Positions 1 through 64,000 of a stretch of DNA of 64,000 nucleotides are shown here, one piece after another. How positions within the stretch are numbered: the first letter of the stretch is position 1; each line of letters begins with the position of its first letter. Both the position numbers and the translations under genes were made by a program. Below the pieces are notes generated by a model. The model made no database searches. It saw only the letters and a program-made list of their open reading frames with translations, and was not told where the DNA came from. This stretch comes from Limisphaerales bacterium (GTDB taxonomy: Bacteria > Verrucomicrobiota > Verrucomicrobiia > Limisphaerales > SXTU01). Location of the stretch: NCBI GenBank assembly GCA_009773355.1, contig WRPG01000003.1, forward strand, positions 105,628-169,627. The letters run 5' to 3'.

Positions 1-2406
1 AGTGAGCAGGTTGACAAATATCTCACTGGATCGTTGGTCCAGCAAGCTATCCGGCTCGACTGTTGGTAGGAAATCCTGCGGAGGTTCTTGTCCCTGTTCT
101 GATTGTTCCTTCGAGGGGTTCCGTAACTCGTCATAGATCAAGTGAAACGCCTCGTGCAGAAAGTCCAGATAGGAGGGAACATGATGCACATGCGGCACAT
201 CCGTGACGATCATTGCCAAGCGCGCGGAACCGGGCAGTTCGTCCTCTGGTTTCGCCTCCCGTTGGGCATCGGTCAGGTCCTTATTCTCAGGAGTGAGCTG
301 GAGTTTGATTGCCCAAATACCCGGTTGAAAACTGACTCGCATCACTACCCCAACTCGATCTCGATGATCGCGGGAGTTTTTAAGGACGTTGTTCCTCAAA
401 ACGCCAACGGCACACTTCAACACGGCATCGGCAGCAAAGAGCATCTGATTTAATCCACCGCGGAAATCAATGTCCATGTCCCGGTGCAACTCCTCGGGAT
501 AAGCACGGTAAAGCCGATGCTCCAGAGAGCGGTGCAACGTGCTCACGAAGTTGGCGAGCTCGCCCACCTTGGTGAAATGCAACCGTAAACGGTGCTCCTG
601 ACCCTCACCCGGTTTCGGGGGCAGCTCTTTGGTGAGCATCCGATGCAACGTTGCAAAGGCGTCGTAAAGGTCGAGAACTGTGTCGAAGACGAACGGGTTT
701 GCAAGCAATGTTGCGTAATTTTGGTAGAGGAATTCCAACGCATGAATCAAGGAAACTGGCAAAACATAACTGTTAGGTTTCGTGCGTATTTCGTGGAGAG
801 AAAGGCCGCCAGAGAAGGCAGGGTTGAGTCTTTTACCTTGCGGCAAACACTGTTTCATCCGCTCTTGATCAGACAAATCATCTGGGGCTATGCGCCACCT
901 AAGCACTGGCAGGAGCGCCTCCAAAACGCTGACGTGGCTCGCTTCCACACGAGGACAGAGAAAGTCTCCTCCATCCTTCAGTATCTTTGGGATTGGCACG
1001 CCAGCAACCGATGACAATCCAACCATATCTCTTCTGCCATGGTTCTTTTCAGTCAACTCGATGAATTTCTTCATGCAGCGTCCCACTTGACGGAAGAAGA
1101 GGCGTGTTGGGACGAGCATCTCCTGCCCATCGAAGGCGAATCCTTTGTGTTGTAACAGCAAATCTCCCTGCCCCATGGCATGCAAGTGAAACTCCCCCGA
1201 AAGCGGTGGGTGCGGTGGCACACCGAAAGACTCCTCTGCAATGCGCCTTTCCTTTTCAAGTTCCTGTTCGACAATTCGTAAAGCTTCCTCCACTTCGACC
1301 TGGTGCCCGGTTGCGGCTTGGATGACGCTGGTGGCACTGACATACCCCCGAATTGTCTGGTTTGGCTTTTCACTGTCTCTTGCGCACTTAAATGCCTCCT
1401 GCGTGACTCCGACCGTGCTGCGCGACCAACGGAATATATGGCTCGATCTCAAATCGGCCGCCTTCAACTGCAACTTCGAATCCCTGGCTACTGTTTTGGA
1501 AAACACTGGGCTCTCATCAGATCTGGTAACGTCATTTGCGAAAGCTTTGATTTGGCCGAACCATGCACTCTGGTCTAGAAGCCGCTCGAGCTTTTCGCTG
1601 CAGTCCGCATCAAACACTTTCCCGACAGTCAGGGCATGAATCCGGGCGAGTGCTGCCATAGGCACAGAGTAATTGGTCGTCACGCACCAGATCGCCAGTT
1701 CCTCTTGCCCCTGCATATCGAGGATGCAGAACTTGGTGGCACTCAGATCCTCCGCTGAGATTTCGAATGATTCCAGTCTTCCGTCCCGTGTTCTCTTGTC
1801 GAACTCCGCCATGGTGCTGCTGATTGCTGAGATGCTCGCACGCAACAGCGCCGCACCGAACAACAGCCCATGACCTAGCGAACCCCACCCGTTCAGCTTC
1901 AATCGGCTGAACATGACGAGAGGTGGCTTCTCGTCACTATGGCAGAGTCTCACCATCTCGTGTGGCTCCTTAAAGCAATCAAAGAAGTGACCTTCTTTCT
2001 TTGGCAATCCCTCCAACAACGTCTTGATTTTTGGACAAAGGCCTACACCGATTTCCTCGATTGTCGTGGAGCAGCGGGCGGTGATCTCGTGCAGCGGTTC
2101 GAAATCATCTAATAGGACGAATGAAAATGCATCCGCGTGGCCGACCGGCAGAAAATGCACTGGCTCGTAAATACCAGCTAATAGATCAGACTCTGAACCG
2201 GATTGTTTTCCTAGATGCTTTGAGACGTTTGCGGTGATTTCGTCAAACTCTTTGAACACCCGTGCAAATGGATCAGGATCAACGCCGCTTGAATGGGCGC
2301 AGCAGGATTGACGCCTCGTCCACTCCGCGTCCATTCCTGCTGCCAAGAGCAGGTAGGGATGGTAATGCAACAGTGGAGACAGTTCATTCGCGTCATTGAG
2401 TTTCAT
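1..2406 (-). CDS. Large uncharacterized protein, N-terminal 802 codons (3' end lies beyond window start); contains HExxH (HEAFH) motif
   Basis: Hand translation of the reverse strand from ATG 2406 (AGGAGG at 2415-2420, 8-nt spacer, in-frame TAG at 2419-2421) gives 802 sense codons with no stop down to nt 1. The ORF is absent from the supplied track because it runs off the edge. No family recognised and no Walker A seen. HEAFH is encoded at nt 142-156. G+C is about 50% by hand count. Confidence 0.7.
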   Translation of the reverse strand, partial: MKLNDANELSPLLHYHPYLLLAAGMDAEWTRRQSCCAHSSGVDPDPFARVFKEFDEITANVSKHLGKQSGSESDLLAGIYEPVHFLPVGHADAFSFVLLDDFEPLHEITARCSTTIEEIGVGLCPKIKTLLEGLPKKEGHFFDCFKEPHEMVRLCHSDEKPPLVMFSRLKLNGWGSLGHGLLFGAALLRASISAISSTMAEFDKRTRDGRLESFEISAEDLSATKFCILDMQGQEELAIWCVTTNYSVPMAALARIHALTVGKVFDADCSEKLERLLDQSAWFGQIKAFANDVTRSDESPVFSKTVARDSKLQLKAADLRSSHIFRWSRSTVGVTQEAFKCARDSEKPNQTIRGYVSATSVIQAATGHQVEVEEALRIVEQELEKERRIAEESFGVPPHPPLSGEFHLHAMGQGDLLLQHKGFAFDGQEMLVPTRLFFRQVGRCMKKFIELTEKNHGRRDMVGLSSVAGVPIPKILKDGGDFLCPRVEASHVSVLEALLPVLRWRIAPDDLSDQERMKQCLPQGKRLNPAFSGGLSLHEIRTKPNSYVLPVSLIHALEFLYQNYATLLANPFVFDTVLDLYDAFATLHRMLTKELPPKPGEGQEHRLRLHFTKVGELANFVSTLHRSLEHRLYRAYPEELHRDMDIDFRGGLNQMLFAADAVLKCAVGVLRNNVLKNSRDHRDRVGVVMRVSFQPGIWAIKLQLTPENKDLTDAQREAKPEDELPGSARLAMIVTDVPHVHHVPSYLDFLHEAFHLIYDELRNPSKEQSEQGQEPPQDFLPTVEPDSLLDQRSSEIFVNLLT

Positions 2407-2444
2407 CTGCACACCCTCCTATTGCCCCGTTAGGGGTGGTTAGC

Positions 2445-3167
2445 TCACCGCTTTAACCGAGCGATCTTGCCGGTGCCAATCTTTCCGTTACGCACCAACT
2501 GATCTATCCAGAACCGCGCTCGACGCGATTCCCCAAGCAACTGGTCCACATTATTCTTGCCCCACAGCGCGGCCATGCTCATGGCTGGATCAGGCACATA
2601 ATCCCGTTGCAGCCTCAACTCCGACTGTTCTTGAAACAGGGGATAGGGAACGTAGATGCGTGTCTTGGACACCTTACGCTCAGCCACCAATGCCTCAAGC
2701 CGCTTTGTTATCTCCTCGCCTATTTGTTCCGGTGCTGCCAGCCATGGGCGCAACCGTTCAGGAAAATAGGCCGAATAGCCAATCATCTGCTTCCGGTGCG
2801 GCTCCATCATGTCCATCATTGCGGCCGTCTCGGCAGACTCGTCGTCGTTGATCAGAGGGGGTAAATCTTGTGTGGAGATTGCGGCCCAAGCCAGCGAGTA
2901 GCGCAGGAGCAGCCGTTCAGCCAATCCTTCGAATGCCATGCCGTCATCGTCTTGAGGAAAAAATCCTCCAACTACTTTGGGCATATCCTCCCTGAGTTCT
3001 GCCTCCAAGCGGGCCAAGTTCACGTTGCCCCTACGGCGAAGGAATTTCTGAAACTTGAGAAATGCCCCGCTCGGTCCCTTATTTTTCTCAGCCAATTCCA
3101 TGCTCGTTGACATTTTCTTAGCAGAGAGTGTGCCCGTGAGTAAGCAGCCCGCGACATTCGTGTTCAT
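2445..3167 (-). CDS. Hypothetical protein (240 aa from ATG 3167; ORF open to 3251)
   Basis: Track ORF 2445..3251. The internal ATG at 3167 overlaps the TGA of the upstream gene (ATGA at 3164-3167), suggesting translational coupling. It lies in the low-GC island. No recognisable family. Confidence 0.55.
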   Translation of the reverse strand: MNTNVAGCLLTGTLSAKKMSTSMELAEKNKGPSGAFLKFQKFLRRRGNVNLARLEAELREDMPKVVGGFFPQDDDGMAFEGLAERLLLRYSLAWAAISTQDLPPLINDDESAETAAMMDMMEPHRKQMIGYSAYFPERLRPWLAAPEQIGEEITKRLEALVAERKVSKTRIYVPYPLFQEQSELRLQRDYVPDPAMSMAALWGKNNVDQLLGESRRARFWIDQLVRNGKIGTGKIARLKR

Positions 3168-3511
3168 ACTAGCTCCCCCGTTGGTTCTGTTCCCTGCTGT
3201 GGTGGAAACTGACTCATGAGCCAGTCGATCTGATCTTTGGACCAGAGACACGAGTATGCCGGACTCCGGTGCTTGCGGCCTTTGAAGCCAAAAAGTCCCT
3301 GGAGAACTTTTTCAACATCCAACGGCGTAATGGACACTACGTTTGCTTGCTTCATGAATTTATGGAATCGGGCTGCAGGATTGTCTGCCTCAGCGAACTC
3401 GTTTTTGACTTGAGGCATGATCGCAGTGGTAACTCGACAGAACTGAGGCCAGCTTAAGTCCTCAACACATTTACGAAAATCCTCCCATTCTGAATTTTCG
3501 TCGTCATCCAT
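3164..3511 (-). CDS. Small hypothetical protein (115 aa) sharing an N-terminal SWxQFxR...V..EF.E...PA.R module with the adjacent TIR protein
   Basis: Track ORF. Residues 16-80 align by eye with residues 12-72 of the 3550..4380 protein. Same strand with a 38-nt gap to the upstream gene. Confidence 0.55.
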   Translation of the reverse strand: MDDDENSEWEDFRKCVEDLSWPQFCRVTTAIMPQVKNEFAEADNPAARFHKFMKQANVVSITPLDVEKVLQGLFGFKGRKHRSPAYSCLWSKDQIDWLMSQFPPQQGTEPTGELV

Positions 3512-3549
3512 ATCTTGTGTTTCTCTCGTCAGATCTTGTTTTTTGCAGG

Positions 3550-4380
3550 CTAATGGGAATTCTGCAATGCATCTGCAATTCTTTGCGCAGCAGCGAGTGG
3601 CTCTTTTTCGTCAGACAGCATGATTCGAGGCAATCCCTCAAGGGTTGGCGGCATTGCTGCTTTGGGATGGATGATTACGAGGACCAGCGGCCCTTCCCCC
3701 TTCCTTCCGTAGCGGTTGACGAGCGACCTGATCTCTAGCTGTTGCCATCGGCCAATCCCGCCTGCGCCCAAAAAAATCACTCCTCCCCTACAGTTTAGGA
3801 GCGCCGCGTCCAACTGCGCCTGGTCATTGCTTCCCAAGCCAATGTCGTGAACATCCATCCAGCCATAGACGCCAACCTCTTTGAGCAACTCTCGAAATAG
3901 CAGCACTGTGGCACGATCCTCCGCATTGTAGCTCAAGAATAGGTCGAACGGAGTATTTCGAGCCTTTGTTGCGACCGGATTGGCCTTGTCGCCAGCTGAC
4001 GAGTCCTTTGGGCAGCAATTTTTCCGGAACTCCCCCAACTGCGAGGTAAGCAGGCGATGACGGTCTTCCAACTTTGCTTCCAGTTGGTTCAACCGGTCCA
4101 GCACCGCGCCAATTTCAGAGTCGGCAACCATACCCCTGCTGGGACGATATGGCGCTGTGTGGCTAAGGAAAAGTGAATTCAAAGCATCCGAAACAGCCTG
4201 TTCATCTATGCAGGCAGCAATCAACAGATTTTCCAACGTCAACACGCGGACGGCTGGTGAAACAGATTCAGAGAACTCAGAACGCACCGCCTCTAGTCCA
4301 AGTCCGCGAAGCAAACGACTGAACTGAGACCATGACATGGCCTCAATCCTCGCGGCGGTATTTGGTGACAGCACCCTCAT
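3550..4380 (-). CDS. TIR-domain protein (N-terminal helical module, coiled-coil linker, C-terminal TIR)
   Basis: The C-terminal 125 aa read FDLFLSYNAEDRATVLLFRELLKEVGVYGWMDVHDIGLGSNDQAQLDAALLNCRGGVIFLG..GIGRWQQLEIRSL. This matches the TIR pattern: a DxFxSY beta-A strand, D..L.G, a hydrophobic beta strand, and W..xE with a candidate catalytic Glu216 at nt 3733-3735. Heptad-like region AVLDRLNQLEAKLEDRHRLL at residues 92-111. Confidence 0.78.
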   Translation of the reverse strand: MRVLSPNTAARIEAMSWSQFSRLLRGLGLEAVRSEFSESVSPAVRVLTLENLLIAACIDEQAVSDALNSLFLSHTAPYRPSRGMVADSEIGAVLDRLNQLEAKLEDRHRLLTSQLGEFRKNCCPKDSSAGDKANPVATKARNTPFDLFLSYNAEDRATVLLFRELLKEVGVYGWMDVHDIGLGSNDQAQLDAALLNCRGGVIFLGAGGIGRWQQLEIRSLVNRYGRKGEGPLVLVIIHPKAAMPPTLEGLPRIMLSDEKEPLAAAQRIADALQNSH

Positions 4381-4437
4381 TCAACCAGTCGGGCGCATCG
4401 TCGCGGATCTTCAATCATCACGTCAAGCAATGGAATA

Positions 4438-5193
4438 TTAGCCGGGTGGGAGATTGTTCGGCGGCGGGGCAGTGCCGCCTCCGCCATTTTCGCCACCTTC
4501 CGCTTCTTCCCCACCATCAGAGCTGCCGCCGCCGATGCGGCGGGCGTTGAAGTAGCCGTCCACGAATAGGTCTTTCTCCTCGGTGCCGGTGATCTGGATG
4601 ATGAGGTCGTCCATGCCTTCCAGCAGCACGTCCACGGCGCGGAAGCGCGGGCGGAGGTCGGCGGTCTTGGCCTTGCGCGTGGAGCGGGCGCTGGCGGGTG
4701 CACCAATCACGTTCTCGTAGGCAGCGATCTTGGTGTTCAACGCGGTGGTGGCGGCGGCGATAATTCCATAAGGCTCGCCGGCGGGCGGGGTGCCGGTGGT
4801 GTGCGGGAGGAGCGCGGTGTGCAGGGCCTTGGCGCGGTTGAGCAGGGCGGTCTCCTGCATCTTGCGCCAGTCGCTCAGAGAGAGATCCCACGGCGCGGCA
4901 GCTTCCAGATTGTTCTGTGCGATGAACAGCAGGCGCAGCGCGCGGCCGAGCGGATGCGCGGCGTCCTCCAGCGCCTTCTCCGCCGCGTTCTGCTGGTCGG
5001 TCACGCCAGTGATCAAGGCGGACTGCGAGTCCCCGAACGCGCCAAGGTTGCCAGCGGCGGTCTCGAACTGGCCTTCGAGCGTGGTGAAGATGGTGGGTGC
5101 GAGGTTGAACCAGAGAGCCTTGTTCGTCGTGACCTGGAGGTAGGTCTTCACGGCAGAAAACATGTCCAGTTTGGCGATGAGTTCGTCTTTCAT
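4438..5193 (-). CDS. Hypothetical protein with Gly/Glu-rich C-terminal tail
   Basis: Track ORF of 251 aa with AAGGA upstream of ATG 5193. Host-like high G+C. Ends 57 nt upstream of the TIR gene on the same strand. No family recognised. Confidence 0.6.
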   Translation of the reverse strand: MKDELIAKLDMFSAVKTYLQVTTNKALWFNLAPTIFTTLEGQFETAAGNLGAFGDSQSALITGVTDQQNAAEKALEDAAHPLGRALRLLFIAQNNLEAAAPWDLSLSDWRKMQETALLNRAKALHTALLPHTTGTPPAGEPYGIIAAATTALNTKIAAYENVIGAPASARSTRKAKTADLRPRFRAVDVLLEGMDDLIIQITGTEEKDLFVDGYFNARRIGGGSSDGGEEAEGGENGGGGTAPPPNNLPPG

Positions 5194-5366
5194 TTTTCCT
5201 TATTCCGGTGGGAATGAGTGCGGATTCTGGGCATTTGTCCGATGGGCGCAAGGGGAAAGTTGGAAAAGTTGGAAAACCTGTTCACAGGCCGTTCACAGTT
5301 GGTGCCTGTTCGCAAGCAGAGCGCAAACACTGCCGGCGCAACACGCGAAGGGGCGCGAAGGCGGAG

Positions 5367-5437
5367 GTAGGGCGGGTTGTCCTCAACCCGCCGTCATTTC
5401 GCGAACGCAGCGGCGCGCTGGGGACAGCGCGCCCTAC
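5367..5437. repeat. Inverted pair of GTAGGGCG-hairpin REP-like units
   Basis: GTAGGGCGGGTTGTCCTCAACCCGCC (5367-5392) and the reverse complement of GTAGGGCGCGCTGTCCCCAGCGCGCC (5412-5437). Each unit has a 9-bp stem. Related to the pair at 26546-26639. Confidence 0.65.
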
Positions 5438-5491
5438 CACGGGCGCGGAAATGGTAAAAATGAGCGAAATCTACGCAAATAGCTATGGTTC

Positions 5492-5806
5492 CAATGCTAG
5501 GATTGACCCGACCATGAGTGCGATTTATCCGACCAGAAATCGGATTGATGCTCCCGGACCAATTCTCGACCCGACCAGGCCCCGGATTGACCCGACCGAC
5601 ACGATTCCTGACACGACCGGAGTGATCCTCAATGCGACCGGAACGACGATTGATCCGACGCGGCCAGGGATTGGTCCGACCGGGGCGATTCTTCATTCGC
5701 CCGGCGCAATAACGGAACCGACTTGGCCGATGACCGACGCGACTTGGACAAGAATTCATCCGACCGAGTCCGCGATGGATGCGACCGGGATAATTACCGT
5801 CCCGAC
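5492..5806. repeat. Fifteen strictly phased, degenerate 21-nt tandem repeats (core ATTGAyCCGACC)
   Basis: Read directly. Units end in CCGACC or a close variant every 21 nt with no indels. The plus frame reads xxxIDPT heptads and the minus frame GRVNPxx heptads. G+C is about 52%. Confidence 0.8.
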
Positions 5807-5816
5807 CGAAGCAGAA

Positions 5817-7079
5817 TTAGCGCGCCTCGCGGCTGCGGACGAGCTGGAAAAACTTGCGCACGTCCGGCACCAGCAGGTCCGGCGTCTCCAGCGCGGCGAA
5901 GTGGCCGCCGCGCGGCATCTCGGTCCAGTGAATCATGATGTTCGGGCTGACGCTGCGCTCGACCCACGCGCGCGGCGGGACGTTGATTTCCTTCGGGAAC
6001 AGCGCGTAGCCCATCGGCGAGGATTTGCCGCCGCCGGTGAAGGGCGTCATCGAGGCCGGACGCGGGTGGTTGTGAGACGACTCGAAGTAGATGCGAGCGG
6101 AGGTCGGTGCGGTCTGCGTGACCCAGTAAATCATGATGTTCGTGAGCAGCTCGTCCTTGGTGAAGCTGTTGTCGAGGCTGCCGCGGTGGTCGCTCCACGC
6201 CCAGAACTTGTCCACGACCCACGCGGCGAGGCCGGCGGGCGAGTCGTTGAGGCCGTAGCCGATGGTCTGCGGGCGCGTGCCCTGAATCGCGCTGTAGCCG
6301 TAGTGGTCGGCGAGTTCCTTCCGCCGTGCCTGCATCCGGTCAATTTCCGCCTGCGTCACGCCGCGCATCGGTTCCTCGGCCGGCTGGCTGCCGCCAGGGA
6401 AGTTGTTGTGCGCGCCGATGCAGTGCGCGTTGTCGCCGCCCGCGAGCCAGCGCACGATGCCGCCGCCCCAGTCGCCGCCCTGCGCGCCGTAGCGGGCGTA
6501 GCCGAGCCGGGCCATGAGCTTCGCAAAGACCTCCGCCATGCGCTGCGAACTCCAGCCGCGCTCAACGGGCTTGCCGGAGAAGCCGAAGCCGACAAGCGAC
6601 GGGATGACGAGGTGGAAAGCGTCTTCAACCTTGCCGCCGTGCTTTTCCGGCTCGGTGAGCGGGCCGATGACCTTGGTGAACTCGACGAACGAGCCGGGCC
6701 AGCCGTGAACGAGGAGGAGCGGGAGGGCGTTGGTGTGCTTCGAGCGGATGTGCGCGAAGTGAATCTCGACACCGTCAATCGTGGTCGTGAACTGCGGGAG
6801 CTGGTTCAGCGCGCGCTCGTGCTTGCGCCAGTCGTAGGCAGTGCGCCAGTGCTCGACGAGTGACTTCAGGTAGCCGAGGTCCACGCCCATCTCCCACGAC
6901 TCGCCGGGCGCGGGCGCGGGCCAACGGGTCTTCGCGAGGCGGTCCTTCAGGTCGGCAAGCACCGCCTCGGGCACGGCGATTTTGAACGGGCGGATGGCGG
7001 CGGCGTTCGTCTGCGCGGTGGAGGGTGCGGAAGCGGCAGCGACAAACAGGCCGGCGAGGACAACAGCGCGGGGATTCAT
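5817..7079 (-). CDS. Epoxide hydrolase-like alpha/beta hydrolase (secreted)
   Basis: Signal peptide MNPRAVVLAGLFVAAASAPSTAQ. Epoxide-hydrolase N-terminal domain pattern (IRPFKI.VPE..L.DL..RL...RWP) followed by HGWPGSF.EF. Confidence 0.85.
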   Translation of the reverse strand: MNPRAVVLAGLFVAAASAPSTAQTNAAAIRPFKIAVPEAVLADLKDRLAKTRWPAPAPGESWEMGVDLGYLKSLVEHWRTAYDWRKHERALNQLPQFTTTIDGVEIHFAHIRSKHTNALPLLLVHGWPGSFVEFTKVIGPLTEPEKHGGKVEDAFHLVIPSLVGFGFSGKPVERGWSSQRMAEVFAKLMARLGYARYGAQGGDWGGGIVRWLAGGDNAHCIGAHNNFPGGSQPAEEPMRGVTQAEIDRMQARRKELADHYGYSAIQGTRPQTIGYGLNDSPAGLAAWVVDKFWAWSDHRGSLDNSFTKDELLTNIMIYWVTQTAPTSARIYFESSHNHPRPASMTPFTGGGKSSPMGYALFPKEINVPPRAWVERSVSPNIMIHWTEMPRGGHFAALETPDLLVPDVRKFFQLVRSREAR

Positions 7080-8089
7080 TTTGAAGCAGTGGGTGTGGGC
7101 TTCGTTTCAGACGCGGCATCCGGGACTTTCGACAAGCCATCGAGCACGAGCCGCATCAGCTCGCGCTCCTGAAAGCGGCGCGGAGCCTCGGCGAACTGCA
7201 CGATGAGCAGCTTGAGCGACGGCACGATGTAGAGCTTCTGCCTGCCCGCGCCGGCGGCCATCACGAGGTCGCGCGGGCGCTCGTCGGAGGCGTTGAGCCA
7301 GAACGTGAGGCCGTAGGTGGGGTGTGCCTTGGTGCCTTGAAAGCACTCGGCCAGCAGTTTTTCCGAGACGAGTTGCTTGCCGTCCCACGCGCCCTTGTTC
7401 AGCACGAACAAACCAAACTTCGCCCACTCGCGCGCGGTGAGGTGCGCGCCGGAGGGAAGATGCGGATTGCCGTCGGCGTCCTTGCGCCAGAACGACGGCT
7501 TCAGGCCGATGGGATCGAGCAGCCGGCGCTTGAAGTAGCCTTCGACCGATTCCTTGCGCGGCTCCAGCTTGCGGCGGAGCAATTCGCCGAAGCACTGAAA
7601 AGGCACCGGGCCATACTGAAACTTCTCGCCGGGCGGGAACTTCGCCTCCGCGAGCCGCACGGCGTCCTTGTAGCTGGGCACGTCGCCGACTTCCCCGCCC
7701 GCGATGCCGCTGGTGAGCGTGAGCAACTGACGGATGGTGACTTGGGACTTCCGCGCATCGCCCTGCCATTCCGTAAGCGTGTCCGCGACCTCGTCGTCGA
7801 GCTTGAGGAAACCATCCTCCACCGCCATGACCGCGAGCACGCCGACGAAACACTTCGTGCCACTCGCAAGCCGGTGCAGGTCATCCCGCCGGTGGTCGTT
7901 CAGGTATTCCTCGAAGACAAGCTGGCCGCCCCGATAGACAAGCAGCGCATGACCATTGCAGGTGCGAAGATAATCAGCGGCAGGCTGGAAGGGGCTGGGC
8001 GAAGACTTGCCCGCAGGCTCCGGCTGGGCGTGCGCAAATCCGGTCATCGCAAGCGCGACAGCAAGGCAGGTGGCAGCCAGCGGGTTCAT
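7076..8089 (-). CDS. Serine hydrolase, beta-lactamase/PBP (class C-like) family
   Basis: Signal peptide, an SxxK motif (LASGTKCF), and length typical of the family. Its stop overlaps the downstream start (ATGA at 7076-7079). Confidence 0.85.
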   Translation of the reverse strand: MNPLAATCLAVALAMTGFAHAQPEPAGKSSPSPFQPAADYLRTCNGHALLVYRGGQLVFEEYLNDHRRDDLHRLASGTKCFVGVLAVMAVEDGFLKLDDEVADTLTEWQGDARKSQVTIRQLLTLTSGIAGGEVGDVPSYKDAVRLAEAKFPPGEKFQYGPVPFQCFGELLRRKLEPRKESVEGYFKRRLLDPIGLKPSFWRKDADGNPHLPSGAHLTAREWAKFGLFVLNKGAWDGKQLVSEKLLAECFQGTKAHPTYGLTFWLNASDERPRDLVMAAGAGRQKLYIVPSLKLLIVQFAEAPRRFQERELMRLVLDGLSKVPDAASETKPTPTASK

Positions 8090-8230
8090 GGTTCTTGGTC
8101 AGGCTGACCATGCTCCGTCGCGGCGAATCGGGCAACTCTGTTTTCAAGCTGTCCCCCCCGGCACGGCACCGTTCCACTTCGCCGCGAGCCTGTCGGCTCG
8201 CATGGCGGGCGGGATGCCCCCCCCGGCTTG

Positions 8231-8263
8231 CCAAAGAAAAAGCCCGCTCGAATCCGAGCGGGC
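8231..8263 (-). terminator. Rho-independent terminator after rplQ
   Basis: Minus strand reads GCCCGCTCG-GATT-CGAGCGGGC followed by TTTTTCTTTGG. It starts 26 nt after the rplQ stop. Confidence 0.7.
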
Positions 8264-8288
8264 CTTTCGTGAATGGTTTGGAGCGCGC

Positions 8289-8825
8289 TTACTTCGCGGC
8301 CTCGGCCTTGGGAGCCTCGGCGGGCGCGGCAGCCTCACCCTCGACGAACTCGAGGATGGCCTCCTGCGCGGCGTCGCCCTGGCGTTCGCCGAGCTTGAGG
8401 ATGCGGGTGTAGCCGCCGTTGCGGTCCTTGAACTGGGGCGCGATTTTGTCGAACAGGATGTGGATCACGTCCTCGTTCTCACGCCACTTGTCGCGGGCGA
8501 CCTTGCCCTTGTGCTTGGGCGAGCCTTTGAAGTGGCTCTTCGGCTGCTGGCGGACGCGCGCGGCCACGAGGCGGCGGCAATGGACGCTCTCGGCGGTGAG
8601 GGCGGCCTTCTTTTTGTCGTCGGCGGTGGCGGCGGCCTCGATGGCGCGGTTGGCGCGACGGCCGAGGGTGACGAGCTTCTCCACCACGGGACGCAGGACT
8701 TTCGCCTTGGCGAGCGTGGTGGTGATGCGCTTGGACTTGATGAGGCTGCACACCATGTTCGCGAGCATCGCGTTGCGATGTTCGCCGGTGCGGCCGAGTT
8801 TGGCGGTGCGTTTAAGGTGGCGCAT
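8289..8825 (-). CDS. rplQ: 50S ribosomal protein L17 (with internal/C-terminal low-complexity extension)
   Basis: MRHLKRTAKLGRTGEHRNAMLANM... is a canonical L17 N-terminus. Last gene of the alpha operon. Confidence 0.95.
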   Translation of the reverse strand: MRHLKRTAKLGRTGEHRNAMLANMVCSLIKSKRITTTLAKAKVLRPVVEKLVTLGRRANRAIEAAATADDKKKAALTAESVHCRRLVAARVRQQPKSHFKGSPKHKGKVARDKWRENEDVIHILFDKIAPQFKDRNGGYTRILKLGERQGDAAQEAILEFVEGEAAAPAEAPKAEAAK

Positions 8826-8839
8826 AGGTCAACCGGTGT

Positions 8840-9853
8840 TCAGACGGCGGGCTTGTCCTCTTTCGGGGCATCCAGCAGCGACTGGTCAATGGGCATGCCC
8901 AAGCCGAGGCCGAGGGCGAGCAGCTTGTCCTTGATCTCCTGGAGGGACTTCTTGCCGAAGTTGCGATACTTCAGCATGTCGCCCTCGGACTTCATGGCGA
9001 GCTGGCCGACGGTGGTGATGTTGGCGTTGTTGAGGCAGTTGGCGGCGCGGACGGACAGCTCGATCTCGTTGACGCTCATGTTCAGGAGCTTCTTGAGCTT
9101 GCCCTGTTCCTCGTCCTGCTTGTTCTCAACCTCGGTGAACTGGACGGCGTTGCGGTCGTAGTTCACGAAGACGTCGAGGTGCTTCTGGAGAATGGCGCTG
9201 GCCTGGAGGAGCGCGTCGTCGGGCGTGATGCGCCCGTCGGTCCAAATCTCGACGACCAGACGGTCATAGTCCGTGCGCTGGCCGACGCGGGCGGCCTCGA
9301 CGGCATACTTCACGCGGGTGACCGGGGAGAAGATGGAGTCAATCGCGATGACGCCGATGGGCTGGTCGGTCTTCTTGTTTTCGTCGCCGGGGCAGAAGCC
9401 GCGGCCAAGCTTCACTTCCAGCTCCATGACGAGCTTCTTCTTCTTGTCGAGCGTGCAGATGATCTGGTCGGGGTTGACGACGGAAACATGCTGGTTCAGC
9501 TCGATGTCACCGGCGGTGACCTCGCCCTCCTTGTTGACGCTGAGGATGAGGTTCTGGACGTCGTGCGTGTCGGACTTGAGCTTGACCTTCTTGAGGTTGA
9601 GGACGATCTGGGTCACGTCCTCGACGACGCCGTCCACAATGGCGAACTCATGCTGCGCGCCCTCGATTTTCACCGAGGTGACGGCCGCGCCTTCGAGCGA
9701 GCCGAGGAGGAGGCGGCGGAGGGAGTTGCCAATGGTGTGACCGAAGCCGGTTTCAAACGGCTCGGCGCTGAACTTGGCATAGGTGGGCGTGGCGGTGGCG
9801 TCGTCTTTCTGCAACCGCTTGGGCATTTCGAACCGGGCGAGGCGGACTGGCAT
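8840..9853 (-). CDS. rpoA: DNA-directed RNA polymerase alpha subunit
   Basis: 337 aa with conserved alpha NTD/CTD sequence (FGHTIGNSLRRLLL..., ELSVRAANCL). Located between rpsD and rplQ. Confidence 0.95.
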   Translation of the reverse strand: MPVRLARFEMPKRLQKDDATATPTYAKFSAEPFETGFGHTIGNSLRRLLLGSLEGAAVTSVKIEGAQHEFAIVDGVVEDVTQIVLNLKKVKLKSDTHDVQNLILSVNKEGEVTAGDIELNQHVSVVNPDQIICTLDKKKKLVMELEVKLGRGFCPGDENKKTDQPIGVIAIDSIFSPVTRVKYAVEAARVGQRTDYDRLVVEIWTDGRITPDDALLQASAILQKHLDVFVNYDRNAVQFTEVENKQDEEQGKLKKLLNMSVNEIELSVRAANCLNNANITTVGQLAMKSEGDMLKYRNFGKKSLQEIKDKLLALGLGLGMPIDQSLLDAPKEDKPAV

Positions 9854-9957
9854 GGTGTGTTACTGTTTCTGCAATTTTAATCTGGCCGACGGCGCTATTC
9901 CCGGCGCGGGCCGGCCCATATAATTGCGTTGTGTCCCCGATTCCGGGGACGGTTGTC

Positions 9958-10569
9958 TTAGCGGGAATAAAATTCGACCACCGCCTGCTCGTTGGCGATG
10001 GGGTGGATCTCGTCGCGGGACGGAACCCGGAGGAGCGTGCCCTTGAAGGCGTCTTTGTTCAGCGCGAGCCACTCGGGCACCGCGCGGGCGGTGGAAAGCT
10101 CCAGATTCTTGGTCGCGAGCTGGCGCGAGACGCTGGAGTCCTTCACCTCGATCACGTCATTCACCTTCACGGCGTAGGATGAGATGCTGACCTTGCGGCC
10201 GTTCACCTTGATGTGGCCGTGGCCGACCATCTGGCGCGCGGCAGCGCGGGTGGTGGCGAAACCGAGGCCGAACACGAGGCTGTCGAGACGGGTCTCGAGA
10301 ATCTGGAGCATCTGCTCGCCGGTGACGCCACGGCGGCGGAGGGCCTTCTCATAGACGTTGCGGAACTGCTTCTCCATGAGGCCGTAGAAATACCGGAGCT
10401 TCTGCTTCTCCAGCAGGCCGAGGCCGTATTCCGTGGTCTTGCGGCGGGAACCCTTGGGGCCATGCACGCCGGGCGGATAGTTGCGGCGCTCAAGATACTT
10501 CGAGGGGCCGAAGATGGGGATGCCGAAACGGCGGCTGACGCGGACGCGGGGACCTGTGTAACGAGCCAT
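9958..10569 (-). CDS. rpsD: 30S ribosomal protein S4
   Basis: MARYTGPRVRVSRRFG... is a canonical S4 start. 203 aa. Confidence 0.95.
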   Translation of the reverse strand: MARYTGPRVRVSRRFGIPIFGPSKYLERRNYPPGVHGPKGSRRKTTEYGLGLLEKQKLRYFYGLMEKQFRNVYEKALRRRGVTGEQMLQILETRLDSLVFGLGFATTRAAARQMVGHGHIKVNGRKVSISSYAVKVNDVIEVKDSSVSRQLATKNLELSTARAVPEWLALNKDAFKGTLLRVPSRDEIHPIANEQAVVEFYSR

Positions 10570-10598
10570 AATGCGTGATGCTTAAAACGTGAGGAGGA

Positions 10599-11189
10599 CT
10601 AGACGCGGCGCTTCTTGCGGGGGCGGCAGCCGTTGTGCGGCACCGGGGTCACGTCCTTGATGGTGGAAATCTCCAAGCCGATGGCCTGCAACGCGCGGAT
10701 GGCGGACTCACGACCGGAGCCGGGGCCGCTGACGCGAATCTCGACCTCGCGAAGGCCGTGGGACATCGCCTGACGGGCGGCGTCCTGCGCAACCTGCTGC
10801 GCGGCGAACGCGGTGCTCTTGCGGGAGCCTTTGAAGCCCACGCGCCCGGCGCTCGACCAGCCAATCACGTTGCCCTGCATGTCCGTGATGGAGACGTTGG
10901 TGTTGTTGAAGGTGGAGAGGATGTGCGCGATGCCGACGGCGACATTCTTCGCGCCCTTGGCCTTGACGATTTTCTTGCCGGCATTCTCGTCCGCAAGCAA
11001 CTCGGCGGCGGTTGGTGCGGCAGCGGCGGCAGCCACGCCGGGAGCAGCCGGGGCGGCAGGCGCGGCGCCAGCAGTGGCGGGCGCGGCGGCTTCCTTCTTG
11101 GGCTTGGCCTCGCCAGCAGCCGCAGGGGCGGCTTCGGTGGCGGGCTTCGCTTCCTTCTTCGGGGCGGGTTTCTTCTTTTCTTCGGCCAT
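10599..11189 (-). CDS. rpsK: 30S ribosomal protein S11 with about 70-aa Ala/Pro/Lys-rich N-terminal extension
   Basis: C-terminal 125 aa are canonical S11 ([12 protein letters not shown]...[13 protein letters not shown]). The N-terminus is low complexity. Confidence 0.92.
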
Positions 11190-11212
11190 AGCGGTGAGTC
11201 AGTTGGAAATGA

Positions 11213-11605
11213 TCAGGCGGCCGCGGCGGGCTTGGCGGCGCGTTGCACACCGACGGTGCGGCGGGGGCCTTTGCGCGTGCGGGAGTTGGTCTGGGTGCGC
11301 TGGCCGCGGACGGGCAGGCTCTTCAGGTGGCGGATGCCCCGGTAGCACTTGATGGCCTGGAGGCGCTTCAAGTTCAAGCCGAGTTCGCGGCGGAGGTCGC
11401 CCTCGGTCACATACTTGCCGTCCTGAATCGCGTGGACGATCTGCGAGAGCTGGGCCTCGGTCAGGTTCTTCGCGCGGATGGACGGGTCAATCTGCGCCTT
11501 CGCGATGATCTCGCGGGCGTTGACCGGGCCGATGCCGTAGATATAGCGCAGCGCGATGTCAATGCGCTTGTCGCCGGGGATGTCCACACCAAGGATGCGT
11601 GCCAT
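11213..11605 (-). CDS. rpsM: 30S ribosomal protein S13
   Basis: [26 protein letters not shown]... is canonical S13. Confidence 0.95.
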
Positions 11606-11617
11606 AAATTCTTAAGT

Positions 11618-11731
11618 TTAACCCTGCCGTTGCTTGTGCCGCGCGTTCGTGCAGATCACGCGAATCACGTTCTTGCGCTTCACGATCTTGCAGTGCTCGC
11701 ACATTCTTTTCACCGAGGCCCTGACTTTCAT
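11618..11731 (-). CDS. rpmJ: 50S ribosomal protein L36
   Basis: Hand translation gives [37 protein letters not shown]. It is below the 60-aa track cutoff. Its ATG overlaps the infA TGA (ATGA at 11728-11731). Confidence 0.93.
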
Positions 11732-11952
11732 AAATTGTTTTCGTTCAACACCACAAACCCGTGCGACAAGTCGCCGGGCGTCAATTTCACCGTCACCATC
11801 GCGCCCATTTTCACCCGCTCCACCAGCGGAGCCTGCCGGCGCGCCACATGGCCCAGCAGCCGGTGGCCGTTCGCGAGTTCCACCCGCAACAGCCCGTTCG
11901 CCAGCGCTTCCACTACCGCGCCCTCAACGACGAAGGCAGATTCTCCGGGCAC
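11728..11952 (-). CDS. infA: Translation initiation factor IF-1 (start uncertain; GTG 11952 proposed)
   Basis: [29 protein letters not shown]...[17 protein letters not shown] matches the IF-1 S1-like fold pattern. The track ORF extends to 12039 but that part overlaps map. GTG 11952 gives 74 aa. Confidence 0.8.
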
Positions 11953-12692
11953 GTCAAAATTTCCGGCTCGGACTCGGTGATGAGCACCGTGTGCTCCATG
12001 TGCGCCGACGGCAACCCGTCCTGCGTCACCACTGTCCATTTGTCACTCAACACTTTCACCACGGCCGAACCCGCGTTCACCATCGGCTCGATGGCAATCG
12101 TCATGCCCGGCTTCAACTTCGCCGAGTTCTTGCCCGGTTCCACGAAGTTTGGCACCTGCGGATCCTCGTGGACCGTGCGCCCGACGCCGTGACCGACAAA
12201 TTCACGCACCACGCTGAAGCCGTTCGACTCAACGTAGGTCTGCACCGCCCGCGAGATGTCCACGACACGGTTCCCGGCCAACGCGCGGGAAATTCCTTCA
12301 TACAAGGCCTGCGTCGTCACATCAATCAGTTTTTGCGCCAGCAGGTTGCATCCGCCCACCGCGACGGTCTTCGCCGTGTCGCCGATGTAGCCCTGATACC
12401 GCACGCCCACATCCAGGCTGATGATGTCGCCAAACTGGATGCGGCGCGGCCCGGCCAGTCCGTGCACCACCTCGTCGTTCACCGAGATGCAGATGTTGCA
12501 CGGATACTTCCGGTAGCCGAGAAACGCGCTGGTCGCGCCGTAGTGCCGGATGCGGGACGCCGCGAAGTCATCCACTTCCTTCGTCGTCACGCCGGGCCGG
12601 ATGAACGCGCCCACGTCATTCAGCACCACCGCGGCGATCGCCCCGGCGGCCCGCATGATGTCGAGTTCGCGTTCTGTCTTTAAGACAATCAT
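11913..12692 (-). CDS. map: Methionine aminopeptidase type I
   Basis: 259 aa with conserved MAP motifs (HGIP-like [34 protein letters not shown]). Confidence 0.93.
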
Positions 12693-12813
12693 TGCCGCAA
12701 CACAGCCGAGGTCAGCACCAGTTCATCCAGCACCCACTTCCCACGTTCAAGGAACATTTCGCCAAGCGGCCAACCGCCGGGCGCTAGCCGCTTCCCACCG
12801 GAAAGCGCTCAAA

Positions 12814-14217
12814 TCAAAACCGCCCGCGCAGACGCGGCCCCTTGCCGCCCTTGCCACCGCTGAGAAAACCGTCGTAGTGCCGCATCAGGAGGTGCGACTC
12901 CATCATCCGCATCGTGTCCAGCACCACGCCGACGGTGATGAGCAGGCTCGTGCCGCCGAAAAACTGCGAGACGTAGTAGTTGATGCCGAACTTCCGCGTC
13001 ATGAACGTCGGGATGATGGCGATGACGCACAGGAAGATTGCCCCCGCCAGCGTGATGCGGCTCATCGTGTGATGCAGGAAATCGCTCGTGGCCTGGCCCG
13101 GACGCACGCCAGGGATGTAGCCGCCATACTTCTTCAGGTCGTCGGCGATTTGCACCTCATTGAACTGCGTCGCCACCCAGAAGTAAGAGAAGAACAGAAT
13201 CATCGCCGCCAGCGCCGCCATGTGGGTCCACTGATCCTCCCGGAAATTCAGCGACAACTTCACCAGCAAGTCACCCGTCGGCCCCCCCAACGACTGCCCC
13301 GCCATCCCCAGCAGCTTCTCGGGGAACATCAGTATCGCCTGCGCAAAAATGATCGGCATCACCCCCGCGTAATTCACCTTCAGCGGCATGAACGAGCTGC
13401 CGCCCTGCACCATCTTCCGACCCACCGTCCGTTGCGCATACTGCACCGGAATCTTCCGCTGCGCCTGCGTCACCGCGATCACCCCCGCGATCACCGCCAG
13501 CAGCAGCAGCACCAGCGCGACGCCGTGGAACAAATTGAACTTGGCCTGGATGCCCTCCGGCGTCACAAACATCTCCCACAGCGCCTGCACCGTCTGCGGC
13601 ACGCGGGCCAAGATGCCAATGGTGATGACCAGCGACACGCCGTTGCCGATGCCGCGCTCGCTGATTTGCTCGCCGAGCCACATCATCAGCAGCGTCCCCG
13701 TGGTGAGCAGCAAGGTGGTTTGCAGCCGGTAAGCCAGGCCGGGGTCCGCCACGAGCTGCCCGTTGAACCCCTGGAAAATCTTCTCCGGGTTCTCCCAGGC
13801 AATCGCCATCACGAAGCCCTGCCCGAGGCAAAGAATGACCGTGAGGTAGCGACCGTATTGGATGATTTTCGCGCGACCGCCCTCCTCCCGCGCCAGCTTG
13901 CTCAACTGCGGGATGACCGCGCTGAGGAGCTGGATGATGATGGTGGCGCTGATGTAGGGCATGATGCCCAGCGACCCGATGCCGCACCGCTCCAGCGCAC
14001 CGCCGGTGAACATCGAATACATCCCCAGCAGGCCGCCGCCGTCCTTTTTGGCAATCTCATCGAAGAACGCCTGCAACGCCGCGCCATCCAACCCCGGCAG
14101 CGGGAGCATCGAGACGAGGCGGCAGATGGCGAGGACGATGAGGGTGAAGAAAATCCGCGACTTCAGCTCCGGAATCTTGAAGCAGTTGACGAACGTGTTG
14201 ACGATGTTCTTGAACAT
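12814..14217 (-). CDS. secY: Preprotein translocase subunit SecY
   Basis: 467 aa polytopic membrane protein with canonical SecY sequence. Located between rplO and map. Confidence 0.95.
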   Translation of the reverse strand: MFKNIVNTFVNCFKIPELKSRIFFTLIVLAICRLVSMLPLPGLDGAALQAFFDEIAKKDGGGLLGMYSMFTGGALERCGIGSLGIMPYISATIIIQLLSAVIPQLSKLAREEGGRAKIIQYGRYLTVILCLGQGFVMAIAWENPEKIFQGFNGQLVADPGLAYRLQTTLLLTTGTLLMMWLGEQISERGIGNGVSLVITIGILARVPQTVQALWEMFVTPEGIQAKFNLFHGVALVLLLLAVIAGVIAVTQAQRKIPVQYAQRTVGRKMVQGGSSFMPLKVNYAGVMPIIFAQAILMFPEKLLGMAGQSLGGPTGDLLVKLSLNFREDQWTHMAALAAMILFFSYFWVATQFNEVQIADDLKKYGGYIPGVRPGQATSDFLHHTMSRITLAGAIFLCVIAIIPTFMTRKFGINYYVSQFFGGTSLLITVGVVLDTMRMMESHLLMRHYDGFLSGGKGGKGPRLRGRF

Positions 14218-14237
14218 GGAGCGAAGTCAGCCGCCGC

Positions 14238-14699
14238 CTAGGCTGCCTTGGGAGCCGGAGCCTCGCACGCGCCGCCGAGCGCCTCAATCTGTTTGCGGGC
14301 ACCCGCGCTGAACGCGTCCGCCACCACGGTCAGCTTCTTGGTGAGCTTGCCGTCGCCGAGAATCTTGATGCCGCCGCTGGACTTGCCGTTGGCCAGGCCG
14401 GTCTGGCGGAGCGCCGCCTCGTCCACCCGCGCGCCGTCATCGAAGGCGTTCAAACCCTCGACGTTGACGGGGATGTAGGTGGTGGCAAAGCGGGCGTTGC
14501 TGAAACCGCGCTTGGGCAGGCGGCGGAAGAGCGGCATCTGGCCGCCCTCGAACGTGGGGCGGATGGAGGAACCGCTGCGCGCGGACTGGCCCTTGCCGCC
14601 GCGGCCGGAGGTCTTGCCGTGGCCGCTGGACTCGCCCTGGCCGAGGCGCTTTTTCCGGTGCTTCGCGCCGGGACGGGGCTTCAGATCGTGGAGACGCAT
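14238..14699 (-). CDS. rplO: 50S ribosomal protein L15
   Basis: [38 protein letters not shown]... is canonical L15. Confidence 0.95.
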
Positions 14700-14722
14700 G
14701 GTGACGAAAGGTTAAGAGTGAA

Positions 14723-15403
14723 TCAGGCTGCGACGGGGGCGGCGGAAGCGCCGGCTTCCTTGCGCGCGCCACCGAGGCTGACGCCGCGGCGCTTGGCCAC
14801 GTCCTCGCGGAGGCGGAGGCTTTGCAGCGCCGCGATGGTCGCCTTGGCGACGTTCGCCGCGTTCTTGGAGCCGAGCGACTTGCTCAACACGTCCTTGATG
14901 CCGACGGTTTCGAGCACCGCGCGGACGGTCTTGCCGGCGATGAGGCCGGTGCCCGGCGAGGCGGGGCGCAGGAGCACCTTCGCGCCGTCGAAGGCGCAGT
15001 AGGCGTCGTGCGGAATCGTCGCGCCGGTGATGGACACGGAAAGCATGTTCTGCTTGGAGGCCTCGCCACCCTTTTTGATGGCCTCGGAAACCTCGGCGGC
15101 CTTGCCGAGGCCGATGCCGATCTTGCCCTTGCGGTCGCCGGTGACGACGAGCGCGCTGAAGCTGAAGCGGCGTCCGCCCTTCACGACCTTCGCGGAGCGG
15201 TTGATGAAGAGCACCTTCTCGCAGAACTCGCTGTTCGCGTTCTGCTCGGCTTCGGGACGGCGGCGCGGACCACCGCGACCGGGGCCACGGCCACGGCCAC
15301 CGCGGTCGCCACCACGCTGCTCGCTGCGTTCGGCGGGGGCGGCTGCGGCGACGGGCGCCGGCTCGGCGGCGACGGCGGGAGGATTCGTAATTGGTTCAGA
15401 CAC
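14723..15403 (-). CDS. rpsE: 30S ribosomal protein S5 with about 60-aa Ala/Pro/Arg/Gly-rich N-terminal extension and C-terminal tail
   Basis: Core is EKVLFINRSAKVVKGGRRFSFSALVVTGD... The extension is low complexity. Confidence 0.93.
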   Translation of the reverse strand: MSEPITNPPAVAAEPAPVAAAAPAERSEQRGGDRGGRGRGPGRGGPRRRPEAEQNANSEFCEKVLFINRSAKVVKGGRRFSFSALVVTGDRKGKIGIGLGKAAEVSEAIKKGGEASKQNMLSVSITGATIPHDAYCAFDGAKVLLRPASPGTGLIAGKTVRAVLETVGIKDVLSKSLGSKNAANVAKATIAALQSLRLREDVAKRRGVSLGGARKEAGASAAPVAA

Positions 15404-15426
15404 GGGTCAGGTCTCCTGTTCGCGGG

Positions 15427-15792
15427 TTAAAATTTCAGACCACTCTCGCGGGCGGCATCGGCCAGCGCCTTCACCTTGCCGTGATAACGCGCGCCGCTGC
15501 GGTCGAACACCACGGCGGAAATGCCCTTGGCCTTCGCGGCCTCGGCGGCGGCCTTGCCGACGGTGACGGCGCTCTTCACGTTCGCGGCGAGCGACGCGCG
15601 GTCGGCCTGCGCCTTCGCGCGGGTCGAGGCGGACGCGAGGGTCACGCCCTTGCCGTCGTCAATGAACTGCACATAGATGTGCTCGCCGGTGAAGCGGACG
15701 CTCATGCGGGGCCGCTCGGCGGTGCCGACGACCTTCTTGCGGATGCGCCAGATGCGCAGTTGCCGAAGCTGTTGTTTCTTCTGGGTTCTCAT
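15427..15792 (-). CDS. rplR: 50S ribosomal protein L18
   Basis: 121 aa. ...[16 protein letters not shown]...[25 protein letters not shown] is canonical L18. Confidence 0.95.
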
Positions 15793-15830
15793 TGCGTGCG
15801 GACCACGGTCTTGGCCGTGGCCTCAAATGG

Positions 15831-16367
15831 TTACTGGACCGTCTTGCCTTCCTTGCGGACGACGTGCTCGCCCACGTAGCGGACGCCCTTGCCCTTGTAA
15901 GGCTCCGGCGGGTAGTAGCCGCGAATCTCGGCGGCGACCTGACCGACGACCTGCTTGTCGGGGCCTTCGATGGTCAGCTTGGTGTTTTCATCCACCGTCA
16001 CCTTGATCTGGTCGGGGATGTTGAAAAGGATGGGATGCGAGAAACCCAGCGAGAGGTCAACCTGCTTGCCCTTCACGGCGGCCTTGAAGCCGACGCCCTG
16101 AATTTCGAGCTTCTTGACGTAGCCCTCGCTGACGCCCTTGACCATGTTGTTGATGAGCGCGCGGGTCAGACCGTGCAGCGCCTTCGCCTCGGCGTCGTCG
16201 CCCTGCCGGGCCACGATGACCTGGTCCTTCTCGACGGTCGCGGTGACGCGCGCCGGGATGGCCTGCTGCAACTTGCCCTTCGGACCCTCGACGAAAACAC
16301 TGGTGCCCCGCACCTCGACCTTGACCTTGGCCGGGATGGAAACGGGCTGTTTACCGATGCGTGACAT
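15831..16367 (-). CDS. rplF: 50S ribosomal protein L6
   Basis: MSRIGKQPVSIPAKVKVEV... is canonical L6. Confidence 0.95.
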   Translation of the reverse strand: MSRIGKQPVSIPAKVKVEVRGTSVFVEGPKGKLQQAIPARVTATVEKDQVIVARQGDDAEAKALHGLTRALINNMVKGVSEGYVKKLEIQGVGFKAAVKGKQVDLSLGFSHPILFNIPDQIKVTVDENTKLTIEGPDKQVVGQVAAEIRGYYPPEPYKGKGVRYVGEHVVRKEGKTVQ

Positions 16368-16379
16368 AAGCGTGAAAAG

Positions 16380-16769
16380 TTACCAGACGTAGCAGAGCAG
16401 CTCGCCACCGACATTCTGGCGGCGGGCCTCGTTGCCGGTCAGGATGCCGGCGGGCGTGGAAAGAATCGCGGTGCCCATGCCGTTCCGGACCCGGGGAATC
16501 TCGGTGGCCCCGACATAACGGCGCAGGCCGGGCGAACTGACGCGCTGGAGGCCGTCAATGACGCTCTTGCGGCCGGCATACTTGAGTTTGACCTTGATTT
16601 TCTTCTTGGCGACCGCGCCCTCGACGGCGACATCGCTCACGTAGCCCTCGCGCTTGAGGATGTGGGCGATGCTCTCCTTCATCTTGGAGTGCGGGATCTC
16701 AACGCTGGGCAGCAGCGCGTTGCCGGCGTTGCGGATGCGGGTCAAAAGGTCAGCAATGGGGTCGCTCAT
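16380..16769 (-). CDS. rpsH: 30S ribosomal protein S8
   Basis: MSDPIADLLTRIRNAGNA... is canonical S8. Confidence 0.95.
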   Translation of the reverse strand: MSDPIADLLTRIRNAGNALLPSVEIPHSKMKESIAHILKREGYVSDVAVEGAVAKKKIKVKLKYAGRKSVIDGLQRVSSPGLRRYVGATEIPRVRNGMGTAILSTPAGILTGNEARRQNVGGELLCYVW

Positions 16770-16771
16770 AA

Positions 16772-17041
16772 TTACCAGCTCGCTTTCGTGACACCAGGGA
16801 TCATGCCGGACAGGGCCAGCTCGCGGAACGTCAGGCGGGACACGCCGAACTTGCGGATGAAGCCGTGGCGGCGTCCCGAGACGGCGCAGCGGTTCACCAG
16901 CCGCACGGGCGAGGCGTCGCGCGGCAGCTTCGCGAGGCCGGCGTAATCTTTCTTCGCCTTCAGCTCGGCACGTTTGGCGGCGAATTTCTTCACCGTTGCC
17001 TGCTTGCGCTTGTTGCGTTCCAACCAGGAGGTCTTGGCCAT
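16772..17041 (-). CDS. rpsN: 30S ribosomal protein S14 (89 aa)
   Basis: ...[39 protein letters not shown] is a canonical S14 C-terminus. Confidence 0.95.
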
Positions 17042-17058
17042 AGTCTGGGTTCGTTAAA

Positions 17059-17601
17059 TTACTTTTCCGCGAAGGGCATGCCCATCAGCTTGAGCAGGTC
17101 GCGCGCCTCGTCGTTGGTCGGCGCGGAGGTGACGATGGTGATGTCCATGCCCTGCTGGCGCTTGATCTTGTCCAGATCAATCTCCGGGAAAATGGTCTGG
17201 TCGGCGATGCCGATGGAGTAGTTGCCGCGCCCGTCGAACTTGCGCGGGCTGATGCCGCGGAAGTCGCGAATGCGCGGCAGCGCGGTGGCGACGAGCCGGT
17301 CGAAGAACTCATACATCGCGTCGCGGCGCAGGGTGACAAAGCAGCCGACCGGCTGGTGCTGGCGCACCTTGAAGTTGGCGATGCTCTTGCGCGCCTTGGT
17401 GATGACGGGCTTGCGGCCGGTGATCGCGGTCAGGTCCTTGGCAGCGTCATCAATGGCACTCTTCTCCAGCGAGGCGCTCACGCCCATGTTGATGACGATC
17501 TTCTCCAGCTTCGGCACCTGGTGGACGTTCTTGTATTGGCGCTTCTCGACGAGCGCGGGGCGCACTTCGCCAATGTATTTTTTGTAAAGTCGGGATTCCA
17601 T
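17059..17601 (-). CDS. rplE: 50S ribosomal protein L5
   Basis: 180 aa with conserved L5 sequence. Position in the spc operon. Confidence 0.95.
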   Translation of the reverse strand: MESRLYKKYIGEVRPALVEKRQYKNVHQVPKLEKIVINMGVSASLEKSAIDDAAKDLTAITGRKPVITKARKSIANFKVRQHQPVGCFVTLRRDAMYEFFDRLVATALPRIRDFRGISPRKFDGRGNYSIGIADQTIFPEIDLDKIKRQQGMDITIVTSAPTNDEARDLLKLMGMPFAEK

Positions 17602-17606
17602 ACGCG

Positions 17607-17894
17607 TCAGGCTTTGGCTGGCTCGGCGGCGGGCGTGCCGCGCTTGGCGGCGCGGGCGTCGAACTTGGCGGCGAGCATCACGTTCGAGACGTGGATGGGG
17701 CCTTCGCGTTCGAGGATCGCGCCGTTGGGGTTCTGCTGGTTCTTGCGGACGTGCTTCTTCTGGATGTTCACGCCCTCGACAAAGACGCGCTCGGTCTTGG
17801 TCACCACGGAGATGATCTTGCCGCGCTTGCCTTTGTCCTTGCCGGTGATGACGACCACTTCGTCCTCACGTTTCACATGAAGTTTGCTGGGCAT
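17607..17894 (-). CDS. rplX: 50S ribosomal protein L24
   Basis: KLHVKREDEVVVITGKDKGKRGKI... shows the KOW motif of L24. Confidence 0.95.
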   Translation of the reverse strand: MPSKLHVKREDEVVVITGKDKGKRGKIISVVTKTERVFVEGVNIQKKHVRKNQQNPNGAILEREGPIHVSNVMLAAKFDARAAKRGTPAAEPAKA

Positions 17895-17896
17895 AA

Positions 17897-18262
17897 CTAG
17901 ATGACCTCCGGGGCGAGCGAAATGATTTTCATAAACTTCAGGTCGCGCAGCTCGCGGGCCACGGGACCGAAGATGCGCGTCCCCTTCGGGTTGCGCTCGG
18001 CGTCAATGATGACGATGGCGTTGCGGTCGAAGCGCAGGTAGGAGCCGTCCGCGCGGCGGATGCTCTGCCGGGTCCGCACAACGACGGCGTCGCAGACCTC
18101 GCCTTTTTTCACGGTGCCGTCAGGAGCGGCCTCCTTGATGTGGCACTTGATGACTTCGCCGACGCCGGCGTAGGTCTGGTTCTTGCCTTGGACGCCGATC
18201 ATCGCGGCACGCTTGGCACCGGTGTTGTCGGCCACGTCGAGAATGGAGCGGATTTGGAGCAT
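17897..18262 (-). CDS. rplN: 50S ribosomal protein L14
   Basis: [18 protein letters not shown]... is canonical L14. Confidence 0.96.
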
Positions 18263-18274
18263 GGTCGGTTCGGG

Positions 18275-18571
18275 TTAGGCCGTGACTTGCGCCTGTTCCT
18301 GGGCGCGCTCGACGATTTCAACCAGCCGCCAGCGCTTGGTCTTGGAGAGCGGACGGGTCTCCTCGATGCGCACGATGTCGCCGACCCTGGCCTCGGACTT
18401 CTCGTCGTGCGCGTAAAACTTCTTGAAGCTGGTGACCACCTTCTTGAACTGCGGGTGCGGGAAGCGGCGCTTCACGCTCACCACAATGGTCTTCTGCATC
18501 TTGCTGGAGACGACCTCGCCGGTGCGTTCCTTGCGCTGGTGGCGCTCAATGTTGTTCGCGGAGTCGGGCAT
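18275..18571 (-). CDS. rpsQ: 30S ribosomal protein S17
   Basis: ...[26 protein letters not shown]... is canonical S17. Confidence 0.95.
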
Positions 18572-18574
18572 GGC

Positions 18575-18787
18575 TTAGGCGGCTTTGGGTTGCGCGGATT
18601 GCTGGCGGAGCTGGGTGATGCGGGTCTCGACACGCGCGATGTCCTTGCGGAGGAGGCGCAGGCGGGAGGGCTTTTCGAGCTGCGCGGTGGCCTTTTGCAG
18701 GCGCAGGTTGAACAGCTCCTGCCGCAGGTCGCGGCTCTTGACGGCCAGCTCGGCCACCGTCATGTCTTTGAGTTCGGCAAATTTCAT
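18575..18787 (-). CDS. rpmC: 50S ribosomal protein L29
   Basis: MKFAELKDMTVAELAVKSRDLRQELFNLRLQ... is canonical L29. Confidence 0.95.
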   Translation of the reverse strand: MKFAELKDMTVAELAVKSRDLRQELFNLRLQKATAQLEKPSRLRLLRKDIARVETRITQLRQQSAQPKAA

Positions 18788-18789
18788 GG

Positions 18790-19209
18790 TCAGGCGTGCG
18801 CGTGACGCGCAATGAACTTGGTCTTGATGGGCATCTTGGTGGCCGCCAGGCGCATCGCCTCGCGGGCCATCACCTCGGGGATGCCGTCCACTTCAAACAG
18901 CACGTTGGCGGGACGGATGACCGCGACCCAGCCCTCGACGCCGCCCTTGCCGGTGCCCATGCGGACTTCGAGGGGCTTCTTGGTGAACGACTTGTCCGGA
19001 AAAACGCGGATCCACATCTTGCCGCGGCGCTTCATGTGACGGGAAATCGCCACGCGGCAGGCCTCGATGACCTTGTTGTCCAGCCAGCAGCGCTCGAGCG
19101 CCATCAGGCCATACTCGCCAAACGCCACGGTGTTGCCGCGCGTGGCCAGGCCACGACGCGCACCACGGTGCATCTTGCGATACTTCACTCTTGCGGGCAT
19201 CATCGCCAT
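18790..19209 (-). CDS. rplP: 50S ribosomal protein L16
   Basis: [18 protein letters not shown]... is canonical L16. Confidence 0.96.
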
Positions 19210-19230
19210 ATCGTGTCCTCAGTCTGAAAG

Positions 19231-19917
19231 TTAATTGCCGTTGGCCGGGGCCGGTGCGGGAGCAGGCGCGGAAGCCTTCGCCTCCTTGTCCTTCGGCTCC
19301 TCTTTGCAGATCCAGCACTTCACGCCGAGCTTCCCATACATCGTCTTCGCTTCCGCGAAGCCGTAATCAATGTTCGCGCGCAGCGTGTGCAGCGGGACGC
19401 TGCCTTCGAGATACTTTTCCACGCGGGCGATTTCCGCGCCGCCGAGACGGCCCGCGCAGCGCACGCGGATGCCCTGCACGCCCGCCATCTGCATGGCGGT
19501 CTGCACGGCCTTCTTCATCGCGCGGCGGAACGAGACGCGGCGCTCAAGCTGGAGCGCGATGTTCTCCGCGACGAGCTGGGCGTCGGCCTCCGGGGACTTC
19601 ACCTCGATGATGTCCACGTAGACTTCCTTGCCCGTCATCTTGCTCAACTCCTCCTTGAGCTTGTCAATCTCCGCGCCTTTGCGACCGATCACAACGCCGG
19701 GACGGGCCGTGTAAATGGTGATGCGGCAGCGGTTGGCGGCGCGCTCGATGCCGATGCGCGGCACGGAGGCGGATTCGAGCTTCTTCTTGAGAATCTCGCG
19801 AATCTTGTAGTCCTCGGTCAGCAGCGTGCCGAAGCCCTTCTTGTCGGAATACCACTTCGAGCGCCAGTCCTTGTTGACCGCGACGCGAAGGCCGATGGGA
19901 TTGGATTTTTGGCCCAT
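19231..19917 (-). CDS. rpsC: 30S ribosomal protein S3 (with Ala/Pro-rich C-terminal tail)
   Basis: [23 protein letters not shown]... is canonical S3. Confidence 0.96.
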
Positions 19918-19918
19918 A

Positions 19919-20254
19919 CTATTGCAGGTCGGAAAGGATGATTTTGATGTGGCTGTTCCGCTTGATGATGGGGCCGGCGGAACCGCGCGCCTTCGGCGTG
20001 AAACGCTTCAAACGGCCGGCGGTCAGCGCCAGCGCCTCGCGCACGACGAGGTTCTCGGCCTTGAGGCCGTTGTTGTTCTCGGCGTTGGCGATGGCGGAGT
20101 TGAGCGTCTTGGCGACGGCCCGCGCGGACTTGCGGGGGATGACCGCCAGGACGTGCCGCGCCTGGAGCGCCGGGAGACCCTGAATCTGGCGCACGACCTC
20201 GCGCACCTTCTGGGGCGACATCCGGAAGTTTTTGAGAAAGGCTTGGACTTCCAT
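19919..20254 (-). CDS. rplV: 50S ribosomal protein L22 (111 aa from ATG 20254; track ORF over-extended to 20647)
   Basis: [21 protein letters not shown]... is canonical L22. The start lies 3 nt downstream of the rpsS stop, and the upstream part of the track ORF overlaps rpsS. Confidence 0.93.
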
Positions 20255-20256
20255 AA

Positions 20257-20538
20257 CTACTTGGCCTCCGCCTTGGCGGTGTGAGCGCCGTGCTTCTTGA
20301 AGATGCGGGTGAGCGAGAATTCGCCCAGTTTGTGCCCGACCATGTTCTCCGTCACGAACACCGGCAGAAATTGCTTCCCGTTGTGGACGTTGAACGTCAG
20401 CCCGATGAAGTCCGGGGTGATCGTCGAACGGCGCGACCATGTCTTGATCGGCGTCTTCAAGTTGACCGCCTTGGCCTTGACGATCTTGTCCATCAAGCTC
20501 GCCTCGACGAAGGCACCTTTTTTGATTGAGCGTCCCAT
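20257..20538 (-). CDS. rpsS: 30S ribosomal protein S19
   Basis: [15 protein letters not shown]...[13 protein letters not shown] is canonical S19. Confidence 0.96.
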
Positions 20539-20544
20539 AGTCTC

Positions 20545-21399
20545 TTACTGTTGCTTCATTGGGCGGCCATCGCGGCGGACCACGATGAACCGGTTGGAAT
20601 CCTTGGTCTTGATGCGGGTGCGGTAGCCCTTCGCCAGCAGGCCCCACGGGGACGTGAGCTGCTGCCAGCCACCACCGGACTTCGCCTTGCCCTGGCCGCC
20701 ACCGTTCGGATGGTCAACGGGGTTGCGGGCGACGCCGCGGGAAATCGGGCGGATGCCGCGATGACGGCTGCGACCGGCCTTGCCGAGGACGACGTTCTCG
20801 TGCTCGGTGTTGCCGACCTGGCCGATGGTCGCGTAGCACTCCGCATTGACCTTCCGGATTTCTCCCGAAGGCAGGCGAAGCTGCGCGTAGCCCTCGTCCA
20901 CCGACATCAGCGTCGCGGCGGAACCGGCGGAACGAACCATCTGTGCACCCCGGCCCGGCTTGATTTCAATCGCGTGAATCGGCAGGCCGACGGGCACGGT
21001 CTTGAGCTGGACGCAGTTGCCCACATCTGGCGGCGCGGTCGGACCGGAAACGATCTTTGCCCCGACCTTGAGGCCGACCGGCGCGATAATGTAGCGCTTC
21101 TCACCGTCCTTGTAGGTGAGCAGGGCCAGGCGCGCGGTGCGGATGGGATCGTATTCGATGGCCGAGACTTCCGCCTCGATGCCGTGCTTGTTCCGCTTGA
21201 AATCCACCAGGCGAATCTTCTGCTTGTGGCCGCCACCAATGCCGCGCGCGGTCACGCGTCCATGCGTGTTGCGACCGCCCGTCTTCTTGCGAATGACGAC
21301 GAGGCTCTTCTCGGGCTTCTGCTTCGTGATGTCGCTGTAGTCCGAGATCGTGATGTATCTCGTGGACGGCGTCAGCGGGCGGAATGTCTTGACGGGCAT
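20545..21399 (-). CDS. rplB: 50S ribosomal protein L2
   Basis: 284 aa. MPVKTFRPLTPSTRY... and ...NPVDHPNGGGQGK are canonical L2. Confidence 0.96.
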   Translation of the reverse strand: MPVKTFRPLTPSTRYITISDYSDITKQKPEKSLVVIRKKTGGRNTHGRVTARGIGGGHKQKIRLVDFKRNKHGIEAEVSAIEYDPIRTARLALLTYKDGEKRYIIAPVGLKVGAKIVSGPTAPPDVGNCVQLKTVPVGLPIHAIEIKPGRGAQMVRSAGSAATLMSVDEGYAQLRLPSGEIRKVNAECYATIGQVGNTEHENVVLGKAGRSRHRGIRPISRGVARNPVDHPNGGGQGKAKSGGGWQQLTSPWGLLAKGYRTRIKTKDSNRFIVVRRDGRPMKQQ

Positions 21400-21408
21400 G
21401 GCGGGAAA

Positions 21409-21690
21409 TTAGGTGAGGTTGATCTTGTCGCCATCCTTGAGGGTAATGATGGCCTTCTTCCAGTGCTCGCTACGACCGGCGTGCTTGGTGCTCTGGCGGC
21501 GGGCCTTGCCCCGGACGTTCGAGGTGTTGACCGCGACGACCTTGACCTTGAACAGCTCTTCCACGGCCTTGCGAATCTCAATCTTGTTCGCGCGGCGGTC
21601 GGCCACCACGGTGTATTGGTTGAACCGCTCGGCCTGCATTGCGCCCTTCTCGCTGATGCGCACCGTCTTGATGATGTCGAAGGAATTCAT
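21409..21690 (-). CDS. rplW: 50S ribosomal protein L23
   Basis: 93 aa. ...YTVVADRRANKIEIRKAVEELFKVKVVAVNT... is canonical L23. Confidence 0.95.
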   Translation of the reverse strand: MNSFDIIKTVRISEKGAMQAERFNQYTVVADRRANKIEIRKAVEELFKVKVVAVNTSNVRGKARRQSTKHAGRSEHWKKAIITLKDGDKINLT

Positions 21691-21695
21691 GGCGG

Positions 21696-22322
21696 TTACT
21701 TGTCGGAGAGCCGGAGGGCGACCTTCTCCAAGGCGGCCTTGGTGAAGACGAGCTTGTCGCAGAGCAGCGTGTCGTAGGTGTTGAGCTTCTCGCCGGAGGT
21801 CAGCTCGACGTTGGGCACGTTGCGCGAGGCGATGGCAAGATTCTTGTCGCCGGTGGCAACGAGCATCACGGTGCGGCCGCTCAGCTTGAGCGAGCCGAGC
21901 GTGGCGATGAACTCCTTGGTCTTGTGCGTGGCGAGCTTGAAGTCGTCCACGACCACCACGTCACCGGCCTTGAGGCGTTCGCTGAGCGCCTTGCGGAGCG
22001 CGAGCGCGCGGACCTTCTTGTTGACCTTCTTCGTGAAATCACGCGGCAGCGGACCGAACACCACACCACCACCGGGCCACAACGGAGACTGCGTGGAACC
22101 GGCGCGGGCGCGACCGGTGCCCTTCTGACGCCACGGCTTCTTGTTCGTGCCGGCCACTTCGCCGACGCGCTTCGCACAGGCGGTGCCGCTGCGTTGCGCG
22201 GCGTTGTAAGCGACGACGGCGTCATGCACTGCCTGGGTGCCGCGGCCATTCTCAATCAGCTCGAAGCCGACCTCGACCTCGCCCTGGCTGTTGCCCTTGT
22301 TGTCCAAAATGGGGAGTTTCAT
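21696..22322 (-). CDS. rplD: 50S ribosomal protein L4
   Basis: 208 aa. ...KKPWRQKGTGRARAGS..SPLW.GGG..FGP is canonical L4. Confidence 0.95.
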   Translation of the reverse strand: MKLPILDNKGNSQGEVEVGFELIENGRGTQAVHDAVVAYNAAQRSGTACAKRVGEVAGTNKKPWRQKGTGRARAGSTQSPLWPGGGVVFGPLPRDFTKKVNKKVRALALRKALSERLKAGDVVVVDDFKLATHKTKEFIATLGSLKLSGRTVMLVATGDKNLAIASRNVPNVELTSGEKLNTYDTLLCDKLVFTKAALEKVALRLSDK

Positions 22323-22331
22323 GACTCAGTC

Positions 22332-23066
22332 CTACTTCTTCTTGGCGGCGGCTTCCTTCTTGCCCTTCGCGATGGCCTCGGCCCGGGCCGCAGCCGCCTT
22401 CGCGGCCTCCTCGCGGTCCTTGCGGGCCTGCACGATGGGATACTTCTTGGCCTCGCGAATCACGACATAGTCGCCTTCGGAGCCGGGGATGGAGCCTTTG
22501 ATGAGGAGAAGATTGTCGTCCTTGCGCACCTGAATGACTTCCAGGTTCTGCGTGGTGCGGCGCTGCTGGCCCATGTGACCGGGCATCTTCATGCCGCGCA
22601 TGACCGTGCCAGGGAACAGGCGCTGGCCGATGGCACCTGAGCGGCGCTTCCAGCCTTTGCAGCCGTGGGTCGCGTCGCCACCGGCGAAGGCCCAACGACC
22701 AACGACGCCCTCGAAGCCGCGACCCTTGGTCGTGCCGATGGCGTCCACGAAATCACCGACCGCGAAAATGTCCGGCCCGACGATGTCGCCCGGCTTGACC
22801 GTCAGCGCGAAGTCACGGAATTCCTTGATGCGCTTCACCGGCGCGCCCTTGTGCTTGGTGACGTGACCGAGGACCGCCTTGGTGAGGCGCTGCGCCTTCT
22901 GGTCGTCGAAGCCGAGCTGGACGGCGTTGTAGCCGTCCTTGCCGTCCTTGGCCTTGACCTGCAGGACGCGGTTCGGACCCGCGAGCACTACGGTCACGGC
23001 GATGGCGTTGCCGCTCGCGTCATACACGCGCGTGTGGCCGAGTTTTTTTCCGAGCAAGCCAATCAT
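22332..23066 (-). CDS. rplC: 50S ribosomal protein L3 (with Lys/Ala-rich C-terminal extension)
   Basis: MIGLLGKKLGHTRVYD... is canonical L3. The tail is AKAAAARAEAIAKGKKEAAAKKK. Confidence 0.95.
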   Translation of the reverse strand: MIGLLGKKLGHTRVYDASGNAIAVTVVLAGPNRVLQVKAKDGKDGYNAVQLGFDDQKAQRLTKAVLGHVTKHKGAPVKRIKEFRDFALTVKPGDIVGPDIFAVGDFVDAIGTTKGRGFEGVVGRWAFAGGDATHGCKGWKRRSGAIGQRLFPGTVMRGMKMPGHMGQQRRTTQNLEVIQVRKDDNLLLIKGSIPGSEGDYVVIREAKKYPIVQARKDREEAAKAAAARAEAIAKGKKEAAAKKK

Positions 23067-23072
23067 AGGAAG

Positions 23073-23381
23073 TTAAATCTTAATGGTGATGTCAACCCCC
23101 GCCGGCAGGTTGAGCTTCTTCAACTCGTCCACGGTCTTGGCGGTGGGGTCGAGGATGTCGAGCAGCCGCTTGTGCGTGCGCTGCTCGAAGGTCTCCTGCG
23201 ATTTCTTGTCGGCGTGGGGGGAGCGGAGCACCGTGAGGCGCTCGACGCGGGTGGGAAGGGGGATGGGGCCGGCGACCCGGGCACCGGAGCGCTTGACCGT
23301 CTCCACGATGTCGTGGGCCGACTGGTCAATGACCCGGTGGTCGTAAGCCTTGAGGCGAATGCGAATGCGTTGTCCAGCCAT
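23073..23381 (-). CDS. rpsJ: 30S ribosomal protein S10
   Basis: [22 protein letters not shown]... is canonical S10. First gene of the cluster. Confidence 0.96.
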
Positions 23382-23544
23382 ACAAAGAACAAGAGTTGAA
23401 AACCTAGGCGCGCTCGGCGCTGTCGCGTGCCCCCGCCGACTCCGCGAGTCGGCCCAGCGCGCTCATCATTTCACGAATTGTTTGACTGCTCGTCACTGAG
23501 TTTTCGTTTTACCCTCGCCGTGTTCACCCGACGAAAGGGCGGGC

Positions 23545-23572
23545 AAAATAGCAGTCTGCGTTTTCAGTGCAA
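23545..23572 (-). promoter_or_regulatory. Candidate sigma-70 promoter of the S10 operon
   Basis: Minus strand reads TTGCAC (23572-23567), a 16-nt spacer, then TATTTT (23550-23545), preceded by the A-rich stretch GGAAAAAATG. It lies about 165 nt upstream of rpsJ. Motif match only. Confidence 0.35.
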
Positions 23573-23935
23573 CATTTTTTCCAAACTTTTTTACCGAGTA
23601 AGCCCTTGGCGTGACAAAAATCCAAAGGAACCGCGCCTGCGCCGCCATCTGCGCTGCTCAAAGGCGGTCGCGTTTCGATTTTTTCCTATGCTTCCCACCA
23701 GAAAACGGAGCGCGCAGGTTCTGTCAACCCGGGTCGCGTGCCGCTCGATGAAATCACTCCAGCTTGTCGCAGGCCTGGCCGTCGCCACGACGTTGAGCAC
23801 CTCGTAATCCACGCCGCGCGCATCGAGCCAATCCTGTGCCTTCGAGCACTCCGAGCAATAGGGCGATGAAGCGGCGGACGCGTGTGGGTTTCTTGGGGCG
23901 TGCTATGAGCCGGCTCACGCAGCACGCAACACGAA

Positions 23936-24313
23936 TCACGTCTCTGTGATGAACGTGTCCTGATGCTCGTAGCACGGGGCGCAGCAGCAGAGCAGGCGCA
24001 GCACCTCGGCACCCGTGTTCCAGAGCTTGTGCTTGCGGCCCGGCGGGATGGCCACGGCGTCGCCGGCGCGAACCTCGCGCTCCTCGGCCTCGATGCGCAT
24101 CCGGCCCGTGCCGTGGGTGATGTAGTAAATCTCCTCCGACTTCGCATGGTAGTGCTCCATCGTGCTGCCGCCCACCGGCACGCGCGCCTCGGCGAGCGAC
24201 TGGTGGCGGATGCCGGAGTTGCGATACGCCAGCAGCTCGCGGATTTCAGAGCCGTCCTTCGTGGTGAAGGCCGGGACGGAGTCGAGATTAAGAACGTCCA
24301 TAACCGAGGCCAC
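23936..24313 (-). CDS. Cupin domain protein
   Basis: 125 aa with the HYH..SEEIYYI..G.G.M......V..GD...IPPG..H...N two-motif cupin signature. Confidence 0.8.
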   Translation of the reverse strand: MASVMDVLNLDSVPAFTTKDGSEIRELLAYRNSGIRHQSLAEARVPVGGSTMEHYHAKSEEIYYITHGTGRMRIEAEEREVRAGDAVAIPPGRKHKLWNTGAEVLRLLCCCAPCYEHQDTFITET

Positions 24314-24352
24314 GATGCGGTCAGCGGAGCCTCAAGGCAACGGCGGAGATTG

Positions 24353-24513
24353 GCCGCGAGAGGGCGCAAAGCACACAGAGGAAGGCAACTTCCAACTTTC
24401 AACGTCCAACGCTCAACCTTGAACGAACGCCGCTCTGGACGTTGGAAGTTGAAAGTTGAGCGTTGGACGTTTCCCCACTTTTCCTCAGTGCGACCTCTGC
24501 GCCCTTTCGCGGC
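24353..24513. repeat. Composite palindromic REP-like element (GCCGCGAgAGGGCGCAAAG ... CTCTGCGCCCTTTCGCGGC termini, 7-nt-periodic CAACnnn core)
   Basis: Read directly. The outer arms are reverse complements. The inner arms are built from heptamers (CAACTTC CAACTTT CAACGTC CAACGCT / GTTGGAA GTTGAAA GTTGAGC GTTGGAC). Confidence 0.8.
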
Positions 24514-24520
24514 AAATTAC

Positions 24521-25447
24521 TCACTCATTCGGCGTCGGGCTTGGCTCGTTCGCCGCCGGACGCCAGCGCCACTGGCCCAGCACCACGCCCGCAATCACGA
24601 GGCTCATCGCCACCCAGAACGTGCCGGTCACCGGCTCGCCGAGCAGCAGCCACGCCCAGATCATCGTGCTGGCGGGGATGAGGTTGCCGAACATGAAGAC
24701 CTGGCTCACCGGCCAGTGCCGCAGCGCGTTGTTGTAGAGCGCGAAGGCGATGACGCCGCCGAAGATGGTGCAATACGCCTGCACGCCGAGCAGCGGCCAG
24801 GTGAAGGCCAGTTGCCCCCGTGCCACCTCCCACGCCGCGCCCGGCGTGAGCCACGCCGCCGCGCGCCACATCGTGGCGGACGTGATCTCCGCGCCGCTCA
24901 GGGTTTGCGCCAGCTCGCGGCATTGGCGGCCGTAAATCGTCCACAGGAAGCTCGCGCCCAGGGCCAGCAGGTCACCGCGCCAGTCGCCGCCGCCGGCCTG
25001 CAGCTTCGGCCAGAACAGAATCACCAGCCCGCTCAACGCCAGTGCCGCCGCACCGTAACGGCGCAGCGAATCCAAACTCGCGCGCGGCCCGCCCTCCGCC
25101 AGCAGCGCCCACACCGGCGACGTGCCGAGGTAGAGCGCGACATGCGACGCCGACGTGAACTGGAGCGACACCGTGAACGCCACGACATACACCGCGAGCG
25201 TGAAGCCGGAGCGCCGCCAGACGCTGCGCCGCAGCTCGGGCGTCATCGCGTGCGTCGCGCCGAACCAGTCCGTCCACCGCAGCAGCACGTAGAAGATGGC
25301 CCCGACGCACCACATGCGGCTGCACGCGATCCACACCGGCGGCCACGACTGCACGAGATACTTCACGCCCGTGTTGTTCGCGCCCCAGAAGAGGATGCAG
25401 CAGAACAGCCCGGCGGCGATGGTGGTGTGGTTGCGGGTGGTGAACAC
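24521..25447 (-). CDS. DMT superfamily (EamA-like) transporter
   Basis: 308 aa with about ten hydrophobic helices and a duplicated EamA-like organisation. Confidence 0.75.
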   Translation of the reverse strand: MFTTRNHTTIAAGLFCCILFWGANNTGVKYLVQSWPPVWIACSRMWCVGAIFYVLLRWTDWFGATHAMTPELRRSVWRRSGFTLAVYVVAFTVSLQFTSASHVALYLGTSPVWALLAEGGPRASLDSLRRYGAAALALSGLVILFWPKLQAGGGDWRGDLLALGASFLWTIYGRQCRELAQTLSGAEITSATMWRAAAWLTPGAAWEVARGQLAFTWPLLGVQAYCTIFGGVIAFALYNNALRHWPVSQVFMFGNLIPASTMIWAWLLLGEPVTGTFWVAMSLVIAGVVLGQWRWRPAANEPSPTPNE

Positions 25448-25455
25448 GATTCAAT

Positions 25456-25525
25456 GGCCGCGAAAGGGCGCAAAGAACACAAAGTAGGATGCCTTTTCCT
25501 TTGCGCTCTCTGCGCCCTTTCGCGG
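25456..25525. repeat. REP-like palindrome, GCCGCGAAAGGGCGC family
   Basis: GCCGCGAAAGGGCGCAAAGAACACAAAG ... CTTTGCGCTCTCTGCGCCCTTTCGCGGC. The terminal 15 nt are perfect reverse complements. Confidence 0.8.
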
Positions 25526-25538
25526 CTAGGAAATGGGG

Positions 25539-26468
25539 CTATGTCGAAAGCGCCTTCACCGTGGCTTCAAGACTCGCGCAGTCGGCGACGTTGAGGACTT
25601 GGGCGGTCTTGTCGATCCGCTTCATGAAGCCGGTCAGCGCGGTGCCGGGGCCAAGCTCGATGAAGCGCGTGAAACCCTGCGCGAGCAAGGTGCGAACGGA
25701 CTCCTCCCAGCGCACGGAGCCGGTGACTTGGGCGACGACCGTGTCCACGATGGACGCGGGCACACCGTGCGGCTGGGCGGTGACATTCGCGATGACCGGC
25801 ACCGTCGGCGCAACGAGCGTGATGGCCGCGAGCGCCTCGCGAAGCTTGGGCTGCGCGCTGGCCATGAGGCGGGAGTGATACGCGCCGGCCACCGTGAGCG
25901 GCAACGCGCGCTTGGCTCCATGCGCCTTCGCCAGCTCGCAGGCCTTTGTGATTTTGTCTGCTTCGCCGGAGATGACGAGCTGGCCGGGGCAGTTGAGGTT
26001 CGCGAGTTCCACGCCCGCCTCGGTGCAGACCTCGCGCGTCGGGCCTTCGTCGAGGCCGATGATGGCGGCCATGCCGCCCTTGGTCGCCTCGCAGGCTTCC
26101 TGCATGAAGCGACCGCGCAACCGCACCACGCGCAGGCCGTCCTCGAAGCTCATCGCGCCCGCCGCCGTCAGCGCCGTGAACTCGCCGAGCGAGAGACCCG
26201 CCGTCGCCTCGAACTTCAAGCCCGGCACGCGGGCCTTGAGCAATTCCAACGCGACCCAGCTCACGAGGAAGATGCCCGGCTGCGCGTTTTCGGTCTTGGT
26301 CAGCTCCGCTTCGGGGCCGTTGAAGCACACGCCCGCGAGGTCGTAGCCGAGCGCGGCGTTGGCGCGGTCGAACAGCGCCTGCGCGGCGGGGAACGCGGCG
26401 GCCAGGTCCTTGCCCATGCCGACAGCCTGCGCGCCCTGACCCGCGAACAACAAAGCGGTCTTACTCAT
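25539..26468 (-). CDS. fabD: Malonyl CoA-ACP transacylase (309 aa from ATG 26468)
   Basis: MSKTALLFAGQGAQAVGMGKDL... plus the GLSLGEFTAL active-site motif. The longer track ORF (to 26585) starts inside a REP element. Confidence 0.92.
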   Translation of the reverse strand: MSKTALLFAGQGAQAVGMGKDLAAAFPAAQALFDRANAALGYDLAGVCFNGPEAELTKTENAQPGIFLVSWVALELLKARVPGLKFEATAGLSLGEFTALTAAGAMSFEDGLRVVRLRGRFMQEACEATKGGMAAIIGLDEGPTREVCTEAGVELANLNCPGQLVISGEADKITKACELAKAHGAKRALPLTVAGAYHSRLMASAQPKLREALAAITLVAPTVPVIANVTAQPHGVPASIVDTVVAQVTGSVRWEESVRTLLAQGFTRFIELGPGTALTGFMKRIDKTAQVLNVADCASLEATVKALST

Positions 26469-26545
26469 AAAGTCCGGCGAGTCAACACGACGGGCAGGGC
26501 TTTGAAAAGCGTTTGGTGGGTTCGACTTTGTCGAGCGCGCCTCAC

Positions 26546-26639
26546 GTAGGTCAGTGCGTCCCGCCTGACCTCCATCTGGATTCATTCCGCTTGAGCGGGC
26601 ACTGAGAGTCAGAGGGACAGGCGGGACGCGCTGTCCTAC
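26546..26639. repeat. Inverted pair of GTAGGnCAG-hairpin REP-like units
   Basis: GTAGGTCAGTGCGTCCCGCCTGACC (26546-26570) and the reverse complement of GTAGGACAGCGCGTCCCGCCTGTCC (26615-26639). Each has an internal 6-bp stem. Confidence 0.7.
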
Positions 26640-26645
26640 TTCGGC

Positions 26646-29285
26646 TCACTTCTTCAGCGCCTTCGCCTTGGCGAGGAGGTTGAGGAACTCGGCGCGGTAG
26701 CCGTGGGTGTCGTCGCCTTTGCCTTCCTGCGCGAGTTCGAGCGCGCTGTCGAAGCTGGCGGTGCCCTTGAACGGCGAGTCCTTGAGCACCATCCCGAAGG
26801 AGGCGACGGCGCTGGCAAATTTGAAGTCCGCGCTCGCCCGCGCCAGCTTCGCGCCGCTGTCGGTCACGGGGATTTCCATCAGCGTGCTCTTGTCGCCGTC
26901 GGGGGCTTTGTAGCGGAGCTTCAACGTGAGGAGTTCGCCGCTGAAACCGAGTTCCTTCAACTTTGCCTGCAGCTTCGCACGCTGCGTGTAAAGCTCCTGC
27001 ATCTTGGGGTGCTTGGGCACGTAGGTTTTCGACGACTCGGCGATGCGTGCTTCCAACTGCGCGCGTGTCGCCGCCAACTCCTTCCACTCCGCCGAGGCCA
27101 ACAACTTTTCGCGTGCGGTGATGATACTGTCCTTGGCCGCTGGCTGGCTGGAAGTCTGATACTTCAACGGGTCCACATCCCCGCGCACCGCCACTCCCGG
27201 CGGCACCACCTCATACAACGCCGTCACCGTGTGGCCCGCGCCGATTTCGCCCGCGTCCTTGGCGTCGTTGTTGAAATCCTGCTTGGCCAGGATGCGCTTC
27301 TCGTAGCCGATGAGGCGATACGCGCTGGCCTGCGCCGGGTTGAACTCGATTTGAATCTTCACGTCCTTGGCGATGGTCACGAGCGTGGCGTTCATCTGCT
27401 CGACGAGCACCTTGTGGCCCTCCTCGACGCTGTCGAGGTAGTGGTAGTTGCCGTTGCCCTTGTCGGCGAGCTGCTGGAGCGTGGCGTCCTTGAAGTTGTC
27501 GTCGCCCACGCCCAGCGTGGTGAGGAAGACGCCGCTCTTCGCCTTCTCTTCGATGAGTTTCAGCAACTGCCCGCGGTCGGTGATGCCCACGTTGAAGTCG
27601 CCGTCCGTGCAGAGCAGCACGCGGTTCACGCCGCCCTTGATGAAGTTCGCCACCGCGAGGTCGTAGGCGCGCTGGATGCCCTCGCCGCCGTTGGTCGAGC
27701 CGCCCGCCTCCAGCCGGTCAATCGCCGCCAGGATGACCTCCTTGTTCACCGCCGAGGTGGACTCCAGCACCGTGCCGCTGCTGCTGGCATAGACCACCAT
27801 CGCCACGCGGTCGTTCTCGGTCATGCGCTTCACGAGCTGCCGCAGCGACTGCTTGATGAGCGGGAGCCGCGTGACCGGCGACATCGAGCCGCTCACGTCA
27901 ATGAGGAAGACGAAGTTGCTGGGCGGGCGCTTGTCCGCCTTCAGCTCGGGGCCCTTGAGGCCCACGCGCACCAGCCGGTGCTCCGGTGCCCACGGGCAGC
28001 CGGCGATCTCGACGTGCGCGGCGAAGGGATGCTCGCCGGTGGGCGGCGCGTAATCATAGGTGAAATAGTTGAGCAGCTCCTCGAGGCGCACGGCGTCGCG
28101 CGGCGGGAGCTGGTTCTGGTTCAGGAAGCGCCGGACGTTCGCATACGACGCGGTGTCCACGTCCGTGGAGAAGGTGGACAAAGGCTCAGTCGCGACGAGG
28201 GTGAAGGGGTTTTCAACGTAGCGCGGGTAGGCGGCGGTGGTGCGGGTGTCGGAGCCGTTTACCAGAAACAAGTTGGTCGTGTAGCTATCGGCCAATGCCA
28301 CGCCGGCGTAGAGTTGAACGGGTTTCGCCGGGGTGTCGAAGTATCCGGTCGTTACACCGCCACGGCCAGTGTAAGCCCACGCAACAGCGGGCTGACCTGG
28401 GTTTGGCACGAAGCGATACAACTCGCTGGCTCCGAGAGTAACGACGTTCTTGGCGTTGCCCGGGCTAGACGTCGAGTCTGGAACCACCTGTAAAGCCACG
28501 TTTGGTTCCACCCGAACGAAGCCTACTGCGTTGACACTGTAAATCGTAGGGTTACTTCCCAAGCCGAGGTCTGCCTTCGTGGTGTTAAGGCGGTTTCTGT
28601 CTCCGGGCACCGACAAGGCGGTGCCATTTGCACTTAGGTAGTCCATGCCGGCAACCGCCTGCCCACTTGTTGCTGAGAACTGCACGGGCACGGGACCAGT
28701 GCTTGCATTTGGCAGGATGAGGATTTTTGAACTGTTCGTGGAATGCAGTGAGATGTGGAGGTCTGAGACCGTTGGTGTCCGATTCGTGTTTGTGGTTGTC
28801 GTGACGGACAACGACTTGGCTCTGGCTGCTGACATGCTCATGTCCTCCTTTGCCATCTGCTCCGGCTGCTTCGGCAGCCAGACCTTCATCACAAAAACCC
28901 CAACCACCACCGCCGCCGCCGCCATCCCCAGCGTCCGCCAATGCCGCCACGGGAGGAAGATGACCTTGCCCTCGCCCGGCGCGTCCGACTCTGCCGAAAC
29001 TTGTGCCGGCGTTTTGTAATCGCCGCCTGCACCGTCCAGCACGCCCGAAGGCGATTGCAAATCGCCGGCACGGGTCCACGGCTCCGCGCTCACCGGGACA
29101 TTCGCCGCTGCGGTGTCGCGGGCCAGTTCTGCGGTCAGTCCGTCGCCCAGCGCGCGGATTTCCTCCACCGCGCGTCGGCATTCGGGCGAGCGGGCGAGCG
29201 CGACCTCGATGGCGGCGCGTTCTGTCGCATCGAGTTCGCCGAGGGCGTAGGCGGTCAGTTTCGGGTCGTCAGGCGTGAGGTTCAT
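26646..29285 (-). CDS. Anti-sigma factor fused to a large extracytoplasmic region with vWA domain (YfbK-like)
   Basis: The N-terminus MNLTPDDPKLTAYALGELDATERAAIEVALARSPECRRAVEE is a typical anti-sigma (zf-HC2-like) domain. One TM helix (TLGMAAAAVVVGVFVM). vWA MIDAS motif in VFLIDVSGSMS...GGSTNGGEG...LCTDGDFNVG. Confidence 0.85.
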   Translation of the reverse strand: MNLTPDDPKLTAYALGELDATERAAIEVALARSPECRRAVEEIRALGDGLTAELARDTAAANVPVSAEPWTRAGDLQSPSGVLDGAGGDYKTPAQVSAESDAPGEGKVIFLPWRHWRTLGMAAAAVVVGVFVMKVWLPKQPEQMAKEDMSMSAARAKSLSVTTTTNTNRTPTVSDLHISLHSTNSSKILILPNASTGPVPVQFSATSGQAVAGMDYLSANGTALSVPGDRNRLNTTKADLGLGSNPTIYSVNAVGFVRVEPNVALQVVPDSTSSPGNAKNVVTLGASELYRFVPNPGQPAVAWAYTGRGGVTTGYFDTPAKPVQLYAGVALADSYTTNLFLVNGSDTRTTAAYPRYVENPFTLVATEPLSTFSTDVDTASYANVRRFLNQNQLPPRDAVRLEELLNYFTYDYAPPTGEHPFAAHVEIAGCPWAPEHRLVRVGLKGPELKADKRPPSNFVFLIDVSGSMSPVTRLPLIKQSLRQLVKRMTENDRVAMVVYASSSGTVLESTSAVNKEVILAAIDRLEAGGSTNGGEGIQRAYDLAVANFIKGGVNRVLLCTDGDFNVGITDRGQLLKLIEEKAKSGVFLTTLGVGDDNFKDATLQQLADKGNGNYHYLDSVEEGHKVLVEQMNATLVTIAKDVKIQIEFNPAQASAYRLIGYEKRILAKQDFNNDAKDAGEIGAGHTVTALYEVVPPGVAVRGDVDPLKYQTSSQPAAKDSIITAREKLLASAEWKELAATRAQLEARIAESSKTYVPKHPKMQELYTQRAKLQAKLKELGFSGELLTLKLRYKAPDGDKSTLMEIPVTDSGAKLARASADFKFASAVASFGMVLKDSPFKGTASFDSALELAQEGKGDDTHGYRAEFLNLLAKAKALKK

Positions 29286-29347
29286 GGTTGCCTCTGATTT
29301 GGTTTAGCCACGGAGGAAACACGGAGGAAACACGGAGGGAGACATTT

Positions 29348-29423
29348 GCCGCGAAAGGGCGCAGAGGTCGCAAAGGAGAATTCCATGGGGAATCTCTTTG
29401 TGTCCTCTGCGCCCTTTCGCGGC
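29348..29423. repeat. REP-like palindrome, GCCGCGAAAGGGCGC family
   Basis: GCCGCGAAAGGGCGCAGAGG (29348-29367) and CCTCTGCGCCCTTTCGCGGC (29404-29423) are perfect 20-bp inverted repeats. They lie between the sigma and anti-sigma genes. Confidence 0.85.
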
Positions 29424-29460
29424 CATTCCATCCGTGTTTGGTCCGTGTTTCATCCGTGGC

Positions 29461-29979
29461 TCATTTCTCGTCGCGTTGCATTTGCTGCCGCAGGGTTTTG
29501 AGCGCCGTGTGCAGGAGGAAGCCGACGTTGCTGACCGAGTGGCCGGTCACGCGGCTGATCTCCGCGTAGCTCAGGCCGGCCTGAAACTTCAGGCGCACGA
29601 CCTCGCGCTGGTTTTCCGGCAGCGCGTCCAGCAGGCGCAACGCGCGTCCGGCGGTCTCGCCCGCCTCGGCCTGCGCGTCCGGCGCGGGGCCGGCGGCGGG
29701 GCGCGTGTCCAGGTCCACTTCAGTCAACGCAGTCATGCGGCGTTCCTTCCGATGCACGTCCAGCGCGCGATGGCGGCAGACGGTGAAGAGCCACTCGACC
29801 AGACAGCCGTTGAGCCGGGCGGGGTCTTCCCGCCAGAGGCGCAGGAAGACATCCTGCACCACGTCCCGGGCGCGGTCCGCGTCGCCGACGATGCTGGCGG
29901 CGTAGCGGGACAAGGCGGGGGCGTGCCGCGTGTGGGCGGCGTGCCACCAGTCCGCATTGTCAGCACCCGGTTCGTTCAT
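29461..29979 (-). CDS. ECF-type RNA polymerase sigma-70 factor (172 aa from ATG 29979)
   Basis: Region 2 (RDVVQDVFLRLWRE) and region 4 (LPENQREVVRLKFQAGLSYAEISRVTG.SVSNV). Located upstream of the anti-sigma gene. Confidence 0.88.
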   Translation of the reverse strand: MNEPGADNADWWHAAHTRHAPALSRYAASIVGDADRARDVVQDVFLRLWREDPARLNGCLVEWLFTVCRHRALDVHRKERRMTALTEVDLDTRPAAGPAPDAQAEAGETAGRALRLLDALPENQREVVRLKFQAGLSYAEISRVTGHSVSNVGFLLHTALKTLRQQMQRDEK

Positions 29980-30060
29980 GAGTCCGACTGGGTCGGGCCT
30001 TCGAGGGAGATAACGTGTGGGCGCGGGAATCCTTAGAAGAAAAGTGGGGCGAAGGCGAGC

Positions 30061-30155
30061 CTCACGCAAAGGGCGCGAAGGGCGCAAAGAAGCGCCGCTC
30101 AACGCGCGACTCGCCCGTCAGTCCGCCTTCGCGGCCTTCGCGGCCTTTGCGTGAG
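30061..30155. repeat. REP-like imperfect palindrome (CTCACGCAAAGGGCGCGAAGGGCGC ... GCGGCCTTCGCGGCCTTTGCGTGAG)
   Basis: Read directly. The arms are near reverse complements and are related to the GCGAAAGGGCGC family. Confidence 0.7.
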
Positions 30156-30170
30156 GTCACTCCCCGCGTT

Positions 30171-30458
30171 TCAAAGCTGGCCGGGCGGCGGCTCGTCCCG
30201 CACCGCGTGGCGTTTGCGGATGAGATATGCGACTAACGAACTCAGCCCGGAGAACTTGAAGCCGGGGTCCACGTAGCGCTCCAGCACGTAGAAGGCAAAG
30301 TAGTAGGCGCGGCAGAACGACCACACGGCCAGCGCCAGCAGCAGCGCGACCTTGAGCGACGGCGCTTCGAGGAAGACCAGCACGACGGACGCGATGCCGA
30401 GGAGCAGGAACAGCCAGCCTTTCAGCCAGATGAGCTTGGAGCTTTGCAGGTCGCGCAT
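30171..30458 (-). CDS. Small membrane protein (95 aa from ATG 30458)
   Basis: Two predicted TM helices (WLKGWLFLLLGIASVVLVFL, VALLLALAVWSFC). The track ORF extends to 30515 from a TTG inside a repeat. Confidence 0.55.
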   Translation of the reverse strand: MRDLQSSKLIWLKGWLFLLLGIASVVLVFLEAPSLKVALLLALAVWSFCRAYYFAFYVLERYVDPGFKFSGLSSLVAYLIRKRHAVRDEPPPGQL

Positions 30459-30559
30459 ATCCGGTAGCAGCCGACGTGAGGAGGCTCCATTCAAACGCGG
30501 AAACGCGGAAGCCAAAACGCGGAGACAAATCAGAGCCTCCTTACGTCGGCTGCTACACG

Positions 30560-32635
30560 TCAGTTCAAGCTCCAGCTCACGTCGGTGGACTTGAGGCGCA
30601 CGCTGTCAGGCAGCTTCGCGCCGTCGAGGCGGAGGACGACCGTGTGTGTGCCGGCGGGGAATTGGTTCGCGAGCTTCGTGAGCTTTTGGCCGTTCACCCA
30701 CAACTCGGGCTTGGCGACTCCATCCACGGCGAGGGTGACTTGTCCCGGCTTGGCCAGCGTGAAGGTCGTCGCCGCAAACACGCTCGTGACCGTGACGTGT
30801 TTGGGCACCTCGGCCAGCGGGCCGAAGTCGGTCTTGGACAACGCGCCGTTCACCAGCGAGGTCAGCGGCTTCCAGGTGTGCTCGCCGATGCCGCTTTCCA
30901 TCGCGGTCCACTTGGCGGTGAAGTCGCCCTTCGTGATTTTGTCCCAGCCGCCCTGGTCCATGCGGTGCGTCACGGGCAGCACGCGCCAGACGCGGGCGAC
31001 GCCGCCCTTGCTGGCATCGTAATCGCCGGGCTTGCCGAGGCGGGTGAGGAAGGCGACGAGGTCGTTGCGGTCGGACTCGGGGAGCGTGTCGAGCAGGCCG
31101 GTGGGCATGAGCGACTGCGAGGCGTTGGCGCGCTTGCGGATGTTGGACTTCGCCACGCTGACCTCCTGGTTCTGCGCGTTGCGGAGGATGACTTCCTGGC
31201 CGGTCTCGCGCACGAGGATGCCGCTGTATTCAAGGTCGTCCTTGGTCTCGACGTTGATGCCGTGGAAGCCTTCCTTGATCTTCGCGTTGGGCAGCAGCAC
31301 GGACTCGACGAGGTAATCCGCCGGGGCCGCCGCGCCGAGGCTGGTCATGTCCGGCCCGACCTTGCCGCCGACGCCGCCGATGCTGTGACAGAGCACGCAG
31401 CCGAGTTCCGCCCGGCGATAGACGCGCTCGCCGCGCGCGGGGTCGCCGGCCTTCAAGGCGAGGTCGGCCAGTTCCTTGAGCTTCGCGGGCGTGAGCTTGT
31501 CGGGCGAAAGCGCGGTGATGTTCGCGAGCTTGGTGAGCGAGGCGACGAGCGTGGGGTCTGGCTGCGCGCCTTCGCGGGCGGCGCGGAGGCCGGAGCTGGC
31601 GACGTGCGGGGGCAGCGCGGTCCGGCTGCCGACCTTCTCGCCGAACTGCTTGGCCGCGCCCTTCGTGGCGAGCACGCCGCGCCAGAGGTCGAGCGCCTCG
31701 GCCTCGGTCTTCGTCTCGGCCAGTTCGTCGAGCGCGAGGTCGGCGAACCGCGCGGGCTGGAGCGACGCCAGCGTGACGGCGGCGGCGCGGCGGATGGAGG
31801 CGGGCGAAGTCTTCGCGGCCAGCGGTTGCAGCGCGCCCAGCACGGGACCAATCGCGCCCAGCTCGCGGAACGCGGCGAAGACCGCCGTGCGGACTTCGGG
31901 CGGCGTGCGCTCGTCGCCGGCCAGCTTCACCATCTCGGCGAAGGCCGCGCCGGGATTCTTCCACGCGCCCATCAGGTTGATGGCCGCGACGCGCTGGGGG
32001 TAAGTCGCGTAGTAGAAGAACCCGGCGGCGCGCGCGCCATCGCCGGCGGGCTTCAGATTGCGCAGGCGCGCCGCGGAGGTGAGCGCGTTCAGCGCGCGGA
32101 CGAGCGCGGCGTCGGTGAAATCGCGCTTCACGACCTGCTCCCAAAGGCGGTTGATTTCCGCCGGACCACCGGCGGCGCCGATGAGTTCAATCCACGGGCC
32201 GGAGCCGTCCTTGGTGAGCGGCTTGGCGGCGAGAATCTTCGCCACGCTCTTCGCGGCCAGCTCCGGTTCGAGCGCCTTCATGGCGAACTCAAGCTGGCGC
32301 TGCTTCGCGGGCGAGTCAGGCATCCACGCGCCGGACTCCAGCGCGGCGAGGAAGGGCTGCGCGAGGTCGTTGATGGAGAGCCAGACCGCGTAATCAAGGA
32401 ACGGGTCGGAGCCGATGCCGTCCACGGCGGAGAGCACCAGCGCGGCGGACTCGGCGGAAGGAATCCTGGCGAGCGCGCGCACGGCCTCGACGCGCACGCG
32501 CGGGTGGGGATCGGCGACGAGCCGGGCGAGCGAGTTCTGCTGCGCGGGCGCGGGTGCGGCGGCGGGGAGGAGCGGGGCAAAAGCGACGACGAGCGCGCCG
32601 GCGAAACGGCGGACGACAGGGGCGAAATCAGGCAT
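30560..32635 (-). CDS. HEAT-repeat / c-type cytochrome (PVC-type heme-binding) protein, 691 aa from ATG 32635
   Basis: Signal peptide MPDFAPVVRRFAGALVVAFAPLLPAAAPAPA, HEAT-like repeats (PHPRVRVEAVRALARI), and a CxxCH heme site (CVLCHSIGGVGGKVGPDMTSLG). The track ORF (to 33805) is over-extended across the opposite-strand regulator. Confidence 0.85.
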   Translation of the reverse strand: MPDFAPVVRRFAGALVVAFAPLLPAAAPAPAQQNSLARLVADPHPRVRVEAVRALARIPSAESAALVLSAVDGIGSDPFLDYAVWLSINDLAQPFLAALESGAWMPDSPAKQRQLEFAMKALEPELAAKSVAKILAAKPLTKDGSGPWIELIGAAGGPAEINRLWEQVVKRDFTDAALVRALNALTSAARLRNLKPAGDGARAAGFFYYATYPQRVAAINLMGAWKNPGAAFAEMVKLAGDERTPPEVRTAVFAAFRELGAIGPVLGALQPLAAKTSPASIRRAAAVTLASLQPARFADLALDELAETKTEAEALDLWRGVLATKGAAKQFGEKVGSRTALPPHVASSGLRAAREGAQPDPTLVASLTKLANITALSPDKLTPAKLKELADLALKAGDPARGERVYRRAELGCVLCHSIGGVGGKVGPDMTSLGAAAPADYLVESVLLPNAKIKEGFHGINVETKDDLEYSGILVRETGQEVILRNAQNQEVSVAKSNIRKRANASQSLMPTGLLDTLPESDRNDLVAFLTRLGKPGDYDASKGGVARVWRVLPVTHRMDQGGWDKITKGDFTAKWTAMESGIGEHTWKPLTSLVNGALSKTDFGPLAEVPKHVTVTSVFAATTFTLAKPGQVTLAVDGVAKPELWVNGQKLTKLANQFPAGTHTVVLRLDGAKLPDSVRLKSTDVSWSLN

Positions 32636-32755
32636 GGCGTCGTTGTAGAAGGTCGGGAAGGGAATGTCAGCCCCCTTCTCGCTGCGGTCGGGCCGGGGGG
32701 CATGGGCCCGCCTTACGAGTGGCACGCGACGGCGTGCCGGTGCTAGGCTGAGCCC

Positions 32756-33904
32756 GTGACCCGGCAGAAAAACGTCCTGCTGGTGCTCGGCTGGTATGAC
32801 CACCGGCTGCATCAGGGCATCGCCGAATACGCGCAGGAGCACGGCTGGCACCTCACCGCGAACCTCGCCCGTGAGCGCGTCATCCCGTGGGGCTGGAAGG
32901 GCGACGGTGTCCTTGCGTGGCTTGGCGCGGGCGAGGATTTGGTGGAGTTCGTCGCGTCGGTCGGCAAGCCCACGGTGGACTTCAGCCTGCGCCGCCCGAA
33001 CCTGCCCTTCGCGCGTGTGCTGCAGGACCACGCGCACGCGGCCCGGCTGGTGGCGGAGCACTTCCTTGCACGGGGCTTCAAGCACTACCTCTTTTACAGC
33101 GACACGGACAACTGGTCCTACGAGGAGCGCGGGCGCGGGTTTGTCACCGCATTGAAGCGGTCCGGCCACGAGTGCGCCTGGATCAAGTGGCACGAGTCCA
33201 AGGTCCACCACAGCCGCCGCGAAGAGTGGTCCAAGCGCCGCGCGTGGCTGACCGCGCAGATGAGGCACGCACCGAAACCCCTGGCTGTGTTTGCCGCCAA
33301 CGACCAGCTCGCGGTGGACGTGCTCGAGGCGAGCGAGCAGTCCGGCCTCGCCGTGCCGGAGCAGGTCGCCATCGTCGGCGCGGAGAACTACCTGCTCGCC
33401 GTGGACGCGATGCGCACGCCGATTTCCAGCGTGGACACGAACCTCGAGGAGCAGGGCTACGAGGGCGCGGCGTTGCTGGACCGGCTCATGCGCGGCGCCC
33501 GCCCGCCGCGCCAGCCGGTGCGCGTGCCCGCCGCGCGGGTGGTCACCCGCAAGAGCAGCGACATCCTCGCCGTCGCCCACCCGTCCGTGGCGCGCGGGCT
33601 GCGCTTCATCTGGGAGCATTTCCGCGAGGCCATCGGCATTGACGATGTGGCCCGCGCGGCGGCGCTCTCGCGGCGCGGCCTGCACCAGGCGTTCCTCGAA
33701 CATCTCGACCGCACGCCCGGCGAGGAGCTGCGCTCCCGGCGCGTGGAGCACGCCAAGAAGCTGCTGGCCGAGACCGACGAGAAGGTCGAGGTCGTCGCGC
33801 GGCAAAGCGGCTACCAGAGCGCGAACAGCTTCTGCGTCGCCTTCAGGAAGAGCGAACGCCAGTCGCCCGTCGCCTACCGCCGGTCAGTGCGTCCGGGCCT
33901 CTGA
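32756..33904 (+). CDS. XylR-type transcriptional regulator (periplasmic-binding-protein-like sensor + AraC HTH)
   Basis: 382 aa. N-terminal LacI/PBP-like fold pattern and C-terminal AraC-type HTH ([21 protein letters not shown]...[15 protein letters not shown]). GTG start. Confidence 0.82.
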
Positions 33905-33983
33905 CCCGCGGGGGGAGCGGCGGGTTGCACAATTTTCAAACGATTGTGCAGAAAGGAGTGATTCTCCGGCCGGCGGGCGGGCT

Positions 33984-34835
33984 ATGGTGCGTCCGTTACC
34001 AACAGCGAATGCTGCCATGAACATGCCCGTCCTTGCGCGCCGCACCGTCCGTCGTCCCGGCTTCACGCTGATCGAACTGCTCGTCGTCATCGCGATCATC
34101 GCGATTCTCGCGGGCATGCTGCTGCCGGCGCTGTCCAAGGCGAAGGCCAAGGGACTGGGCATCGCCTGCCTGAACAACTCCAAGCAGCTCCAGCTCGCGT
34201 GGATTCTCTATCACGAGGACAACGACGGGCGCATCGTGCCCAACACCGGCGGCACGCAGCCCATCACGGCCACCAACCAGTTTTGGAATGTGTTGAGCGT
34301 GGATCCCGACAGCCCGGCCATCGTCGCCGCCGGCCATCCGACCAACACGGCCTTGTTCATGAACGCGCTGCTGGGCCGCTACGCCGGCAGCCCGAAGGTG
34401 TTCACCTGCCCGGGAGACAAGTTCATGGTGCCCGGTCTCAACCAGCCGCTGGTCCGGCACGTCTCCATGAACCGCTGGATGAGCGGCAGCAAGACGCCGG
34501 CCGCCACGACACCCTTTGTCCTCTATCGCCGGGTGATGGAGATGCGCCAGCCGACCAGCCTGTTTGTCTTCATCCACGAGGCCGCCTCGAGCATTGACGA
34601 CAGCCTCTTTTCCGTGGGCATGGCGGACACCAACACGTGGACCAGCGTCAACAGCCCCGCGGCCGTCCACAACGCTTCGACCACGCTTGGCTTTGCCGAC
34701 GGCCATTCCGAGAGCCATCGCTGGCAGAATACGCGCAAGAACTCAGCGACCCAAGGCCAGGAGGAAGTCAACCGCGTGGCTGGAATCTCCCAAGATGCCG
34801 TGTGGCTCAAGGCCCGCACGACCGAACCCGAGTAG
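33984..34835 (+). CDS. Prepilin-type N-terminal cleavage/methylation domain protein (DUF1559-like); start 33984 or 34017
   Basis: [29 protein letters not shown] motif. The upstream part of the track ORF (from 33291) overlaps the regulator and is rejected. Confidence 0.85.
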
Positions 34836-34855
34836 CTCCCAACCCCAACCAAACC

Positions 34856-34892
34856 ACCCGGCGGCGCTCTCGCAGCGCCGCCGGGCTTCTTT
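34856..34892 (+). terminator. Rho-independent terminator-like hairpin
   Basis: CCCGGCGGCGCT-CTCGC-AGCGCCGCCGGG followed by CTTCTTTC. It starts 20 nt after the stop at 34835. Confidence 0.6.
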
Positions 34893-34900
34893 CACCCGCG

Positions 34901-36472
34901 ATGCGCCGACCATCCAACTCGACCCCGTTCATCGCGTGCTGCGCGTCGCTGCTGCTCGCCGCTGCGGGTGCCGCAGCGCCCGCCACCGGCCCGCTCGACA
35001 TCCAAAGCTTCGGCGCGGTGCCGGACGGGAAAACCAAATGCACCGAGGCGTTCCGCTCCGCCATCCACACGGCGAGTGCGCAGGGCGGCGGCACGGTGCG
35101 CGTGCCGGCGGGCACGTTTCTCACCGGGCCGATTCACCTTCTGAGCAACACCACACTCGACCTCGATGCCGGCGCGGTCGTGAAGTTCAGCACCGACTTT
35201 GATGACTACCTGCCGATGGTGCCGTCGCGCTGGGAGGGCATCGAGGTCACGAACTTCTCCCCGCTCATCTACGCGCTCCACGCCACGAACATCGCCATCC
35301 GCGGGCGCGGCGTGCTCGACGGGCAGGGCCGGCCGTGGTGGAACCAGTGGTTCAAGGTCAAGGGCGCGGCCAAGGACGCGCCGCGCACAAAGTGGGAGGA
35401 GGAATTTCTCCGCCGCAATGCCAGCGGCGTGCAGGTCAGCGGCAACAAGTGGCTGCCCGGCGCGTTCCTGCGCCCGCCGTTCCTCCAGCCCTACGGCTGC
35501 ACCAACGTCCTCATCGAGGGCGTGACCATCGTGGACTCACCGTTCTGGACGCTCACCCCGGTCTATTGCGACAACGTCGTCATTCACGCCGTCACCATCC
35601 GCAACCCCGAGGCCGGCCCGAACACCGACGGCATCAACCCCGATTCCTGCCGCAACGTGCGCATCTCCAACTGCGACATCAGCGTGGGCGACGACTGCAT
35701 CACGCTCAAGTCCGGCCGCAACGACGACGGCCGCCGCGTGGGCCGGCCGCTGGAGAACGTGAGCATCCTCAACTGCGTTTTCGCGCACGGGCACGGCGGC
35801 GTGGTCATCGGCAGCGAGATGTCCGGCGGCGTGCGCAACATCACCATCGCCAACTGCGTTTTCGACGGCACCGAGCGCGGCATCCGCCTCAAGTCCGCGC
35901 GCGGTCGCGGCGGCGTGGTCGAGGATTTGCGCGTGAGCAACCTCGTCATGCGCGGCATCCGCCGCGAGGCGCTGCTGGTCACGACCTTCTACGAGAAGAG
36001 CGACCCCGAGCCGTTCTCCGAGCGCACGCCGACGTTCCGCAACCTCCGCTTCAACGCCATCACCGGCGACGCGAAGGTCGCGGGCGAGTTCACCGGCCTC
36101 GTCGAGCAGCCGCTCGAAGGCATCTCGCTCACCGACGTGCAGCTCGACGCGGAGACGGGCTTCAAGCTGACGGACGTGCGGCTAGCCGGCTTCCACCACG
36201 TCACCGTGAACGTGAAGAAAGGCCCCGCCCTCCTCGCGGACAAAACGACCGGTCTGGAGTTGAGCGGCTTCAAGTCACTCCACCCGCTGCCCAAGACGCC
36301 GGTGGTGGATTTGCGCGACGTGCGGCAGGTCTTCCTTCACGGCTGCATCGCCGCGCCGGACACGCACATCTTCGTCCGCGTGCAGGAGATGTTCGCCGAT
36401 GAACTCGTGCTGGGCGCGAACAACTTCAAGACGGCGGCGCAGGCCGTGGTGCGAACGAAGGAGGCGAAGTGA
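34901..36472 (+). CDS. Glycoside hydrolase family 28 (polygalacturonase-like), 523 aa from ATG 34901
   Basis: Signal peptide plus GH28 signatures (NTDGINPDSC, VGDDCITLKSG, GHGGVVIGSE, RGIRLKS). Confidence 0.9.
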   Translation: MRRPSNSTPFIACCASLLLAAAGAAAPATGPLDIQSFGAVPDGKTKCTEAFRSAIHTASAQGGGTVRVPAGTFLTGPIHLLSNTTLDLDAGAVVKFSTDFDDYLPMVPSRWEGIEVTNFSPLIYALHATNIAIRGRGVLDGQGRPWWNQWFKVKGAAKDAPRTKWEEEFLRRNASGVQVSGNKWLPGAFLRPPFLQPYGCTNVLIEGVTIVDSPFWTLTPVYCDNVVIHAVTIRNPEAGPNTDGINPDSCRNVRISNCDISVGDDCITLKSGRNDDGRRVGRPLENVSILNCVFAHGHGGVVIGSEMSGGVRNITIANCVFDGTERGIRLKSARGRGGVVEDLRVSNLVMRGIRREALLVTTFYEKSDPEPFSERTPTFRNLRFNAITGDAKVAGEFTGLVEQPLEGISLTDVQLDAETGFKLTDVRLAGFHHVTVNVKKGPALLADKTTGLELSGFKSLHPLPKTPVVDLRDVRQVFLHGCIAAPDTHIFVRVQEMFADELVLGANNFKTAAQAVVRTKEAK

Positions 36473-36584
36473 GAGCGGTGGCTTCAGCACCGCTCTTTCC
36501 CGCTGCCCCCGCCTCATCACCAGACGATCGCGCCACAACTGACTTGCGCCGTTGGGCGCTTCCCATCTTCCACCTCAACTGAGC

Positions 36585-38018
36585 ATGCCCTTCATCCACG
36601 ACGACTTCCTGTTGTCCACCGAGACCGCCCGCCGGCTCTACCACCAGTTCGCCGCGCCGGAGCCGATTCTCGACTACCATTGCCACCTCTCCCCGCGTGA
36701 CCTCGCGGAAAACCGACAGTTCAACAACCTCTTTGAAATCTGGCTCGAAGGCGACCACTACAAGTGGCGCGCGATGCGCTCCAACGGCGTGGCCGAACGC
36801 TTCTGCACCGGCGACGCCGAGCCGTTCGCGAAATTCCAAGCCTGGGCCGCGACGGTCCCGCACACGCTGCGGAACCCGCTCTACCACTGGACGCACCTCG
36901 AACTCGCGCGCTACTTCGGCCTGACCGACCTGCTCGACGAATCGAACGCCGCGCGCGTGTGGAACCAGGCGAACGAACAACTCGCCACGCCCGCGCTCTC
37001 CGCGCAGGGCATCCTGAAAAAGTTCCGCGTCACCACGCTCTGCACCACCGACGACCCGACGGATGACCTCCGCCATCACGAGTCCATCGCCGCGCAGGGC
37101 CTCGCCACGCGCGTGTTGCCCGCGTTCCGCCCGGACAAGGCGCTCGGCGCGAACCAGCCCGCCGCGTTCAACGCGTGGGTGGACCGCCTCGCCGACGCGA
37201 GCGACACGGACATTGCCGACTTCCCGGACTTCCTCCACGCGCTCTGCCAGCGCGTCGAGTATTTCCACGCGCACGGCTGCCGGCTCTCGGACCACGGATT
37301 GAACCACTGCTACGCGGACTTCTGCTCCACGCAGACGGCGACCGCGATTTTCGCCAAGGCCCGAAACGGCCAGCCCGTCTCGCCCGCCGAGCACGCGCAG
37401 TTCGCCTCGTTCGTCATGCTCTTCCTCGGCCGGCTCTACGCGCAGCACGACTGGACGATGCAGCTTCACCTCGGCGCGTTGCGCAGTGCGAACACGCGCC
37501 TCCTCCGCACGCTTGGTCCTGACACGGGCTTCGACTCCATCGGCGACTGGCCGCAGGCCCGGGCACTCGCCGCGTTCCTCGACCGGCTCGACACGGACAA
37601 CTCGCTCCCCAAGACCATCCTCTACAACCTCAATCCGGCAGACAACTACGCGGTTGCCACGATGCTCGGCAACTTTCAGGACGGCACCGTGCCGGGCAAG
37701 GTGCAGCTCGGCTCCGGCTGGTGGTTCCTCGACCAGAAGGAGGCGATGGAGTGGCAGCTCAACGCGCTCTCGAACCTCGGCCTGCTCTCGCGCTTCGTCG
37801 GCATGGTCACGGACTCGCGCTCGTTCATGTCGTATCCGCGCCACGAGTATTTCCGCCGCGTGCTCTGCAACCTCGTCGGCCGCGATGTAGAGGCCGGCGA
37901 GCTCCCGGACGACGACGCGCTCGTCGGCTCGCTCGTGCGCAACCTTTGCCACGCGAACGCGCGGCAATATCTTTCACTGCCCGAGGCGGTCGCGCCCGAG
38001 CCGATGGCTGTCCACTAA
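36585..38018 (+). CDS. uxaC: Glucuronate isomerase
   Basis: MPFIHDDFLLSTETARRLYH......ILDYHCHLSPRDLAEN..F.N..E.WL.GDHYKWRAMR is a canonical UxaC N-terminus. Confidence 0.93.
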   Translation: MPFIHDDFLLSTETARRLYHQFAAPEPILDYHCHLSPRDLAENRQFNNLFEIWLEGDHYKWRAMRSNGVAERFCTGDAEPFAKFQAWAATVPHTLRNPLYHWTHLELARYFGLTDLLDESNAARVWNQANEQLATPALSAQGILKKFRVTTLCTTDDPTDDLRHHESIAAQGLATRVLPAFRPDKALGANQPAAFNAWVDRLADASDTDIADFPDFLHALCQRVEYFHAHGCRLSDHGLNHCYADFCSTQTATAIFAKARNGQPVSPAEHAQFASFVMLFLGRLYAQHDWTMQLHLGALRSANTRLLRTLGPDTGFDSIGDWPQARALAAFLDRLDTDNSLPKTILYNLNPADNYAVATMLGNFQDGTVPGKVQLGSGWWFLDQKEAMEWQLNALSNLGLLSRFVGMVTDSRSFMSYPRHEYFRRVLCNLVGRDVEAGELPDDDALVGSLVRNLCHANARQYLSLPEAVAPEPMAVH

Positions 38019-38030
38019 CCTCCCACTCAT

Positions 38031-39380
38031 TTGAACGAAACCCCACCTCCCGCCCCCGCCCGCGTCGGCCACTACCGCTGGGTCATCTGCGCGCTGCTCT
38101 TCTTCGCCGCGACCATCAACTACATTGACCGGCAGGTCATCGGCATCCTCAAGCCGACGCTGGTGAAGGAATTCCAGTGGCAGGACGAGCGCGTGTATGC
38201 GGCCATCGTCTTCAGCTTCCAGCTCGCCTACGCCATCGGCCTGCTGCTGGCGGGCCGCGTGATGGACAAGATTGGCACGCGGCGCGGCTTCGCGATCGCC
38301 GTGGTGTTGTGGAGCATCGCCGCCATCGGCCACGCGTTCTCGGACTGGTTCCCGTGGCTCAAGCTGCCAACGGTGAACCTCGACGCGACCACGGGATTTT
38401 CCATCGTGATGCTGTCCGGAGCGGCGGCGGGTTTCGCGCTCGCGCGGTTCGCGTTGGGCATCGGTGAGGCGGGCAATTTCCCCGCCGCCATCAAGACCAC
38501 CGCCGAGTGGTTTCCAAAGAAGGAGCGCGCGCTCGCGACCGGCATCTTCAACTCCGGCACGAACGTCGGCGCGCTGCTCACGCCGCTGGCCGTGCCGTGG
38601 ATCACGCTGCACTGGGGCTGGCAGTGGGCCTTCATCGGCACGGGCCTGACGGGCTTTCTCTGGCTCGCGTGGTGGCTGTGGATTTACCGCGCGCCCGAGG
38701 AGCATCCGCGCCTGACGCCGGCGGAACTCGCCTACATCCGCAGCGACCCCATCGAGCGCACGGAACCCATCGAGTGGAAGAAACTGTTTCCGCACCGGCA
38801 GACGTGGGCCTTCGCCATCGGCAAGTTCATGACCGACCCCATCTGGTGGCTCTACCTGTTCTGGATTCCCGACTTTCTCAACCGCAACCACGGCCTCGAC
38901 CTCAAGTCCATTGGTCTGCCGCTGGTGGTCATCTACCTCGTGGCGGATGTCGGCAGCATCGGCGGCGGCTGGATTTCCTCCGCGCTCATCAAGCGCGGCT
39001 GGACCGTCAACCGCGCGCGCAAGACCGCAATGCTCATCTGCGCGCTGTCCGTGGTGCCCATCATGTTCGCGGCGAAGGCGGCGAACCTGTGGGTCGCGGT
39101 CGGTCTCGTCTCGCTCGCCGCCGCCGCGCATCAAGGCTGGTCGGCGAACCTCTTCACGCTCACGTCGGACATGTTCCCGCGCCGCGCGGTCGGGTCGGTG
39201 GTGGGCATCGGCGGCATGGCGGGGGCGGTGGGCGGGATGCTCATCGCGCTCATCGTCGGCGAGATTCTCCAGCGCACGGGCAGCTATGTGCCCATCTTCA
39301 TCATGGCCGGCTCGGCGTATCTGATTGCGCTGGCCGTCATCCACTTCCTCGCGCCGAAGCTGGAGGCGGCGGAGGTGTGA
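38031..39380 (+). CDS. MFS transporter, hexuronate transporter (ExuT)-like
   Basis: 449 aa with 12 TM helices. Anion:cation symporter family pattern (YRWVICALLFFAATINYIDRQVIGILKP). TTG start. Located adjacent to uxaC. Confidence 0.85.
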   Translation: MNETPPPAPARVGHYRWVICALLFFAATINYIDRQVIGILKPTLVKEFQWQDERVYAAIVFSFQLAYAIGLLLAGRVMDKIGTRRGFAIAVVLWSIAAIGHAFSDWFPWLKLPTVNLDATTGFSIVMLSGAAAGFALARFALGIGEAGNFPAAIKTTAEWFPKKERALATGIFNSGTNVGALLTPLAVPWITLHWGWQWAFIGTGLTGFLWLAWWLWIYRAPEEHPRLTPAELAYIRSDPIERTEPIEWKKLFPHRQTWAFAIGKFMTDPIWWLYLFWIPDFLNRNHGLDLKSIGLPLVVIYLVADVGSIGGGWISSALIKRGWTVNRARKTAMLICALSVVPIMFAAKAANLWVAVGLVSLAAAAHQGWSANLFTLTSDMFPRRAVGSVVGIGGMAGAVGGMLIALIVGEILQRTGSYVPIFIMAGSAYLIALAVIHFLAPKLEAAEV

Positions 39381-39384
39381 GGGT

Positions 39385-39445
39385 GTCAAGCGAATGGGGT
39401 CAAACGAATGAAGAGAGACAATTCGCTTGTCCCCATTCGTTTGAC
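39385..39445. repeat. 25-bp-stem imperfect hairpin abutting the pectinesterase start codon
   Basis: GTCAAGCGAATGGGGTCAAACGAAT (39385-39409), an 11-nt purine-rich loop, then ATTCGCTTGTCCCCATTCGTTTGAC (39421-39445). 22 of 25 positions are Watson-Crick, plus one G-U. The arms have 14-nt internal periodicity. Confidence 0.8.
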
Positions 39446-40432
39446 ATGAGCTTCCTCTCCATCTCACTTGTGAACCGACTTTCCTTGCCACTCTTCCTGC
39501 TGCTTGCCGCTGCGGAACCGCTCTTCGCGCAGACCAACCTCCTCGTCGCGCAGGACGGCTCGGGACAGTTCAAGTCCGTCCACGCCGCCATCATGTCCGT
39601 GCCGGCGGGCACGGCGGCGAACCCGGTCGTCATCCGCATCAAGCCGGGCATCTACAAGGAATCCCTCTACGTGCAGCGCGAGAAGCGGTTCTTCCGGCTC
39701 ATCGGCGAGGACGCGGAGAAGACCGTGCTGACCTACGACTTCCACGCGAACCTCAAAGGCCCCGACGGCCAACCGCTGGGCACCTTCCGCACACCGTCCA
39801 CGACAATTGATGCCGACGACTTCGTGGCCGAGCGCGTCACGTTCGAGAACTCCGCCGGGCCGGTCGGGCAGGCGCTGGCCATCCGCCTTGATGGCGACCG
39901 CGCGGTCTTCCGCGACTGCCGCTTCCTCGGCTGGCAGGACACCATCTTCGCGAACCGGGGCCGGCACTACTTCACCAACTGCTTCATCGCCGGCCATGTG
40001 GACTTCATCTTTGGCGGCGCGACTACGTTCTTCGACCGCTGCCGCATCCACTGCCTGCGCACCGGCTACATCACCGCCGCGTCCACGCCGCATGATGAGC
40101 GCTTCGGCTTCGTCTTCGCGCACTGCACCATCACCGCCGAGCCGGGTGTGAAAACCTTTCTCGGCCGCCCGTGGCGCGACCACGCTGCAACCGCCTGGCT
40201 GCATACGGAAATGCCCGACGCCGTGCGCCCCGCCGGCTGGGACAACTGGAACCTCCCCCACCGTGAAAAAACCTCGCGCTACGCCGAGTTCGGCAGCACC
40301 GGTCCCGGTGCGCAGCCGGACAAGCGCGTGAAGTGGGCAAGGCAGCTCACCGAGGCGGAGGCGGGCGAGTTGACTCCGGCCAATGTCCTGCGCGGCGCGG
40401 ATGGGTGGAAGCCGTCGGGAGACCGCCGTTGA
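39446..40432 (+). CDS. Pectinesterase (carbohydrate esterase family 8), 328 aa from ATG 39446
   Basis: Signal peptide plus CE8 signatures (VAQDGSGQFKSV, GWQDT, VDFIFG, LGRPW). Confidence 0.9.
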   Translation: MSFLSISLVNRLSLPLFLLLAAAEPLFAQTNLLVAQDGSGQFKSVHAAIMSVPAGTAANPVVIRIKPGIYKESLYVQREKRFFRLIGEDAEKTVLTYDFHANLKGPDGQPLGTFRTPSTTIDADDFVAERVTFENSAGPVGQALAIRLDGDRAVFRDCRFLGWQDTIFANRGRHYFTNCFIAGHVDFIFGGATTFFDRCRIHCLRTGYITAASTPHDERFGFVFAHCTITAEPGVKTFLGRPWRDHAATAWLHTEMPDAVRPAGWDNWNLPHREKTSRYAEFGSTGPGAQPDKRVKWARQLTEAEAGELTPANVLRGADGWKPSGDRR

Positions 40433-40443
40433 GTCCGTGCCAC

Positions 40444-40517
40444 GTAGCTCGACATTCCAATGTCGAGTGCGGAAACCCGTGGGCGCGGCGAATCTCGACA
40501 TTGGAATGTCGAGCTAC
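40444..40517. repeat. Nested palindromic element: GTAGCTCGACATTCCAATGTCGAG ... CTCGACATTGGAATGTCGAGCTAC
   Basis: Perfect 24-bp inverted repeats separated by 26 nt. Each arm is itself an 8-bp-stem hairpin (CTCGACAT-nnnn-ATGTCGAG). A second copy lies at 43095-43162. Confidence 0.9.
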
Positions 40518-40526
40518 TCCCGGAAG

Positions 40527-43037
40527 CTACAAACTGCCCGCCAGCACGCGTGTGGCGGCGGCGCGGATGCGGCCGTCCTGCGCGGCGAGGAGCTTGGCTT
40601 GCAGGTCGGTCGTCGGCAGGTTCAACGCTTGGTGAATCCACAACGCGGCGAGTTGTTCCTTTTCGGTCTTGAGCTTCGCGGTCCACGTCTTCAGCTCGGG
40701 CGCGACGGCGGCAGCGCCTTTCTCCACGAGCAGGCGGGTGGCTTGGGAAGCATTGAAGTGGTTGGGCGAGAGCAGTTCGTTCAGCAGCGCGCTCGTGCTG
40801 GCTTTGGCGAGCGCGGGGTTCTTCAAGCCGGCCTTGCCTTTCACCGCCACGCGCCAGATGCGCCCGTGCTCGCGGTCGCGGCGCGGGTCGCGGAAATCCA
40901 CCTCGCCGTGGTTGATGATGGGGTTGCTCCAGTCGGCGATGTAGAGCGCGCCGTCGGGGCCGAGCTTCACGTCAATCGGCCGGAACGTGTTGTTCGCCGT
41001 GCGGCAAATGTCGGGGCCTTGCTTGGTCACGTAGCCCGCGCCGGACTCGGCCACGTCGAAGCTCGTCACGCGATTCGCGCGGAAGTCGCACGTCACCACG
41101 CGGCCCTGCCAGTCGGCGGGGAAGTGCTGGCTGCGGATGATTTCGAGGCTGGCGAACTTCGGGTAGTTGCCGGGGCTGACGCTTTGCAGGATGCGCCGCG
41201 CCTTCGCGTAGGTGAAATACATCGCGCCAGGCACGCCCCAGTTGATGCCCTGGAAGCCCGCGCCGTCGGTCAGGAAGCTCTGGCCGAACTCGTCGAACTG
41301 GTGGCCCCAGGTGTTGACCCAGCCCTTGAAGACGACCTCCAGCTTCTGCGACGCCGGCTCGAAGCGGAAGACGCCGCCCGAGCGCAGGCGCACGACGCCG
41401 TGGGGCGTCTCGACCTCGCTGCGGGTGTAGATGGACTGGCTCATCCAGAGGCGGCCGTCCGGTCCCCAGCGCAGCGTGTGCAGGTTGTGGTGCGTGTCCT
41501 CCGTGCCGAAGCTGGAGAGGACGACGCGGCGCACGTCGGCCTTGCCATCGCCATCGGTGTCCTTCAAGTGCAACAGCTCGGTGCTCTGCGCGACATAGAC
41601 ACCGCCGTCGCCGGGCGCGAGGCCGGTGGGGATGAGCATGTTGTCGGCGAAGACGGTGGCCTTGTCCGCCTTGCCCGCGCCCTTGGTGTCTTCGAGCACG
41701 ACGATTTTGTCGTGCGCGGCCTGGCCGGGTTCGATTTGCGGATAGACCTCGCTGCTGGCGACCCAGAGGCGGCCCTGCGGGTCGAAGTTGATTTGGATGG
41801 GCTTGGCGAGGTGCGGGTTCTCGGCCCAGAGCGTGACCTCGAAGCCGTCGGCCACGGTGAACTCAGGGTGCGGCTGCGGCGTGTGCTTGGCGGCGGCGGC
41901 CTTGCCCCGGAGCGGCGCGGGCTGGAGTTCGGGGCCGGGCTTGAAGTTCGCGTCGTTGAGGTGCTTGCACAGCTCGCGAATCTTCTTCTCCTCGGCGGCG
42001 ATGAGCGGGTCGAACTGCGGCATCTCGACGGCGTTGTTGCCCTGCTCGCGTTTCCGGAAGCCGAAGATGTAGGCCATGTTCGCGGGGCGGGAGCGGTGGA
42101 AGAAGAACTCGTTTTTGCGGAGGATGACTTGGCGGAGGGCTTGAACTATTACCTGCTTCTCAGGCATCGCCCAGATGTGCGTTTCACTGGCAAAGAGGGT
42201 CTGTCCTAATGGTTGAATCGAACCCCTAATCCGTCCGGCAACCTGCTTGTAACCCGCTTCCGTCAGGTGAAGCCCGTTCTCGGTCAGCCTTTGGTTAGCT
42301 GCTTCAAACCGCAAATCCGTGAAGACGGCCTTGCGCTCGTTAGCGATGTCCTTGATGGCCTTCGAGTAGAGGTCGAGCTGCTCATTGTGCTTCGCCGGAT
42401 CCCGCAGCGGCGCAGGCAACTTCTCGTGCTTGATGGGCGACAGCAGCACCAAGCGGCACCCCGGCGAGAGCTTCTCAATCGTGTCCAGCAGCCGCTCGTA
42501 GTCCGCCTTGAACTTGGGCAGGCCCGCCGCGCCGTCGAAGGACGCCGCCATGCCGTAGCCGAGGAAGGCCACCGTCGGCCTGGCTTCCTCGATTTGTTTC
42601 TGGAGCAGCTTCCACGCTTCGCCCGGCGGCTCGTTGCCCGCCTGCGTGAGCGAGAGGCCCAGGCGCGATTCGCCCGCCGGCAGGTCCGCGCTCCAGCCGA
42701 GGTTGCGGAAGGTGACGTGGCGGTCCGGGAAGCGCGTGGTGAGCATCAGCTCGATCCAGCCGTAGTGCTGCTCGCGCTCGATGAGCGTGTCGCCCAGGAA
42801 GATGACGCGGTCGCCGTCCTTCAGCTCGAAGGGCGCGGCGGCGCGGACGGAAGTGACAGCGGCGCACGCAAGCGCCAGCAGACATACGGTGCGGCGGAGC
42901 GCAGGTGTCCAACCTGCGGGTCGGGGGCGGGCGGCAACGCGCCGGTTGGACACCGGCGCTCCGGCGGGAATGCGTGGCGTCACGGACGGCGATTGCAAAT
43001 CGCCGGCACGGGGGGCGGACAGGAACCATCGGGTCAT
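40527..43037 (-). CDS. SGNH/GDSL hydrolase fused to PVC-type membrane-bound dehydrogenase (beta-propeller) domain and HEAT repeats; start uncertain (ATG 43037 or GTG 42953)
   Basis: GDSL block (DGDRVIFLGDTL), then the dehydrogenase-domain pattern (FEVTLWAENPHLAKPIQINFDPQGRLWVA...DTDGDGKAD). The track start 43106 lies inside a repeat arm and is rejected. Confidence 0.8.
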   Translation of the reverse strand: MTRWFLSAPRAGDLQSPSVTPRIPAGAPVSNRRVAARPRPAGWTPALRRTVCLLALACAAVTSVRAAAPFELKDGDRVIFLGDTLIEREQHYGWIELMLTTRFPDRHVTFRNLGWSADLPAGESRLGLSLTQAGNEPPGEAWKLLQKQIEEARPTVAFLGYGMAASFDGAAGLPKFKADYERLLDTIEKLSPGCRLVLLSPIKHEKLPAPLRDPAKHNEQLDLYSKAIKDIANERKAVFTDLRFEAANQRLTENGLHLTEAGYKQVAGRIRGSIQPLGQTLFASETHIWAMPEKQVIVQALRQVILRKNEFFFHRSRPANMAYIFGFRKREQGNNAVEMPQFDPLIAAEEKKIRELCKHLNDANFKPGPELQPAPLRGKAAAAKHTPQPHPEFTVADGFEVTLWAENPHLAKPIQINFDPQGRLWVASSEVYPQIEPGQAAHDKIVVLEDTKGAGKADKATVFADNMLIPTGLAPGDGGVYVAQSTELLHLKDTDGDGKADVRRVVLSSFGTEDTHHNLHTLRWGPDGRLWMSQSIYTRSEVETPHGVVRLRSGGVFRFEPASQKLEVVFKGWVNTWGHQFDEFGQSFLTDGAGFQGINWGVPGAMYFTYAKARRILQSVSPGNYPKFASLEIIRSQHFPADWQGRVVTCDFRANRVTSFDVAESGAGYVTKQGPDICRTANNTFRPIDVKLGPDGALYIADWSNPIINHGEVDFRDPRRDREHGRIWRVAVKGKAGLKNPALAKASTSALLNELLSPNHFNASQATRLLVEKGAAAVAPELKTWTAKLKTEKEQLAALWIHQALNLPTTDLQAKLLAAQDGRIRAAATRVLAGSL

Positions 43038-43094
43038 AGTGCGGACGAGCGTGCCAAAGGAGCGCGGGAAGGGAAGCGGGAAGTTGCGGGGCGG

Positions 43095-43162
43095 GTAGCT
43101 CGACATTCCAATGTCGAACCGGTGTCCTGCGTCCTCCTCTCGACATTGGAATGTCGAGCTAC
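43095..43162. repeat. Second copy of the nested palindromic element (GTAGCTCGACATTCCAATGTCGA ... CTCGACATTGGAATGTCGAGCTAC)
   Basis: Same arms as 40444-40517 with a different spacer. Read directly. Confidence 0.9.
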
Positions 43163-43232
43163 GCAGGCTGCGCCACAGCGTCGGCGAGAATCAGCTTGCG
43201 CCCGCACGGGCGAAGCCGCCTAGAGTCGGCGC

Positions 43233-43580
43233 ATGAAATTCAAAGTCCTGCTGGGCTGCGTCGTGCTGGCCTTGGCTGTGTCTGCGTGCCGTAGGAAGCC
43301 AGCACCCACTCCGGTGTCCGTGGAGCCGCTGCCGCCGCAACCAGCCGCCAAATTGGCGGATGGCACCCCGATAGCCGGCAATGAGGCGGAAATGGCGCTC
43401 TCCAATGCCTCGGTGCTGACCATGATGCTACAGGAGTTCGTCGCCAAGAACGGACGCCTTCCAAACAACGTGCAGGAACTTTCCGCAATCACCACCTTCG
43501 GGGCCGTGCCACGGCCTCCCGCAGGCTACCGGTTTGAAATCGACGGGAAGAAAAAGGCCGTCATCGCGGTAAAGCAGTGA
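43233..43580 (+). CDS. Small lipoprotein-like hypothetical protein
   Basis: Lipobox-like LALAVSAC. The C-terminal ...VPRPPAGYRFEIDGKKKAVIAVKQ resembles the tail of the 53291..53746 product. Confidence 0.6.
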   Translation: MKFKVLLGCVVLALAVSACRRKPAPTPVSVEPLPPQPAAKLADGTPIAGNEAEMALSNASVLTMMLQEFVAKNGRLPNNVQELSAITTFGAVPRPPAGYRFEIDGKKKAVIAVKQ

Positions 43581-43595
43581 CCGGCCCAACCGCAT

Positions 43596-44372
43596 TCACT
43601 CGACCACATTCAGCGGTATTGTTCGCGGCGTCCAATTCGCATGCCATTTGAGATCCCAAAGTTTGGGCACCTTCACATACTCGACATGCCCATCGAACAT
43701 GACCGCGTTGACCCCAAATCCGTGCCGTGAAATAGCCACACGTGCCATTGCTGAATTGTTTCCTCCCCAGAGGGCGCGCGGCGGTTCGGCGTCGTTGGGG
43801 TTGGGCCAGGTATCCACCCACCCACCATCGGTGAACAACGGCTGGCTCGCTGGAGTGCCATCCTCAGCGTTCCTGAAGTAGTTGGCCGTGTTGTTTCCGC
43901 TGGTGCGGAGCTGATACCAAGAGTTGATGGTGTAGCTGCCCGTGGTTCCCCCCATGAAACCCGCTCCCCACCAAGCTGCATGGGCAGGCCACGGGTTTGC
44001 AGTGGGTGCTCCACCGTGATTGACTGGGAACCCAGCGCCGGGTTTGGCCCGCGTGCTCGGGCAAAGCCACACTTTGTCGCTCGACAGGCTGGAATTGGAT
44101 CGGAGCATCGGAATCCAGAAGGTGCCGACAGGAATACTGTTGGCGTCGTCGTAAGGCATCACCTTCTCGGTGTAGGTGCTTACATACAGGGCCATGGACA
44201 TCCCAAGCTGCTTGATGTTGTTCACCGATTGCGCGGCCTTGGCCTTCTCCTTGGCCTTGCTCAACGCCGGCAAGAGCATCCCCGCCAAGATGGCGATGAT
44301 GGCGATGACGACGAGCAGTTCGATGAGGGTGAAGGCGATTTGCTCGCGGCGGCTGGATGAGAGGGCTTTCAT
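43596..44372 (-). CDS. Prepilin-type N-terminal cleavage/methylation domain protein (DUF1559-like)
   Basis: [34 protein letters not shown]-terminus and a C-terminal [17 protein letters not shown] (H-X9-DG-like) motif. Confidence 0.88.
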
Positions 44373-44423
44373 GTCGTTCGGCGGCCTGACTGACGGGGAA
44401 CGTCCCTGCCGACTTCACCTCTG

Positions 44424-45569
44424 TCAAGCCCGCCGCACCTGCCGCAGCACGCGCGGGAGCAGGGCGCAGACGGTTTCCACCTCCTCCGCCGTGCTGGCGC
44501 GGCCCAGCGAGAGGCGCACGAGGGCGTTGGCCTCGGCGGCGGGCGCGCCCAACGCCAGCATGACGTGCGAGGGCTCCAACGAACCGGCGGCGCACGCCGA
44601 GCCGCTCGACGCGCAGACGCCTTCCATGTCCAGCGCGGCCATCAAGGCGATGCTGTCCGTGCCTTCCACGGTGAAGGAAACGGTGTTCGCCAACCGCTGC
44701 TCGCGCGCGCCGCGGAAGTGCGCGCCTTCGCACGCGTCCACCGCCGCCAGCAGCCGCGCGGTGAGCGGGGCAAGGTGCGTTCGCTCGAACACCGGCACGC
44801 GCACGAAGCGCTCCAGTGCGTCGGTGAAGCCGATGATGGCCGGCAGGTTCTCCGTGCCGGCGCGGCGTTCGTGCTCGTGCGCGCCGCCGAACTGCACCGG
44901 GTCCGGATGCAGCGGCGAGCGGAGGTAGAGCGCGCCCGCGCCCTTTGGCCCGTGGAACTTGTGCGCGCAGATGGAGACGAGGTCGGCGTTGAACTGGTGG
45001 ACGTTCGCGAACGGCTCCTTGCCGAACCACTGCACGGCATCGGTGTGGAAGAGGATTCCCCGCTCGCGGCAAAGCGCGCCGAGTTCCGCAACGGGCTGGA
45101 GCGTGCCGGTCTCGTTGTTCGCGGCCATCACGCTGACGAGCGTGGTGTCGGGACGGAGCGCGCGGCGGAGGTCGTCCACGCTCACGCGACCCGTGGCGTC
45201 CACCGGCAGGCGCGTGACGGAGAAACCTTCCTTGCGCTCCAGGTAGTCGAAGCAGTGCAGCACCGCGTGGTGCTCGACGCTCGACGTGATGAGGTGCCGG
45301 CCCTTCTCGCGCAGCAAGCGGGCGGTGCCGAAGACCGCGAGATTGCTGCTCTCCGTGCCGCCGCTGGTGAAGACGACTTCGCTGCCCTTGCAGCCGAGCA
45401 CGGCGGCGCAGTGGTCGCGCGCGTCATCCAGCAAGGCCCGCGCGCGGCGGCCGACGTGGTGGACGCTCGAGGGGTTGCCCCAGACTTCGTCGAGGAACGG
45501 CAGCATCGCCGCGCGGACCTGCGGGTCCAGCGGCGTGGTGGCGTTGTAGTCGAAGTAAATGGTGCGCAT
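44424..45569 (-). CDS. Cysteine desulfurase (NifS/IscS family)
   Basis: MRTIYFDYNATTP...GNPSS.H..G and the PLP-lysine region SICAHKFHGPKG. 381 aa. Confidence 0.9.
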   Translation of the reverse strand: MRTIYFDYNATTPLDPQVRAAMLPFLDEVWGNPSSVHHVGRRARALLDDARDHCAAVLGCKGSEVVFTSGGTESSNLAVFGTARLLREKGRHLITSSVEHHAVLHCFDYLERKEGFSVTRLPVDATGRVSVDDLRRALRPDTTLVSVMAANNETGTLQPVAELGALCRERGILFHTDAVQWFGKEPFANVHQFNADLVSICAHKFHGPKGAGALYLRSPLHPDPVQFGGAHEHERRAGTENLPAIIGFTDALERFVRVPVFERTHLAPLTARLLAAVDACEGAHFRGAREQRLANTVSFTVEGTDSIALMAALDMEGVCASSGSACAAGSLEPSHVMLALGAPAAEANALVRLSLGRASTAEEVETVCALLPRVLRQVRRA

Positions 45570-45621
45570 GGAAATGGATGCGTCTCAGGAGGGTTGGAAA
45601 GGCAGGCAAGGCTCCTGCGGT

Positions 45622-45771
45622 CCGCCGCGTCTTGGACTGCGGTGGCAGAGCGCAGCGGCGACACCGCTTTGGCTTCCCGCGGAGTGGAAAGCCTCCGCAT
45701 CACCAAACCGCTCCGCGGGACGGGAAAGCGGCGTGGCGCTCCGCTTCCCGCCGCAGTCCAAGACGCGGCGG
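45622..45771. repeat. About 150-bp imperfect palindromic element
   Basis: The termini CCGCCGCGTCTTGGACTGCGG (45622-45642) and CCGCAGTCCAAGACGCGGCGG (45751-45771) are perfect reverse complements. The interior is also largely self-complementary. Confidence 0.8.
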
Positions 45772-45802
45772 AACTCCGAACGGTGCTTGGCTGAAAGCGC
45801 GC

Positions 45803-47368
45803 TCACTTGGGCCGCATTGAGAAGGCGAGCTGGCGGCGGAACTGCTCGCGGTTCTTCGCGTCGTGGAACTCCACCGGGTTGAAGTCATCCGTCAACACGA
45901 TGCCGCTCGCCGGGTTGGTCGTCTTGATGCCCTCGTGCGCGTCGCGGGCCTGCTGCTGCACGGTCGAGTGCATCGCGTCGAAGTCCATCGTGCGATGCTG
46001 CTTCAGCTCCTTCGCCGGCGTGGCGACGAAGAAGACGTTGCCATTGCCGCTGGCGTGGATGCGGACCGTGCCGAAGACGGACTTCAAGGTCTTGTCCAGC
46101 GACGCCGTGAAGAAGTCCTGCCCCGGCTCGAAGTCGCCAAAGCTGTTGATGACCAGCACGCCGTCGGGCCGCAGCACCTTGCGCATCGCGGCGAAGGCTT
46201 CCTTGGTCATCAGGTGCGACGGCGAGGAGTCGCCGAGGAAGGCGTCGAGGATGACTGCGTCGTATTGCTTCGTGGCGGCGTTCACGAACTGGCGGCCGTC
46301 GCCGATGGTGAGGTTGAGCTTCTCCGGTTCGAGGTCGAAGTGCGCCTTCGCCACGTCCACGACCGCGCCGTTGATTTCCACCACGTCCACCTTCGTGCCT
46401 TCGCGGGCGAACTGCATGGGCACGATGCCCACGCCCATGCCGATGCACAGCACATCCTTGGTTTCCTTCGTATAGACCCGCGCCAGCCCGTGCAGGCCGT
46501 AGGTGAAGAGCGAGACGCTTTGTTTCGCCTCCGGGTCGTAGGTGTTCTGCGTGAGGTAGTCGTTGAGGTAGTAGCGCCGCGCACCGCCGAAGGTCTCGAA
46601 GACCTGCAACATGCCGAAGTCCGAGTTGCGGCGCAGCACCTCGGTCATGTCGCTGGTCGGCGGGCGGGCATCCATGCGCACGCCCGCCCAGCCGGTGAAC
46701 GTGCCGAGCGCAATGAGAACAACTGGCCCGTTGAGCGAAGCACCCGGCTCACGCCAGACGAGGAAGTAAACCACCGACAGCGCCATGAGCACGCCGGCGG
46801 TGATGAACATTGTCACCGAGTTGGGCAGGAAGGGAATCAGCACGTAGCCGATGAGCACCGTGCCCAGCACGCTGCCCAGCGTGCTGATGGCCGAGAGCCG
46901 CCCGACGGTGCCGCCGACGCCCGCAACCGCCGACGTGAGCACGCGGATGACGAACGGCCCGACCGTGGCCAGCAGCGTGAGCGGCACGAAGAATAGAAAC
47001 AGCGACGCCAGCAGCGAGCCGACCGCGAGCGGGAATTGAAGGCAGGCAAACGCGACCTTGGCCGTGAACGGGACGGTGAAGCAGAGATACACGCCTGCGA
47101 GCAAGATGCAGGTGTAGAGGCGGCGGAGGTCTTGCGAGCGGTCCACGAGCCAGCCACCGAACCAGTAGCCCGCCGCCAGCGAGAGGAGCGTGACCGCGAT
47201 TTGCGCCGTCCAGACGAAGTGCGACGTGCCGACGTAGGGCGAGAGCATCTTCGCGCCGAGGATTTCCACGACGAGGATCGCCGCGCCCGTGGTGGCGGCG
47301 GTGCCGTAGAGGAAGCGGCGCAAGCCCGGCGAAAGCGCGGCGGGCGCGGAGGCGGCAGGTTGTTTCAC
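45803..47368 (-). CDS. Fused membrane domain / spermidine synthase-like methyltransferase-fold protein
   Basis: The N-terminal about 210 aa are polytopic. The C-terminal region has the spermidine-synthase-like pattern (VLCIGMGVGIVP...DAVILDAF...SPSHL). Confidence 0.8.
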   Translation of the reverse strand: MKQPAASAPAALSPGLRRFLYGTAATTGAAILVVEILGAKMLSPYVGTSHFVWTAQIAVTLLSLAAGYWFGGWLVDRSQDLRRLYTCILLAGVYLCFTVPFTAKVAFACLQFPLAVGSLLASLFLFFVPLTLLATVGPFVIRVLTSAVAGVGGTVGRLSAISTLGSVLGTVLIGYVLIPFLPNSVTMFITAGVLMALSVVYFLVWREPGASLNGPVVLIALGTFTGWAGVRMDARPPTSDMTEVLRRNSDFGMLQVFETFGGARRYYLNDYLTQNTYDPEAKQSVSLFTYGLHGLARVYTKETKDVLCIGMGVGIVPMQFAREGTKVDVVEINGAVVDVAKAHFDLEPEKLNLTIGDGRQFVNAATKQYDAVILDAFLGDSSPSHLMTKEAFAAMRKVLRPDGVLVINSFGDFEPGQDFFTASLDKTLKSVFGTVRIHASGNGNVFFVATPAKELKQHRTMDFDAMHSTVQQQARDAHEGIKTTNPASGIVLTDDFNPVEFHDAKNREQFRRQLAFSMRPK

Positions 47369-47421
47369 GCGCGCTTTCTACGGGGCGGGAGCAAAGAGGG
47401 CAAGGCTGGGCGGAGCAGGCC

Positions 47422-47525
47422 GGAGCGCGGACTTTAGTCCGCTTCAATTCAGGAACGACCTGGCGGGCCCGAAACGGACGCGTTGCGGAACTTCGAGAGG
47501 TGAGGCGGACTGAAGTCCGCGCTCC
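47422..47525. repeat. REP-like inverted pair (GGAGCGCGGACTTTAGTCCGC ... GCGGACTGAAGTCCGCGCTCC)
   Basis: Each arm contains a GCGGACT/AGTCCGC hairpin. The arms are near reverse complements. The element lies immediately 3' of tyrS. Confidence 0.8.
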
Positions 47526-47527
47526 AG

Positions 47528-48832
47528 CTACTTCACCGTCAGCACCGTGTAGTTCTTCTTTCCCTTGCGGAGGAGGAGATGTTTGCCGAAGAGGAGGTCA
47601 GCCGTGGTGAGCGCACGCTGGGGGTTCGTCTCGCGCACGTTGTTCACGTAGATGCCGCCGCCTTCAAGATCTCTGCGGGCTTGCCCCTTCGATGGACAGA
47701 GGTGAGCAAGAACCAAACCTTCAACCAGAGGCAGTCCTACTCCCGCTAACCGAGTCGGATCCACTGCATAGAGTGGGACTTGGTCAATCACATCGTCGAA
47801 GGCACTTTCCGAAACACCTTCGAGGGCACCACCGAAAAGAATCTGGCTTGCGATTTGTGCATCCATGGAAGGCGTAGTCGTGCTAGTCAGGCTTCCTTCA
47901 GCTGGGTGAACGATTTCGCAAACGGCCATTGCTAGACGTTCTTGCGCATAACGCTTCTCCGGTTTTAGCGAGTGTCTCAGTTCGATTTCTTCGATCTCTT
48001 CTTTCCCCAAGAAGGTGAAGTATTTGAGGTAGCGGCCAACATCCTGGTCATCGGTCCTTATCCAGAACTGGTAGAATTCGTAGATACTCGTGCGATTCGC
48101 ATCGAGCCAGATGGTGCCGGCCTCGGTCTTGCCAAACTTCGTGCCGTCCGCCTTCGTGATGAGCGGGAGCGTGAGGCCCCACGCGGGCCGCGCGAGCTTC
48201 TTGCGGATGAGGTCGGTGCCCGCCGTGATGTTGCCCCACTGGTCCGAGCCGCCGATTTGCAGGTCGCAGTTGTGGTCGCGGGCGAGCACGTAAAAGTCGA
48301 ACGCCTGGAGCAGCATGTAGCTGAACTCGGTGTAGCTGATGCCCACCTCGCGGTCCTCCATGCGCGCCCGGACGGACTCCTTGGCCATCATCATGTTGAC
48401 CGAGAAATGCTTTCCGATGTCGCGGAGGAAATCGAGGAAGCTGACCCCGGCGGTCCACTCGGCGTTGTCCACGAGGAAAGCGCGATTCGGCTCGACGTTG
48501 AAGTCCAGCAGGCGCGCGAGCTGCGGGCGGACCGCCTCGACGTTCGCGTTGATCTGGTCCTTCGTGAGGAGCTGGCGCTCGGCGGTCTTGCCGCTGGGAT
48601 CGCCGATGCTGCCGGTCGCGCCGCCCGCGACGGCGATGGGGCAATGCCCGGCGTTCTGGAAGCGCCGCAGCGCAAGCAACGGCACGAGCGAGCCGACGTG
48701 CAGCGAGTCCGCCGTGGGATCGAAGCCGCAGTAGAGCGTGACCGGGCGGACGGCGAGCTGCCGCTGGAGTTCCGCCGCGTCGGTGCAATCGGAGACGAGA
48801 CCGCGCCACTGCAATTCTTCGTAGATGTTCAT
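47528..48832 (-). CDS. tyrS: Tyrosine--tRNA ligase
   Basis: The N-terminus has a HIGH-class motif (TADSLHVGS), a KMSKS equivalent (KFGKTEAG), and a C-terminal S4-like domain. 434 aa. Confidence 0.93.
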   Translation of the reverse strand: MNIYEELQWRGLVSDCTDAAELQRQLAVRPVTLYCGFDPTADSLHVGSLVPLLALRRFQNAGHCPIAVAGGATGSIGDPSGKTAERQLLTKDQINANVEAVRPQLARLLDFNVEPNRAFLVDNAEWTAGVSFLDFLRDIGKHFSVNMMMAKESVRARMEDREVGISYTEFSYMLLQAFDFYVLARDHNCDLQIGGSDQWGNITAGTDLIRKKLARPAWGLTLPLITKADGTKFGKTEAGTIWLDANRTSIYEFYQFWIRTDDQDVGRYLKYFTFLGKEEIEEIELRHSLKPEKRYAQERLAMAVCEIVHPAEGSLTSTTTPSMDAQIASQILFGGALEGVSESAFDDVIDQVPLYAVDPTRLAGVGLPLVEGLVLAHLCPSKGQARRDLEGGGIYVNNVRETNPQRALTTADLLFGKHLLLRKGKKNYTVLTVK

Positions 48833-48912
48833 CAGGCGCGGGAGTTATCGCGGCAGGGGGAAGGCGGCTCAAGGGGAAACTCCGGCGCGTGCGTGACGGA
48901 ACCTCGCTGAAC

Positions 48913-49012
48913 CCGTGCCGGCGGTTTGCAACCGCCGTCCGTGGGCAGCAGCAGTTCGAAACGATTTTGAGACGCCAACCCGTAACGCGGCGATAGCATA
49001 TCGCCGGCACGG
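48913..49012. repeat. Composite element bounded by CCGTGCCGGCG ... CGCCGGCACGG (GGCGAT-TGCAA-ATCGCC hairpin family)
   Basis: CCGTGCCGGCGGTTTGCAACCGCC (48913-48936) and GGCGATAGCATATCGCCGGCACGG (48989-49012). Same family as 29050-29073 and 42989-43012. Confidence 0.75.
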
Positions 49013-49088
49013 GCGCGGCAATCCCCTGAAACCCGCCAGCGCGAAACGCGTCTGTGCAAGCACTCGATTGCGCACTAGCTTTGCCAGC

Positions 49089-51383
49089 GTGAACTCCGCG
49101 AACCGCCAACGGCTCTGCCTCGCCGCCGCCTGGCTGGCGGTTGCCGTCGCGTTGCCCGCCGCCCCCGTGACCTTCCAGACCGACGTGGCTGCGGTCATCT
49201 CCAAGGCTGGCTGCAACCTCGGCACCTGCCACGGCAATGCGACGGGCAAGGGTGGTTTCAAGCTTTCCTTGCGCGGCGGCGACCAAGACTACGATTTCGC
49301 CGCGCTCGTGCAGGACCAGTTCGGGCGGCGCGTGAACACGCTCTCGCCGGACGAAAGCCTGCTGCTGCTCAAGGCCACGCAGGCCGTCGCGCACGAGGGT
49401 GGCAAACGCTTCGCCAAGGACTCGTGGGAATACCGCACGTTGCGCGAGTGGGTTGCCGGCGGCGCGCAGCGGCAGTCGCCCGGCGCACCGACGCTGGTGA
49501 AGCTGGAGGTCACACCGCGCGAGCAGTTCCTCATCGAACCGGCCAGCTCGGTAGCAATGAAGGCCACCGCGAAGTTCTCCGACGGCTCGACCCGCGATGT
49601 GACGAAGATCACCTGCTACGAGGTGGTGAACGTCGCCGTCGCGGACGTGAGCACGGATGGCCGCGTGACGCGCAAGGAGACCGGCGAGACGACACTGCTC
49701 GTGCGCTTCCTCCACTTGCAGGAGCCGGTGCGGCTGGCGTTCGTGCCCGCGCGGCCCGGCTTCAAGTGGGCGAATCCCAAGCCGCACAACTTCGTGGACG
49801 AGCACATTTTCGCGAAGCTCCAGACGCTGCGGATGAACCCGAGTGAACTGGCGAGCGATGAAGTTTTCCTCCGCCGCGCTTACCTGGACTTGCTCGGCAT
49901 CCTGCCCACGGCGGAAGAGGCGAAGAAGTTCGTGAACGCCGGCAGGGACGCGCTGCCGCGCGTCCAGCCTAGAGCCAGGGGCGCATCGAGCAAAGCCGCG
50001 CCGCAGCGCGGCCCTACCGACAAGCGCGCCGCGCTGATTGACGAGCTGCTCGAACGTCCCGAGTTCGCCGACTTCTGGGCGCTCAAGTGGGCCGATCTCC
50101 TGCGCGTGGAGGAGAAGACGCTCGACGCGAAAGGGATGCAGGATTTCCACCGCTGGCTGCGCGCGAGCATCGCCAGCGGCAAGCCGATGGACCAGTTCGC
50201 CCGCGAGCTGATCGCGGCACGCGGCAGCACCTACGCGAACCCGGAGGCGAACTTCTATCGCGCCAACCGCACGCCCGTCATCCGCGCGGAGGCGGCGGCG
50301 CAGGTATTCCTCGGCACGCGGCTCCAGTGCGCGCAGTGCCACAATCATCCGTTCGACCGCTGGACACAGGACGATTACTACGACTGGGCCGCGCTCTTTG
50401 CCCGCGTGGACTACAAGATTCTGGAGAACAACCGCCGGGACAAGAACGACAAGCACGAGTTCATCGGCGAACAGATCGTTTACCTCTCGCGCAAGGGCAG
50501 CGTGACCAATCCGCGCACGGAGAAGCCCGCCGAGCCACGCTTCCTCGGCGTCGCGAAGCAGGACTTCGAGAAGCAGGACGAGCTGGAGGCGCTCGCCGCG
50601 TGGATGACCCGGCCCGACAATCCGCTCTTCGCCCGCTCGCAGGTCAACCGCATCTGGTTCCACCTCATGGGCCGCGGCATCGTGGACCCGATTGACGACT
50701 TCCGCGCGACGAATCCGGCGTCGCACCCCGCGCTGCTCGAGGCGCTGACCAAGGAGTTTGTGCGCAGCGGCTTCAACTTGCGCCACGTCATCCGCCTCGT
50801 GATGAACTCGCGCGCTTACCAGACCGCGAGCGAGCCGAACGACACCAACGCGGGCGACGAGCTGAACTACGCCCGCGCCCCGCTGCGCCGGCTCACGGCG
50901 GAGCAGATGTTCGACACGCTGCATCAGGTCGCCGGCGTGTCCGCCGAGTTCAAGGGCCAGCCCGCCGGCACGCGCGCGGCGGAGCTGCCCGGCGCGCGCA
51001 TCGAGGGCCGGCGCGGTCGCCGCGCGCAGATGTCGCCGGACGTGTTCCTCTCGATGTTCGGCAAGCCGCCGCGCCTGCTCACCTGCGAGTGCGAGCGCTC
51101 CACGGACACGAGCATGGGCCAGGCGTTCTTCATGATCTCCGGCCCGTCGGTCAACGAGCTGCTCACCCGTTCCGACAACCGCCTGGCCGCGCTGCTCGAC
51201 TCCGGCCGGCCCAACCGCGCCGTCGTCGAGGAGCTCTACTGGACCGCGCTCACCCGCGCGCCCAGCGCGACGGAGCTGGCGAAGACCACCGCGCACATCG
51301 AGCAGGCGAAGGACCGCCGCGCGGGCGTCGAGGACGTGCTGTGGGGCCTGGTGAACGCGAAGGAGTTTGTGTTGCGGCGGTAG
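49089..51383 (+). CDS. DUF1549/DUF1553 (PSCyt2/PSD1) domain protein; start proposed at GTG 49089
   Basis: Signal peptide RQRLCLAAAWLAVAVALPAAP, then GCNLGTCHGN..GKGGFKLSLRG, FLRRAYLDLLGILPT, and CAQCHNHPFDRWTQDDYY. The track start 48915 lies inside a repeat. Confidence 0.85.
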   Translation: MNSANRQRLCLAAAWLAVAVALPAAPVTFQTDVAAVISKAGCNLGTCHGNATGKGGFKLSLRGGDQDYDFAALVQDQFGRRVNTLSPDESLLLLKATQAVAHEGGKRFAKDSWEYRTLREWVAGGAQRQSPGAPTLVKLEVTPREQFLIEPASSVAMKATAKFSDGSTRDVTKITCYEVVNVAVADVSTDGRVTRKETGETTLLVRFLHLQEPVRLAFVPARPGFKWANPKPHNFVDEHIFAKLQTLRMNPSELASDEVFLRRAYLDLLGILPTAEEAKKFVNAGRDALPRVQPRARGASSKAAPQRGPTDKRAALIDELLERPEFADFWALKWADLLRVEEKTLDAKGMQDFHRWLRASIASGKPMDQFARELIAARGSTYANPEANFYRANRTPVIRAEAAAQVFLGTRLQCAQCHNHPFDRWTQDDYYDWAALFARVDYKILENNRRDKNDKHEFIGEQIVYLSRKGSVTNPRTEKPAEPRFLGVAKQDFEKQDELEALAAWMTRPDNPLFARSQVNRIWFHLMGRGIVDPIDDFRATNPASHPALLEALTKEFVRSGFNLRHVIRLVMNSRAYQTASEPNDTNAGDELNYARAPLRRLTAEQMFDTLHQVAGVSAEFKGQPAGTRAAELPGARIEGRRGRRAQMSPDVFLSMFGKPPRLLTCECERSTDTSMGQAFFMISGPSVNELLTRSDNRLAALLDSGRPNRAVVEELYWTALTRAPSATELAKTTAHIEQAKDRRAGVEDVLWGLVNAKEFVLRR

Positions 51384-51417
51384 CCAGACGCAGTAGCGAA
51401 GCCGAAAGCGGTCTCGA

Positions 51418-51675
51418 ATGAAGCTCGTGGACTACATCATCATCGTGGCGTTTTTGGCCTGCATGTTCTTGGCGTATGCCGGACACCGCATGATCGCGGT
51501 GTTGCTGCTGGTGTTGCTGGTCACCTTCGCCTCGTGGCGCTTTTGGGATCAGAGGCGCGCCAATCAGTCAATGCGAGGAGCCGGAGGGGACAACCTGCCT
51601 GACAGCACCGGTGGCACGGATGGTGATTTTGGAGACAGCGGAGGTTCCGGTGGGGGAGACGGAGGCGGTGATTGA
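51418..51675 (+). CDS. Small membrane protein with Gly/Asp/Ser-rich tail
   Basis: Two hydrophobic helices and the tail DSTGGTDGDFGDSGGSGGGDGGGD. Coding status is moderate. Confidence 0.45.
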   Translation: MKLVDYIIIVAFLACMFLAYAGHRMIAVLLLVLLVTFASWRFWDQRRANQSMRGAGGDNLPDSTGGTDGDFGDSGGSGGGDGGGD

Positions 51676-51681
51676 GCCTTC

Positions 51682-51829
51682 CTCTCATTAGCACCCGGCT
51701 TCAGCCGGCTGTGACGCACGCAAGAAGATCAAACCGTTTCAACGGTTTCATTCTGCCAGGCAAACCGTTGAAACGGTTCGGCTCGCCTCTCGCCTCGAAC
51801 ACCCGGCTGAAGCCGGGTGCTAATGAGAG
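51682..51829. repeat. 148-bp nested palindromic element
   Basis: The 27-bp termini CTCTCATTAGCACCCGGCTTCAGCCGG (51682-51708) and CCGGCTGAAGCCGGGTGCTAATGAGAG (51803-51829) are perfect reverse complements. Inner palindromes are AAACCGTTTCAACGGTTT and AAACCGTTGAAACGGTT. Confidence 0.9.
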
Positions 51830-51926
51830 TGCGGACTGAAATTTCACCCCGCTTGCCCCGTCTGCTCTCCGATGCTAGACCATTGACCCAATGAACTCCG
51901 CCTGCACGCCGCACCTTGATTTTAGG

Positions 51927-53285
51927 ATGACCCGCCGCCGACTGCTGCAAGTCGGCGGCATGGGGATGTTCGGCATGTCGCTGCCCAAGCTGCTTGCGGC
52001 GGAGGCCAAGGCCGGCAAGAACCCGATTGCCCGCGCGAAGTCCTTCATCTTTCTCTTCCAGTGGGGCGGGCCGAGCCACCTCGAGACGTTCGACATGAAG
52101 CCCGACGCGCCGGAGGGCATTCGCGGCCTGCACAAGCCCATGTCGTCGAGCGCCGACGGCATCCAGGTCAACTCGCTCCTCCCGCGCACCGCCAAGGTCA
52201 TGGACAAGGTCTGCCTCATCCGGTCCATGCACCACACGATGAAGAACCACAACTCGGCGGGCTATTACGCGCTCTCTGGGCACGCGCCGGCCACGGATGA
52301 CCAGCGGCTCAAGGACTCGATTGACCTCTTCCCCGCCTACGGCTCCGTCGTGGACCGGCTCGCGCCAGGGAAAAACCCCGAGCTGCCCACCTTCGCCGCG
52401 TTTCCCTACGCCATCGCGGACGGGTCCATCGTGCCCGCCCAGCACGCCAGCTTCCTCGGCAAGGTCCACGACCCGTTGCTCGTGCTGCGCGACCCGAGCG
52501 AACCCGGCTTCGGCCTGCCGGAACTCAGCCTGCCGGCAAATCTCTCCTACGACCGCCTCGCGGCGCGGCGTGAACTGCAAAAGGTCGTGGATGCGCAAAC
52601 GCGCCTGCTCGATCACTCATCCGCCGCGCGCGGCTTGGATGCCTACTACGACAAGGCGCTGGCCATGCTCCACTCCACCAAGCTCCGCGAGGCGTTCAAC
52701 CTCGAAGCCGAGCCGGCGAAGCTGCGCGACGCCTACGGTCGCACGCCCTACGGCCAGAGCTGCCTGCTCGCGCGGCGACTCGTCGAGACCGGCGTGAAGT
52801 TCGTGCAGGTCTATTTCTCCGAGAGCATCGGCGGGCAAAGCACGACGGACGGCGGCTGGGACACGCACGGCTTCAACAACACGCGGATGTTCCCCATCAT
52901 CGAGAAGCGCCACCTGCCCATCACCGACCAGACGCTGCCCACCTTCCTGAACGACATGGACTCGCGCGGCCTGCTCAAGGACACGCTCGTCGTCTGGGTC
53001 GGCGAGTTCGGCCGCACGCCGCGCATCAACGCGAACATCAGCCGCGACCACTGGCCGCAGTGCTACACGGCGTTGCTGGCCGGCGCGGGCGTGAAGAAGG
53101 GCTTCGTCTATGGCGCGTCCGACAAGCACGGCGAGTATCCCGCCGACAAGCCGGTGAAGCCCGATGACCTCGCCGCGACGATCTACCACCTCCTCGGCAT
53201 TGACCCGCACACCGAAGTCCGCGACACGCTCAACCGTCCCGTCCCCATCAGCTACGGCAAGACGATCACGGACGTGATGGGGTGA
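51927..53285 (+). CDS. DUF1501 domain protein (sulfatase-like fold, Tat signal); ATG 51927 (ORF open from 51891)
   Basis: MTRRRLLQVGGMGMFGMSL is a twin-arginine leader. DUF1501 pattern (FLFQWGGPSHLETFDMKP...GEFGRTP). Paired with the DUF1549/1553 gene. Confidence 0.88.
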   Translation: MTRRRLLQVGGMGMFGMSLPKLLAAEAKAGKNPIARAKSFIFLFQWGGPSHLETFDMKPDAPEGIRGLHKPMSSSADGIQVNSLLPRTAKVMDKVCLIRSMHHTMKNHNSAGYYALSGHAPATDDQRLKDSIDLFPAYGSVVDRLAPGKNPELPTFAAFPYAIADGSIVPAQHASFLGKVHDPLLVLRDPSEPGFGLPELSLPANLSYDRLAARRELQKVVDAQTRLLDHSSAARGLDAYYDKALAMLHSTKLREAFNLEAEPAKLRDAYGRTPYGQSCLLARRLVETGVKFVQVYFSESIGGQSTTDGGWDTHGFNNTRMFPIIEKRHLPITDQTLPTFLNDMDSRGLLKDTLVVWVGEFGRTPRINANISRDHWPQCYTALLAGAGVKKGFVYGASDKHGEYPADKPVKPDDLAATIYHLLGIDPHTEVRDTLNRPVPISYGKTITDVMG

Positions 53286-53290
53286 GCGGC

Positions 53291-53746
53291 CTACTGCAAG
53301 CGGACGGTCACTGTCTTCGGATCATAGACCAGGCTGCGACCCGGTGGTGGCTGCGGCGGCTTCGGACTGTTGTAGGTCGCCATCAAATCATGGAATGTCG
53401 CCGGGACATCCGCGCCTTCCGACCATTTCCGCAAAACCCGGTTGTAGGCGTTGAGTTGGGCTTGGTAATCACCCGGCCCAGCCGGTGAATACATGTTCAT
53501 CGGTTCCGGCGCGCTGAATCGGTGAGCCTCGTCGGTTGGCAGCGGTCCCGTGGACGGCGGCGGGGCCAAGTAAGTTCGCGGTGCGGCTGCGGCGGCAGCC
53601 GTGCCAGCGGGCGGCACCTCCGACGCGGCGGCGGCTTCTGCGGACGGCGGAGCGGCCGAGCCATCCGGTTTGGCACGCCTCCGGCAACCACCGAAAACCA
53701 CCGATCCGGCCAACAAGACGAGAATTATGCGATGCAACAGGATCAT
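53291..53746 (-). CDS. Pro/Ala-rich small secreted or lipoprotein-like hypothetical protein
   Basis: The N-terminal hydrophobic segment ends in VFGGC. The C-terminal tail resembles the 43233..43580 product. It lies directly downstream of a prepilin-like gene. Confidence 0.55.
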   Translation of the reverse strand: MILLHRIILVLLAGSVVFGGCRRRAKPDGSAAPPSAEAAAASEVPPAGTAAAAAAPRTYLAPPPSTGPLPTDEAHRFSAPEPMNMYSPAGPGDYQAQLNAYNRVLRKWSEGADVPATFHDLMATYNSPKPPQPPPGRSLVYDPKTVTVRLQ

Positions 53747-53749
53747 GGG

Positions 53750-54622
53750 CTATGGAGCGTTGGCCTTGGTGACGCCGTTGTTGGTGATGGCGGTGTAAAG
53801 CGTGGCCTCGACATGAAAATCACCATAACCAACAGTAGCCTTCTTGCCGTGACGAAGGGAAAGCACGTTGCCGGGGTTGTTGAAGCGCCCGTCATCAATC
53901 CAAGAAGGGGCGGCAATGCCAGGCGGGGGCCAGTTCGGTGCCCGATACTCGTTGATTCCGTCAGTCGGCCCGCCGCGCTCCTCGATCAACATCCACTTGT
54001 CCGCCGGTCGTTGCACCTCGGCGGTGCGGAAGCGGCGGCGCGTGCCGGTGGCGCTCCGCGCGTCCACGTAGGTCGCAAAGCCCTCGTTCGCGCCCCCACC
54101 ATTAAACGCGTAGGAAAAGGGATAATTGGGCTTTCCAGAGGTTGGCGACCCGGCCTGCGGCCCAGTGTTCGGGCCGCCACGCTTGTTCCAGAGCTTGTCC
54201 GACGCACACCGCAGCATGGTGTTGCCATTCGTGCGGAGGTCGTCGGTCAACGGTTGCAGATAGCGCGCGATGGTGCTGTCCTTGAGCGGGCGAGGCGTGG
54301 TGTTGAGGCCGGTGCTGTTCGCACCGGAAGTTCCGTTTTGATAATGCACCCAGTCCTCGTGTGCATTTCCCAATGCCCCCTGCGAGGCACCGGCTGGGAA
54401 GCAATCATCGTAGTCCTGCGTGTAGAGCGAGAAGGCGAGGCCAAGCTGCTTGCCTCCGCTCATGCAGGAAGCCTGCCCACTCTTGGCCTTGGCCTTGGCC
54501 AGCGCCGGCAGGAGCATCCCTGCCAGAATCGCGATGATGGCGATGACGACAAGCAGTTCGATGAGCGTGAAGCCGGCGGCGGCTCGCTGGGAAGCCTCTC
54601 GATGCGGGACGAGGTCTTTCAT
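53750..54622 (-). CDS. Prepilin-type N-terminal cleavage/methylation domain protein (DUF1559-like)
   Basis: [33 protein letters not shown]-terminus. C-terminal [19 protein letters not shown] motif. Confidence 0.88.
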
Positions 54623-54887
54623 AGGCTGGTTGGTTTGGTTTGGTTGGTTTGGTTGTTTTCGTCAGGCCACCGGCGTCTGCCTGCAACGGTCTCCGTTGGG
54701 GCAGAAACCGGACGCCGGGGTCCATTCAGGGCTGCGCAAAAATTACGCACGCCCTCCCCCCGTGTAAAGGGGGTTTTCTCTGGTTCCTAGCGCGCGATTC
54801 ATCGGGTGTTGACGTCCGGACATCGCGGCCCGGCCCGCTTTGGGCTTGCGTTTTTGAGGCTCGCTCGGAAGATGCGCGCCCTTATCT

Positions 54888-55609
54888 GTGCAACCAGAAG
54901 AAACGCAGTCCTCTTGGCAGATCGAAGCGCTCGCGTGGTTTGAAACCCACAAGCTGCAGCTCGTCTATGCCGGCGCCGCCGCGCTCGCGGTCTGGCTCGC
55001 GGCCTTCACCTACAAGCACGTCCGGGCCGGCAGGGAGGCGGAGGCCAACGCCGCCCTGGCCGCGTTGAGCAAACCCGCCGACAAGGCCGGCAAGGCCGCG
55101 CCCGTCGCCGCCGCCGAGTATCTCAAGGTCGCCGAGCAGCACGCCGGGACGCCGGCGGGCGAACGCGCGCTGCTCTTCGCCGCCGACCGTTCACCGAGGG
55201 CAAGTTTCCCGAGGCGAAAGCGCGCTTCGAGAAGCATCTCGCGGCGAACGCCACCGGCCCCGCCGCCGCCGTCGCCCTGATGGGCGTCGCCGCGTGCCAG
55301 GAGGCCGCCGGCGAGACGGACAAGGCCGTCGCCACCTATCAGCAGGTGCTGGCCCAGCACAGCACCTCGCCGGAGGCGCACCAGGCCAGGCTCGCGCTCG
55401 GCCTGCTCCACGAGCAGAAGAGCCAGGGCGAGCAGGCGCTGCGTCTCTACGACGAAGTCCTGCGCGCCAAGCCGGTCTCCGTCTGGCGCATGGAGGCGGA
55501 GATGCGGCGCGAACAGCTCCTGCGCAAGGATCCCAAGCTCGCGCCCGGCACCACGGCCGCCGCCACCACTCTCGTCGCCCCCGCCACCAACGCGCCCGCC
55601 AAGAAGTAG
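54888..55609 (+). pseudogene. TPR / YfgM-like membrane protein gene interrupted by a single-base frameshift near 55185-55192 (or assembly error)
   Basis: ORF 54888..55280 reads sensibly up to ...GERALLFAAD. The continuation FTEGKFPEAKARFEKHLAANATGPAAAVALMGVAACQEAAGETDKAV... is in the frame of ORF 55280..55609, which is open from well upstream of 55190. Confidence 0.55.
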
Positions 55610-55651
55610 GTCGCGCGCGGCGGGTGGGCGCAGCCCACAAGTTCTTCCGCC

Positions 55652-56950
55652 ATGAAACTCACCATCATCGGCACCGGTTACGTCGGCCTTGTCACCGGAG
55701 CCTGTTTCGCCGAGGTCGGCCACACCGTCATCTGCGTGGACAACGACCTGAAGAAGGTCGAGATGCTCCGCGCCGGCGGCATCCCCATCTACGAGCCGGG
55801 CCTCGAGGACATGGTGAAGCGCAACGTCGCCGCCGGGCGGCTGCACTTCACCGGCAGCACCGCCGAAGGGGTCGAGAAGTCCGACGTGGTTTTCATCGCC
55901 GTGCCCACGCCGCCGCAGCCCGATGGCTCGGTGGACTTGTCCTACATCGAGCGCGTCGCCCGCGACATCGCCGGCGCGATGACCAGCTACAAGATCGTCG
56001 TGGACAAGAGCACGGTGCCGGTGAAGACCGGCGAGAAGGTCGCCGAAACCATCAAGCGCTACTGCAAGGCCAAGGTGGACTTCGACGTGGTGAGCAACCC
56101 CGAGTTCCTGCGCGAGGGCTTCGCGGTCGAGGACTTGATGAAGCCGGACCGCATCGTCGTGGGCGTCGGCTCGCAGCGGCCCGCCGCCGCGATGCGCGAG
56201 CTGTATGCGCCGTTCAACGCGCCGATCATCGTGACGGACATCAACTCCGCCGAGCTGATCAAGCACGCGGCGAACTCCTTCCTCGCGCTCAAGATTTCCT
56301 ACATCAACGCCATCGCGACCATCTGCGAGGCGAGCGGCGCGAACGTGGAGGAGGTCGCCAACGGCATGGGCATGGACGCGCGCATCGGGCGGCGCTTCCT
56401 CAACGCGGGCCTGGGCTTCGGCGGCTCGTGCTTCCCGAAGGACCTGAGCGCGTTCATCAAGATTGCCGACCAGCTCGGCTACGACTTCCAGCTCCTCAAG
56501 GAAGTCCAGCACATCAACGCCGACCAGATGGAGCGTTTCCTTAAGAAGCTCACCGACACGCTCTGGGTGTTGAAGGACAAGCAAATCGGCGTGCTCGGCC
56601 TGGCCTTCAAGCAGAACACCGACGACGTCCGCATGTCGCCGGCCATTGACCTCTGCCAGCGGCTCTTGAAGGAAGGCGCGTCCCTGCGCGTGTTCGATCC
56701 GAAGGCGATGGACAAGGCGAAAGGTGTCCTGCCGCCCGGTCCCACGATCACCTACGTCGCCGACATGAACGAGGTCGCCACCGGCTGCGACGCGCTCGTG
56801 GTCGCGACGGAGTGGCCAGAGTTCAAGCAGCTCGATCTCGACCGCGCGCGCCACGCGATGTCGCATCCGATTCTCTTCGACGGCCGGAATCTCTTCGACC
56901 CGGCGGAGATGGAGCGGCGCGGGTGGGTCTACAAGAGCGTCGGCAGGTGA
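55652..56950 (+). CDS. ugd: UDP-glucose 6-dehydrogenase
   Basis: MKLTIIGTGYVGLVTGACFAEVGH.V.CVD and the catalytic GFGGSCFPKD motif. 432 aa. Confidence 0.93.
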   Translation: MKLTIIGTGYVGLVTGACFAEVGHTVICVDNDLKKVEMLRAGGIPIYEPGLEDMVKRNVAAGRLHFTGSTAEGVEKSDVVFIAVPTPPQPDGSVDLSYIERVARDIAGAMTSYKIVVDKSTVPVKTGEKVAETIKRYCKAKVDFDVVSNPEFLREGFAVEDLMKPDRIVVGVGSQRPAAAMRELYAPFNAPIIVTDINSAELIKHAANSFLALKISYINAIATICEASGANVEEVANGMGMDARIGRRFLNAGLGFGGSCFPKDLSAFIKIADQLGYDFQLLKEVQHINADQMERFLKKLTDTLWVLKDKQIGVLGLAFKQNTDDVRMSPAIDLCQRLLKEGASLRVFDPKAMDKAKGVLPPGPTITYVADMNEVATGCDALVVATEWPEFKQLDLDRARHAMSHPILFDGRNLFDPAEMERRGWVYKSVGR

Positions 56951-57051
56951 GTTTTGAGTTTCGTGTTTGGCGTTTCGAGTTGTGAGCACAGCCCCTGAAA
57001 GCTCCGAACCACCGTCAACCAAAAACCCGGAACTCCAAACTCGAAACTGCC
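56951..57051. repeat. 7-nt-periodic imperfect palindrome (GTTTTGA GTTTCGT GTTTGGC GTTTCGA ... TCCAAAC TCGAAAC)
   Basis: Read directly. The left arm is 56951-56986 and the right arm 57021-57051. Both are built from GTTnnnn heptamers in opposite orientation. Confidence 0.65.
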
Positions 57052-57455
57052 TTGAGGTCAGCGCTGGCCTCGTCTTCCGCGCCGGGCAACTGCTCATCAC
57101 CCAGCGCCCCGTCGGCGGGCATCTCGCGGACTTGTGGGAATTTCCCGGCGGCAAGCGCGAGCCGGGCGAGAGCTTCGAGGAATGTCTCCGGCGGGAACTT
57201 CAGGAGGAACTCGGCGTGGACGTGCGCGTCCACGAGGAGCTCGAGCGCATCACGCACGAATACCCGGAGAAGTCCGTTCACCTGCGTTTCTTCCGCTGCA
57301 CGCTGACCGGCGCGGACGCCGAGCCGCGCGCCCTCGGTTGCCAGGCGGTGGCTTGGGTGACGCGGGAGGCGCTGGTGAACTACGAATTCCCCGCCGCCGA
57401 CGCGCGATTGCTGGAAATGCTCAAGGGCACCGGCTCGCTGTGGCAGCCGGCCTGA
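56967..57455 (+). CDS. NUDIX hydrolase, MutT (8-oxo-dGTP diphosphatase) family; start uncertain (TTG 56967 / GTG 56982)
   Basis: Nudix box GGKREPGESFEECLRRELQEELGV. The N-terminal about 25 codons overlap the repeat. Confidence 0.82.
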   Translation: MAFRVVSTAPESSEPPSTKNPELQTRNCLEVSAGLVFRAGQLLITQRPVGGHLADLWEFPGGKREPGESFEECLRRELQEELGVDVRVHEELERITHEYPEKSVHLRFFRCTLTGADAEPRALGCQAVAWVTREALVNYEFPAADARLLEMLKGTGSLWQPA

Positions 57456-57457
57456 CG

Positions 57458-58651
57458 CTACGCATCCAGCCGCAGGTAAGCACGGCTTGCCTCCGGCGCT
57501 TCCACCGTCGCGATGGTGAGGGACTGCGCCTGCGCGGCGGGCAGCTCGGCGAGCATGCCGAGCCGGTGGGGCGTGATGATTTCCCCGGCGGACAGCAGAA
57601 CGTGCTCGGCCTCCCCCGACGCGCGCGCGGCGTCCACGACGAGGTCGCCGACCTGCAACTGCGGGAGCGACTTGTGCTTCACCACGGCGGGCGTGGCAAA
57701 CTTCGCGGCGTGGATGGTGAGGTCGGCCAGCTTGAGCGCGAATCGCTGGGCCGGGGCCGCCGCCGGTTTCGGCAGCGCGTCGCTGCGCGCGGCGACGGGC
57801 GGCAGCACGGGCACCAGGCCCAGCGCCTGTTTCGCGCGCGCCAGGCTCCGCGCCCCGAGCAACAGGTGGACGGCCTCCGCGAGCACGCCCAGCAGCTCGT
57901 GCTCGGAGTTGGCCGGGCGCCTCAGCACCGTGCGGCAGAGCGCGTGCGCGCCACCGCGCGTGATGTCCAGCCGCAGGTCCACCCATTCCGCGTCGCGCTT
58001 CACATAGGCGGGCAGCACGACGGAGAAGTCCGCCGGGCCGGCGGGTTCGGGATTGGAGTCGAGCTGCGCCTGACCGAGGCCGATTTCGCGGATAGCTTCG
58101 CAAAGCAGCGCGCCCAAGTCTGGCGCGGGGGCCGGGGGGGCGACGGCCGCCGGTGCGGACGCCACAGTGACGGTTGAGGCGGGTTGCGCCGCGACTTGGT
58201 GGCCGGCCATTTCGCCGAGCATGGTGTGGCGGCGGATGAGCGCGTCGTATTCGGCGATGGTCTTGCGGAGCTGCTCCTCGTATTTGAGCGAGCGCAGCGC
58301 CACGCGCAGCCGGGCCTGCAGCTCGGTGAGGTCGCACGGCTTGACGATGTAGTCGTCCGCGCCGGCATCGAGCCCCTTGACGATGTCCAGCTTGGTGTTG
58401 CGCGAGCTGAGGAGGATGACGTAGGTGCGGACGGGCTGCTTGATGGCGCGCAGCCGGGCGCAAACCTCGGGGCCGGTCATGCGGGGCATCATCCAGTCGC
58501 AGATGGCCAGCGGCGGGGCGGCGGGCGTCTGGAGGATTTCCCAGGCTTCCGCACCGTTCTGCACCACGAGCGACTCGTAGCCAAAGCGCGCGAGGAAGCT
58601 CGCAATGATCTTGCGGCTGATTTCGTCGTCGTCGGCCAGAAGTATTTTCAT
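57458..58651 (-). CDS. Response regulator (REC domain) with uncharacterized C-terminal output region, 397 aa from ATG 58651
   Basis: MKILLADDDEISRKII...DWMMPRMTG...KP is a canonical receiver domain. The C-terminal 270 aa are unassigned. Confidence 0.85.
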   Translation of the reverse strand: MKILLADDDEISRKIIASFLARFGYESLVVQNGAEAWEILQTPAAPPLAICDWMMPRMTGPEVCARLRAIKQPVRTYVILLSSRNTKLDIVKGLDAGADDYIVKPCDLTELQARLRVALRSLKYEEQLRKTIAEYDALIRRHTMLGEMAGHQVAAQPASTVTVASAPAAVAPPAPAPDLGALLCEAIREIGLGQAQLDSNPEPAGPADFSVVLPAYVKRDAEWVDLRLDITRGGAHALCRTVLRRPANSEHELLGVLAEAVHLLLGARSLARAKQALGLVPVLPPVAARSDALPKPAAAPAQRFALKLADLTIHAAKFATPAVVKHKSLPQLQVGDLVVDAARASGEAEHVLLSAGEIITPHRLGMLAELPAAQAQSLTIATVEAPEASRAYLRLDA

Positions 58652-58738
58652 GGATTCGCTGGCGCAGCGTAGCCTCAGACCCTCGCCAAGTTCAAAGCCC
58701 AAAGCGCGAATTTCGGCCGGCACGCTCCCGCGTTCCCG

Positions 58739-59689
58739 TCAGCCGCGTTTCCCGGCGTCCCAGTCGCGGCCCCACGCCACGGCGCGCGGGATGCCCAGCT
58801 CCAGCGGCAACTGCGGCGCGTAGCCAAGCAACGCCTTCGCCTTGGAAATGTCGGCCACGTAGCGCGTGACTTCGCCAAGCTGCGAGGGAGCCAGATTGAT
58901 TTGCGGCGTCCTGCCCAGCGCGTGGCCGGCCAACTCGGCCATGCGGACGAGCGTGTGGCCCTGGCCGCAGGCGAGGTTGATCGTCTCGTTCTTCACCCGG
59001 CCCGCCGCCAGCGCCGCCACGCCGCGCGCGATGCCGTCCACGCAGTCGTCCACATGGGTGAAGTCCAGCACCTTGTCCGCGCCGAAGACGGTGATGGGCT
59101 GGCCCGCCGCGATGCGCCGGATGAAGAGCGGGATGACGCGCTCCATGCGCTCAATGTCGTTGTCGAAGCGGCCATAGACATTGCTGAAGCGGAAGACAAG
59201 GTAGGGCAGCCCGTAGCAGCGCGCGTAGGAGTAGATGAGCGCCTCGCCGGCAATCTTGCTCGCCGAGTAGGTGCTCTCCGTGTAGGCAAAGTCCGCGCTC
59301 GCCTCCGCCGTCTCGAACCGGTGGATGTCCCCATACACCTCGCGGCTGCTGGAGAAGACGATGGGCGTGCGCGACAGCCGGCAGTATTCCAGCACGTTGA
59401 ACGTGACGGTGATGTTCTCCAACGCGCGATGCGGCTCCTTCACGAGCTGGTGGACCTTGGCGTTCGCCGCGAGATGAACGACCACGTCCGCCTTGGGATA
59501 CTCGGCGTCGCCGATGCCGGCGGCAGAAGCGGGCAACTGGCCGCTGAGGTCTTGCAGCAGCGTGGGGAAGCGGTCGGTCCAGGGGTTCGCGCGCTTGTCC
59601 ACGCCGAAGACCTCGTGCCCGTCCGCGAGCAGGCGCAGCGCGAGGTTCGTGCCGATCTGTCCGCTGGAGCCGAAGAGGAGGATGCGCAT
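58739..59689 (-). CDS. NAD-dependent epimerase/dehydratase (extended SDR), 316 aa from ATG 59689
   Basis: MRILLFGSSGQIGTNL is a Rossmann GxxGxxG motif, plus a YxxxK catalytic pair (YSASK). Confidence 0.87.
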   Translation of the reverse strand: MRILLFGSSGQIGTNLALRLLADGHEVFGVDKRANPWTDRFPTLLQDLSGQLPASAAGIGDAEYPKADVVVHLAANAKVHQLVKEPHRALENITVTFNVLEYCRLSRTPIVFSSSREVYGDIHRFETAEASADFAYTESTYSASKIAGEALIYSYARCYGLPYLVFRFSNVYGRFDNDIERMERVIPLFIRRIAAGQPITVFGADKVLDFTHVDDCVDGIARGVAALAAGRVKNETINLACGQGHTLVRMAELAGHALGRTPQINLAPSQLGEVTRYVADISKAKALLGYAPQLPLELGIPRAVAWGRDWDAGKRG

Positions 59690-59784
59690 GGTGAACGGGG
59701 CCGGATTCAACCACGAACCGACGCAAATGGACACGAATTTGTCAGCCGGAGCGCGCCGTGAAGGCCGCGCCCCACGCGCTTCCT

Positions 59785-60771
59785 TCACACCGGCACCGGG
59801 ACCGACTCGATGATGTGGTCAATCACCCCGCGCGCCGTGACCGTGACGGCTCGCGTGCCGCGCCGCGTAATAAGCCGGTGCGGGAGGACGAGCCGCGCGG
59901 CCTGCTTGATGTCGTCGGGCAGGACGTAGTCGCGGCCCGCCAGCAGCGCGAGCGACTGGCTGAAGCGCTGCACGTCGAGGCTGCCGCGCGGGCTGGCCCC
60001 GTATTCCAGCGAGTCCGCCGCGCGCGTGGCGTGGACGATGTCCACGAGGTAGCCGAGCAGCGACTGCTCGATGGCGACGTTGCGCACGGCGGCGTGGACC
60101 TGCGCGAGCGTGTCCGGCGTCATCACCGGCTCCAGCTTGGTGAGCGGGTCGTCGTGCTGCTGCATTTGCAGGAGCTTCATCTCCGTCGCGCGGTCGAGGT
60201 AGCCGATGCTGAGACGCACCATGAAGCGGTCCATCTGCGCGAACGGCAGTGGATATGTCCCCTCCAGCTCGACCGGGTTCTGCGTGGCCAGCACGAAGAA
60301 CGGCCATTCCAGCGCGTGCCGCTGGCCGTCCACCGTCACGCTGAGTTCCTCCATCGCCTCCAACAGCGCCGACTGCGTGCGCGGCGTGGCGCGGTTGATT
60401 TCGTCAGCGAGCAGGACGTTCGTGAAGACCGGCCCGCGCCGGAACGTGAACTCATGCCGCTCCGGCGCGAAGATGGTCACACCGGTGATGTCCGACGGCA
60501 GCAAATCGGCGGTGAACTGCACGCGCTTGAAGTCCGCCGCGAGCGAGCGGGCGAGGGCCTTGGCCAGCAGCGTCTTGCCCAGCCCCGGCACGTCCTCGAT
60601 GAGCACATGGCCGCCGGACACGAGTGCGAGCACGGCGTGCGACACGACCTGCTCCTTGCCGATGAACACGCGCGAGACGTTCTCCACCAGCCGCCGCACA
60701 TGATGCGACGCGGGGAACTCCGCCGCAGGCGGCGGCGCGGGTGCGGGCATGGGGCGGTCTTTGAGCAACAT
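59785..60771 (-). CDS. MoxR-family AAA+ ATPase
   Basis: Walker A in HVLIEDVPGLGKTLLAKALA, Walker B LLADEINRA, and the MoxR pattern QFTADLLPSDITG. Confidence 0.9.
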   Translation of the reverse strand: MLLKDRPMPAPAPPPAAEFPASHHVRRLVENVSRVFIGKEQVVSHAVLALVSGGHVLIEDVPGLGKTLLAKALARSLAADFKRVQFTADLLPSDITGVTIFAPERHEFTFRRGPVFTNVLLADEINRATPRTQSALLEAMEELSVTVDGQRHALEWPFFVLATQNPVELEGTYPLPFAQMDRFMVRLSIGYLDRATEMKLLQMQQHDDPLTKLEPVMTPDTLAQVHAAVRNVAIEQSLLGYLVDIVHATRAADSLEYGASPRGSLDVQRFSQSLALLAGRDYVLPDDIKQAARLVLPHRLITRRGTRAVTVTARGVIDHIIESVPVPV

Positions 60772-61038
60772 GGCTGTGAAGTTGAACGCGGCTGCGGGCG
60801 AAGTGTTTCGGTGCGGTGCGCGAATTGCAATGCCGGCCTGAAAGGGCGCGGGGTATCAAACCGCGCTCCGGTGGTAGCCACCCTGCCCGCCAACTCCGGG
60901 CTTCGCTCCCGTCGCCGCGTCTGCCAAAGTGCGCGCGTGGGCATTTCGCCGAAGCAGTTTGAGCAGTTGCAGAGCCGCCTGAGCGGAGCCAGGCGGCGCA
61001 CGGCGGCGACGGCCCCGGCTCCCGCTCGCGCCCATCAG

Positions 61039-61533
61039 GTGATCCTCGGCGTGGACCCGTCACTGCGCGGGACGGGCTTCGGCGTGATTCGCGTCGCCAA
61101 GCCGCAGCCGGCCACGCTGGCTCAAGGGACGATCTCTTGTCCGGCAGGCTGGGAACGCTCGCGCTGCCTCGCGAAGATTCACGCGACCTTGCGCGAGGTG
61201 ATTCGTGAGCATCAGCCGACCGTGTGCATCGTGGAAGGGCTGTTCTTCGCGCAGAACTTGCAGACGGCAATCATCATGGGCGAGGCGCGCGGGGCGGCGC
61301 TCGTGGCGGCGGCGGAAGCAGGGCTGGAGATTTTCGAGGTGGCACCGCGCAAGGTGAAGCAGGCCATCGTCGGCTACGGCGCGGCGCAGAAGCTCGCGGT
61401 GGCGAAGATGGTGCAGCGCATGTTGCAGCTCGCGGAGCTGCCCGCCCCTGACGCCGCCGACGCGCTGGCGCTGGCGCTCACGCACGTCCAGAGCGCGAGC
61501 CGGTTTTCACTGGCCACGGCCAAGCGCGTCTGA
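61039..61533 (+). CDS. ruvC: Crossover junction endodeoxyribonuclease RuvC; start uncertain (GTG 61039 or GTG 60937)
   Basis: VILGVDPSLRGTGFGVI...VCIVEGLFFAQN..TAI.MGEARGA...K.AIVGYG.A.K.QV..MV...L......DAADALALALTH. The upstream part of track ORF 59758.. is antisense to MoxR. Confidence 0.88.
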   Translation: MILGVDPSLRGTGFGVIRVAKPQPATLAQGTISCPAGWERSRCLAKIHATLREVIREHQPTVCIVEGLFFAQNLQTAIIMGEARGAALVAAAEAGLEIFEVAPRKVKQAIVGYGAAQKLAVAKMVQRMLQLAELPAPDAADALALALTHVQSASRFSLATAKRV

Positions 61534-61545
61534 CACGGTGCGACC

Positions 61546-61896
61546 ATGGCAATGACGTGGATGTTCCTGCTCGTGGTGTTCGTCGCGCTGGGCATGTTTG
61601 CCGTGGTCATCGGCGTGATGGTCATGCTGTTCCGCGCGGCCTCGAAGACTTCGGCCCGTCCGCCCGGTGATAGCGAAAGCGGTGCCGCGCCGCCCATCGT
61701 CACCGATGACAGCCTGACCAACCCGGCCAACCCGCTTTACCACCTGCACCACCCAACAGATCCCGGCGCAAGCCCTCCATCGTTCGACTCCGGGCCGAGC
61801 AGCAGCCCGTCCTTCGACAGCGGGAGCAGTGCAAGTCCCTCGGTTGACTCTGGCGGCTCCTCGATGAGTTCCGACTCCGGCTCGAACTGCGGGTGA
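61546..61896 (+). CDS. Small single-pass membrane protein with Ser/Pro-rich SFDSG-repeat tail
   Basis: N-terminal TM helix (WMFLLVVFVALGMFAVVIGVMVML) and a low-complexity tail. Located between ruvC and ruvA. Confidence 0.5.
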   Translation: MAMTWMFLLVVFVALGMFAVVIGVMVMLFRAASKTSARPPGDSESGAAPPIVTDDSLTNPANPLYHLHHPTDPGASPPSFDSGPSSSPSFDSGSSASPSVDSGGSSMSSDSGSNCG

Positions 61897-62065
61897 CTCC
61901 GCATGGTTCGGAGCGCGGGACTCCGGCCCGCAGCAGCCACCTTCGCGGACGGAGTAACGGACGCCTGGACGTGTTCCGGCACAAGTTGCCGCTGCGGCCT
62001 GGAAGGCCGCGCGCCGTCCGAATCTGTGTGGCAAGCCCGGCATTCCTCCGCTACAACGGCGCGGC

Positions 62066-62668
62066 ATGATTTCGTTTCTGCACGGCAAGCTGGTGGACGC
62101 GCTGCCCACGCAAGTCACGGTGGACGTCCACGGTGTCGGCTATGAGGTGCTCATCCCGCTGTCGTCGTTCGACAAGCTGCCCGCGCCCGGCGGGGACGTG
62201 CGGCTGCTCACGCACCTCGCCGTGCGCGAGGACGCCCATGTGCTTTACGGCTTCGCGACGGCGGCGGAGCGCGAGTTGTTCCGCATGTTGATCAACACCG
62301 TCAGCGGCATCGGGCCGAAGATCGCCCTCAACGTCCTCAGCGGCATGAACCCGGTCGCGTTTCGCGGCGCGGTGGCGAATGGCGATGTGAAGGCGCTCTC
62401 CTCCATCTCCGGCGTGGGCCGCAAGACCGCCGAGCGCATCGTGGTCGAGCTGAAGGACAAGATCGGCGCGGCGGGCGCGTGGGAGGCGAGCAGCGCGGAG
62501 CGCGCGTTGTCCGCCGGCGACCAGCGGGTCCACGACGCCGTGCTCGCGCTGGTGGCGCTGGGCCACAAGCAGGTCGAGGCGCACGAGATCATCCGCGCCG
62601 CGCAGGCGATGCTGGGGGAGAAAGCGACGGTGGAGGAACTGGTGCGGGCGGGACTGAAAAAGGGTTAA
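62066..62668 (+). CDS. ruvA: Holliday junction branch migration complex subunit RuvA
   Basis: MISFLHGKLVDALPTQVTVDVHGVGYEVLIPLSSF... and the HhH motifs ISGIGPKIAL / ISGVGRKTAERI. Confidence 0.94.
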   Translation: MISFLHGKLVDALPTQVTVDVHGVGYEVLIPLSSFDKLPAPGGDVRLLTHLAVREDAHVLYGFATAAERELFRMLINTVSGIGPKIALNVLSGMNPVAFRGAVANGDVKALSSISGVGRKTAERIVVELKDKIGAAGAWEASSAERALSAGDQRVHDAVLALVALGHKQVEAHEIIRAAQAMLGEKATVEELVRAGLKKG

Positions 62669-62687
62669 GCCAATGGAATCGGACGAC

Positions 62688-62768
62688 GTGTTGCGTATTG
62701 CGTGTTGCGTGTCTTCCGCCGGCTTGCCGCGCCCGTTGCAAACACGCAGCACGCAACACGCAAGACAC
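62688..62768. repeat. 7-nt-periodic imperfect palindrome (GTGTTGC GTATTGC GTGTTGC GTGTCTT ... reverse-complement heptamers)
   Basis: Left arm 62688-62716 and right arm 62738-62768, read directly. A related TGCGTAA x3 run lies at about 63486-63506. Confidence 0.7.
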
Positions 62769-62770
62769 TT

Positions 62771-63469
62771 TTGAACCCGCCCGCCAAACCCAGCTCCTCC
62801 GGCGTCATCGTCCCCCAGCAGCCCAAGTGGCACGGGCGGCTGGCGGCGCGGCTGATCTGGCTGGTGGCGAGTTCGCTGGCCGCGACGCTGCGCTGGCGGT
62901 GGCGGGACGAAACCAACCTGTTCGAGAACGGCGGCAAGGAGCCGGTGATCTTCTGCCTGTGGCACAATCGGCTGGCGCTTTCACTCATCCTCTTCCAACG
63001 CTACGTGCAGGCGCGTCAGCCGCAGCGCAAGCTTGCCGCGCTGGTCAGCGCGAGCCGCGACGGTGGGATGCTGGCGCGGGTGCTGGAACTGTTCGACGTG
63101 GAGCCGGTGCGCGGGTCGTCGAGCCGGCGCGGCTCGCAGGCGTTGCGCGAACTCGTCTCGGCCGGCGGGCGGGGCCGCGACCTCGCCATCACGCCGGACG
63201 GGCCGCGCGGGCCGTGCTACGTGGTGCAGGAAGGCATCGTCTCGCTCGCGCAACTCACCGGCATGGCCATTGTCCCCGCGTCGTTTCGCCTGAGTTGGAA
63301 ATGGCGGCTCAAGAGCTGGGACCGCTTTCAAGTCCCGCTGCCCTTCGCGCGGTGCGAAGTCCAGCTCGGCCAGCCGGTGCGGGTTCCGCGTGAGGCGAGC
63401 GGCGAGGAGCGCGAGCGGCTGCGTGCGGAACTGGAGGCGCGGATGAAGGCGATCACGCGGGACGAGTGA
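62771..63469 (+). CDS. DUF374 (lysophospholipid acyltransferase-like) protein; start uncertain (TTG 62771; ORF open from 62702 inside repeat)
   Basis: VIFCLWHNRL...SASRDGGMLARVLELFDVEPVRGSSSRRGSQALRELV......LAITPDGPRGP matches the DUF374 pattern. Confidence 0.8.
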   Translation: MNPPAKPSSSGVIVPQQPKWHGRLAARLIWLVASSLAATLRWRWRDETNLFENGGKEPVIFCLWHNRLALSLILFQRYVQARQPQRKLAALVSASRDGGMLARVLELFDVEPVRGSSSRRGSQALRELVSAGGRGRDLAITPDGPRGPCYVVQEGIVSLAQLTGMAIVPASFRLSWKWRLKSWDRFQVPLPFARCEVQLGQPVRVPREASGEERERLRAELEARMKAITRDE

Positions 63470-63665
63470 GAGGGGGAGCGTAAAACGTAATGCGTAATGC
63501 GTAAGCAGATGCGCGTCCGCCTGCTGGCGTGCCCTTGTGTATGGCGCATCCCGCCCGCCTCTGCGCGCGGACGTTCTCCAGCCGGCAACGCCCAAGCCGA
63601 CTGGCCTGTAGCCCGCCAACTGAAACTTGGCGTTTCCCCCGCTGCGGCTATGCTTCGCGCCAGTC

Positions 63666-64000
63666 ATGGCCCCTGCCCCCAACCTCTACGCAGCCTGGCG
63701 CGCGCAGCGTCCGGGCGCAGAGCCGTTGCGCGAGGATGGCCCGCCGCCGGAGCGCTTGTTGCAGGCGGTGTGGCAGCATCAGCGATTGCTCCGCGATCAG
63801 CTCACGCTCGCGGACGGCCGGCGGGTGCGCGTGCTGCACCCCGGCTTCCACAACCGCGAACCCGGGCCGGACTTCCGCGACGCCATCGTGCAGTTCGGCG
63901 CGGAGACGCCACAGCGCGGCGATGTGGAAATTGACCTGGCTGCGGGCGGCTGGCACGCCCACCGGCATGATGTGAACCCAAGCTTCCGCGCGGTCGTGCT
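63666..64000 (+). CDS. DUF2851-like protein, N-terminal 111 codons (continues beyond window end)
   Basis: Hand translation from ATG 63666 gives MAPAPNLYAAWRAQ...LLQAVWQHQRLLRDQLTLADGRRVRVLHPGFHNREPGPDFRDAIVQFG...GDVEIDLAAGGWHAHRHD... with no stop to nt 64000. There is an in-frame TGA at 63621. It is not in the track because it is edge-truncated. Confidence 0.7.
   Translation, partial: MAPAPNLYAAWRAQRPGAEPLREDGPPPERLLQAVWQHQRLLRDQLTLADGRRVRVLHPGFHNREPGPDFRDAIVQFGAETPQRGDVEIDLAAGGWHAHRHDVNPSFRAVV

Follow-up and report, generated by a model that had tools for sequence, protein, structure and literature searches.

Several described bacterial systems share features with the locus analyzed here. 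The EAD-coupled, NTP-dependent ternary conflict systems were reported by Kaur, Burroughs, Iyer and Aravind (eLife 2020, 2021; PMC7159879, PMC8195603). Type IV Thoeris, as presented in PMC13069673, combines a TIR protein with a caspase-like protease that is activated by the TIR signal (Rousset et al. 2025, cited therein). Proteases with an HExxH motif are also described as regulators of defence, namely, the IrrE/ImmA-type proteins, of which CapP of CBASS is an example (bioRxiv 10.1101/2022.04.27.489752). Pycsar/Pucsar systems consist of a cNMP cyclase and a CNBD-TIR or TM effector (bioRxiv 10.64898/2026.08.12.744502).

The window, i.e., the whole analyzed stretch of 64,000 nucleotides from a Limisphaerales bacterium, starts with a four-gene TIR operon that a preliminary description had proposed to match no named system. 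The presence of this operon was confirmed and its interpretation as an unnamed system is supported: genes 2, 3, and 4 had no match in Pfam, NCBIfam (June 2026), or PADLOC-DB v2, genes 3 and 4 had no sequence match in the PDB either, and gene 1 was matched only as a generic TIR protein. The same description had spoken of an operon of unknowns, which holds for genes 2 to 4 in that they belong to no named family but undersold the locus, since it overlooked both an HExxH motif in gene 4 and the paralogy of gene 2.

Organization and composition of the locus

The four genes are co-directional and tightly packed on the minus strand, comprising gene 1 (3550-4380), gene 2 (3164-3511), gene 3 (2445-3167), and gene 4, the reading frame of which runs from position 2406 past the window start. 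Genes 1 and 2 are 38 nt apart, genes 2 and 3 share an ATGA overlap, and a further 38 nt containing TAGGAGGG precede gene 4; the layout and spacings are thus as first reported. Via the ATGA overlap, gene 3 (240 aa, counted from its ATG at 3167) is predicted to be translationally coupled to gene 2.

The composition of the cassette is foreign, as had been suspected. The block has a G+C content of 49-55% compared with 61-71% in the flanks, the values of 500-nt windows over nt 1-4500 being 0.50-0.55. At third codon positions, the four cassette genes have a GC of 0.51-0.63 versus 0.81-0.91 in five neighbours. The low-GC block had been considered a four-gene unit; its low G+C stands, but it extends over about 7 kb and takes in six genes. 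Contig L001 matches the window perfectly across all 14,338 common bases.

The adaptor-TIR protein and its paralogue

Gene 1 encodes 276 aa from its first ATG, but translation probably starts at Met15 (nt 4338), yielding 262 aa, because a GAGGA precedes this codon by 8 nt, the gene as called in the database has 262 aa, and a 58%-identical homologue begins there. Sequence searches identify the product as a TIR protein, in agreement with the initial assignment: Pfam TIR_2 matches residues 148-264 (E 7e-12), and the top PDB sequence match is the AbTIR NADase (E 5e-6), of which residues 2-87 and 42-137 align with the TIR domain (residues ~143-264; 3589-3954, minus strand). The PADLOC matches (PDC-S66 at 2e-10, SAVED_TIR, and ThsB) are confined to this part. 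The W212-x3-E216 motif was found where it had been placed, with the codon of the candidate catalytic Glu216 at 3733-3735, and Glu216 pairs in the alignment with the Glu in 'WTNYELDGLV' of AbTIR. An equivalent Glu is present in P0002 and in the TIR protein of L006, the latter lacking the Trp. As judged from this alignment, gene 1 probably encodes an NAD-degrading enzyme. The putative coiled coil in the TIR linker was assessed by eye only.

The N-terminal helical domain of gene 1 (residues ~12-72; 4165-4347) is, by BLASTP and phmmer, a paralogue of gene 2, a 115-aa protein that is a stand-alone copy of this adaptor with a C-terminal Cys-x-Trp segment, a tail also present in gene 2 of L006 and of L007. 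This homology between the gene 1 N-terminus and the adjacent gene 2 was detected in all three TIR loci compared (E 1e-6 by BLASTP in the window, E 3e-7 in L006, and E 4e-8 in L017), and the L004 TIR protein matched the window gene 2 with a phmmer value of 1.4e-11. Similarity between the adaptor pairs of L017 and the window was not detectable; the pair co-varies between loci. In the trypsin locus L009 the adaptor relation is marginal, with phmmer values of 0.002-0.03 and no BLASTP match.

The core protein

The first 802 of the 1,116 codons of gene 4 lie in the window (1-2406), and the full length was read from L001 (11933-15283). Its family comprises 344 clusters at E<=1e-3, a number that falls to 225 at E<=1e-30; most are about 1,050-1,150 aa long. 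An AF2 model of P0003, a 56%-identical homologue, has a pLDDT of 87.5 and a pTM of 0.93, and a model of residues 1-500 of gene 4 reaches 87.8 and 0.91, respectively. In the models, the N-terminal alpha+beta region (residues ~15-475; 982-2364) consists of repeated ferredoxin-like units, for which Foldseek retrieved chlorite dismutase, coproheme decarboxylase, and DyP (E 7e-4 to 1e-2; TM 0.45-0.57, rmsd 5-9 A, 7-12% identity), so that this half of the protein is predicted to adopt a chlorite-dismutase-like double ferredoxin fold. The family alignment contains near-invariant D, H, and G residues in this region.

The C-terminal part harbours a zincin-type HExxH motif, HEAFH, at residues 751-755 (142-156), which was found by regular expression and is located in the model on a helix that follows a three-stranded sheet. 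Among the 141 family members covering the site, the first His is kept in 140, the Glu in 138, and the second His in 140. Glu795 (22-24), which follows the HExxH by 43 residues and is modelled on the long helix that comes next, is the candidate third metal ligand; it is invariant in four close homologues, and across the family this position is Glu in 134 of 139 members and Asp in the remaining 5. H718, E719, H722, and E765 are each kept in >=96% of the covered members (151 aligned). By its sequence, gene 4 belongs to an undescribed family with a near-invariant zinc-protease-type HExxH...E signature, and the protein may have protease activity. At E<=1e-3, a Foldseek search with the whole-chain model had no hits, and none of the known peptidases was matched by fold.

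Synteny and exchange of the upstream enzyme

Homologues of the four genes are syntenic elsewhere. The order TIR-gene 2-gene 3-gene 4 recurs in L001, L006, a 31-kb JGI contig, and L017/L007. These represent four versions of divergent sequence that occupy three different genomic contexts, and their gene 4 proteins share 40-56% identity with that of the window. The gene 3 homologues (50, 41, and 27% identity) are always directly upstream of gene 4 or in the same cassette. Comparison of close relatives shows hyper-divergence of the cassette: a flanking protein is 88% identical between L001 and L006, whereas TIR, gene 3, and gene 4 are 31, 50, and 56% identical.

In more than 20 loci gene 4 is constant and the upstream enzyme is exchanged. 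The enzymes at the upstream position, where ORFs of distant loci were called by a crude longest-ORF method, include TIR_2, Trypsin_2, Metallophos, Fic, HD-CE, KAP_NTPase, CHAT plus DUF900, TCAD9, and cyclase-like proteins, one of which is fused to a CAP12/PycTIR-type TIR (L031). Between the gene-3-position proteins of distant loci and gene 3 there was no detectable homology (hhalign E 0.07, one 24-residue motif). All loci with a named organism are from planctomycetes or verrucomicrobia (PVC bacteria). Some gene 4 loci adjoin AbiE, dGTPase, PDC-M11, or integrases, but many neighbourhoods consist of housekeeping genes and are not defence islands.

Proposed function of the cassette

On balance, we lean towards the view that the four genes together make up one cassette of a modular, as yet undescribed conflict system with gene 4 as hub and an exchangeable effector, and that this system is most likely of the anti-phage, abortive-infection type, a function inferred from the architecture. 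The conserved hub would be gene 4, in which the N-terminal double ferredoxin-like module is the candidate sensing or ligand-binding part and the C-terminal helical domain with the gluzincin-type HExxH...E the candidate zinc protease. Gene 1 would be the exchangeable effector, the TIR domain of which is predicted to degrade NAD+ via Glu216; its small N-terminal helical adaptor, the cognate copy of which is the stand-alone gene 2 protein, would tether it to the system, and gene 2, probably together with gene 3, would bridge effector and hub. Following a putative trigger, the hub may release or assemble the TIR protein, either by proteolysis of the adaptor or linker or by induced oligomerization, and the TIR protein would then deplete NAD+.

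The direction of information flow may also be the reverse. In a Thoeris-like arrangement, the TIR protein would be the sensor that makes an NAD-derived messenger, and gene 4 the effector that binds this messenger through its N-terminal ferredoxin-like module and switches on its HExxH protease. TIR-to-protease signalling has a precedent in type IV Thoeris as presented in PMC13069673, gene 4 combines a plausible ligand-binding fold with a catalytic motif, and the cyclase-like proteins upstream in L029 and L031 are signal generators too. However, most other loci carry effector- or NTPase-type proteins upstream (Trypsin_2, CHAT, Fic, HD-CE, Metallophos, and KAP NTPase) and not messenger synthases, the variable part of modular immune systems is normally the effector, and the co-varying adaptor pair speaks for recruitment through protein contacts, not for a diffusible signal. 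Pfam and profile searches detected no SLOG, Macro, SAVED, CARF, or CNBD sensors in the cassette products. We consider this arrangement unlikely.

The functional unit may be larger than four genes. The first account of the locus saw no cyclase partner, which is correct for the four products, but a convergent class III cyclase (395 aa) and a ThsB-type TIR (153 aa) lie about 25 nt past gene 4, just beyond the window edge. The cyclase has an unassigned C-terminal domain of about 200 aa, and PADLOC returned no cyclase match. These two proteins might act with the operon, for example by cNMP signalling into the gene 4 hub: the six genes are in identical order in L001 and L006, the low-GC block takes in all six, only about 23 nt lie between the gene 4 stop codon and that of the cyclase, and cyclase-domain proteins occur directly upstream of the distant gene 4 homologues of L029 and L031. 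However, L001 and L006 come from close relatives and cover one and the same site of the chromosome, so the shared order is not independent evidence, and the JGI contig and L007/L017 have the four genes without a downstream cyclase or ThsB. The cyclase-ThsB pair is also far less divergent than the operon (ThsB 87% and cyclase 71% identity versus 31-56%), and the island cyclase has no detectable similarity to the cyclase-like proteins of L029 and L031. A six-gene unit is quite unlikely.

A conflict of another type, either toxin-antitoxin/addiction or kin discrimination/programmed cell death, appears very unlikely. Here, gene 2 would keep the TIR toxin inactive by acting as a decoy or antitoxin, and the adaptor paralogy suggests that a stand-alone copy of an effector interaction domain could inhibit competitively. 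For bacteria that are multicellular or aggregate, planctomycetes among them, the published EAD-type systems were argued to have apoptosis-like functions (PMC7159879), and the named hosts of gene 4 loci are all PVC bacteria. On the other hand, a toxin-antitoxin pair needs far less machinery than a 1,116-aa enzyme with invariant motifs plus gene 3, and neither a secretion signal (hydropathy) nor a polymorphic-toxin context (profile searches) was found; this reading shares most of its mechanism with the modular conflict system favoured here and differs in the trigger alone.

That no immune system is involved is extremely improbable. In this reading, gene 4 would be a metabolic or regulatory enzyme, such as a CDE-fold protein that binds haem or another cofactor, and its proximity to a TIR gene would be coincidental: haem enzymes are its sole significant fold match, URO-D (haem pathway) genes lie near L019 and L020, and housekeeping genes adjoin many gene 4 loci, but the fold match is modest, the ferredoxin-like barrel is very common, the swapped upstream partners are typical of immune effectors, and the low GC, the hyper-divergence in close relatives, and the patchy distribution argue for a conflict system.

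Comparison with known systems

The similarity to Pycsar/Pucsar lies in the cyclase-TIR pair of the island and in the fusion protein of L031; it is limited to the neighbouring pair and does not extend to the four-gene operon, and the 153-aa ThsB-type TIR is without a cNMP-binding domain. The IrrE/ImmA-type proteins provide a precedent for a zinc-metalloprotease motif in a trigger-sensing regulator of an immune operon, but gene 4 has about ten times their size, neither sequence nor profile searches linked it to them, and no HTH repressor partner was identified. AbTIR-type NADases (PDB 7uwg, 7uxu, and 8g83) are the top solved-structure sequence matches of gene 1, with the D-x-F-x-S strand and the W-x3-E Glu aligned; identity is low and covers about 85-95 residues only, and gene 1 has in addition the N-terminal adaptor and a long linker.

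Type IV Thoeris, as far as it is described in PMC13069673, likewise pairs a TIR protein with a predicted protease in a compact operon, and the cassette TIR has PADLOC similarity of the ThsB type. In contrast, the protease candidate of the cassette is an HExxH metallo-type domain within a 1,116-aa multidomain protein and not a caspase, and the cassette has two extra small proteins, an adaptor on the TIR protein, and non-signalling enzymes that replace the TIR protein in other loci.

Unlike the EAD systems, the cassette has no vWA, MoxR, STAND, GAP1, or other NTPase, and a motif scan of the four products agreed with the preliminary description that none contains a Walker A motif. Furthermore, the second adaptor copy is stand-alone and never fused to the core protein, the core gene 4 represents a different, undescribed family, and the gene 1 adaptor matches no Pfam family at E<=1, EAD families included. 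Nevertheless, as the EAD systems are described in PMC7159879 and PMC8195603, they and the cassette both have two adjacent genes with a copy each of a small non-enzymatic helical domain, one of the copies being fused to an exchangeable enzymatic effector, and the adjacent copies are closer to one another than to those of other loci. The effectors overlap (TIR, trypsin, caspase/CHAT, calcineurin-like phosphoesterase, and cyclase), one related locus contains the Pfam 'ternary complex associated domain 9', and EAD systems also occur in planctomycetes and verrucomicrobia. By analogy, the adaptor pair appears to behave like effector-associated adaptor domains and matches the 'EAD principle' as set out in PMC7159879.

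Organization and genomic setting of the cassette

The four minus-strand genes at the start of the window form a cassette that, judged from sequence, is a sound and testable candidate for a new family of defence systems with its centre in bacteria of the PVC superphylum. Genes 1 to 3, encoding an adaptor-TIR protein, a 115-aa putative adaptor and a 240-aa partner protein, are complete ORFs at 3550-4380, 3164-3511 and 2445-3167, and the open frame of gene 4, the large core gene, extends from 2406 to position 1, where it runs off the window start. Their spacing is that of the preliminary description, namely, 38 nt, an ATGA stop/start overlap, and 38 nt with TAGGAGGG. The ORF of gene 1 at 3550-4380 was upheld, with a probable correction of its start: a GAGGA 8 nt upstream, a public 262-aa gene call and the start of the closest homologue point to Met15 (nt 4338) as the probable initiation site. 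The 276-aa product has no exact database match, and the form recorded on several contigs is of 262 aa. Contig L001 (ENA ERZ27284375, 106 kb), which carries the same locus, is identical to the window across all 14,338 shared bases and reaches 6.4 kb past window position 1; the full-length gene 4 product read from it has 1,116 aa.

The low G+C content attributed to this block was confirmed, with values of 0.50-0.55 up to approximately position 4500 and 0.61-0.71 beyond it (500-nt windows). Third-position GC amounts to 0.51-0.63 in genes 1 to 4, compared to 0.81-0.91 in five neighbour genes, and both measures set the cassette apart as foreign in composition. The low-GC island is thus present, but it is not confined to four genes, since the block in L001 comprises six genes over about 7 kb, including genes for a nucleotide cyclase and a ThsB-type TIR protein beyond window position 1. 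On one side, the island is flanked by the rpoA-rplQ ribosomal cluster with a beta-lactamase-like gene, an epoxide hydrolase gene and a 251-aa ORF, and on the other side by PSCyt1/PSCyt2/PSD1 and DUF1501 genes, which belong to families typical of planctomycetes. Flanking direct repeats, integrases and tRNAs were sought at the island ends as mobile-element boundaries, and none were found; a scan for sigma-70 promoters and terminators was uninformative. At gathering thresholds, Rfam identified no RNA family in the whole window. ARAGORN placed a 91-nt 'tRNA-???' with a two-base anticodon at 17612-17702 (plus strand), which is probably a false positive.

The 251-aa ORF (4438-5193, minus strand), for which no family was found in Pfam, PADLOC or NCBIfam, was considered as a fifth cassette gene and rejected because of its host-like GC3 of 0.83. 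This value, together with the 100% identity of its 41 alignable residues in L006, the contig of a close relative (31-56% for the cassette), assigns it to the conserved flank. Similarity to L006 breaks down in its Gly/Glu/Pro-rich C-terminal tail, and the variable region has its left edge there. A 21-nt periodic direct repeat (5505-5786, at least 7 copies, GGTCGG.TCAATCC...GGTCGG), too degenerate for TRF, lies within the 620 nt that separate this ORF from the epoxide hydrolase gene.

The gene 4 family and its predicted structure

When 1.84 billion cluster representatives were searched with a gene 4 profile, 344 clusters were recovered at E<=1e-3, 225 of them still at E<=1e-30; the majority correspond to full-length proteins of about 1,050-1,150 aa. 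The family is real and moderately widespread, and has no Pfam or NCBIfam model. No homologues were found in IMG/VR, GenBank phages or PLSDB plasmids. An alignment of 151 members, in which denominators are the members covering the site, revealed a nearly invariant HExxH motif, with H718 kept in 140/141, E719 in 138/141 and H722 in 140/141 sequences; a Glu 43 residues after this motif, E765, is kept in 134/139 and replaced by Asp in the other 5. In gene 4 of the window, these positions correspond to HEAFH at residues 751-755 (nt 142-156) and Glu795 (nt 22-24), so that the motif lies within the part of the frame contained in the preliminary description. Further near-invariant polar residues are found in the N-terminal half (GHAD, DD, D-x-Q, H308, GH346 and G-x-x-D384), as well as R603 and R1054.

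The AlphaFold2 model of the L006 homologue, generated from a 50-sequence alignment, has a pLDDT of 87.5 and a pTM of 0.93, and shows repeated b-a-b-b-a-b units at residues ~15-445 and a mostly helical part at residues ~508-1086. In the latter, a three-stranded sheet (657-703) is followed by the HExxH helix (710-729), and the Glu is located on the next long helix (758-776), a predicted layout that is the core arrangement of gluzincins. Pfam gave no peptidase match for gene 4, and a whole-chain Foldseek search of PDB and BFVD returned nothing at E<=1e-3, the best peptidase being an M1 aminopeptidase with an E of 2.6. Gene 4 is therefore a candidate protease whose assignment is incomplete, drawing on motif invariance and local topology and not on a fold match. 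Sequence and profile searches of the PDB gave no match for either gene 4 or gene 3.

A separate model of residues 1-500 of the window protein (pLDDT 87.8) matched the chlorite dismutase/coproheme decarboxylase/DyP (CDE) fold with Foldseek E values of 7e-4 to 1e-2 and a probability of ~1.0, at target-normalised TM scores of 0.45-0.57 and sequence identities of 7-12%. The two ferredoxin-like domains forming an alpha+beta barrel that characterize the CDE superfamily were recognized in this Foldseek comparison. Acidic hairpin motifs (GHAD, QGQEE and GQGD) and the b-a-b-b-a-b units had suggested a palm/cyclase (GGDEF-/Cas10-like) reading of the N-terminus, which was not supported, since the CDE fold was returned and an adenylyl cyclase appeared only at E 0.25 and a probability of 0.13. 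URO-D family genes adjoin two unrelated cassettes, at 953-1924 of L019, where a Fic gene and gene 3 are present and the contig ends before any gene 4, and at 559-1836 of the gene 4 locus L020; next to a haem-enzyme-like N-terminal fold this is curious, and it may be coincidence.

The TIR protein and the putative adaptor domain common to genes 1 and 2

The TIR domain of gene 1 was recognized by Pfam TIR_2 (46.3 bits with a cut-off of 28, E 7e-12, residues 148-264), and Glu216, the last residue of the W-x3-E motif, is indeed encoded at nt 3733-3735. The best matches among solved structures are entries for the Acinetobacter NADase AbTIR (E 5e-6). Glu216 aligns with the Glu of AbTIR 'WTNYELDGLV', which is the catalytic residue of that enzyme, and its equivalent is kept in three homologues, even where the Trp is lost. 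The sequence match to AbTIR, the aligned Glu and its retention make it plausible that the gene 1 TIR domain is NADase competent.

The N-terminal part of the same protein is a paralogue of its neighbour: residues ~12-72 of gene 1 align to gene 2 (BLASTP 1e-6), and a 58%-identical TIR homologue aligns to the window gene 2 with 1.4e-11. Matches within a locus were also observed between the TIR protein and gene 2 of L006 (3e-7) and between the TIR N-terminus and gene 2 of L017 (4e-8), a further version of the cassette, whereas similarity between the L017 pair and the window pair was not detectable. The two adaptor copies thus co-vary as a pair. Gene 2 proteins have in common a C-terminal Cys-x-Trp segment. 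At the sensitivity of HMMER, neither gene 2 nor the gene 1 N-terminus was assigned to a Pfam family at E<=1, EAD1-11 and bDLD included.

Synteny, divergence and exchange of upstream genes

A word-based search of 5.8 billion proteins identified very few close relatives: the TIR protein had a single one (58% identity), gene 4 had three (56, 51 and 40%), and gene 3 likewise had three (50, 41 and 27%). Homologues of the four genes proved to be syntenic elsewhere: the order TIR, small protein, ~230-256-aa protein, ~1,100-1,250-aa protein was found in L006, in a 31-kb JGI contig with exosortase and carbamoyltransferase genes, and in L017/L007 next to cytochrome c/TPR and astacin genes. This order on the contigs of several relatives establishes genes 1 to 4 as a conserved cassette. 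At a fifth locus (L019, an NCBI MAG), a Fic-domain protein directly precedes the gene 3 homologue at the contig end.

The flanking PSCyt protein of L001 is 88% identical to that of L006 and the right-hand intergenic DNA about 90%, indicating that both contigs represent the same chromosomal site in close relatives. Between them, protein identity is 87% for ThsB, 71% for the cyclase, 56% for gene 4, 50% for gene 3 and 31% for the TIR protein, and the gene 2 products are barely alignable; at the nucleotide level, identity is 0.85-0.95 in the flanks and 0.39-0.50 in the TIR gene and gene 2. Such random-level divergence beside 88-95% flanks rules out simple vertical descent and points to a fixed hotspot at which the cassette was replaced or diversified very strongly, the usual behaviour of immune loci.

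In GTDB species genomes, pattern scans located gene 4 at nine loci, which without exception belong to PVC lineages (Verrucomicrobiaceae, with two copies in one MAG, Tepidisphaeraceae, Sedimentisphaerales, Gemmataceae/Gemmatales and Phycisphaerae), and metagenome contigs contributed 15 more. As judged with a crude ORF caller, a co-directional ORF of 140-330 aa, tightly coupled to gene 4, nearly always lies directly in front of it, and a larger variable gene lies further upstream. According to Pfam, the variable genes encode TIR_2 in the window clade, Fic in L019, Trypsin_2 in L009, Metallophos in L011, HD-CE in L020, KAP_NTPase in L024/L025 and L026, CHAT plus a DUF900 hydrolase in L028, TCAD9 ('ternary complex associated domain 9') in L033, and cyclase-like proteins in L029 (323-1681) and L031 (463-1599 and 1723-3069). 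The pairing of one constant large protein with toxic or signalling enzymes that are exchanged between loci is the hallmark of modular conflict systems, where sensing or regulation falls to the constant component and execution to the variable one. Homologues of gene 3 were sought upstream of distant gene 4 copies with phmmer and jackhmmer, and none were detected; proteins in this position share only an AA[LI]WG motif (hhalign E 0.07) and have diverged beyond detection. Some gene 4 neighbourhoods contain AbiE, dGTPase, PDC-M11 or nitrilase/DRT-like genes and integrases, and since many other neighbours are housekeeping genes, the enrichment in defence islands is suggestive only.

Several individual loci merit mention. 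The cyclase-like proteins of L029 and L031 (FFDVHGYS, GDG) are encoded directly upstream of a distant gene 4, and one of those in L031 is fused to a CAP12/PycTIR-type TIR domain (PF10137, 2.4e-37) in the 'effector' slot. The Verrucomicrobiaceae MAG JAIXYN01 harbours two paralogous gene 4 loci (L008 and L009) with different upstream genes, one of which encodes a Trypsin_2 protein with an N-terminus weakly resembling the window adaptor domain. In Gemmataceae, the proteins encoded upstream of gene 4 at L013 6829-8700 (624 aa) and L014 7132-8655 (508 aa) have no Pfam match and, by eye, display a Glu-Lys-Cys pattern (FPE...K...ICxD) reminiscent of carbon-nitrogen hydrolases; L013 also contains a phage-type integrase just downstream of gene 4.

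Proposed mechanism and alternative readings

The best-supported model, which we regard as somewhat better than an even proposition and of which we infer every functional step, comprises a gene 4 hub, gene 2/3 adaptors and an exchangeable TIR effector. Gene 4 would act as the conserved hub, combining a ligand- or trigger-sensing ferredoxin-like module with a gluzincin-type catalytic centre; the adaptors would be gene 2 and probably gene 3, and gene 1 would be an NAD+-depleting effector held by, or recruited through, its cognate adaptor pair. A trigger would then cause proteolytic or conformational release, followed by TIR assembly. An arrangement resembling Thoeris, with the TIR protein generating a signal and gene 4 serving as the protease effector, appears unlikely, as non-signalling enzymes hold the same position in other loci.

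The cyclase and the ThsB-type TIR gene raise the question of the size of the unit. They are encoded at 15307-16977 of L001, approximately 930-2,640 bases past window position 1, on the window plus strand and convergent to gene 4, and the pair follows the gene 4 stop codon within ~23 nt. The first protein (395 aa) has an N-terminal class III nucleotide cyclase domain (FTDIVGFS; Pfam Guanylate_cyc, 2.8e-5) and a C-terminal part of ~200 aa without family assignment, and the second is a 153-aa ThsB-type TIR (PF08937, 3.8e-18) without a cNMP-binding domain. The pair accompanies the cassette in L001 and L006 only, departs from the canonical forms of Pycsar, Pucsar and Thoeris, and may represent a separate system of its own. 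That all six genes form one unit is given slightly less credence than the Thoeris-like arrangement, since cassettes exist without the pair and the pair is far less divergent than the cassette. A conflict role unrelated to phages, as a toxin-antitoxin or cell-death module, is considered improbable, and it is very improbable that gene 4 is a non-immune enzyme.

Returning to the hub model, a broader and more tentative possibility is that, in PVC bacteria, the gene 4 family represents immune hubs of a new, NTPase-independent class, in which a sensor of ~1,100 residues fused to a zinc protease recruits death effectors that are interchangeable (TIR, CHAT, trypsin, Fic, HD and others) via co-evolving stand-alone adaptor pairs. 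If so, it would be a bacterial analogue of death-fold signalosomes that functions with no switch of the STAND, AAA+ or GTPase type, and the domains of gene 4 would be combined in a way that no solved structure shows. Confirmation of the cassette would add a defence or conflict system whose large core family is missing from Pfam, NCBIfam, PADLOC and the PDB, and which comes from a superphylum whose immune systems are poorly covered by screens in model organisms. It would also extend the 'effector-associated adaptor' logic to a system without an NTPase switch, which bears on how activation is gated, and would provide defined natural effector swaps on a single chassis, useful for understanding how a hub licenses toxic enzymes.

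Comparison with known systems

The proposal that the set matches no known defence system withstood library searches, as genes 2 to 4 had no hit in Pfam, NCBIfam (June 2026) or PADLOC-DB v2. Matches to gene 1 are restricted to the TIR region and comprise PADLOC PDC-S66 (E 2.2e-10, residues 107-226 to model positions 121-232 of 282), SAVED_TIR, ThsB and, far below threshold, retron-TIR. Thoeris I/II/IV, CBASS, Pycsar/Pucsar, SPARTA, retron-TIR and STAND systems each fail on their defining partner protein. For Thoeris I/II, SIR2, SLOG and Macro domains are absent from all six island proteins (Pfam, PADLOC, NCBIfam); for type IV, a caspase/CHAT domain is absent from the cassette, CHAT being found only in the distant locus L028. 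There is no CD-NTase (SMODS) match that would indicate CBASS, and PADLOC SAVED_TIR is confined to residues 139-238, in the TIR part of gene 1. Pycsar and Pucsar require a PycC-type cyclase together with either an effector that carries a cNMP-binding domain, as in CNBD-TIR, or a 3TM protein; no cyclase is encoded in the four-gene operon, and the partner of the neighbouring cyclase is the 153-aa TIR without a CNBD. Piwi, MID or APAZ matches pointing to SPARTA or short pAgo systems were not obtained, and NCBIfam Retron_TIR scored 19 bits against a cut-off of 600, on the TIR part only, with no RT domain and no Rfam hit in the window that would represent an msr/msd ncRNA. With respect to Avs/AVAST/STAND, no NTPase family match was found and Walker A motifs are absent from all six island proteins, in agreement with the earlier statement on the four products. 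A description of this architecture was not found in the open-access literature.

The pattern seen in genes 1 and 2 is that of effector-associated domains (EADs). In the principle as outlined in PMC7159879, an effector carries one copy of a small, non-enzymatic and mostly helical domain and the gene next to it carries another; copies in neighbouring genes are described there as closest relatives, and homotypic binding is proposed to couple effectors to the core. Like the EAD-coupled systems of Kaur et al. 2020, the cassette has one domain in two adjacent genes, with one copy fused to the effector, as seen here in three loci. Unlike in those systems, in which the second copy is fused to the core (VMAP, iSTAND, Ubl, GAP1), this copy is the stand-alone gene 2, and the cassette contains no NTPase (no vWA, MoxR, STAND, GTPase or Walker A). 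The gene 4 family, its domain combination and the NTPase-free architecture have no match in the libraries and open literature searched, and the TIR effector, the coupling through adaptors and the modular cassette follow known logic.

Follow-up and report, generated by a model that had tools for sequence, protein, structure and literature searches.

What is encoded at the left end of the window (the whole 64,000-nt stretch of Limisphaerales DNA analysed here), where the ORF list shows only short frames, and what could a large protein with an HExxH motif do next to a TIR-domain gene? We address first the gene itself and its family, then its conserved motif and predicted fold, and finally the company it keeps in other genomes.

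The large gene and its family

Translation of the minus strand from position 2406 to position 1 yields an unbroken frame of 802 codons with zero stops, starting with MKLNDANELSPLLHYHPYLLLAAGMDAEWTRR and ending, in its visible part, with ...SSEIFVNLLT. This matches exactly the preliminary description, in which an unlisted frame of more than 802 codons was reported to run from ATG 2406 to nucleotide 1. The frame is missing from the ORF track because the track omits ORFs running off the window edge, which is a matter of convention and not of biology; generally, tracks that drop edge ORFs may conceal the biggest gene of an operon. The features of the region are:

1..4400, right part of an island of low GC content (~53% vs. 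62–68% in the flanks)
1..2406, minus strand, large gene, N-terminal 802 codons (72%) of 1116 aa, obtained by translation and completed by contig L035
2415..2420, minus strand, ribosome-binding site AGGAGG, with an 8-nt spacer before ATG 2406
2445..3167, minus strand, mid gene of 240 aa without known domains; gene callers annotate it at this length on 8 contigs
3164..3511, minus strand, small ORF, 115 aa, called as a gene in L037
3550..4380, minus strand, gene of a TIR-domain protein, 276 aa from ATG 4380 (262 aa, with a later start, according to gene callers)

Over 5300 nt, the metagenome contig L035 matches the window with 100% identity, and it extends the window leftwards. It carries the complete, uninterrupted large gene (1116 aa, positions 10762–14112), hence 314 further codons lie to the left of the window edge; the low-GC island runs ~3.6 kb past this edge. 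The 802-codon frame is a real gene, truncated by the edge as had been proposed, and intact in the L035 copy of the window's own contig. The alternative of a non-coding or decayed stretch that is stopless by luck, favoured by nothing except the absence from the ORF list, is already refuted by the chance of such a frame (~1e-15 by our own calculation, from a stop frequency of ~0.042 per codon at the local GC of 0.53), the consensus ribosome-binding site, hundreds of homologues, the complete 1116-aa copy in the identical L035, and a confidently predicted fold.

The gene is also the largest one of the TIR operon, as had been suggested: the gene order TIR / small ORF / ~230-aa gene / ~1100-aa gene is repeated on independent contigs, the start of mid (ATG 3167) overlaps the stop of the small ORF (ATGA), and the ribosome-binding site matches the consensus. 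The TIR protein, the predicted effector of the window cassette, comprises a ~100-aa N-terminal module and a C-terminal TIR_2 domain (E 7e-12), and weakly matches the ThsB and PDC-S66 TIR models. About 60 residues of the small ORF resemble this N-terminal module (E 2e-7); the same resemblance is seen in locus L001 (E 4e-6). In nearly all loci of the family, a gene of 120–330 aa is situated directly upstream of the large gene, in most of them with gaps of -8 to +37 nt. Neither BLAST nor an HMM joins the mid proteins into one family; the homology they show is confined to the closest clade.

An exhaustive profile search retrieves 344 clusters (at 50% identity) of the large-protein family at E<=1e-3 and 225 at 1e-30, with members mostly of ~1050–1100 aa. 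A word search with the large protein yields only three close homologues, and a word-index search with a 110-sequence profile yields five proteins; the loci were retrieved with a pattern derived from a tight 12-sequence alignment. Second ORFs of ~1070–1090 aa in L017 and L031 were considered as members and rejected. The large protein has no match in Pfam, NCBIfam, PADLOC, or PDB sequences, either with single sequences or with the full-length profile, and none of the PADLOC-DB v2.0.0 HMMs matches the window protein, the completed full-length protein, or any of five diverse relatives. No relatives are seen in plasmid, phage, and IMG/VR collections, and the literature consulted (on HD-CE; on HExxH with anti-phage; Kaur et al., 2020; Yirmiya et al., 2025) does not describe the family. 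The large protein, predicted to be soluble with no TM-like segment, is the constant subunit of an undescribed, probably anti-phage gene cassette.

The HExxH…Glu motif and the predicted fold

The conserved sites of the large protein that fall within the window are:

2104..2133, minus strand, acidic cluster D92...D100-D101 (GHAD...LLDDF), with D in 118, 122, and 109 of 125 sequences
181..201, minus strand, conserved block DVPHVHH (D736–H742) at the end of the beta-strand before the HExxH helix, with H739 in 110/125
142..156, minus strand, HEAFH (residues 751–755; H751, E752, H755), the most conserved motif of the family, on a predicted alpha-helix
22..24, minus strand, E795, candidate third metal ligand with gluzincin-like spacing, on the long helix that follows, 40 residues beyond H755

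The location of HEAFH agrees with that given earlier. The family consensus here is HExFHLxxD; the two His are each found in 124 and the Glu in 122 of 125 sequences, and HExxH is retained even in a Verrucomicrobiaceae MAG homologue at 35% identity, so the motif is not a chance one. The metzincin motif HExxHxxGxxH is absent, as previously noted, since HEAFHLIYDELR has no Gly or His at +3/+6. The preliminary description erred in placing any third ligand outside the window: E795, inside it, is conserved in the family (Glu in 120 of 125 sequences, Asp in the remaining five). The spacing from His to Glu varies between 20 and 90 residues, as expected for a loop joining two helices.

The AlphaFold model of homologue P0001, built from a 65-sequence alignment, has pLDDT 88.5 and pTM 0.93 (a 4-sequence alignment gave pLDDT 36, and that model was discarded). 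It shows four parts: an N-terminal half of tandem ferredoxin-like beta-alpha-beta-beta-alpha-beta units (residues ~15–440), where a cluster of Asp and His is conserved; a helical segment of high conservation; a three-strand sheet with the HExxH and Glu helices; and a helical region that varies and ends in a conserved C-terminal helix. Residues 800–1040 are variable compared to the conserved cores. In the third part, strands 657–664, 670–672, and 696–703 are followed by helix 710–729 with HExxH and then by helix 758–776 with E765, which corresponds to E795 of the window protein. This predicted layout is gluzincin-like, making the protein a putative zincin. The near-invariant HExxH…Glu looks like a zinc site; from it we infer metal binding and a putative peptidase activity, and the large protein is possibly a metalloprotease.

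The earlier label "zincin-like" stands as far as a conserved HExxH on a confidently predicted helix is concerned, but not for the zincin fold. Foldseek with the whole P0001 model finds nothing in PDB at E<1e-3 and no zincin at E<1, the sole peptidase being 3q7j (M1 F3 factor) at rank 37 with E 1.6; against BFVD, the whole model shows neither a significant match nor a zincin, and the profile of the HExxH region matches no peptidase among PDB sequences and in Pfam. Similar to gluzincins (clan MA(E): thermolysin-like, M1, M3, and M48/M56 "minigluzincins"), the large protein carries HExxH on an alpha-helix, Glu on a later helix 20–90 residues on, and a small beta-sheet directly before the active-site helix. 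Unlike them, it has no profile or Foldseek similarity to any member; its motif is part of a multi-domain protein of 1100 aa, the N-terminal half of which is ferredoxin-like; and it features the additional conserved DVPH, LDLYD, DxDFRGG, and C-terminal R/K/W, for which we know of no gluzincin counterpart.

The best Foldseek matches in PDB, both for the N-terminal half, are chlorite dismutase (4m09_E; probability 1.00, E 2e-3, target TM 0.51 over 264 columns) and DyP (6yr4; probability 0.44). The tandem units of residues ~15–440 resemble the CDE dimeric alpha+beta barrel; however, with 12–13% identity and no profile match, we take the similarity in the model as one of fold only.

An unlikely, albeit the strongest, alternative is that HExxH...Glu forms a metal site of a protein that is no peptidase, i.e., of another hydrolase or with a structural or regulatory metal, the main chemistry being performed by the N-terminal units, where D92/D100/D101, N245, H323, H368, and D415 might be of the nucleotidyl-transfer or nuclease type. 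Here, the N-terminal acidic and His residues are conserved as strongly as HExxH and, in the model, are located at strand ends and in the beta2-beta3 hairpin; in the first ferredoxin-like unit, the D92/D100/D101 cluster lies at the hairpin and a strand end and may form a further functional site. Generally, palm-type enzymes have their catalytic Asp at strand ends or in the beta2-beta3 hairpin of a beta-alpha-beta-beta-alpha-beta unit. The lack of a zincin match by fold or profile points in the same direction; however, Foldseek does not find a polymerase, cyclase, or primase either, the confident N-terminal matches being only the chlorite dismutase and DyP barrels, and a helical HExxH combined with a sheet before it and a Glu-bearing helix after it is a signature specific for gluzincins.

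Partner genes, genomic setting, and possible mechanism

The core of mid and large is tightly coupled across ~25 loci, and the accompanying partner gene, located upstream of the core or, rarely, downstream, differs. The partners assigned by domain matches are:

TIR_2: window/L035, L001, the P0002 contig, L029
CAP12/Pycsar-type TIR: L026
SIR2_2: L010
HD-CE: L007-9
Metallophos (calcineurin-like phosphoesterase): L003
KAP_NTPase: L004-6, L011, L013
TCAD9 protein: L028

In roughly half of the partner genes, no domain can be recognised. On independent contigs, a constant core gene set is combined with interchangeable effector-type partners, which is the organization of a modular system. The picture of a constant sensor plus a variable effector is blurred by the KAP NTPases, as these are usually seen as sensors or switches, not effectors. 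In L003, the large protein has a C-terminal extension that was suspected to share an adaptor module with the N-terminus of the metallophosphatase partner; this is not supported (E 0.46).

The window strain and L001 share ~97% DNA identity and 88–100% protein identity in the flanks, compared to 31% (TIR), 50% (mid), and 56% (large protein) identity in the cassette. Some neighbouring genes are of the defence type: a pair of cyclase-like and ThsB-TIR genes, as well as Trypco1/trypsin and transposases. The cyclase-like and TIR pair was considered as Pucsar, whose effector is a CNBD-TIR fusion, and rejected, the TIR here being a bare 153-aa ThsB-type domain. In L029, and only there among the loci, a ThsA-like gene (SIR2-STALD) adjoins the TIR-mid-large cassette.

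We hold with moderate confidence that the large protein is the constant subunit of a new modular conflict system, most likely anti-phage, in which it acts as a metal-dependent, HExxH-bearing sensor or regulator. The core would consist of a fast-evolving 120–330-aa protein translationally coupled to a soluble ~1100-aa protein, whose HExxH and Glu would hold a catalytic metal, probably zinc. Upon infection, the large protein would turn on the TIR NADase, most simply by cleaving a module that serves as inhibitor or adaptor; the candidate substrates are the module at the N-terminus of the TIR protein and the small ORF, a free paralogue of this module, and the specificity for the target might come from the variable helical region. 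We also infer which way the signal runs and that the cassette serves in defence; as no curated defence model matches and the plasmid, phage, and IMG/VR collections show no relatives, the assignment to defence proceeds by guilt by association.

A more far-reaching and rather doubtful proposal is that the ~1100-aa protein represents immune hubs of a new class: a sensor-protease that depends on a metal and is zincin-like, though divergent in structure. Together with a small fast-evolving partner, it would license swappable effectors through proteolysis, using neither an NTPase switch nor a nucleotide second messenger. If so, NADase, nuclease, phosphoesterase, or NTPase effectors would be under the control of one protease, and a widespread unrecognised defence system would exist in environmental bacteria (Verrucomicrobiota/Planctomycetota-type genomes and others).

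In modular systems, the constant component usually senses and the variable one kills. The reverse, with the large protein as the toxic effector (e.g., a protease acting on host proteins) and TIR or another partner as the sensor or signal generator, is improbable. By the general rule, the large protein, being constant, would be the sensing component; SLOG, Macro, SAVED, CARF, and CNBD domains were not found in it; TIR, SIR2, and HD are classic interchangeable effectors; and SIR2-like, HD-CE, metallophosphatase, and KAP NTPase proteins are not known as signal generators. The reversed scheme would nevertheless agree with the weak match of the window TIR to ThsB models, with the ThsA-like gene of L029, and with type IV Thoeris, where a TIR signal generator is reported to act with a caspase-like protease effector (PMC13243611). 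In Thoeris, ThsB TIRs produce a nucleotide signal by which an effector is activated.

Much less probable still is a non-immune cassette, i.e., an addiction (toxin-antitoxin-like), inter-bacterial conflict, or regulatory module riding variable islands. The unmatched curated defence models and the many unannotated partners are consistent with it; however, the partner repertoire, the island, the defence-type neighbours, and the cassette-specific divergence between close strains are typical of defence loci. If the preferred reading of a sensor or regulator with a metal site holds, a family of hundreds of unannotated clusters becomes the hallmark of a modular immune system that is new; H751/E752/H755/E795 provide a concrete catalytic hypothesis; and the swapping of effectors is a natural experiment on how one scaffold controls chemically unrelated effectors.

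Comparison with known immune systems

CapP (ImmA/IrrE-like) is a small M78-type HExxH metallopeptidase that regulates CBASS by cleaving a transcriptional repressor. The role proposed for the large protein is similar, a zinc metallopeptidase as the switch of an immune operon; however, the large protein is ten times larger, unrelated in sequence, and has no adjoining HTH repressor.

As in Thoeris, especially type IV, a TIR protein and a putative protease are encoded together in the setting of a defence island, and the window TIR weakly matches ThsB-type models. The TIR–protease pairing, earlier called unusual, has a reported precedent in type IV (PMC13243611), so the term is only partly apt. Unlike in Thoeris, the putative protease of the window cassette is of another class, and two extra small genes are present; TIR_2 is found, but none of the known signal-binding domains (SLOG, Macro, and similar ones) occurs in a protein of the window cassette. 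A further difference is that the TIR can give way to a SIR2-like, HD, phosphoesterase, or KAP NTPase gene, which is at odds with a logic of TIR signalling. That TIR is just one among several interchangeable partners we judge to be weightier than the TIR–protease pairing itself.

In the survey of conflict systems by Kaur et al. (2020; PMC7159879), metallopeptidases are mentioned only as infrequent effector domains and as part of FxSxx-COOH modules for peptide processing, with no ~1100-aa HExxH core among them. Compared to Lamassu, Avs/STAND, CBASS, and the "ternary" NTP-dependent conflict systems (PMC7159879), the core of the cassette lacks an SMC, STAND, CD-NTase, or vWA/MoxR module; what it shares with them is a constant large component with swappable TIR, SIR2, HD, or phosphoesterase effectors, location in islands, rapid divergence and, in one locus, a TCAD9 protein.

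The large gene and its cassette

Translation recovered the long frame of the preliminary description, with 802 sense codons in 1–2406 of the minus strand, the same N- and C-terminal peptides, and HEAFH at residues 751–755 (nt 142–156), as claimed there. The ORF list gives only short overlapping ORFs here, because the ORF tool omits frames running off the source end. At the local GC (~0.53) we estimate the stop-codon frequency as ~0.042 per codon; hence, the chance of an 802-codon open frame is, by our estimate, ~1e-15. An exact-match look-up with the 240-aa product of the neighboring mid gene yielded eight contigs. Contig L035 (ENA ERZ27284375, 106 kb), 100% identical to the window across the 5300 nt compared, carries the complete large gene of 1116 aa, whose first 802 residues match the window translation exactly; hence, 72% of the large protein is in the window. 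The proposed leftward extension thus gave the full protein, and with no break in the L035 copy the gene reading stands. The large gene appears split into two adjacent ORFs in loci L025 (6557–9082) and L022 (2353–4539), likely pseudogenized copies or assembly frameshifts.

All four cassette genes are on the minus strand:
3550–4380, minus: TIR_2-domain protein (Pfam E 7e-12)
3164–3511, minus: small ORF, 115 aa, between the TIR and mid genes
2445–3167, minus: mid gene, 240 aa, its ATG overlapping the preceding stop as ATGA
2415–2420, minus: ribosome-binding site AGGAGG, with an 8-nt spacer to ATG 2406 of the large gene

The mid-to-large spacing is 38 nt, and the order TIR, small ORF, ~230 aa, ~1100 aa is repeated on contigs of all close homologues. 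The small ORF resembles a stretch of ~70 residues at the N-terminus of the TIR protein (4170–4345, minus strand; 30% identity, 60 aa, E 2e-7), and this paralogy recurs in L001, a contig from a close relative of the window strain (E 4e-6). The common module has no Pfam match; it may serve as an adaptor or as a decoy.

Word-index search for the large protein returned only three homologues (40–58% identity, each 1096–1247 aa), and exhaustive profile search 344 clusters at E<=1e-3 and 225 at E<=1e-30 (representatives at 50% identity), mostly of 1000–1150 aa; an extra relative with 35% identity comes from a Verrucomicrobiaceae MAG. Neither the window protein, nor its full-length form, nor diverse relatives matched Pfam, NCBIfam, PADLOC, or PDB sequences; no relatives were found in the sequenced plasmids, phages, and IMG/VR contigs searched, and no description of the family in the literature searched.

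The HExxH...Glu motif and the predicted fold

Among 125 near-full-length family members aligned with MAFFT, the first and second His of HExxH are each kept in 124, and the Glu in 122, with Asp in the other three; the conservation check proposed in the preliminary description thus comes out in favor of the motif. The downstream Glu suggested there is likewise conserved (120/125, plus five Asp); it was, however, wrongly placed outside the window, since it corresponds to E795 (nt 22–24, minus strand). Its distance from the second His is 20–90 residues, mostly 26–52, a variation that would be expected for an inter-helix loop and is within the range seen in gluzincins. We agree that the motif is not of the metzincin type. 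A D-V-P-H block lies ~12 residues before HExxH (His in 110/125); further near-invariant residues are D92, D100, D101, N245, H323, G367-H368, G412, D415, and also D579, D582, R631, D647, and R649 (window numbering), and past the window edge there is a near-invariant C-terminal P..R...K..W...R block. Conservation is strongest in the N-terminal DD region, at 521–640, in the helices with HExxH and Glu, and over the final ~50 residues, while residues ~800–1040 are the most variable and gap-rich. No TM-like segment was found.

AlphaFold2 on four sequences gave pLDDT 36; the model used was predicted for the full-length homologue P0001 from an alignment of 65 sequences (pLDDT 88.5, pTM 0.93). In P0001 numbering, it has:
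~15–440: repeated beta-alpha-beta-beta-alpha-beta ferredoxin-like units
~508–650: helices
657–664, 670–672, 696–703: strands
710–729: helix bearing HExxH
758–776: helix bearing the conserved Glu
after the Glu helix, up to 1086: all-helical region

The predicted order of sheet, HExxH helix, and Glu helix would correspond to the minimal zincin layout, and we infer a conserved metal-binding site. The zincin-like reading of the preliminary description thus holds for the motif, whereas zincin fold and family membership are only putative: Foldseek with the whole P0001 model found no zincin, and a profile built from the HExxH region of 37 members found no peptidase among PDB sequences and Pfam. The same negative searches speak for a metal site that is structural or at least not that of a peptidase, in which case the key chemistry would reside in the Asp/His cluster of the N-terminal half, although the predicted zincin-like layout argues against it; we consider this unlikely, but the most serious of the alternatives. 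The only confident Foldseek PDB matches were chlorite dismutase (E 2e-3, probability 1.0, TM 0.51 on target) and, more weakly, DyP peroxidase, whose tandem ferredoxin-like barrels presumably match the N-terminal half; the BFVD structure search gave nothing significant.

Genomic island and partner genes

The cassette lies within a ~7-kb low-GC island (about 52–57% vs. 62–70% in the flanks), a few kb (about 4 kb) downstream of the rpoA–rplQ ribosomal cluster:
4438–5193, minus: 251-aa ORF without known domain, with a Gly/Glu/Pro-rich tail, at the island boundary on its high-GC side
5817–7079: epoxide hydrolase, between the island and the ribosomal/rpoA cluster
7076–8089: beta-lactamase-fold gene, likewise between them
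8289–11605, minus: rplQ, rpoA, rpsD, rpsK, rpsM (comparison with L035)
L035 14136–15806, just past the left window edge (L001 5396–7046): convergent pair, 395-aa cyclase-like and 153-aa ThsB-type TIR proteins

L001 has the same insertion site; the C-terminal 34 aa of the 251-aa ORF are identical there, and therefore this ORF marks a conserved insertion site. Between the two strains, flanking DNA is ~97% identical, and divergence is concentrated on the cassette, since flanking proteins show 88–100% identity, but the TIR protein 31%, the mid protein 50%, and the large protein 56%, as would be expected if alleles of an immune locus are replaced or are under diversifying selection. The cyclase-like protein (71% identity) weakly matches class III nucleotide cyclases (Guanylate_cyc E 2.8e-5; 5.8e-8 in L001); with the ThsB-type TIR protein (87%) it may form a second defence module in the island. 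This pair does not have the CNBD-TIR architecture of Pucsar. The island flanks on L035 (16175–20723) hold PSCyt1/PSCyt2/PSD1 and DUF1501 genes; along with the Verrucomicrobiaceae MAG relative (L003), these point to a Planctomycetota/Verrucomicrobiota-type source genome for the window. Elsewhere, ARAGORN reported a 91-nt tRNA-like element with an ambiguous two-base anticodon "gg" (17612–17702, plus strand), perhaps a spurious call, perhaps a degenerate tRNA; Rfam at gathering thresholds gave nothing anywhere in the window.

Among about 25 non-redundant loci, nearly all have a 120–330-aa gene directly upstream of the large gene (gap −8 to +37 nt); outside the closest clade, these mid proteins are too diverged to be linked by BLAST or HMM. 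The gene beyond differs from locus to locus:
TIR_2: window/L035, L001, the contig of homologue P0002, L029
CAP12/Pycsar-type TIR: L026
SIR2_2: L010
HD-CE: L007–9
calcineurin-like phosphoesterase, downstream of the core: L003
KAP NTPase plus a 240–300-aa protein: L004–6, L011, L013
TCAD9-domain protein: L028
several unannotated families: various loci

The pattern is that of a core that stays constant while its effector-type partners are exchanged. In L029 (3191–6356), a ThsA-like SIR2-STALD (SLOG) gene is immediately upstream of the TIR/mid/large cassette, either a type I Thoeris abutting it or lineage-specific TIR signaling to a ThsA-type effector. Downstream of the KAP-type cassette of L004/L005 (11300–19195) are integrase fragments, group II intron reverse transcriptase, IS21-type transposition genes, and a Trypco1 plus trypsin-like pair; the surroundings look like a mobile-element-rich conflict island.

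Interpretation and comparison with known systems

The best-supported reading is that the large protein is the constant, large component of a modular conflict system that is so far undescribed and probably acts against phages. In the proteolysis, direction of signaling, and defence role that we infer for the cassette, the large protein would be a sensor/regulator, its variable helical region would recognize the trigger, and its metal site would activate the TIR NADase, most simply by cleavage of a module with an inhibitory or adaptor role; candidate substrates are the N-terminal module of the TIR protein and the small ORF product, a free paralogue of that module. The reverse, Thoeris-like logic, in which the TIR protein would generate the signal and the large protein would be the effector, seems rather improbable, and a non-immune conflict module very improbable.

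What we consider new is the core protein family, carrying a modular effector-swapping defence-like system. Three known kinds come nearest. With gluzincin peptidases, the large protein has in common the motif and the predicted layout, and nothing else. The pairing of TIR with a protease, putative here, is common to the cassette and type IV Thoeris. Metallopeptidases occur in PMC7159879 only as rare effector domains or in peptide-processing modules; effector swapping like that of the cassette is seen in Lamassu, Avs, CBASS, and the NTP-dependent ternary systems (PMC7159879).
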